Below are positions 1-38,955 of a DNA stretch of 38,955 bases, piece after piece. The position numbers and the translations under genes were made by a program. How positions within the stretch are numbered: position 1 is the first letter of the stretch; each line of letters opens with the position of its first letter. The notes under the pieces were generated by a model, which did not search any database, was not told the origin of the DNA, and worked only from the letters and a program-made list of their open reading frames with translations. The DNA is from a virus. The stretch lies in the IMG/VR virus record IMGVR_UViG_3300001528_000417, positions 1-38,955 of that record; one strand, 5' to 3'.

Positions 1-75
1 TTTGCGTTCGTTTCCCGTATAAGGCTGCGCGCCATTTCAACAGCGGCTTCATACATTCGTTCATAGTCCGCCGTC
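1..75. repeat. Terminal direct repeat, copy 1 (identical to 38881..38955)
   Basis: Base-for-base identity read directly. The minus-strand ORF 38373..38936 continues in frame across the junction to an ATG at 93-95. Confidence 0.9.
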
Positions 76-82
76 TTGCTCT

Positions 83-565
83 CTACTCGTTCCATATCTT
101 TTCTATCTCCTCGTAAAACCGCCGCTTGACCTCTTCCATAACTTCTTCCCTTTTCAAAAACATTGAAGCGACAACGTGCGAATACGGCTCGACTTTACCG
201 ATTTTTCTGCCGAGCGAATCCTTTCCGCCCTTTTTCTTGCCCTTTTTCCCGGGACGTCCGAACTCAACGATAAGAACTCCGATATGCTCGCGGATAACCT
301 CGGTCGGGTAGCCAACATGAACGTGCCAGCCGCTTTTATCCTTGTATGTCCATAATTTCAGCCAGTCGGCGAACTGATGATATTTCGGATTCGGCGCGCT
401 CGCAAGCAGCCTTTTCTGTTCCTCAAGAAAGATCTGCCCCGCCTCGGCGACTACTTCCTTTGCGATACGGTCCTGAACCTTTTTGTCCATTTTGCGGAAT
501 TTCTCCTCAAGCGCCTGTATATCGCGCTGAAATCCGTCCAGTCCCAGATCTATATACCCGCTCAT
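83..565 (-). CDS. HK97 gp10-family head-tail/tail component protein
   Basis: 160 aa. The pattern ...HVHVGYP...IVEFGRPG...VEPYSH is typical of the gp10 family. ATGA overlap with the upstream ORF. Its position after the chaperone is atypical. Confidence 0.65.
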   Translation of the reverse strand: MSGYIDLGLDGFQRDIQALEEKFRKMDKKVQDRIAKEVVAEAGQIFLEEQKRLLASAPNPKYHQFADWLKLWTYKDKSGWHVHVGYPTEVIREHIGVLIVEFGRPGKKGKKKGGKDSLGRKIGKVEPYSHVVASMFLKREEVMEEVKRRFYEEIEKIWNE

Positions 566-1071
566 CAGTCATCATACCTCCGTATCTGTATCGGCGCTTT
601 CCTGTAGCCTTTTATAACCGCGTACCGCTCCCACCGCTCCGTTATTTCCCGAAGCGTCGCGCTCCAGAATTCTTCTTCGGGGCGGTGCATAATATCGCAG
701 TAAAGGCTCAGCATTGTTCCCGCGTTGGCTTTGTTTTCGCTCTTTTCGGTGTTCCCGTTCAGCGCGCTTAGCGGAAGCGCTTCGAGGACCGCGCGCTGTA
801 TAAGCGTTGTTACACTTTCGCTGCCGCCCGACATGAGCGCGTTGGTTATCTCGTCTTTCCGCTCATTTACCCCGAGCGTTTTAAGGCAGTCACGCAGTCC
901 CTCGGAAATGAACACCCGCGCTTTTGCCGCATTTTCGGAAATATCTCTTGTATCAAAGGGGCAAAGCCCCGATTTTTCTATATTTAAAAACGCCCTGTTA
1001 TCAAACCTAAACCAGAGCTTAGCTTCTCCGAACGGAAATTCCGTCCGCTTTTTCTCAATTTCGATAAACAT
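565..1071 (-). CDS. Tail assembly chaperone-like protein (gpG/gpT-like, apparently a single fused ORF)
   Basis: 168 aa immediately downstream of the major tail gene. SD GAGGTAG before the ATG. The call rests mostly on position. Confidence 0.5.
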   Translation of the reverse strand: MFIEIEKKRTEFPFGEAKLWFRFDNRAFLNIEKSGLCPFDTRDISENAAKARVFISEGLRDCLKTLGVNERKDEITNALMSGGSESVTTLIQRAVLEALPLSALNGNTEKSENKANAGTMLSLYCDIMHRPEEEFWSATLREITERWERYAVIKGYRKAPIQIRRYDD

Positions 1072-1092
1072 TTTCTACCTCATATATGTACT

Positions 1093-1120
1093 ATCCCCGC
1101 CGCCGCATTGACGGCGGGAT
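1093..1120 (-). promoter_or_regulatory. GC-rich stem-loop between the major tail and chaperone genes
   Basis: ATCCCGCCG-TCAATG-CGGCGG(C)GGGAT on the minus strand. No U-tract. Possible attenuator or mRNA stabiliser. Confidence 0.4.
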
Positions 1121-1134
1121 AATACAGCCTTGCC

Positions 1135-1791
1135 TTAGCCGCCCTGCTCCTCGCTGTCCGTGGGAGTTGTCGGGTAATGCCCTGCGGGAAGTCCGCCGAG
1201 CGCAGAACCGAACCACGCCGAAATAAGCGCCTTGCCGTCCTCTGTTGTGGGGTCAACACCGCGAAGAACGATAACGTCGTCGCCGTTCTTGATAAGCTGC
1301 TCATAGTCGCCGCTTATCTGAACAGACTGGAATTTCGCGCCGCTGTCGTCGGAAGTTTCAACGTTCTCCGCGCCCTCAGCGAACTTTACTTTCATGATTT
1401 TGTAAAGGTTCTTTGTGCCGTCCGCGCGGTCGGTCGAATATATCGCCATAACTGCGGGAACATAGTCGTCCTTGTTGTTAGTTACGGTCTTTGTGGTCGC
1501 GTCGTAGCTCTTTCCGAAAAGAAGCACCTCGTCCGAATTGTCGAGCGACGGCATTGTTATCTGAAGCTGTCCGCCCGCCTTTGCGACATAGCTTGCGACC
1601 GCCTGACCGCTTGCGTACATTTTGCTGCTGTTCATCTTCGGCGTGCGGCTTACCGAAATAGAAGCCTTGCTTATTTCAACAACGTCGCCATATGTGAGCG
1701 TGGAATCCGTGTCCGCCGCAAGCGGCGCGAATGCGAGGCGGTCGGTGCTGACCGACGGCGCTCTCGAAGTGTTTACAACTGTGTCTGCCAT
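1135..1791 (-). CDS. Major tail protein (phi13/TP901-like)
   Basis: 218 aa. Strong SD AAGGAGG. Sequence and position fit a siphovirus tail tube protein. Confidence 0.75.
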   Translation of the reverse strand: MADTVVNTSRAPSVSTDRLAFAPLAADTDSTLTYGDVVEISKASISVSRTPKMNSSKMYASGQAVASYVAKAGGQLQITMPSLDNSDEVLLFGKSYDATTKTVTNNKDDYVPAVMAIYSTDRADGTKNLYKIMKVKFAEGAENVETSDDSGAKFQSVQISGDYEQLIKNGDDVIVLRGVDPTTEDGKALISAWFGSALGGLPAGHYPTTPTDSEEQGG

Positions 1792-1794
1792 TTG

Positions 1795-2145
1795 TTATTC
1801 CTCCTTGTAGTAATTGCGGATAAAATCCATTACATAGTGCTTTTTGCAGGGGTACGGCGTGACCGTTCCCGCGTCCGTTCCGCTCTGATACTCATATCCG
1901 TGCGCGGCAAGCGTTTCGGCGATCTTCCGATAAAGCTCCCCGTCCGCCGAGGGGCTGAACACCGATACCGCCGCCCAAACGCTGAGCGCCTGCGGCTTTC
2001 CTGAAGCGTAGAAAACGGGCTTTTCGTGAAGCGTGTACGAGATATATTTCTCGGGTTCGTCGCTTTCGGAAAATTCGGGCATTCCGTGATAGTAAGGAAG
2101 TCCCGCCGCTTCGAGCGCCTCGTCAATATCCTTGTATACGTCCAT
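1795..2145 (-). CDS. Hypothetical head-tail joining / tail completion protein
   Basis: 116 aa. SD GGGGGT. Lies between the head-closure and major tail genes. Function inferred from position only. Confidence 0.4.
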   Translation of the reverse strand: MDVYKDIDEALEAAGLPYYHGMPEFSESDEPEKYISYTLHEKPVFYASGKPQALSVWAAVSVFSPSADGELYRKIAETLAAHGYEYQSGTDAGTVTPYPCKKHYVMDFIRNYYKEE

Positions 2146-2147
2146 AT

Positions 2148-2438
2148 TTACCCCCTAGAAAGTATCAGCTTTATGTGCAGGTCGTTATCGGTCCTGCCCG
2201 TGCTGCTGATTTTGTATTTCACGCCGCCATATTCGGCGTGGGTCTGTCTGCCGTATTCGCGGCGGTACATTACGGCTTGAAGCTCGGCGGAAACTCCCGC
2301 CGCCGCGGCAGCGTATTTTGTGGTAACTCCCATATCGGTCACCTCTGCCCATACGCGGGCTGCGTCCTGCTCTGTCGGCGGCGAAGTGCCTTTCCCGCTG
2401 ATTAGTGTGAAAAGCCGTAAACGGTTCTTGAATGCCAC
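2148..2438 (-). CDS. Head closure / head-tail adaptor protein (SPP1 gp16-like)
   Basis: Start moved to a GTG preceded by AGGAGG plus a 6-nt spacer (MAFKNRLRLF...). Family resemblance and position. Confidence 0.6.
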   Translation of the reverse strand: MAFKNRLRLFTLISGKGTSPPTEQDAARVWAEVTDMGVTTKYAAAAAGVSAELQAVMYRREYGRQTHAEYGGVKYKISSTGRTDNDLHIKLILSRG

Positions 2439-2448
2439 GGCGCACCTC

Positions 2449-2742
2449 CTACGCAAGCAAATTGCGGCTGTGCATATCGAGTATCTGCCGTGCCGTCGGG
2501 TTGAGCGTGTCGCGGCTGACCGTCATGCTGCGGTTGTTGTACATATCGTCAATGATACAGCAGCACGCAACGGTCATATCCTCGTGTTCGTCGAGCGTTT
2601 CCGCAGAAATTCCCGTATACCCGAGGATAAACGCCGTCGCGGCTGCCTTGTACATATCGACCAGCTTTGCGGTTTCTTCCGATTCATCGGAGATGCCGCT
2701 GTGCGCTCTGATAATATCAGCCGTCAGTTCGCTCAGCTTCAT
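2449..2742 (-). CDS. gp6-like head-tail connector protein
   Basis: 97 aa. The N-terminus MKLSELTADIIRAHSGISDESEE... is typical of gp6-like connectors. Lies downstream of the capsid gene. Confidence 0.65.
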   Translation of the reverse strand: MKLSELTADIIRAHSGISDESEETAKLVDMYKAAATAFILGYTGISAETLDEHEDMTVACCCIIDDMYNNRSMTVSRDTLNPTARQILDMHSRNLLA

Positions 2743-2950
2743 TTTTCTTACCCCTTGCGGACTTTTTTACAGGCTTCGCCGCTTCCTTTTCGGGTTCGGC
2801 TGCCGCTTCCTGCGCGACTTCCTCGGCGGGGACGATATGCCCCGCTTTCACAAGGTCAGCCGCAACATTTTCGTCCGATATTTCGAGAACTTCCCCCATT
2901 CTCGCCGAAACGGGAACACCGCAGAAGCTCGTTACTGCTCTATACTTCAT
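2717..2950 (-). CDS. Small hypothetical protein following the capsid gene
   Basis: 77 aa. SD GGAAAGGAG. Ala/Glu/Lys-rich C-terminus. Confidence 0.5.
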   Translation of the reverse strand: MKYRAVTSFCGVPVSARMGEVLEISDENVAADLVKAGHIVPAEEVAQEAAAEPEKEAAKPVKKSARGKKNEAERTDG

Positions 2951-2965
2951 GTGAAGCTCCTTTCC

Positions 2966-4129
2966 TTAGCCGCTTGCCGCCATTTTAAGAACGGCGAGGC
3001 GCTGCGCGTCCATTATCTTGCTGTCAAGCTCGATCCAGCCCACGATACCTACCGCGTGCTGCGTTGCGTACTTTTCCTTGAGGACTTCGATAGAAAGTTC
3101 CTCGCGGATATTTACCGCAAGTCCGCTGTAATCGCCGTAAAGGATAGGCTTTGCGTCCGCCGCGATTTCGGGCATATTGTCCGAGATATACACGGGCTTT
3201 CCGAGCAGACGATACGGGAATTCCTGCGTTACGTCGTCCTGGAGCAGGTATCTGTTATTGCTGTCCTTGAGCGTCTTTATCGCCGTGAAAGTCTTTGCGC
3301 TCATTGTCCAGCAAGCGTTGTGCTGATATGCCTGCTTAATGCTTGCCTGGAGCTTGATAAGCTCGTCGGTTGTTATCGCGGTTTTCGCTGCGGCTGTAAT
3401 GCCCGTTCCCGTAGAAAGCGCGCCCGTGCATTTGCTTGTCGTGCCGTTGAGCAGTTCCTTTTCGATGAAAATAGCGAACTTCTCCGCCATTACGTCGGTG
3501 ACAAATGAAACGAGCTGAACGTCCGCGCTGTTGAGCAGGGTCTTTCCGATGAGCGTGAGCGAACCGACAAGGTAGCCCGTAAGGTCAACCGAGGTAAATT
3601 CACCCGCGTTCGCGGTAAGCTCCGTAAAGTCGGAAGAATAGCCGACTGTCACGTCGTTGCTGTGGGTCGCGTCGGGACCGTATACGGGTATCTTGAGCGT
3701 TCCCTTTACATGGAAAATCGTCGCGCCGCTGAGAATGGGGCAAAGGTCGGTCGCCTTTTTTATCACCATCTGCGCGATAGTTGTCGGAACGATTGCCCCG
3801 TTCGCGCTCATAGTGAAGTTCTGTTCGTTCGCGCGTGTTTCGGGTGCTTTAAGCGTGCGGATATACTGCGCAAACTCTCTGATTTCCGATTCCTCGGTCG
3901 TTTCCTTTTTGGGTTCAGCTGCCGCCGCAGCGGGGACAGGTTCGGTAAAATCGCGCATTTCGCTGAGAGAAGCGAGCGTATCGTTGATACTTACGATTTC
4001 CGCCTTGATTTCGTCATAGCGCTTCTTCTCGTCCTCGTTAAAGGCACGTTCCTCCGTCTGGATTGTTGCCGTGAGCTTACCGAGTTCAGCGACAAGCTCG
4101 TTCTTTCTTTCCGTTAATTTCTTGTGCAT
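2966..4129 (-). CDS. Major capsid protein, HK97 family
   Basis: 387 aa. N-terminal coiled-coil delta-like region followed by an HK97-like body. Directly follows the prohead protease. SD AAAGGAG. Confidence 0.85.
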   Translation of the reverse strand: MHKKLTERKNELVAELGKLTATIQTEERAFNEDEKKRYDEIKAEIVSINDTLASLSEMRDFTEPVPAAAAAEPKKETTEESEIREFAQYIRTLKAPETRANEQNFTMSANGAIVPTTIAQMVIKKATDLCPILSGATIFHVKGTLKIPVYGPDATHSNDVTVGYSSDFTELTANAGEFTSVDLTGYLVGSLTLIGKTLLNSADVQLVSFVTDVMAEKFAIFIEKELLNGTTSKCTGALSTGTGITAAAKTAITTDELIKLQASIKQAYQHNACWTMSAKTFTAIKTLKDSNNRYLLQDDVTQEFPYRLLGKPVYISDNMPEIAADAKPILYGDYSGLAVNIREELSIEVLKEKYATQHAVGIVGWIELDSKIMDAQRLAVLKMAASG

Positions 4130-4141
4130 ATGTTACTCCTT

Positions 4142-4753
4142 TCATAAGGCAAGAATTTCTGCCTCGTGTTTGTAAAATTCCCAGGGTCTTTTTTTCTCGG
4201 ACGGTTCATTTCCGTCGGGCGCTTCGCCCTCGGGGTCAACTCCGCTGCGCAGTTCAAGGACCTCGCTTTCCTCGCCGCGAAACTCCACGGACGCGACCGA
4301 CGTTCCGATATATGCGGGCGTTTTGTCGAGTATCGACACTTCGCGCAGGTCGATTTCTTCGAGATTGCGGCGGCTGGTGTTCGGGTTGACTTCCTCCCAT
4401 GTGTCGCGCTTTCCGAAGAAGCCGAAGCTCCACCCGCGAAGCTCGCCGCGCCCCGCCTTGTCCGCAACTTCCGCGTCGCGGATAACCGCCCTTGCCCAAA
4501 GCCCGACACCGTCCTCATGCAGCTCAAGCGCGCCGTCTTTCGTGCTTCCGAGGATACGGCGGTGGTTGAACCGCAGCTCTATGTTGTCGTTTTTCTTCAG
4601 CGCTGCCGCGAACGTCCCGGGTCGGATACGTTCATAGAACGGCTTTGTCGCTTCCGAACACATTGACGGAGGAAGGCAGCGGCTGTCGCGGTCTACCGCG
4701 TTGACATACCCGCTTATGACGACCTCGCCCGCGCTCCTCACTTCGATTTTCAT
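4142..4753 (-). CDS. Prohead maturation protease, HK97 family
   Basis: Start set to ATG 4753 (MKIEVRSAG...) with SD GGGGGTGA. The longer track ORF runs into the repeat element. Family resemblance and position. Confidence 0.8.
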   Translation of the reverse strand: MKIEVRSAGEVVISGYVNAVDRDSRCLPPSMCSEATKPFYERIRPGTFAAALKKNDNIELRFNHRRILGSTKDGALELHEDGVGLWARAVIRDAEVADKAGRGELRGWSFGFFGKRDTWEEVNPNTSRRNLEEIDLREVSILDKTPAYIGTSVASVEFRGEESEVLELRSGVDPEGEAPDGNEPSEKKRPWEFYKHEAEILAL

Positions 4754-4771
4754 TTCATCACCCCCTTTCAA

Positions 4772-4829
4772 GGCATAAAAATAGCGCCTTGCACGCGAAT
4801 GCAAAACGCTGAATTTATTAAATTTTTGC
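4772..4829 (-). repeat. Conserved hairpin/U-tract/RBS element, copy A (hairpin 4783..4810)
   Basis: Minus strand reads AGCGTTTTGCA-TTCGCG-TGCAAGGCGCT followed by ATTTTTATG. Homologous to copies B-E. Confidence 0.8.
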
Positions 4830-4835
4830 ATAAGA

Positions 4836-4859
4836 AAACCGCCTTTTTACGGGCGGTTT
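4836..4859 (-). terminator. Rho-independent terminator after the DUF4926-like gene
   Basis: Minus strand reads AAACCGCC-CGTAAAAA-GGCGGTTT followed by TCTTATGC. Confidence 0.7.
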
Positions 4860-5016
4860 AGTCTATTACGTTCTCAATTTCTGACGAAGAAATCAATTCA
4901 GTTATATAATCTCCGCCAATATCAATGTCAACGACATAATCATCGCCAATGAGGTCAACCACAGAACCTTTTCGCCCGTCTTTAAGCAAAACAGTATCAT
5001 AAAGTTTAATTATCAT
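4858..5016 (-). CDS. DUF4926-like small protein (candidate antitoxin/immunity partner)
   Basis: 52 aa, not in the ORF track: MIIKLYDTVLLKDGRKGSVVDLIGDDYVVDIDIGGDYITELISSSEIENVID. Overlaps the upstream gene by 11 nt. Followed by a terminator. Confidence 0.6.
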   Translation of the reverse strand: MIIKLYDTVLLKDGRKGSVVDLIGDDYVVDIDIGGDYITELISSSEIENVID

Positions 5017-5602
5017 CGTTCCTCGTCACCTTCTTCTTTGTCACATATGCGCTTGTAAGCCGCGGTTCAGTCTTGCCATTCTCAATTATCCAGCTAGTGC
5101 AAACGTTAGCCTGCTTGCCATTAGCACCAGTCAGGCACATTACATATTCATAAAGCTGACCGTGGTCATTTGAACCTTTTAGTTTTAACTCGCTTTCATC
5201 AAGGTTTACAGAGATGTTGTCGATAAGTTCTTGATAATTGTCCATTGTATATCCCAAGGCTTCACGAAAAGCGCGTGCTTTGTCAGGCTGTCTCAATGGA
5301 TCAAGAGCATATTTTGTGAACTTCTCTTTCTTAATTTCAGCAAAATACTGCAAACTTATTTTTACCGGCTGTTTTTTATCTATTATACCACTTCCGCCCG
5401 AAATGTCAACCCCGTTTCCACTCGTAAACCGTCCATTTTTGGGGTCGTGGTTCGGGTTAAAGCGGAGTTCTTCCGCCTGCTCTTGCAGCTCCCTTATCTC
5501 CGCTTCAAGCCTGCGTATTTCCTCGTCCTTGCTGTTTGCTTCCAGTATCAAAGAACGCGCAAATTCCGCCGCGCATTCGTACATTGTTTTGTAATCCGTC
5601 AT
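5006..5602 (-). CDS. Cassette protein X1: conserved N-terminal module plus DUF6883-like C-terminal domain
   Basis: 198 aa. The N-terminus is shared with X2 and X3. The C-terminus KFTKYALDP..PDKARAFREALGYT...GQLYEYVM..TSWIIENGKTEPRLTSAYV matches the DUF6883 pattern. ATGA overlap with terS. Confidence 0.7.
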   Translation of the reverse strand: MTDYKTMYECAAEFARSLILEANSKDEEIRRLEAEIRELQEQAEELRFNPNHDPKNGRFTSGNGVDISGGSGIIDKKQPVKISLQYFAEIKKEKFTKYALDPLRQPDKARAFREALGYTMDNYQELIDNISVNLDESELKLKGSNDHGQLYEYVMCLTGANGKQANVCTSWIIENGKTEPRLTSAYVTKKKVTRNDDN

Positions 5603-6171
5603 GTTTCTTCCTCATCTTCCCCGCCCGAGAGCAGAGCTATAAGCGGGTTTTCTGCCGCCTTTGACGGTTCTTTCGGAATGGTTCTAAGCGCCGCCGAAAC
5701 CGTCATGCAGTTCTCTTTTTCAATGTCAAACATCATCTTTCGCTTCTGCATTATTGCGCTGTCATACCCCACTATTGCCTTGTGCAATGCCGTAAGCTGC
5801 TTTGAAAATGCTATAATCTCATCAAATTCCATACCGTCAAGCTCGGCAAATTTCTTCTCAAGCGCGTCGGCGGTTTCGTACAACATTTTCTGCTTATCCT
5901 CAAAGTCCAGACACTCCGAATAGATCATGCAGTATCGGTTTATCACAGGTCCGTACAGCGCATCATTCTTCCCGATAGCTTTCATCAACTTGTTCAGCCG
6001 CAGAAACTCCCTATGCGCGACCTTGTGCGCCTTTACCTCGCCTCGCTCGAACAATTCCGCCCCGCTGAGCATTGCCTTTTCTCCGTCGGCTCGCACCGCA
6101 AGTTCCGCCTTTGTCCTATGCGATTTCTTCTCCTCTGTAATGACTGCCACAGGCTTTGACGGTCTCCCCAT
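5599..6171 (-). CDS. terS: Terminase small subunit, P27 family
   Basis: 190 aa. The MGRPSKP... N-terminus and HNH neighbour are typical of P27-type TerS. SD GGGGGTGAGG. Confidence 0.75.
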   Translation of the reverse strand: MGRPSKPVAVITEEKKSHRTKAELAVRADGEKAMLSGAELFERGEVKAHKVAHREFLRLNKLMKAIGKNDALYGPVINRYCMIYSECLDFEDKQKMLYETADALEKKFAELDGMEFDEIIAFSKQLTALHKAIVGYDSAIMQKRKMMFDIEKENCMTVSAALRTIPKEPSKAAENPLIALLSGGEDEEET

Positions 6172-6214
6172 TTCCTCACCCCCTACTTTCCAATCTCATT
6201 TTGGGAATATTTTG

Positions 6215-6234
6215 TCTACAGCCATGGCTGTAGA
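6215..6234. repeat. Perfect 20-bp palindrome in the HNH-terS intergenic region (candidate packaging/cos-associated site)
   Basis: TCTACAGCCATGGCTGTAGA, followed by the GC-rich tract CCGCCCTCAACCCCGCGGGAGGTAGGGGGG. Confidence 0.4.
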
Positions 6235-6303
6235 TGTCGCCCGAATCCGCCCTCAACCCCGCGGGAGGTAGGGGGGATACGAAATATAAATTTTATTATA
6301 AAT

Positions 6304-6705
6304 TCAAATTATGCTAATTCCCGCACCGTTTTCCTGTTCGGCGGCAATATCCAGCAGTTCCCGCGCAGGTATTCGACCGCGTTCGGCAAGCTCGTGGTGA
6401 TAGCGACAAAGTGTGATAAGGTTGCTATTGTCAAGCCGCCTGTCGAAGTCTGTCGCAAGTGAAATAATGTGATGAACGGACAGATCGCGGCTGTTGAACT
6501 TTTTGCGGGAATTGTACAGACCCCGCACGCACACCTGACACAAATTCATATCGCGCTCGCGTATCTCGTCCGCCTTGCGCTTCCAGATCTGACGGTTACG
6601 GAACGCATACGCTATGCTGTCCGACCTCGCCTGTGCTGCGCCGCAGGCTGTACAGATATAGTTTCTGTCGTGTATCTTTCCACACTTGCCGCACGCTTTT
6701 TTCAT
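6304..6705 (-). CDS. HNH endonuclease (packaging-associated)
   Basis: 133 aa. CxxC...CxxC plus the HHIISL...N..TLC..HH motif. Lies immediately upstream of terS. Confidence 0.85.
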   Translation of the reverse strand: MKKACGKCGKIHDRNYICTACGAAQARSDSIAYAFRNRQIWKRKADEIRERDMNLCQVCVRGLYNSRKKFNSRDLSVHHIISLATDFDRRLDNSNLITLCRYHHELAERGRIPARELLDIAAEQENGAGISII

Positions 6706-6728
6706 ACTTCACCCCGCAAATAAAAAAT

Positions 6729-6753
6729 CGCTGTGCATTGCTGCATAACGCTT
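6729..6753 (-). repeat. Conserved hairpin/U-tract/RBS element, diverged copy E
   Basis: Minus strand reads AAGCGTTATGCA-GCAA-TGCACAGCGATTTTTTATTTGCGGGGTGAAGTATG. Lies directly before the first late gene. Confidence 0.6.
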
Positions 6754-6811
6754 GAATGTGTTTTCCGCTTTTTTCACTATATCAATTATAGCACATTTAT
6801 CGGCGTTTGTG

Positions 6812-7225
6812 TTATCCATTTTCTTCAAAATCTTTTATGCACTTAAGCGTGTAGAAGAACTTGCGGCGGAGTTCGTAGAACTGCTGACGTCCGACGGGAA
6901 CGTTCCCTAACCTCTCATACGGTGCGTCTGAGCGCGTGACGTTACGCAGTATGTATTTTGCGGTAAGCGGATCCGCTATCATAAGCGCAGCCTGTTCTAT
7001 GAGCTTGCAATCCCTATTCAGCTTGTCAGCGCGCAGCGCGCGGTTCTCAGTAGGTCGCCCCGAGCAATTAGACGCGCTGTGAATTCCGTCATAGCTGACC
7101 GCATTTACAGAATAACAACTGTCAGCTTTGGCTTTCTTCGCTTCATATTGTCGGCAGAAATGAAGCAGTTCAAGATATTCCTCCTTGTCGATTGTGTAAT
7201 TGCGGTAATTTTTTGTGTTGCTCAT
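6812..7225 (-). CDS. Late transcriptional regulator (RinA/ArpU/sigma-70 region-4-like)
   Basis: 137 aa. Position just upstream of HNH and terS, and the C-terminal ...VPVGRQQFYELRRKFFYTL pattern. Confidence 0.5.
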   Translation of the reverse strand: MSNTKNYRNYTIDKEEYLELLHFCRQYEAKKAKADSCYSVNAVSYDGIHSASNCSGRPTENRALRADKLNRDCKLIEQAALMIADPLTAKYILRNVTRSDAPYERLGNVPVGRQQFYELRRKFFYTLKCIKDFEENG

Positions 7226-7234
7226 ATTTCCTCC

Positions 7235-7384
7235 CTAAAAAGTCACCGTATAATTAAGCACAGCAGCGGCAATCCAATACACGCCGCGCTTTGTATCGCC
7301 TTTGACAAAATACATGATTGCCGCTACTATATCAATCAAGATAAGCAGTAACGGGAAAATGTGTTCGGGTTTGATTTTACTCAC
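7235..7384 (-). CDS. Possible small two-helix membrane protein
   Basis: 49 codons from a GTG: MSKIKPEHIFPLLLILIDIVAAIMYFVKGDTKRGVYWIAAAVLNYTVTF. RBS spacing is poor. Not in the ORF track. Confidence 0.3.
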   Translation of the reverse strand: MSKIKPEHIFPLLLILIDIVAAIMYFVKGDTKRGVYWIAAAVLNYTVTF

Positions 7385-7952
7385 CTTCTATCTCGCTCTC
7401 CTCTCTCCCCGCCATATTGCCATTTGCAATACGCAGCAGGCTGCAAAGCTCCTCGTACTTTGAAAGCGTAAGATCGCCTATCCCCCATGTGCGCACGGGC
7501 ATGATTGCCGCTATCATGTACAAGCCTTTTTTCACCGCGATATACGGATTTTCGCCGCTGTATCGCAGGTAATAGCTCAATTCGCCCTCACCGTAATGAG
7601 AATACACGGGGACAAGATAGGCGGCGTTGACGAGAAGCGCGCCTATCGAGGTGTAGAACGTTGCACATTCCTCGTCGTTAATGAGCAGGGTCGGTCCAAA
7701 TCGTTCGATAAGCTGTTCGCGCGGGTCGGTGTCTGCAAAATTCATATCTTCCGCAATCCATTCCGTCACGTTTATGTTATCATTCTCCTGAAAGCTCAGG
7801 AACGTAAGCAGTTCCTTTGGCGTCATTTGGGGCATTCCCAACACGGGATAGGCGGCGCAGCCGTCGCTTATCCACTGTTCAAAGCCTTTGCGGTTGTGTA
7901 TCGCAAGGTGCTTGCTTTTCTTGATAAATGCAGCTATTTTAGAATATTTCAT
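7377..7952 (-). CDS. Hypothetical protein
   Basis: 191 aa. SD AGAAAGGA. No recognisable family. Confidence 0.6.
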   Translation of the reverse strand: MKYSKIAAFIKKSKHLAIHNRKGFEQWISDGCAAYPVLGMPQMTPKELLTFLSFQENDNINVTEWIAEDMNFADTDPREQLIERFGPTLLINDEECATFYTSIGALLVNAAYLVPVYSHYGEGELSYYLRYSGENPYIAVKKGLYMIAAIMPVRTWGIGDLTLSKYEELCSLLRIANGNMAGREESEIEGE

Positions 7953-7974
7953 GCTATTTCCTTTCTACGGCGTG

Positions 7975-8232
7975 TTAATGCCAGTCGAGCGCTTGCCCGC
8001 AACTGCCACATATGTTTATTTCACTAAAATCATTTACAGGCATTCCGCAACACGGACATTCGCCATAATCTCCATCGTGCTCCGCCGTTATGTTGAGCGG
8101 CTTTTTCGGTATCTGTTTTTCAAGCGCTTCAATAGCCATATCATAAGCCTTTTCAATATCCTCAAAGGATTCACCGTCATTAGGTATGCTTGATTTCCTG
8201 CTTATGATTTCTATTGCTTCTGCTACTTTCAC
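7975..8232 (-). CDS. Hypothetical zinc-ribbon protein
   Basis: 85 aa. CPCCG...CGSCG motif. GTG start after AGGAG. Confidence 0.55.
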   Translation of the reverse strand: MKVAEAIEIISRKSSIPNDGESFEDIEKAYDMAIEALEKQIPKKPLNITAEHDGDYGECPCCGMPVNDFSEINICGSCGQALDWH

Positions 8233-8243
8233 TTCGGTACTCC

Positions 8244-8468
8244 TTAAATTTCATATTCTTTCGCTACGGCTTCTGCCGCCTCGACATATCCCGTGTCGAG
8301 CAGGAACCGCACAATCTCCTCGGCGATAAACTGCCTTGTGGAATAGTCCTTAATCTCCGCGAGCTTATGCTCAATAGCGTCCCTCCGTATCGTCAGCGCG
8401 TCGATTATACCGTTCAGCTCGGCTCTCCGCTGTTGCAGTTTAAGTGTCTCAACGTCTTTTCTTATCAT
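8244..8468 (-). CDS. Hypothetical protein
   Basis: 74 aa. SD GAGGTAA. Confidence 0.55.
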   Translation of the reverse strand: MIRKDVETLKLQQRRAELNGIIDALTIRRDAIEHKLAEIKDYSTRQFIAEEIVRFLLDTGYVEAAEAVAKEYEI

Positions 8469-8481
8469 GATTTTACCTCAA

Positions 8482-17272: not shown

Positions 17273-17620
17273 ATGTTTAAGGAAAATTTAAAGAGACTAA
17301 GGGCACAAAAGGGTATTACTCAGGAAAATTTTGCTAAGGAACTTAATGTTACCAAAGGCGCAGTTGCTATGTGGGAAACAGGAAAAAGAATACCTGATAT
17401 AGATATGCTGAAGACGATTGCCGCTTTCTATGGTGTAACTGTTGATAAACTTGTTGACGACAAGCCAAGCGAAAACAATACAGCTAGCGAAACAACAAAA
17501 GATGATATAAAATTTGCTCTGTTCGGCACAACAGATGTTGACGATGAGCTTTATGATGATGTAAAAAAACTTGCACAAACACTATATATATCAAAGCAAA
17601 ATCGAAAGGAGAAGAAATGA
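17273..17620 (+). CDS. cI-like XRE-family repressor
   Basis: 115 aa. HTH GITQENFAKELNVTKGAVAMWETG. Followed by an ImmA-type peptidase gene with ATGA overlap. Confidence 0.8.
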   Translation: MFKENLKRLRAQKGITQENFAKELNVTKGAVAMWETGKRIPDIDMLKTIAAFYGVTVDKLVDDKPSENNTASETTKDDIKFALFGTTDVDDELYDDVKKLAQTLYISKQNRKEKK

Positions 17621-18039
17621 CAAACTTGGAGGACTTGTGCTGCATTGCAGAACAGGAAAATATATGCATAATTGATATGCATATAAAAAGAGCCGACGTC
17701 TCGGCAATATCTGTATGCGATGATGAGGGCGATTGCATAATCGCTATTGATTCCAGAAAAACAAAAAACGTCCCAGACTGCAAAGTGAAAACTGCGCATG
17801 AATTGGGACATTGTATTAAAGGAGCGTTTTACAACCGCTATAGCAACCTTGACGTTATAAGCAAACATGAATACCAAGCGGATAAATGGGCAGTGCAAAA
17901 ACTCATGCCGAGCGAGGAACTTTTGCAGGCAGTTCAAAACGGCTGTGTCGAAGTCTGGGAACTTGCGGAATATTTTGACGTAACAGAAGATTTCGTGCGC
18001 CGTGCGTGTGAGATATATAGAGCTATGGGCATTTTATAA
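17617..18039 (+). CDS. immA: ImmA/IrrE-family metallopeptidase (anti-repressor protease)
   Basis: 140 aa. HELGH zinc motif. Coupled to the repressor gene. Confidence 0.8.
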   Translation: MTNLEDLCCIAEQENICIIDMHIKRADVSAISVCDDEGDCIIAIDSRKTKNVPDCKVKTAHELGHCIKGAFYNRYSNLDVISKHEYQADKWAVQKLMPSEELLQAVQNGCVEVWELAEYFDVTEDFVRRACEIYRAMGIL

Positions 18040-18060
18040 GGTGTGAGGATATAACAACCT

Positions 18061-18645
18061 ATGAATACAAAAAAAGCCACGCTTGTGGTATCTGTTATTT
18101 TTATAGTCCTTTTCTCAATAGTTGCATTGTACGCTTTTTTCGAGGACGGAATATTGATTTCAAATCCCGAATATTGGTTAACGCTTGCTTTTTTCCTTTT
18201 CATGTCCGCTTTATTCTTATACTTCTTTTTTAAAGAACGTCAAGCGGAGAAAAGACGCGAGCAAGAAGAGAAAAAACGCTGGGCTGAATTCAGAAAGAAA
18301 TACGATTTTGATTTTCTATTTACGAATGTTGCCGGAGTAACTTTCGGCGGTGCGCAGCAAGTTCTTCCTAATTTATGCGCAGGAATGGATTTGCAATTTA
18401 TAAGAGAACCGGATAATCAATATGATACTAATGCTATACGGGTTGAATGCTGCGGTAGTGTGCTCGGACACATTAAAGCCGATGTTGCCGCCAAGTTAGC
18501 CCCTAAAATTGATAGCGGAAAAGCTATAATAAAAGGCAATATTGCCGAAATAACGGGTGGCTTTGCCCCTGGCGTAAAATATGGCTGTAAAATGCAAATT
18601 GTAATTTATACAAAAAAGCAGGAGGATATAACAACATGGAAGTAA
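18061..18645 (+). CDS. Membrane-anchored HIRAN-domain protein
   Basis: 194 aa. Two N-terminal hydrophobic helices, a charged linker, then HIRAN-like VAGVTFGGAQ...LQFIREPDNQYDTNAIRV...LGHIKADVAAKLAPKIDSG. Confidence 0.7.
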   Translation: MNTKKATLVVSVIFIVLFSIVALYAFFEDGILISNPEYWLTLAFFLFMSALFLYFFFKERQAEKRREQEEKKRWAEFRKKYDFDFLFTNVAGVTFGGAQQVLPNLCAGMDLQFIREPDNQYDTNAIRVECCGSVLGHIKADVAAKLAPKIDSGKAIIKGNIAEITGGFAPGVKYGCKMQIVIYTKKQEDITTWK

Positions 18646-19766
18646 TAAGAAGCCGCTGCAATTTCACTTGTTTCGATTTTGAAACGACGGGACTAAGCAT
18701 ACATACCGCCGAAGTAATTGAAATAGGCGCTGTTAAAGTAAGGAATTGGCAAGTAGTCGAACGTTTCAGCACATTTGTAAAACCTGTTGAGCCTATCTCG
18801 AACTTGATAACCAAATTAACAGGAATTACAAACGAAGATGTTGAACTTGCGCCGACAATTTCAGAAATTCTTCCTTCGTTTATGCAATTTATAGAGGGCG
18901 AATTTCTTTTAGGCCACAATATTGATCGTTATGATATTCCGATACTCAAAAGGATTGTTGCCGAAAACTTTTCTGTTGACAATGAATATGATGATACTTT
19001 AGAGTTGTCAAAGGTTATCGTTCCGGAGCTTCCCTCTCACAGTCTTGGAGCCTTGTGTAATTATTACGGAATTAAAAACGCAGAAGCTCACAGAGCTGTG
19101 AGTGATGCCGAAGCAACCTCAGATGTATACAAGTGCATTATGCTTGGCAAAAAGGGTAACATTGAAAAGGTGGAAAAGAAAAGCAAAACCTGTTACCATC
19201 GTCCCGTTTTTGCTAAACAAACACAGTCGCTCATTACGCTCAAGGGAATTCTTACAGGCATTACCTGCGATAACGTCCTTAGTAGAGATGAAATATTTTA
19301 TTTGAAAAACTGGCTTGACGATAATTGCGATTTAGAGGGAAACTATCCTTTTGATGTCGTTTTCGCAGAAGTGAACAACGCGCTTGCTGACGGAATACTG
19401 GAACAGCATGAACTTGACCGTATGCTGAGTATCTTCAAAGAATTTTTAAATCCCGTTGAAACCAAATCAGAGCATTCGGATAAAATAGACTTTACAAATA
19501 AAACGGTATGCTTATCGGGAGAGTTTGAAACAGGCTCCAAAAACGAAGTCGGCGAAAAAATTGCCGCTCTTGGCGCTACAATAAATCAGACCGTTACTAA
19601 GGCGGTTGATTTTCTAGTAGTCGGAGAAAAAGGCAGCGAAGCATGGTACTGCAGAAACTATGGAACAAAAATTAAAAAGGCTTTAGAAATGCAGGGCAAA
19701 GGGCATCATATTCAAATTCTTAGGGAATGTGAAGTTCTCAACGTTCGGGAGGTCGAAAATGTCTGA
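18636..19766 (+). CDS. DEDDh (DnaQ-like) 3'-5' exonuclease with C-terminal BRCT domain
   Basis: 376 aa. Motifs FDFETTG, GHNI.RYD and AHRAVSDA. C-terminal TVCLSGEF...VDFLVVGEKGS...KIKKA is BRCT-like. 10-nt overlap with the HIRAN gene. Confidence 0.75.
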   Translation: MEVIRSRCNFTCFDFETTGLSIHTAEVIEIGAVKVRNWQVVERFSTFVKPVEPISNLITKLTGITNEDVELAPTISEILPSFMQFIEGEFLLGHNIDRYDIPILKRIVAENFSVDNEYDDTLELSKVIVPELPSHSLGALCNYYGIKNAEAHRAVSDAEATSDVYKCIMLGKKGNIEKVEKKSKTCYHRPVFAKQTQSLITLKGILTGITCDNVLSRDEIFYLKNWLDDNCDLEGNYPFDVVFAEVNNALADGILEQHELDRMLSIFKEFLNPVETKSEHSDKIDFTNKTVCLSGEFETGSKNEVGEKIAALGATINQTVTKAVDFLVVGEKGSEAWYCRNYGTKIKKALEMQGKGHHIQILRECEVLNVREVENV

Positions 19767-20295
19767 ACAGCTTACTCTTGAAGAACTTGACACTCCAAAG
19801 CCGAGCCGCCCGAAAAATCCACACAATGAAAAATCGCCCGAATGGCATAATATCAGCCAAATGTTCAAAATAAAAGCGGCGGAATATGCCGCAGAATGCG
19901 GAATTGAAGAAAGCCATATTTCAAGCGATACAAACAAGGATAACTCCGTTTCGTTCAAAATCGACGGAAAGCTGATTGCGAAGCTTCTTCCGAACCCTGA
20001 TGTCGGCATAGCGTTTCCTGTCGGACTGTTTAATAAGTATGCGAAGGATTGCTCCTTTTCGCCGATCAAGTCCCCCGAGGGTTACGGAAAAATTTCGACG
20101 GATTCAATAAACTTAGCGCTGGATATGCTGAAAAAAGCCATTGCCGACTACGTTCCGTCGCACACATTCGGCTGTTGCAGCCGATACAAAGAGTGTTCGC
20201 ACGCTAAAAAGTGCATTCACCCCGATTTGTTTTACGCCAAAGGCTGTTATTACAGAAAAAATCTTGAAGCAGACAGAATATTTTATAAAGAGTAA
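19759..20295 (+). CDS. Hypothetical protein with Cys-rich C-terminus
   Basis: Start set to MSEQLTLEEL (8-nt overlap with the exonuclease stop). C-terminus FGCCSRYKECSHAKKCIHPD...GCYY. Confidence 0.55.
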   Translation: MSEQLTLEELDTPKPSRPKNPHNEKSPEWHNISQMFKIKAAEYAAECGIEESHISSDTNKDNSVSFKIDGKLIAKLLPNPDVGIAFPVGLFNKYAKDCSFSPIKSPEGYGKISTDSINLALDMLKKAIADYVPSHTFGCCSRYKECSHAKKCIHPDLFYAKGCYYRKNLEADRIFYKE

Positions 20296-20299
20296 TGCC

Positions 20300-20464
20300 A
20301 TGAACCTAGAAAAGAAACTTTGCAAACAGATCCCGACGCCCGAGGAAGTCAAAGAGGAGCGTTTGAAAAGCGCCGCCGAATTTCAGAAGCGGGCGGAAAA
20401 GGAGTTTCAAAAGCGCGGGAAAAGTAAAAATATAAGAATAACTCAATTAAAACAGAAAAAATAA
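20300..20464 (+). CDS. Small Lys-rich hypothetical protein
   Basis: 54 aa: MNLEKKLCKQIPTPEEVKEERLKSAAEFQKRAEKEFQKRGKSKNIRITQLKQKK. Followed by nested hairpins. Confidence 0.4.
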   Translation: MNLEKKLCKQIPTPEEVKEERLKSAAEFQKRAEKEFQKRGKSKNIRITQLKQKK

Positions 20465-20591
20465 AGCCCCTCACCTGCGCCAACAGGTGAAGAGCTTCGG
20501 GAGATGTGTGTGTACATCTAGGCATCTTTGATTATAGCACACCTCCCGGATTTTTGCAACCTTTTTTTACAAAAAACGGAGGTGTTTTTTT

Positions 20592-21689
20592 ATGATTTGT
20601 AAGACTTGCGGCGGAGAAATCCCCGACTTATCCCTTTATTGCCTGCATTGCGGTGCGGCTCAGCTCGCGGGAAAGTCGCCGAAAGCTAAAAGTTCGGCCA
20701 AGCGGCGCGGAAACGGAATGGGAAGCGTGTACAAGCTCCCCAATGGAAAATGGGCGTGCGAAAAGACGTGGTATATTGCGGGAAACCGCAAGACTGTGCG
20801 AAAAAAGGGGCTTGCCACGCGCAAAGAAGCGACCGAATATCTCGCCAACCTCACACCCGAGCGCAAGCGTTCAATGACGATTGCGGAAGCATACGCGGCG
20901 TTACAGCCAACCTTTGAAAAGCTATCCGAAAAACGGCAGAAAACGTACCAGTCGGCGTACAAACACTTGATTGACGTGGAAATGATTCCGCTCGAAACGT
21001 TCAGCCTTGCAGACCTGCAGAACATAATTGACGACGTAGACGGCGGATTTTATTCAAAGCGCTATGTAAAGGACCTGCTGAGCAAGATTTTTTCATACGC
21101 GTATATCGACGGAAAGGTTGAACGCAATGTTGTTCCGTACATTGTCCTTCCCCCGAATGTTCCGCAGAAAGAAATTACCATTTTTACCCGCGAGGAAATC
21201 GCGCGGCTGTGGCTGCTCTGGGGAGCTGGGGAGACGTTCGCGGGCTATCTGCTGATCCTTATTTTTTGTGGACTCCGCACAGGCGAGCTGTGGAATATCC
21301 GCTGCGCAAACATCAACTTTGCCGAACATATCATGTTTGGCGGAATTAAAACGACAAAGGGCAAAGCCGCGCCTATATTTATGATAAGCAAGATTGAGCC
21401 TGTTGTTGCCTACATGGCTGAGCGAAGCCGCACAACGCTTTATCCCGGAAACGCAACGGCATTTTACCGCGAGTGGCAAGAGTTTAAGCGCAAGCACAAG
21501 CTCCGCGACGAGTTACAACCCTACTCCGCGCGCCACACCTGCGCGACGCTGCTGTCAAAGGCGGGGCTACCCGAAGCCGTGATAATGGATATTACACGCC
21601 ACACATCTTACGACACGACGTTAAAATATACGCACATTGACACGCTGAGCGTGCTCACGGGAATGGAAAAAGCTCTTTCGGCGGTATAA
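20592..21689 (+). CDS. int: Tyrosine integrase with N-terminal zinc ribbon
   Basis: 365 aa. CxxC-x12-CxxC at the N-terminus. C-terminal catalytic pattern ...ARHTCATLL...TRHTSYDTTLKYTH. Confidence 0.85.
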   Translation: MICKTCGGEIPDLSLYCLHCGAAQLAGKSPKAKSSAKRRGNGMGSVYKLPNGKWACEKTWYIAGNRKTVRKKGLATRKEATEYLANLTPERKRSMTIAEAYAALQPTFEKLSEKRQKTYQSAYKHLIDVEMIPLETFSLADLQNIIDDVDGGFYSKRYVKDLLSKIFSYAYIDGKVERNVVPYIVLPPNVPQKEITIFTREEIARLWLLWGAGETFAGYLLILIFCGLRTGELWNIRCANINFAEHIMFGGIKTTKGKAAPIFMISKIEPVVAYMAERSRTTLYPGNATAFYREWQEFKRKHKLRDELQPYSARHTCATLLSKAGLPEAVIMDITRHTSYDTTLKYTHIDTLSVLTGMEKALSAV

Positions 21690-21694
21690 TTTCG

Positions 21695-21715
21695 GGGTGT
21701 AATAAGGGTGTAATA
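21695..21715 (+). repeat. Direct repeats GGGTGTAATA x2 (candidate arm-type integrase sites, P arm)
   Basis: Copies at 21695..21704 and 21706..21715. Related copies lie at 21903..21912 and 21915..21924 on the other side of the core. Confidence 0.5.
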
Positions 21716-21772
21716 GACTGCATTTTTACAGCATTTTGCAGTAATTGTCCGCCGAGCGAACGCATAAACGAA

Positions 21773-21817
21773 AACCCCGCAAATGGCTTAACAAAGCTAT
21801 TTGCGGGGTTTATTTTC
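21773..21817 (+). terminator. Rho-independent terminator downstream of int
   Basis: AACCCCGCAAAT-14-nt loop-ATTTGCGGGGTT followed by TATTTTC. Confidence 0.7.
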
Positions 21818-21863
21818 TGGTGACCCGTACGGGAATCGAACCCATGATTCCGCCGTGAAAGGG
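21818..21863 (-). other. attP core: 3' portion (anticodon loop to CCA) of a tRNA-Glu(UUC)-like sequence, not a complete tRNA
   Basis: Minus strand reads CCCTTTCACGGCGGAATCATGGGTTCGATTCCCGTACGGGTCACCA: anticodon loop CTTTCAC, T-arm, acceptor 3' strand and CCA. There is no 5' half. Confidence 0.75.
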
Positions 21864-21868
21864 TATGT

Positions 21869-21894
21869 TCAAACGGCTTTGTTAAGCCGTTTGA
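21869..21894. repeat. Perfect hairpin/palindrome flanking the att core
   Basis: TCAAACGGCTT-TGTT-AAGCCGTTTGA. It contains the reverse complement of GGCTTAACAAAGC at 21785..21797. Confidence 0.5.
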
Positions 21895-22043
21895 AATGAT
21901 TAGGGATGTAGTCAGGGTGTAATCAATCTCCGGTTATTATGTGTCGCGTGCTATCTTTTATGCAGTTTGTTGTAGCTAAGAGTATTATTCTTGTACACTT
22001 TTCACAAATATAGCAATATTGATATTTTTTCTTCGAAAACCTC

Positions 22044-22072
22044 TTGACATTATGCCAATATTGATATATAAT
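22044..22072 (+). promoter_or_regulatory. Consensus promoter with palindromic operators (copy 1 of the duplicated region 21991..22118)
   Basis: TTGACA-17 nt-TATAAT. CAATATTGAT half-palindromes at 22012..22023 and 22054..22065, the second inside the spacer. Confidence 0.75.
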
Positions 22073-22125
22073 AGAGACATCAAAGGGAAAGGAAAATCCC
22101 GAAAACCAGAAAGGATAAAAAAATT

Positions 22126-22383
22126 ATGTTTAGAACTAATTACGGAACAGGTGCTGGTAATGTCGACGAAATCGAAACTCTCGAAAAGGCAATGGAACTC
22201 GCAGACGAAGACGCCAGCTATACTCAGACTGACATTGAGATACTCGATGAAAACAACAAGCTCGTTGCCATCCGCCGCTGGTACGGCGTAGAATTTAATC
22301 CCGACGATTACGAAAACGGCGAGGATGCAGATGTAATCAGCTACGGGAAATTCGGATTTTACGACGAGTGGCAGACACTTTAA
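22126..22383 (+). CDS. Small acidic protein (anti-defence candidate)
   Basis: 85 aa, Asp/Glu-rich. RBS AGAAAGGA. Confidence 0.6.
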   Translation: MFRTNYGTGAGNVDEIETLEKAMELADEDASYTQTDIEILDENNKLVAIRRWYGVEFNPDDYENGEDADVISYGKFGFYDEWQTL

Positions 22384-22439
22384 GAACTACGATTACGGGG
22401 CGGTAAGCCGCCCCACAAAAATAAGGAGGATTTAAAATC

Positions 22440-22709
22440 ATGGGAAGAATTACTAGCGCAAGAAAAGAAGAAGGCGAAATGCTCATCCGCAGAATGAGCG
22501 AAAAGGCTCAGGAAGCCTACTACGGAACTGATCCCCTCGCGGTTTATGCCGACGATAGAAACAGCACAGAGGATATAGACCTTGTCGCCGTCGATGGGGC
22601 TAAGAATATGAATTTTGATGAACTGGAAAGATACCTCGAAGATTGGCAGGACGCTATGGGTGAACAGCTTCGCGAGGACGAAGAAGACGAGGAGGACGAA
22701 GAGATCTAA
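22440..22709 (+). CDS. Small acidic protein (anti-defence candidate)
   Basis: 89 aa. C-terminal EDEEDEEDEEI. SD AAGGAGGA. Confidence 0.6.
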   Translation: MGRITSARKEEGEMLIRRMSEKAQEAYYGTDPLAVYADDRNSTEDIDLVAVDGAKNMNFDELERYLEDWQDAMGEQLREDEEDEEDEEI

Positions 22710-22713
22710 CGGT

Positions 22714-23022
22714 ATGAAGAATAATTTAGCCCTAATCCGCCACGCTCGCGGATTAACACAAAAAGAGCTGGCTGCCAGAATTGGGCTGCCGCAAACATGG
22801 GTTTCGCGCTGTGAATCAGGCGTTTTGTCGGTCGAAAATATCACTCTAAAAAATGCCGCTGCTCTCGCCAAAGCCCTTGACTGTCGCATCGAAGATTTTC
22901 TCGGTGATCCGCGAGAAGAATTCATTCTTCTCGCGGCGGCGGGAAAACAAGCCGAAGATCTTGAACGCGCGATCGCTGAAGGCGATATTGATGGAATTAT
23001 AAATAACGGGCTCGCCCGTTAG
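22714..23022 (+). CDS. XRE-family HTH regulator (Aca-like position)
   Basis: Start set to MKNNLALIRHARGLTQKELAARIGLPQTWVSRCESG. Last gene of the acidic-protein operon. Confidence 0.7.
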   Translation: MKNNLALIRHARGLTQKELAARIGLPQTWVSRCESGVLSVENITLKNAAALAKALDCRIEDFLGDPREEFILLAAAGKQAEDLERAIAEGDIDGIINNGLAR

Positions 23023-23027
23023 AAAAA

Positions 23028-23051
23028 GCTCGGAGCAATCCGAGCCTTTTT
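23028..23051 (+). terminator. Rho-independent terminator
   Basis: GCTCGGA-GCAA-TCCGAGC followed by CTTTTTG. Confidence 0.7.
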
Positions 23052-23134
23052 GTATATATCGCGTGTTTTGTTGTGCCGTTTTTGTACACATTTTACAAAA
23101 ATATCAATATTGATATATTTTTCTCGGGAAGTCT

Positions 23135-23163
23135 TTGACAATATATCAATATTGATATATAAT
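23135..23163 (+). promoter_or_regulatory. Consensus promoter with palindromic operators (copy 2 of the duplicated region 23082..23208)
   Basis: TTGACA-17 nt-TATAAT. Perfect palindrome ATCAATATTGAT at 23103..23114 and 23145..23156. Confidence 0.75.
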
Positions 23164-23213
23164 AGAGACATCAAAGGGAAAGGAAAATCCCAAAAACCAG
23201 AAAGGTATACGAA

Positions 23214-23501
23214 ATGAAAAACACTTATTTTATCACCTACGCATCGCTCAATAGTGAAGGCTACGCAATTCTTTACTGCAAGGAAACCAATCAAATCTTT
23301 ATGGAAGACGGCGGCGACGGAAGTTCGAGCGAATGCGAAGATGTGGAAACATTGGTAGCGTACGCGACACAGCTTTTTGGAGCTGGTTTTTACGACCTTG
23401 AAGATATTGTAGCCGAAATTGTACATAGCGGATCTGAACTCACCGAGGACGACTGCTACGGAAGCGGCGCGGCTGCTTGGATTGCGGCTCAGGAAGAATA
23501 A
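23214..23501 (+). CDS. Small acidic protein (anti-defence candidate)
   Basis: 95 aa, acidic. Same 5' UTR and RBS context as 22126..22383. Confidence 0.6.
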   Translation: MKNTYFITYASLNSEGYAILYCKETNQIFMEDGGDGSSSECEDVETLVAYATQLFGAGFYDLEDIVAEIVHSGSELTEDDCYGSGAAAWIAAQEE

Positions 23502-23505
23502 ATTC

Positions 23506-23532
23506 AAGCCCGGAGAAATCCGGGCTTTTTTT
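23506..23532. terminator. Bidirectional terminator between convergent genes
   Basis: AAGCCCGGA-GAAA-TCCGGGCTT flanked by A and T tracts. Confidence 0.7.
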
Positions 23533-24114
23533 ATTTCTCTTTTACACTCACAACCTCAAACCCTGCGCTTTTCAGCATAACTTTCGTCTTTTCCAGCTCC
23601 GCCTTTTTCACCAACTTGCACGCCGTAATCGTGTATGTCACCTCTGGCGCGTTATCAGCCGCGATGTACGGGCACTGGCACCAATACTCCCATGCAAAGT
23701 CTTTGAGCTTCGTCTTTACGACCCCGTCGCCGCGGCTGCTGAGCGTGCTTTCGATAACATATCCACCGCCGATATAAATGCCGACATGAGGGCGCGATTT
23801 GCAGTACAGCACAAGTCCCGGCTGCTCAGGCAGAGTGTCGATTTTGCCCTTGACCTTCGCGGCTTTGTACAGCCCGTGAGCGTTTACGTCAGTCGCGCCG
23901 TAATATCCCTTGCTACCCTTGCCGCCCCAGTAGTAGGATTTAATAAGTCCTACGCAATCAACGCCGTAATACCCGTCGGGCAGCGCTTTCAGCGTTTGCT
24001 TTCGCGCACTCGTGTACTGCAGCGGATACATCTTCGCCAGCTGCTCAACTATTTCGTTTTGTCGTTCAGCGCCGCTTTCGCGTGCGCCACAAGCCCCGTG
24101 TTAGTGTATGTCAT
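23531..24114 (-). pseudogene. NlpC/P60-family endolysin, reading frame interrupted near the 5' end
   Basis: The catalytic body 23531..24031 carries GVDCVGLIKS...HVGIYIGGGYVIES. A 21-codon head (24049..24114, MTYTNTGLVAHAKAALNDKTK*) overlaps the upstream gene's 3' end by 14 nt (its ATG lies inside that gene) but is in a different frame. The junction is at the A4 run 24057..24060. Confidence 0.6.
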
Positions 24115-24439
24115 TGTCTGCGCCCCCTTCGATATAATTCGCAACACTAGCATTATTTGACAGCATAGCTTTCATCTTCTCTAACGCAGCGTCCACCCAT
24201 GCTGAAAACACTTTAAACGGCAGTACCGCAGAAAGTGCAGGGAACTTTGTAACGAACCAGTCGTACACCTGCCGCAGCTTCAGCTGCCCCGTGCCGCCGC
24301 CGAGTTCCTTTTCGGCGCGCGTTACTGCCCATATCAACCATTCGCGTACCTTTGCGCGCTGATTGATGATAAGATACACAGCGATTGCTACAAGCGGCAG
24401 AGCCGCGAGAATAATTTTAACTGCAATTTCAATGTTCAT
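24101..24439 (-). CDS. LL-H-family holin-like protein
   Basis: 112 aa. One N-terminal TM helix followed by ...AEKELGGGTGQLKLRQV... ATGA coupling with the upstream gene. Confidence 0.55.
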   Translation of the reverse strand: MNIEIAVKIILAALPLVAIAVYLIINQRAKVREWLIWAVTRAEKELGGGTGQLKLRQVYDWFVTKFPALSAVLPFKVFSAWVDAALEKMKAMLSNNASVANYIEGGADNDIH

Positions 24440-24723
24440 AGCATTCTTTCCTCCTCAATTTCCTGTAAAATTTCATCGAGCGACGGGCGCGGCTCGTCCT
24501 CTTTTTGTTCAGCCTGCGGCGCTTCTCGGCGCATTTTCAGCACGTTTTCCGCCTTGGCTTTCCAACAGTAAAACCCAATCGCGGTCGCCGTCGGAATGCC
24601 TATGTACGTCAGCCATTCGCCGAGGTGTTCGGGGTAAAAAAACACCAATACCCCGCCCGCCGCGAACCCGAGAAAATACGTCGCCATTACCGCCGCGACA
24701 AGCATTTTAGTGTACGTTTTCAT
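24436..24723 (-). CDS. Holin (two TM helices)
   Basis: Start set to MKTYTKMLVAAV... Two hydrophobic helices and a charged C-terminus. Confidence 0.6.
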   Translation of the reverse strand: MKTYTKMLVAAVMATYFLGFAAGGVLVFFYPEHLGEWLTYIGIPTATAIGFYCWKAKAENVLKMRREAPQAEQKEDEPRPSLDEILQEIEEERML

Positions 24724-24937
24724 GCTGTTCAAGGTCCTCGATTCTGTGGTTTATCACCTTTATCTGCTCCTCGATAACGGGCATTCTCCGCGCGAAATTG
24801 TTGTGCTCCGCGACGCGTTTTTCGAGCTGCTCGAGGCGGTACGCGGTCAGCTTCGCGCTCACGAGTATGCCCACTAGTGAGCCGATGAGCGTTCCCGCAA
24901 GGCTGATTAGCGCCACAATAATTGTCGGGTCGATCAT
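24707..24937 (-). CDS. XhlA-like lysis-associated membrane protein
   Basis: 76 aa. N-terminal TM helix plus a coiled coil (LEQLEKRVAEHNNF...RIEDLE). Confidence 0.6.
   Translation of the reverse strand: MIDPTIIVALISLAGTLIGSLVGILVSAKLTAYRLEQLEKRVAEHNNFARRMPVIEEQIKVINHRIEDLEQHENVH

Positions 24938-38955: not shown

Follow-up and report, generated by a model that had tools for sequence, protein, structure and literature searches.

Polymorphic toxins carried by phages are common in the human gut, and how they are delivered and controlled is still a matter of conjecture. Membership in one family, the MuF toxins, is set by an N-terminal MuF domain (PF04233, PF06152, MuF3, or MuF4). Delivery within the virion has precedents in the MuF toxins (PMC5576092), for which it is itself a proposal in the literature, and in the polyvalent proteins (PMC5512222). 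A preprint describes DUF6883 (“BECR-Tox3”) as a colicin-like BECR RNase that commonly has a DUF4926 gene downstream and is frequently fused to Phage_Mu_F (bioRxiv 10.64898/2026.08.28.747851). Here, we analyzed a viral stretch of 38,955 nt (the window) from a phage of a gut bacterium, in which a gene called X1 combines a DUF6883 domain with a different N-terminal partner and is followed by a 52-aa ORF. We conclude that X1 and this ORF probably form a phage-borne polymorphic toxin–immunity cassette, a variant of the known phage polymorphic toxins and not a new kind of system. New here is a predicted σ70 promoter, a perfect consensus match, that lies inside the module junction and is conserved at the DNA level.

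Genomic Context of X1

X1 (5006..5602 on the minus strand, as are all features given below) encodes a protein of 198 aa that consists, according to the ORF list and Pfam, of an N-terminal module (N-module, residues 1–74), a variable linker, and a DUF6883 toxin domain. Its start codon shares tcat/ATGA at 5599–5602 with the stop codon of terS, the gene for the small terminase subunit (5599..6171; PHROG 83, E 6e-9, with a weak match to Pfam Terminase_4), which bears out the ATGA overlap read by an earlier note on this DNA. On its other side, the pair is followed by the gene for the prohead serine protease (4142..4753; Pfam Peptidase_S78, E 9e-31), and the placement between terS and the protease proposed in that note thus stands. 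The protease likely starts at the ATG at 4753, which gives 203 aa as called in two sister phages (L055 and L058); an alternative longer ORF of 229 aa runs through an ∼80-nt repeat element, as seen in an alignment of the element’s copies. We found 110 relatives of X1. A tblastn search of 50,697 deposited phage genomes returned no X1, so no cultured system is at hand.

The same note had placed X1 in the slot where terL and portal normally sit, a description that is misleading, because this lineage has both genes downstream of the tail-tube genes in many assemblies. The window contains them within 33431–36725 (portal at 33431–35020, Pfam Phage_portal E 5e-52; terL, the large terminase, at 35031–36725, TerL_nuclease E 2e-29 and TerL_ATPase E 3e-15), and the cassette therefore does not replace them; they are displaced. 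Because an alternative path through the three direct N-module repeats would give the canonical order terS-terL-portal-protease, we suspected a misassembly, with permuted segments of a circular contig. We rejected this explanation, since the order recurs in independent contigs of other samples, assembled with MEGAHIT and SPAdes, among them prophages with host flanks and a 31.7-kb contig that spans terS to the tape measure gene. An ancient rearrangement via the N-module repeats is possible.

The DUF6883 Domain of X1

The C-terminal part of X1 (residues 89–189; 5036..5338) matched DUF6883 (PF21814) with 63.9 bits against a curated cut-off of 27 bits (E 2e-17; profile positions 9–110 of 110), confirming the assignment first made from a sequence signature. 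An AlphaFold model of the domain (pLDDT 88.9) shows a helix-helix-helix arrangement followed by four strands. The best match in the PDB was the CdiA-CT (Kp342) tRNase toxin (PDB ID code 6cp9; TM about 0.63, range 0.61–0.64, probability 1.0), a moderate match with a Foldseek E of 3e-3 and 10% identity, and the next was HigB2. In a viral library, the domain matched the C termini of “minor capsid proteins.” The model and its moderate match suggest a BECR (Barnase/EndoU/Colicin/RelE) fold with N-terminal helices packed on a four-stranded antiparallel sheet, and the domain is thus predicted most likely to be an RNA-cutting toxin. Across the family, the polar residues K94, Y98, K108, N161, T169, R181, and T183 are invariant or nearly so, and the family alignment contains no conserved histidine within the domain. 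In relatives, DUF6883 either stands by itself or forms the C-terminal part of proteins with Phage_Mu_F, Phage_min_cap2, or DUF5662.

A Small Protein Accompanies DUF6883

The 52-aa ORF (4858..5016) overlaps X1 by 11 nt, just where it had been noticed before, and is preceded by the Shine–Dalgarno sequence AAGGTGA. It is a real gene, as judged by its 752 database relatives, its family’s fixed position after DUF6883 genes, and the high confidence of its AlphaFold model (pLDDT 95.4). The predicted protein is an SH3-like five-stranded β-barrel that resembles SH3, KOW, and NdhS folds (TM 0.73–0.83); the model has no helix-turn-helix (HTH), RHH, or AbrB fold and no DNA-binding domain. Members of the small-ORF family have 50–72 aa and lie downstream of DUF6883 in 32 of 35 genome loci, irrespective of the toxin domain’s fusion partner; a homologous small ORF also comes after DUF6883 in the loci L011–L019. 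A conserved neighboring pair, which the earlier note had described for bacteria, is thereby supported, and the preprint reports the same (10.64898/2026.08.28.747851).

Kinship of the small protein with DUF4926 held up only in part. We ran the Pfam/HMM search that had been proposed for both ORFs; it recovered DUF6883 but not DUF4926, and the 52-aa ORF had no Pfam match whatever, even at E ≤ 10, DUF4926 (PF16277; curated cut-off 29.1 bits) included. Among the family members encoded downstream of DUF6883 genes, 13 of 26 did match PF16277, all below threshold (best 28.4 bits, E 1e-6), and an HMM built from members less than 40% identical to the window ORF recovered that ORF with an E of 1.3e-8. 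These profile comparisons point to a remote homology at most between the predicted immunity protein and DUF4926.

A Constant Module with Exchangeable Cassettes

The N-module (5381..5602) comprises a predicted coiled-coil helix, the linker motif RFNPNHDPKNGRFTSG (about 5417–5461), and the Gly-rich segment VDISGGSGII. The N terminus resembles a coiled coil, with weak matches in Pfam. No family in Pfam, PHROGs, or NCBIfam covers the module, and neither PADLOC nor profile searches against PDB sequences yielded a family covering it; none of PHROGs, NCBIfam, PADLOC, and the PDB profile searches names the pair. In the window, the module is present in three DNA copies (5373–5596; 32408–32631, 90% identical; 38725–38948, 71% identical), in line with the proposal that a shared, phage-specific module is fused to the DUF6883 part. 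These copies occupy three slots. The second slot (paralogue B, 38373..38936) joins the N-module to a PBECR2 nuclease domain (Pfam PBECR2, E 1.5e-16), and the third (paralogue C, 32152..32646) joins it to a C-terminal region of ∼85 aa of unknown kind and has an in-frame TGA at codon 13. In relatives, the fusion partners of the module include Ntox50, CdiA_C, PBECR2/3, and many domains without a Pfam match, and the sequences diverge directly after GGSGII.

Comparison with the sister phages L058 and L055 by blastn located the junction. Identity is 93–97%, breaks at 5381, exactly at the end of the N-module, and resumes at 4860 (L058) or 4838–4845 (L055). These breakpoints delimit the swapped unit (4861..5380), which contains the toxin domain and the small gene. 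Other toxins in the same slot have other small partners: Ntox50 is followed by an ORF of 67 aa, a 165-aa toxin by one of 77 aa, and a 213-aa toxin by one of 99 aa. The locus thus has two traits by which polymorphic toxins are recognized, namely a constant N-terminal region with a sharp junction to unrelated alternative C-terminal domains, and a downstream small gene, putatively for immunity, that covaries with the toxin domain. In such toxins, the N-terminal region also determines the route of export or delivery.

Two motifs in and behind the N-module have counterparts elsewhere. The linker motif, FNPNHDPxxGRF in general form, is an inter-domain linker in polyvalent proteins, where it repeats two to seven times per protein; these proteins carry ART-PolyVal, NUDIX, and Peptidase_S78_2 domains. 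A two-domain intermediate (P0234) has the N-module, one domain, the linker, and then PBECR2. A search of the paper on polyvalent proteins (PMC5512222) for the GRF linker turned up no account of it. Just before the toxin domain, at residues 83–88 (5339..5356), the sequence reads SLQYF|A, which resembles the L27/Prp cleavage motif of Firmicutes, published as (D/N)LQ(F/L)F'A (PMC9405229; PMC5744158). Relatives have NLQFFAK or NLQLFAK, and X1 may be cleaved at its SLQYF|A motif.

A Predicted Promoter Embedded in the Junction

The last 10 codons of the N-module, which encode VDISGGSGII, coincide with a predicted σ70-type promoter (5382..5409; TTGACA-16 nt-(TG)nTATAAT, a 12/12 match) whose predicted start is near 5375. 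Perfect σ70 sites number seven in the window against 0.01 expected. In 18 of 35 genome loci, the 100 nt ahead of the domain hold a match of at least 11/12, at a fixed position; chance would give ∼0.3 such loci (background rate, 22 per 259 kb). The hexamers persist across lineages that differ in spacer, encoded peptide, and reading frame, with the −35 hexamer standing in differing frames between lineages; what is conserved is the DNA sequence. The immunity gene is probably expressed from this promoter. Nuclease colicins likewise have the immunity promoter within the toxin gene. Downstream of the predicted transcription start, in-frame start codons with a Shine–Dalgarno sequence are lacking for the toxin domain. 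In some free-standing DUF6883 genes (L023 and L026), the −10 box overlaps the annotated ATG, an arrangement not easily squared with toxin expression from such a promoter. Paralogue B has no embedded promoter, and the feature is therefore not universal. Paralogue C keeps a perfect embedded promoter (32417–32444) and a downstream ORF of 70 aa (31947–32159) despite the nonsense codon in its toxin gene, which we count in favor of a toxin–immunity cassette.

A terminator-like hairpin, T1 (4831..4859), directly follows the small ORF. Its 8-bp GC-rich stem, AAACCGCC...GGCGGUUU, begins within the stop codon of the ORF and is followed by a U-run, so the ORF has a putative terminator of its own, as had been suggested. 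RNA folding of 4760–4865 gave −34 kcal/mol (z −2.9). The ∼80-nt repeat element (4753..4831), present in four copies in the window and matching no Rfam family at the gathering threshold, bounds the cassette on its 3′ side and lies ahead of the start codon of the protease. It contains a 12-bp hairpin (4783–4810), a U-run, and a ribosome-binding site; in a terminator scan and RNA folding, the hairpin is a second terminator-like structure.

Proposed Mechanism and Alternatives

Within a polymorphic toxin–immunity cassette, full-length toxin would be made late, by translational coupling to terS. A transcript from the embedded promoter would yield immunity protein apart from the late operon, either in the lysogenic state or soon after the phage enters a cell, because the toxin domain lacks a start codon and Shine–Dalgarno sequence there and the 52-aa ORF has a good one. 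Both terminators would block read-through of this transcript into the protease and capsid genes, and the immunity protein would bind and block the RNase domain. With less assurance, we suggest that the N-module could be a handle for delivery or processing, by which the toxin would enter the virion and later be injected, as has been proposed for MuF toxins and polyvalent proteins, and that the RFNPNHDPKNGRFTSG linker or SLQYF|A could be a proteolytic release site. Virion delivery of X1 would fit its context, a late structural operon, and a linker common to polyvalent proteins.

A more ambitious joint reading, which we offer tentatively and think rather doubtful as a whole, is that the N-module marks an undescribed family of phage polymorphic toxins and is a portable capsid-loading tag, with the junction as promoter and the linker possibly as a site for the prohead protease. 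The tag, made up of the helix and the FNPNHDPxxGRF linker, would bring a variety of toxin domains into the capsid, to be injected from there. Via the junction promoter, immunity would be made at once from a phage genome, whether incoming or resident, and the poisoned cell would be one that destroys the incoming DNA or a lysogen with a different cassette. A skipping-rope RNA would then be the matching partner of the PBECR2 cassette.

The pair might instead be a classical type II toxin–antitoxin or abortive-infection system that acts in the lysogen, for addiction or anti-phage defense, with the small protein as a labile antitoxin and the N-module incidental. Bacterial genomes do contain free-standing DUF6883 genes (108–131 aa) with a small ORF and their own promoter, one such pair (L011) adjoins an AbiEii gene, and HigB2, among the fold matches, is RelE-like. 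However, the embedded promoter is not followed by a separate start codon for the X1 toxin domain, so toxin would come only from the late operon, coupled to terS. The toxin gene stands first, the small protein lacks a DNA-binding fold, no defense model matched in a PADLOC search, and the N-module bears many unrelated toxin domains, with the cassette swapped in the manner of polymorphic toxin tips. Type II systems are recognized by a DNA-binding, autoregulating antitoxin in a two-gene operon expressed in resting cells, a description that this locus does not fit. We consider this alternative unlikely, and the toxin-antitoxin-type module suspected by the earlier note is better described as a polymorphic toxin, given the constant N-module, the sharp junction, the swapped cassette, the absence of a DNA-binding domain, and the small gene’s downstream position.

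Another possibility is that X1 is an injected anti-defense or host-takeover effector: the packaged RNase would cut host defense RNAs (e.g., CRISPR RNAs) or host mRNAs, and the small protein would silence it in the producer cell. Iyer et al. proposed such a role for PBECR domains that phages carry as fusions to MuF or portal proteins (PMC5512222), and both the position of X1 within the structural operon and the linker shared with polyvalent proteins would agree with it. Most of its steps are common to the polymorphic toxin–immunity cassette, the target alone being different. Polymorphic cassettes with matched immunity genes and a separate immunity promoter, however, fit selection for lysogen immunity, and Ntox50 and CdiA_C, which occur on the same N-module, are classical inter-bacterial toxins. 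An effector directed at the infected host therefore seems decidedly improbable.

That X1 is a nontoxic, scaffold-like or head-assembly factor comparable to MuF-C of phage Mu, its BECR domain inactive but binding RNA or DNA, and the 52-aa protein a chaperone or head decoration, is very unlikely in spite of its place between terS and the prohead protease, its weakly coiled-coil-like N terminus, and the Mu gp30 PBECR domain that Iyer et al. regard as inactive (PMC5512222), because sister phages with flanks 93–97% identical carry Ntox50 or other domains there, which makes the C-terminal domain dispensable for assembly, the major capsid protein already has its own N-terminal scaffold-like region, and the polar residues of the domain are (nearly) invariant.

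If X1 and the small gene do form a toxin–immunity cassette, this lineage is a natural and compact one in which to test their delivery and control, with a constant module of 74 residues compared with the roughly 300-residue MuF domain, three exchangeable slots per 39-kb genome, and cleanly defined cassette boundaries. The predicted pair of internal promoter and terminator would explain how a lysogen is immune without late-gene expression. Should the N-module indeed target its cargo to the virion, it would be a short tag by which phage particles could be loaded with proteins. DUF6883, an uncharacterized domain, and the DUF4926-like protein paired with it also gain a concrete and testable predicted function.

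Comparison with Known Systems

The MuF toxins (Jamet et al. 2017, PMC5576092) share with X1 an origin in temperate phages (of Firmicutes for MuF), a position in the head/packaging region, a constant N-terminal portion to which varying C-terminal toxins (mostly nucleases) are attached, a small downstream ORF as putative immunity gene, and abundance in the human gut; in relatives, the same DUF6883 domain is joined to Phage_Mu_F or Phage_min_cap2. In contrast to them, X1 lacks a MuF domain as judged by Pfam, with no match at E ≤ 1 to PF04233 or PF06152, and its constant part is a 74-residue module outside Pfam, PHROGs, and NCBIfam. It follows terS, whereas genes for MuF toxins are recognized by a place directly behind portal. 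The genome here has three slots, in contrast to the single muf gene that is nearly always seen in MuF phages, and X1 has an embedded promoter, a feature not described for MuF toxins in the literature that we examined.

With the BECR-Tox3/DUF4926 pairs (bioRxiv 10.64898/2026.08.28.747851), the locus has in common the toxin family (HMM match above threshold), a small conserved downstream gene, and the association with phages. It differs in its small protein, which at 52 aa represents a short and divergent branch below the DUF4926 threshold, and in the N-terminal partner of X1, which is the new module instead of Phage_Mu_F. As in polyvalent proteins and PBECR effectors (Iyer et al. 2017, PMC5512222), BECR-type nuclease domains occur among virion genes. 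Large polyvalent proteins also use the N-module linker FNPNHDPKNGRFTSG between their domains. Unlike these, X1 has a single effector domain, a dedicated (predicted) immunity gene, and no peptidase domain of its own. Nuclease colicins and CdiA-CT/CdiI resemble the locus in having a C-terminal RNase toxin domain with an immunity gene directly downstream, and a CdiA-CT tRNase (6cp9) is the best structural match to the X1 domain. X1, however, comes without a secretion system and lacks domains for receptor binding or translocation, so its delivery would rely on the phage particle.

Results

X1 (5006-5602, minus strand) and the 52-aa ORF that follows it (4858-5016, minus strand) are probably a toxin–immunity cassette of the polymorphic-toxin kind. 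Residues 89-189 of X1 match Pfam DUF6883 well over threshold (63.9 bits, E = 2e-17), as the earlier note had proposed. The AlphaFold model of this domain (pLDDT 88.9) has three helices ahead of a four-stranded sheet, and its top solved-structure matches were the four toxin chains of 6cp9, a CdiA-CT/CdiI complex from Klebsiella pneumoniae 342 (TM 0.61-0.64, probability 1.0), followed by HigB2. Its matches in a viral structure library (TM 0.79-0.88) were the C-terminal ends of "minor capsid proteins" from metagenomes. A 2026 preprint assigns DUF6883 ("BECR-Tox3") to the colicin-like branch within the BECR ribonucleases and reports it commonly with a downstream DUF4926 gene and in Phage_Mu_F fusions (bioRxiv 10.64898/2026.08.28.747851). 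The matches of the modeled X1 domain agree with this placement.

The 52-aa ORF is a real gene despite having no Pfam match, even at E ≤ 10, since it has 752 database relatives (50-70 aa), a confident model (pLDDT 95.4; a five-stranded SH3/KOW-like barrel), and a conserved position: its homologs lie directly 3′ of the DUF6883 gene in every context examined. They follow DUF6883 in 32 of 35 bacterial-genome loci, mainly from Oscillospiraceae, Ruminococcaceae, and Lachnospiraceae, which bears out the suspicion of a neighboring pair. The proposed DUF4926 identity held only as remote homology. DUF4926 matches with consistent register occurred in 13 of 26 homologs found after DUF6883 genes, all under the 29.1-bit cutoff (best 28.4 bits), and a profile limited to members <40% identical to the ORF of the window recovered that ORF at E = 1.3e-8. 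Because of these two links, "DUF4926-like" is reasonable as a label for remote homology, although the ORF falls short of formal membership.

The relatives of X1 formed two sets. In the set sharing DUF6883, the domain either stands alone (108-131 aa) or lies on the C-terminal side of Phage_Mu_F, Phage_min_cap2, or DUF5662. Members of the other set have in common only the first ∼74 residues (the N-module), ending ...RFNPNHDPKNGRFTSGNGVDISGGSGII, after which the proteins diverge abruptly to Ntox50, CdiA_C, PBECR2/3, or unknown domains. As anticipated, the module is shared within the window, which holds three N-module genes: X1, a PBECR2 fusion (paralog B, 38373-38936, E = 1.5e-16), and a third copy (paralog C, 32152-32646). 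Sister phages with the same backbone carry different toxin/small-ORF pairs in X1's slot, such as Ntox50 with a 67-aa ORF or a 165-aa toxin with a 77-aa ORF. In blastn, the sister phages L058 and L055 were 93-97% identical to the window, with identity breaking exactly at 5381 and resuming at 4860 in L058 and at 4838-4845 in L055; the DUF6883 domain and the 52-aa ORF thus make up precisely the unit that is exchanged. In some relatives (L009 and L010, 1-2600), slot 1, the site of X1, holds two tandem cassettes: X1 and the 52-aa ORF, followed by a 264-aa N-module toxin and a 124-aa ORF.

Paralog C has an in-frame TGA at codon 13 (32608-32610; MYE*AAEF), where relatives have Cys; six other window genes end normally on TGA. 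The TGA at codon 13 may be a sequencing error. The embedded promoter of paralog C and its downstream 70-aa ORF (31947-32159) are intact, resembling an orphan immunity locus.

On the minus strand, the cassette follows genes for an HNH endonuclease (6304-6705) and terS (5599-6171; PHROG 83, E = 6e-9) and precedes those for an S78 prohead protease (E = 9e-31) and an HK97-type major capsid protein (2966-4129). The X1 start codon overlaps the terS stop as ATGA, as described earlier, and the 52-aa ORF overlaps X1 by 11 nt, with AAGGTGA as its Shine–Dalgarno sequence. The cassette had been thought to occupy the usual terL/portal slot; it replaces neither gene, because TerL (35031-36725) and portal (33431-35020) are both present and the same order recurs in other assemblies. 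The lineage order is terS, slot 1 (X1's site), protease, capsid, connector and tail-tube genes, slot 2 (paralog B), terL, portal, in some cases slot 3 (paralog C), and tape measure. Protease, capsid, connector, and tail-tube genes thus stand, unusually, between terS and terL/portal (33431-36725 versus 83-6171), and terL and portal lie directly upstream of the tape measure gene. Repeat-driven misassembly was rejected because many independent contigs, among them MEGAHIT and SPAdes assemblies of other samples, and host-flanked prophages show the same order. N-module repeats flank the displaced terL–portal block, which suggests an old rearrangement through them. A 75-nt terminal repeat (bases 1-75 are identical to 38881-38955) shows that the ∼38.9-kb assembly in the window is circular and complete. 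In one relative's scaffold (L002, 7900-13086), the whole protease–capsid block is repeated after a CdiA_C toxin, probably a repeat-induced scaffolding artifact.

The X1 codons for VDISGGSGII (5409→5382) read TTGACA-16 nt-TGnTATAAT, which fits the σ70 consensus at 12/12 positions and includes an extended -10. The window has seven perfect sites versus 0.01 expected by chance. One lies in paralog C at the position equivalent to X1's. Perfect TTGACA-N16-18-TATAAT sites outside the toxin genes are at 13613-13641 (+), 17117-17145 (-), 22044-22072 (+), 23135-23163 (+), and 37839-37867 (+); two of these five fall inside a 127-nt direct repeat (21988-22114, 23079-23205). Among the 35 genome loci, 18 had a match of at least 11/12 no more than 100 nt upstream of the DUF6883 domain (10 of them perfect), compared with ∼0.3 expected from a background of 22 per 259 kb, and the promoter-to-domain distance was fixed in most of the 18. 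The hexamers are kept across lineages while the spacer (16 or 17 nt), the encoded peptide, and the reading frame of the -35 hexamer (GTT GAC A.. versus TTG ACA) vary, a pattern that points to selection on DNA rather than on peptide. In truly free-standing genes (L046, L049, and L050), the start codon after the promoter is either normal or leaderless. Against generality, paralog B lacks the embedded promoter, and the annotated ATG and the -10 box overlap in two loci (L023 and L026).

X1 has no in-frame start codon with a Shine–Dalgarno sequence 3′ of the predicted transcription start, whereas the 52-aa ORF has a good one. The terminator predicted after this ORF proved to be two terminator-like hairpins, the second belonging to an ∼80-nt element present in four copies, all on the minus strand (4753-4831, 31863-31941, 32648-32719, and 36877-36955). 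The element, which had no Rfam match, comprises a 12-bp hairpin, a U-run, and a ribosome-binding site, and always lies at a toxin-slot edge, directly upstream of the protease, tape measure, paralog C, or a short ORF before terL. It resembles an insulating terminator through which late transcription would have to pass. The simplest reading of promoter and hairpins is that the stretch between them would form a transcription unit of its own inside the late operon, from which immunity could be made without late-gene activation.

About 30 nt downstream of paralog B, where other cassettes keep the immunity ORF, lies a skipping-rope RNA (Rfam RF02924; 38247-38342, minus strand). Each of the four related loci that have PBECR2 in slot 2 carries the RNA (L003, 7247-7342; L007, 7346-7441; L055, 13211-13305; and L056, 7432-7526), with scores of 53-56 bits versus a cutoff of 36.7, whereas the four loci with other slot-2 toxins lack it. 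This RNA class has no assigned function (PMC5737381); here it may be a partner or antidote of the PBECR2 nuclease. Past it (∼37905-38080, minus strand) are a terminator, a promoter with an 11/12 match, and a gene, missing from the ORF list, for a 58-aa ribbon-helix-helix protein (Pfam RHH_1, E = 6e-6) that may act on the PBECR2 cassette as antitoxin or regulator.

No family in Pfam, PHROG, or NCBIfam covers the N-module, and when 1.8 billion representative proteins were scanned in full, only 22 matched it at E ≤ 1e-10. In the same scan, residues 35-72 (the FNPNHDPKNGRFTSG linker) recurred two to seven times per protein, between domains, in proteins of 500-3700 aa, with the consensus (K/R)FNxNHDPxxGRFT(S/T)G. 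Five linker-bearing proteins were scanned against Pfam (P0235, P0239, P0241, P0255, and P0234). Three large ones (P0235, P0239, and P0255) carried polyvalent-type domains (ART-PolyVal, NUDIX, Gln_amidase, or Peptidase_S78_2, the last prohead-protease-like); a 498-aa protein consisted of N-module, middle domain, linker again, and PBECR2. The linker, which the polyvalent-protein paper does not mention (PMC5512222), is a candidate processing site.

Discussion

The earlier observation was largely correct and its interpretation partly so: the pair is probably a polymorphic toxin–immunity cassette, it does not replace terL and portal, and its DUF4926 likeness is remote. Directly ahead of the toxin domain, X1 has SLQYF|A and its relatives have NLQFFAK or NLQLFAK, resembling the (D/N)LQ(F/L)F'A site at which the host protease Prp cleaves ribosomal protein L27 as well as the capsid and scaffold proteins of phage 80α (PMC5744158, PMC9405229). 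Virion packaging and proteolytic release have been proposed for MuF toxins and polyvalent proteins (PMC5576092, PMC5512222). By analogy, the linker, the Prp-like motif, and the late-operon position would fit packaging of X1 in the virion followed by its release by proteolysis. MuF toxins are the closest known kind, from which the X1 cassette differs in its new short N-module, its several slots per genome, and its embedded promoter; it is this promoter, set in the N-module junction, that is new here.

Follow-up and report, generated by a model that had tools for sequence, protein, structure and literature searches.

A DEDDh exonuclease-BRCT gene and a gene for a Cys-rich partner recur as a pair between repressor and integrase in temperate phages of gut Clostridia

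In temperate phages, the interval that separates immunity repressor and integrase holds exclusion genes such as those for lactococcal Sie2009, Streptococcus thermophilus Ltp and P2 old. P2 Old, a nuclease expressed by the prophage, excludes other phages and is an ATPase-Toprim protein, not a DEDDh enzyme. DEDDh enzymes digest from 3′ ends and can degrade small DNA or RNA oligonucleotides, and HIRAN domains bind DNA 3′-OH ends. E. coli Pol III epsilon, a proofreading-type DEDDh exonuclease, works with a small dedicated accessory, theta, of which there is a phage-encoded version, P1 Hot. Mycobacterial DnaQ joins exonuclease and BRCT domains to a clamp-binding motif at its C-terminus; it interacts with the clamp and serves as an alternative proofreader (10.1101/2023.10.24.563508). 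TONDO proteins, homologues of the RNA exonuclease ISG20, restrict RNA phages by trimming the 3′ UTR (10.64898/2026.06.30.735675).

The window analysed here is a 38,955-nucleotide stretch of viral DNA (IMG/VR record IMGVR_UViG_3300001528_000417), in which an earlier note, made from the sequence alone, had reported three overlapping genes downstream of a repressor and ImmA and upstream of int, a classic slot for exclusion or defence genes expressed by a prophage. The three genes (g1, g2 and g3) are present as described, with overlaps of 10 nt (g1/g2) and 8 nt (g2/g3), and Pfam matches bear out the layout repressor-ImmA-cargo-integrase, with the cargo in the 'moron' position of a lysogeny module (Table 1). 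The block shares its slot and expression logic with sie, ltp and P2 old, with no sequence relationship to them. The genes from the repressor to g4 are tightly packed or overlapping, and the forward promoter-like site ahead of them is likely the promoter of a single repressor-ImmA-g1-g2-g3-g4 operon, while the hairpin closing the cargo block is a possible operon end or bidirectional terminator. The interval originally delimited, which ends at 20464, also includes g4, a fourth small ORF missing from the earlier account; it is retained only in one near-identical cassette (L010), is not found in L001, L039 or other loci, and is without a family match in Pfam (even at E ≤ 10), PADLOC, PHROGs or NCBIfam. 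A distant-mode blastn search with positions 17200-21700 against 50,697 GenBank phage records gave no match. GC content is 0.38-0.42 across 17-20 kb, against about 0.50-0.55 in most of the contig, so the AT-richness noticed earlier is real; its interpretation as a sign of separately acquired cargo was dropped, because the repressor and ImmA fall inside the low-GC stretch and the contig has comparable patches at 32-34 kb and 37.5-38.5 kb, making low GC not specific to the cargo genes.

Table 1. Features of the repressor-to-integrase region, in window coordinates
Feature	Position	Strand	Details
cro-like HTH gene, divergent	16889-17083	-	ORF list
Promoter-like site facing the divergent cro-like HTH gene	17117..17145	-	12/12 consensus
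Promoter-like site	17194..17222	+	11/12, extended -10 TG
XRE/CI-type HTH immunity repressor	17273-17620	+	115 aa; Pfam HTH_3 6e-17
ImmA/IrrE-type M78 metalloprotease, anti-repressor partner	17617-18039	+	140 aa; HELGH motif; Pfam Peptidase_M78 6e-8
14-nt leader/RBS, copy 1	18045..18058	+	GAGGATATAACAAC; 5′ of g1
g1, membrane-anchored HIRAN protein	18061-18645	+	194 aa
g1 TM1	18079-18141		~aa 7-27
g1 TM2	18178-18231		~aa 40-57, then basic linker
g1 HIRAN domain	18316-18558		aa 86-166; PF08797, 1e-14, 54.5 bits vs cut-off 24.7
14-nt leader/RBS, copy 2	18622..18635	+	5′ of g2; inside g1 3′ end, coding g1 tail ..QEDITT..
g2, exonuclease-BRCT	18636-19766	+	376 aa
g2 exonuclease domain	18669-19130		aa 12-165; PF00929 RNase_T, 6e-36, 124.8 bits vs cut-off 24
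g2 helical middle	19215-19466		aa 194-277
g2 BRCT domain	19488-19727		aa 285-364; PF00533, 4.5e-7, 30.5 bits vs cut-off 21.3
g3, Cys-rich partner protein	19759-20295	+	178 aa counted from ATG; AF2 pLDDT 82
g3 alpha/beta domain	19837-20148		aa 27-130
g3 Cys5-His motif	20167-20286		aa 137-176
g4, Lys-rich ORF, status uncertain	20300-20464	+	54 aa
Hairpin closing the cargo block	20463..20498	.	16 bp; T-run 3′ of the hairpin on the - strand only
Tyrosine integrase, N-terminal zinc ribbon, own RBS	20592-21689	+	Pfam Phage_integrase 1.5e-14; phrog_1 2.8e-39
Terminator-like hairpin 3′ of int	21772..21811	+	18 bp stem

As had been proposed, g2 is composed of a DnaQ-like exonuclease domain, a helical middle region and a BRCT domain; Pfam matches identify the two outer domains, and the AF2 model (pLDDT 85.6) shows the helical middle, which a disordered linker precedes. 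The DEDDh residues D14, E16, D100, H152 and D157 are invariant across 45 homologues, and the BRCT domain, modelled as a beta-alpha-beta-beta-alpha unit at residues 290-368, has conserved S/T-G and Lys positions (S294-G295, K345/K347). The best Foldseek matches are PolC exo, DnaQ and Pol III epsilon (E ~1e-12 to 1e-13 for these three) and ExoX, and among the top 50 matches listed DNA proofreaders rank ahead of RNA exonucleases, ERI1 and RNase T being examples. Judged by its invariant catalytic residues and nearest structures, g2 looks active and DNA-directed. It does not have the make-up of a replicative proofreader of the Pol III epsilon type, since its C-terminus is a BRCT domain and its gene lies in a prophage operon; furthermore, the NCBIfam equivalog models for epsilon, PolC and DnaQ all score far under their cut-offs, and the sole NCBIfam model above cut-off is TIGR00573, a generic subfamily domain (105 bits vs 71.5). 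The protein matches phrog_192 and phrog_3989, its middle domain matches no Pfam family even at E ≤ 10, and at least 1,995 homologues at E ≤ 1e-20 were found among 8,000 candidates scored.

The protein encoded by g3 is composed of an alpha/beta domain and a Cys5-His motif that is invariant in the family, and the Cys-rich string quoted in the earlier note maps to residues 137-165. No family was found for g3 in Pfam even at E ≤ 10, with the whole protein, the N-terminal domain and the C-terminal motif searched separately, and whole g3 matched no model in PADLOC, PHROGs or NCBIfam; the partner protein is previously undescribed, and its domain has no model in any of the four collections. A g3 profile gave noise only (E > 1) against all PDB sequences, and a Foldseek search against viral structures in BFVD returned no match with E under 1e-2. 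For the N-terminal domain of g3, Foldseek likeness to the 'double-wing' DNA-binding fold is weak, both for YjbR (2fki; E 2e-3, probability 1.0, TM 0.52 normalised to target) and for the MotA C-terminal domain (E ~0.13, TM 0.48-0.49). The family is large, with about 1,300 clusters at 50% identity.

Comparison of genomic contexts shows that g2 and g3 recur together. In particular, 15 of 21 GTDB species-representative loci and 24 of 29 IMG/VR viral contigs have a g3 relative that adjoins or is fused to a DEDDh exonuclease; the viral contigs were retrieved by an alignment-based scan (a single-sequence pattern scan of IMG/VR found nothing), and the adjacency is seen in both gene orders. Exo-BRCT-g3 fusions account for 13 of the best 120 g2 homologues, and about 55 of the best 143 g3 representatives carry an exonuclease fused at one end or the other, some with BRCT and some not. 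The conservation of adjacency both ways, together with the many natural fusions, shows g2 and g3 to be a single unit and suggests that they act as one enzyme. A role for g3 as antitoxin or inhibitor of g2 was rejected, given that some 40% of family members carry the exonuclease in the same polypeptide, with both orders represented. The exonuclease also occupies the same slot without g3 (L035, L071 and L074), hence g3 is accessory rather than obligatory. The pair lies almost always between immunity repressor and integrase in temperate phages of gut Clostridia, and the order repressor (XRE+ImmA or S24), exonuclease with or without g3, Tyr or Ser integrase holds in every exonuclease-anchored locus examined and in most g3-anchored loci. 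Dozens of phages with differing repressors and integrases carry g2 and g3 in this slot. Toxin-antitoxin-type pairs are same-slot neighbours (HicAB in L001, DUF4160/DUF2442 in L012). In Clostridium genomes, the pair is found in variable defence islands adjoining McrBC, with HsdR, NERD, RT-protease, a TIR protein and a deaminase nearby.

PADLOC assigned the combination to no complete named defence system and returned only partial matches, in line with the earlier note, which had not recognised it as one. PDC-S48, a single-gene DEDDh candidate, resembles g2 in the exonuclease and part of the next region (2.9e-31 over profile positions 5-256 of 411, the N-terminal 60%; 4.4e-43 for a g2 homologue in L004), whereas the model lacks the BRCT end and has no counterpart of g3; a second PDC-S48 model matched over the exonuclease only. 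PDC-M03B, the HIRAN-bearing component of a multi-gene candidate, matched g1 at 3e-6 over positions 130-201 of 250 only, and no other PDC-M03 component was found among the seven operon proteins scanned from repressor to integrase. Literature searches on DEDDh-BRCT defence, anti-phage HIRAN and PDC-S48 gave no description of the g2/g3 module, two candidate papers touching on the terms in passing, and none of the papers searched names PDC-S48. TONDO and g2 are both DEDDh exonucleases of prophages and defence islands, and the dependence of TONDO on a variable auxiliary domain or an adjacent small ORF is reminiscent of g2/g3; however, compared by description only, the two differ in their auxiliary parts (BRCT and g3 here) and in that the nearest structures of g2 are DNA proofreaders. 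The g2/g3 pair also resembles epsilon with theta or Hot in joining a proofreading-type DEDDh exonuclease to a small dedicated accessory, and PDB 2ido is among the structural matches of g2, but g3 is unrelated to theta and Hot (alpha/beta with a Cys cluster versus a three-helix bundle) and g2 has no polymerase-binding tail. Mycobacterial DnaQ and g2 share an N-terminal DEDDh exonuclease followed by BRCT. In contrast to mycobacterial DnaQ, which is a core gene product, g2 adds a helical middle of ~90 aa, has no clamp-binding motif of its own, pairs with a Cys5-His partner (separate or fused), and resides in prophage lysogeny modules and defence islands; the QxxLF-type motif that mycobacterial DnaQ carries at its own C-terminus is found here on the partner g3, in a subset of members.

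By its genomic position and neighbourhood, a defence role of the pair is plausible, and g2/g3 probably represents an anti-phage or DNA-end-processing module not characterised before. The prophage defence or exclusion role suggested in the earlier note therefore keeps its plausibility, from the recurrent slot and the Clostridium islands, but not in the form of a HIRAN-containing trio. We tentatively prefer, with a confidence somewhat short of even, the reading of the block as two independent cargo units expressed by the prophage, of which the pair would be a DNA-end- or nick-directed exonuclease for exclusion or defence. Both units would share a transcript with the repressor and ImmA, beginning at the ~17.2-kb promoter. 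Specifically, g2 would serve as a proofreading-type DEDDh 3′-5′ DNA exonuclease and g3 as its dedicated accessory subunit, with a possibly DNA-binding alpha/beta domain and a putative metal-binding Cys5-His knuckle. Guided by BRCT and g3 to nicks, primer termini or DNA ends, the nuclease would resect 3′ ends of linear or replicating foreign DNA, for instance rolling-circle intermediates or the DNA of a superinfecting phage; few such ends would be present on the circular DNA of host and prophage, allowing self to be told from non-self, and the lysogen would gain exclusion or defence. The second unit, g1, would be a separate sie-like cargo gene for a membrane-tethered cytoplasmic HIRAN protein, placed before the pair in this lineage, which may act alone on entering DNA; cooperation with the pair is possible, though the comparative data do not call for it.

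The terminal motif of g3 and some of its genomic contexts could instead reflect a clamp-linked accessory for repair or proofreading, that is, a mobile trans-acting 3′-5′ exonuclease at clamp-marked primer termini or nicks, for which mycobacterial DnaQ is a precedent (10.1101/2023.10.24.563508) and in which g3 would tether BRCT enzymes to the clamp or to DNA. For the prophage, the benefit would be more faithful replication of host or phage, better nick processing, or a tuned ssDNA induction signal. Consistent with this explanation, the nearest structures of g2 are the PolC, DnaQ and epsilon proofreaders, and in three genomes (L022, L029 and L030) g3 relatives lie directly 3′ of housekeeping ligA, which encodes a BRCT-bearing ligase, and are translationally coupled to it in pcrA-ligA or ligA-uvrA operons, pointing to a general DNA-metabolism role for the g3 domain. 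Furthermore, of 110 stand-alone g3 proteins, 13 have a strict Q[LMIV]x[LFMI]F motif within their first 12 residues, compared with 0.05 expected, and 33 have a looser form; close homologues of g3 have QLTLEL or QLTFEL, distant ones QLSLF, QMSLF or QLSFF at residues 3-8, and a related family with an N-terminal Cys motif ends in QISFFD or QVSIFEF at its C-terminus. The QLSLF-type motif of this g3 subset is putatively beta-clamp-binding-like and would fit replication or repair as well as defence. However, the g3 of the window starts with MSEQLTLEE, a degenerate form of the QL[ST][LF]F motif, the motif is present in only 2 of 67 g3-exonuclease fusions and could equally be a docking peptide for a separate exonuclease, and the family lies overwhelmingly in the repressor-integrase slot of many unrelated phages and in defence islands, as is typical of conflict genes rather than fidelity factors; we consider this explanation rather unlikely. 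Also unlikely, and a little more so, is that the g3 domain is a shared targeting subunit for BRCT-bearing DNA-end or nick enzymes, namely housekeeping LigA in some bacteria and a mobile proofreading-type exonuclease in temperate phages, which in lysogens would license attack on clamp-loaded or free 3′ termini of foreign DNA. Here g3 would represent a large unmodelled family with an alpha/beta module, a Cys5-His knuckle (Zn or Fe-S) and, often, a terminal peptide of the clamp-binding type.

The Pfam match, hydropathy and charge agree with the proposal that g1 encodes two TM helices and a HIRAN domain, which is predicted to be cytoplasmic because the N-tail and the stretch after the second hydrophobic segment are positively charged. 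The protein is small and membrane-anchored like Sie proteins, although Sie and Ltp are not known to contain a HIRAN domain. The earlier note had gone further and suggested one system of g1, g2 and g3, in which the membrane HIRAN protein would sense an incoming 3′ end and recruit or activate the exonuclease. The 10-nt overlap and presumed co-transcription of g1 and g2 are in line with such a system, as is the presence of the four-gene cassette beside a different repressor type in L010/L011, and cooperation between HIRAN 3′-end binding and DEDDh 3′-end digestion is biochemically reasonable. However, the cassettes of the window and of L010 share 95-100% identity from ~18400 onward, where a mosaic breakpoint lies within g1, and therefore count as one lineage rather than as independent conservation. 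Only five relatives of g1 were found; the gene is linked to the pair solely in this near-identical cassette, stands alone 3′ of the repressor in L012 and L013, and was not found in ~50 other loci of the pair, as judged by a narrow HMM built from six close sequences and backed by a Pfam count over 103 neighbours (families with at least two matches, which a single divergent HIRAN domain could escape). Co-conservation of the trio thus failed to appear in other loci, where only g2 and g3 recur, an outcome that the earlier note had itself named as one that would refute its proposal; the sensor-recruitment model is not supported, the HIRAN gene being separable.

The identical 14-nt RBS context claimed for g1 and g2 was recovered as exactly two copies, at 18045 and 18622 (mean in shuffles, 0.02). 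The same 14-mer also lies 5′ of the stand-alone HIRAN gene in L012 and of the exonuclease gene in L039, identifying it by position as a leader conserved in related phages ahead of whichever cargo gene comes first behind the repressor, and ruling it out as an operon-specific regulatory repeat. The g1-g2 overlap is accounted for by g1 reading through into the conserved leader of g2; shared leader and overlap point to two cassettes set side by side, with no designed coupling. By these comparisons g1 is a cargo gene separable from, and independent of, the pair, and we regard the three-component system as improbable. Improbable to much the same degree, finally, is counter-defence or another benefit to the phage, in which the exonuclease would destroy DNA-based defence molecules (retron msDNA, oligodeoxynucleotide signals) or process phage DNA at integration, excision or induction, for although the phage-borne module always adjoins an integrase, of whatever family, and DEDDh enzymes are able to act on small oligonucleotides, the module lies in the lysogeny operon with the repressor and not among early lytic genes, occurs also in chromosomal defence islands with no surrounding phage, would not be needed by Tyr or Ser integrases, and has a BRCT domain and a DNA-binding-like partner that favour long DNA substrates.

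A HIRAN domain is seen swapped onto different membrane anchors in the classical sie slot, which offers a concrete candidate for a DNA-end-capturing exclusion protein. If the preferred reading of the pair as an exclusion or defence nuclease is true, g2/g3 would be among the commonest lysogeny-module cargo in phages of gut Clostridia, nuclease-based immunity would gain a proofreading-type exonuclease whose targeting relies on BRCT together with a new metal-binding domain, and the module would help to explain phage-phage competition in the gut. If clamp-linked repair is its function, phages would routinely provide their hosts with a DNA-end-processing enzyme, and LigA would gain an unrecognised partner; and if the g3 domain is a targeting subunit shared with LigA, it would reveal a new immune strategy made of replisome parts.

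The window is the genome of a temperate siphovirus, in which the lysogeny block lies on the plus strand and is surrounded by minus-strand genes. In the lysogeny block, the genes for the repressor, ImmA, the HIRAN protein (g1), the exonuclease-BRCT protein (g2), its Cys-rich partner (g3) and a 54-aa ORF (g4) form a closely packed plus-strand operon (see table). The earlier note had described the cargo region as more AT-rich than the phage backbone. GC content is 0.38–0.42 across the lysogeny block, but this span includes the repressor and ImmA, and other low-GC patches (0.39–0.43) lie at 29000–30500, 32000–34000 and 37500–38500, so the AT-richness of the cargo region is not unique in the genome. 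g4 starts 4 nt past the g3 stop codon, within the region covered by the earlier note but undescribed there; it is retained only in the near-identical cassette of the related locus L010, and a search for a family match to it found none. The boundary between the cargo and int may be under antisense or bidirectional control, and a second moron block may occupy the segment 22044–23501, which separates int from the lysis genes. The contig probably represents a complete, circularly permuted genome; its ends split the major head gene and its neighbours (within 1–4831) from the terminase and portal genes (33.4–36.7 kb, within 33431–38955), and the gene order around the circle (head, terminase, portal, tape measure) is unusual.

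Features of the window and of related loci (L numbers) on other contigs or genomes
Feature	Locus	Coordinates	Strand	Remarks
Major head protein	window	2966-4129		
Replication initiator	window	12548-13426		
Consensus promoter	window	17117-17145	-	divergent from the plus-strand one
Consensus promoter	window	17194-17222	+	divergent from the minus-strand one
Repressor	window	17273-17620	+	XRE HTH
immA	window	17617-18039	+	ImmA/M78 protease
g1	window	18061-18645	+	HIRAN protein, membrane-anchored
g2	window	18636-19766	+	exonuclease-BRCT
g3	window	19759-20295	+	Cys-rich partner
g4	window	20300-20464	+	54-aa ORF, Lys-rich
GC-rich 16-bp hairpin	window	20463-20498		between g4 and int; T-run after stem on minus strand only
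Promoter-like site	window	20559-20531	-	
Tyrosine integrase (int)	window	20592-21689	+	own RBS
Terminator	window	21772-21811		3′ of int
Perfect-consensus promoter	window	22044-22072		beyond int terminator; would drive several small plus-strand ORFs
ORF, 85 aa	window	22126-22383	+	
ORF, 89 aa	window	22440-22709	+	very acidic
ORF, 135 aa	window	22615-23022	+	HTH-like by eye
ORF, 95 aa	window	23214-23501	+	
Tape measure	window	28206-31904		
Portal	window	33431-35020		
Large terminase	window	35031-36725		
HicA/HicB	L001	2590-3211		beside exonuclease pair
DUF4160/DUF2442	L012	1445-2159		beside HIRAN gene
Zinc-ribbon protein, two TM segments	L004	9698-10558		flanks exonuclease
TM protein with Thr-rich region	L035	9289-10336		flanks exonuclease
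58-aa single-TM protein	L047	1395-1571		flanks exonuclease
g3 relative, full-length	L022	9581-10174		overlaps ligA stop
g3 relative, full-length	L029	9644-10177		overlaps ligA 3′ end
g3 relative, full-length	L030	6214-6747		overlaps ligA 3′ end
N-terminal-Cys5-His protein	L057	4677-5330		
N-terminal-Cys5-His protein	L065	5995-7038		
N-terminal-Cys5-His protein	L066	6004-6747		
N-terminal-Cys5-His protein	L067	1707-1868		

Every feature of the cargo that had been read from the sequence was confirmed, including the gene overlaps of 10 nt and 8 nt. The g1 protein has two hydrophobic segments and a HIRAN domain (Pfam, 1e-14), which is predicted to be cytoplasmic from the positive-inside charge pattern. 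Pfam matches (RNase_T, 6e-36; BRCT, 4.5e-7), intact DEDDh residues and the AF2 model (pLDDT 85.6) identify g2 as a DnaQ-like exonuclease followed by a disordered linker, a middle domain of four to five helices and a BRCT domain. The closest structures to its exonuclease domain are DNA proofreaders, first the T. maritima PolC exonuclease (35–37% identity), followed by DnaQ domains, Pol III epsilon and ExoX. The g3 protein contains the Cys-rich string as quoted, and its AF2 model (pLDDT 82; residues 30–130 above 90) comprises a helix, a beta-rich alpha/beta domain and three short helices bearing the Cys motif. The best structural matches to this model are weak, to YjbR of E. coli (E 2e-3, prob 1.0) and to the C-terminal DNA-binding domain of T4 MotA; they suggest that g3 may bind DNA. 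The C-terminal motif, F-G-C-C-x5-C-S-x4-C-x-H-x8-C-x-Y-R-x-N-L-E-x-G-x-I-F-Y, is a putative metal site (Zn or Fe-S), with the five Cys and the Ser each conserved at 99% and the His at 96% among 178 members. A distinct family in viral contigs (217–347 aa) carries the Cys5-His motif at the N-terminus of a protein whose remaining domain has no Pfam match; two of its members end in the clamp-binding-like sequences QISFFD or QVSIFEF. The g3 domain family appears to be undescribed.

A first, word-indexed search recovered 23 g3 relatives, in whose contigs a DEDDh exonuclease adjoins g3 in either gene order, and every such pair has an immunity repressor on one side and a recombinase on the other. Specifically, the order is HTH, exo-BRCT, g3, HicAB and serine recombinase in L001; exo, g3 and serine recombinase in L002 and L003; and S24 repressor, g3, exo-BRCT, a 286-aa zinc-ribbon membrane protein and tyrosine integrase in L004 and L005, where the locus lies within a complete prophage. 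An exhaustive HMMER profile search of 1.84 billion representatives expanded the family to 1,303 clusters at E <= 1e-3 (960 at E <= 1e-10). Stand-alone proteins of ~160–230 aa account for 82 of the 143 best new representatives and exonuclease fusions (exo-g3, exo-BRCT-g3, g3-exo or g3-exo-BRCT) for ~55; all but one of the representatives longer than 300 aa contain an exonuclease or BRCT domain. Likewise, exo-middle-BRCT-g3 fusions, 512–593 aa long, make up 13 of the 120 best homologues of g2.

Species-representative genomes yielded 21 g3 loci, in Ruminococcus, other Clostridia, Lachnospiraceae, Alistipes, Draconibacterium, Syntrophales, Anaeroplasmataceae and others. g3 adjoins or is fused to an exonuclease at 15 of them and lies 3′ of LigA at three, while the remaining three comprise one with a BRCT-only ORF neighbour, one cut by the contig end and one with neither. 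Among 103 neighbours in the genome loci, Pfam scans identified 16 HTH_3 proteins, five serine recombinases and five tyrosine integrases. The pair or a fusion is present at 24 of 29 g3 loci in IMG/VR viral contigs, most commonly in the order repressor (XRE plus ImmA, or S24), exo, g3, integrase (Tyr or Ser). The exonuclease is also found in this slot without g3, as in L071 (S24 repressor, exo, integrase), L074 (XRE, ImmA, exo, 50-aa ORF, serine recombinase) and L035 (exo with an N-terminal zinc ribbon, then membrane proteins); g3 is a common but not universal companion of the exonuclease there. Gene orders and fusions together show g2 and g3 to be a single functional unit.

The module is a recurring cargo of the repressor–integrase slot and is also present in defence islands. 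In Clostridium genomes, a 408-aa exo-BRCT protein and a 184-aa g3 relative are encoded immediately upstream of McrBC genes; in L007–L009 and L020, the genes directly downstream of the pair are always those for a short McrB-lid protein and McrC. The flanks of these islands differ, containing HsdR, a NERD protein, an AAA_11/12 helicase, an RT-trypsin protein, a CAP12/TIR protein, or a 912-aa protein beside one with a faint adenosine-deaminase match, and McrBC may move together with the pair. Full-length g3 relatives also overlap the 3′ end of ligA, the housekeeping NAD-dependent DNA ligase gene, in a rubrerythrin-pcrA-ligA operon (L022) and in the order nrdD, nrdG, HD protein, ligA, g3, uvrA (L029 and L030). 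Since g3 follows ligA as well as exo-BRCT, the g3 domain tracks BRCT-bearing nick or 3′-end enzymes generally, and its position suggests that the protein at ligA may be an unrecognised LigA partner.

Unlike the pair, which recurs, g1 is separable, and the three-gene interpretation of the earlier note gains only partial support. Only five g1 relatives were found. L010 and L011 contain the entire g1-g2-g3-g4 cassette beside an S24 repressor and match the window at 95–100% identity from ~18400 up to the end of the contig, while the TM-coding 5′ portion of g1 reaches only 63–84% and the region upstream is unrelated; by this comparison, these cassettes and that of the window form a single lineage with a breakpoint within g1. 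Among the loci compared, the whole cassette was found beyond the window only in this lineage; the trio is not a conserved neighbourhood. In L012, the same HIRAN domain with a single TM segment stands alone 3′ of the repressor, with a DUF4160/DUF2442 pair and then a serine recombinase beyond it, and L013 has a HIRAN-only ORF without exonuclease or g3. HIRAN was not detected in the other ~50 pair loci with a narrow HMM, which a single divergent copy could escape. Toxin–antitoxin-type pairs occupy the same slot in L001 and L012, making it a general hotspot for conflict genes.

The identical 14-nt RBS context at g1 and g2, GAGGATATAACAAC, occurs exactly twice in the window (0.02 expected). The leader GGAGGATATAACAA also lies 5′ of HIRAN in L012 and of the exonuclease in L039; in L001, the exonuclease has a diverged form of it. 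Furthermore, stand-alone HIRAN ends in ...HSEVSEKFS, whereas window g1 ends in ...QEDITTWK, which is the g2 leader translated. The shared leader and the g1 tail mark the 14-mer duplication and the 10-nt overlap as likely scars of cassette joining, in which one first-cargo cassette came to lie ahead of another. These comparisons show g1 to be an independent gene and a lineage-specific add-on to the exonuclease module; we infer that its product may be a DNA-end-binding membrane protein of the sie-like kind. In other phages, unrelated small membrane proteins are frequent neighbours of the exonuclease; those in L004, L035 and L047 are positioned like g1 and lack HIRAN.

PADLOC matched candidate-defence profiles only in part, PDC-S48 over a portion of g2 and PDC-M03B over a portion of g1, and recognised no named system at the locus. 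The main rival to a defence role is that the pair is a clamp-linked repair or proofreading factor, which the LigA contexts of g3 relatives favour. The N-terminal motif of the g3 family also favours it: the strict form Q[LMIV]x[LFMI]F, the canonical bacterial beta-clamp-binding pentapeptide, starts 13 of 110 stand-alone g3 proteins (0.05 expected), and a looser form is present in 33. The window g3 has a degenerate N-terminus (MSEQLTLEE), and a clamp-binding-like motif is present in just 2 of 67 g3-exonuclease fusions; alternatively, the motif could be a docking peptide for the separate exonuclease. A precedent for the repair reading is mycobacterial DnaQ, which combines exo, BRCT and a clamp-binding motif (10.1101/2023.10.24.563508).

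No account of the module was found in the literature that could be searched. The nearest published concept is the TONDOs, DEDDh defence exonucleases needing auxiliary domains or ORFs (10.64898/2026.06.30.735675), but TONDOs are ISG20-like RNA exonucleases. We infer that the pair, expressed in lysogens, would form an exonuclease complex directed to DNA 3′ ends or nicks, with linear or replicating foreign DNA as its targets. The module is a widespread combination of an exonuclease and a partner without a family model, and a new form of nuclease-based prophage cargo.
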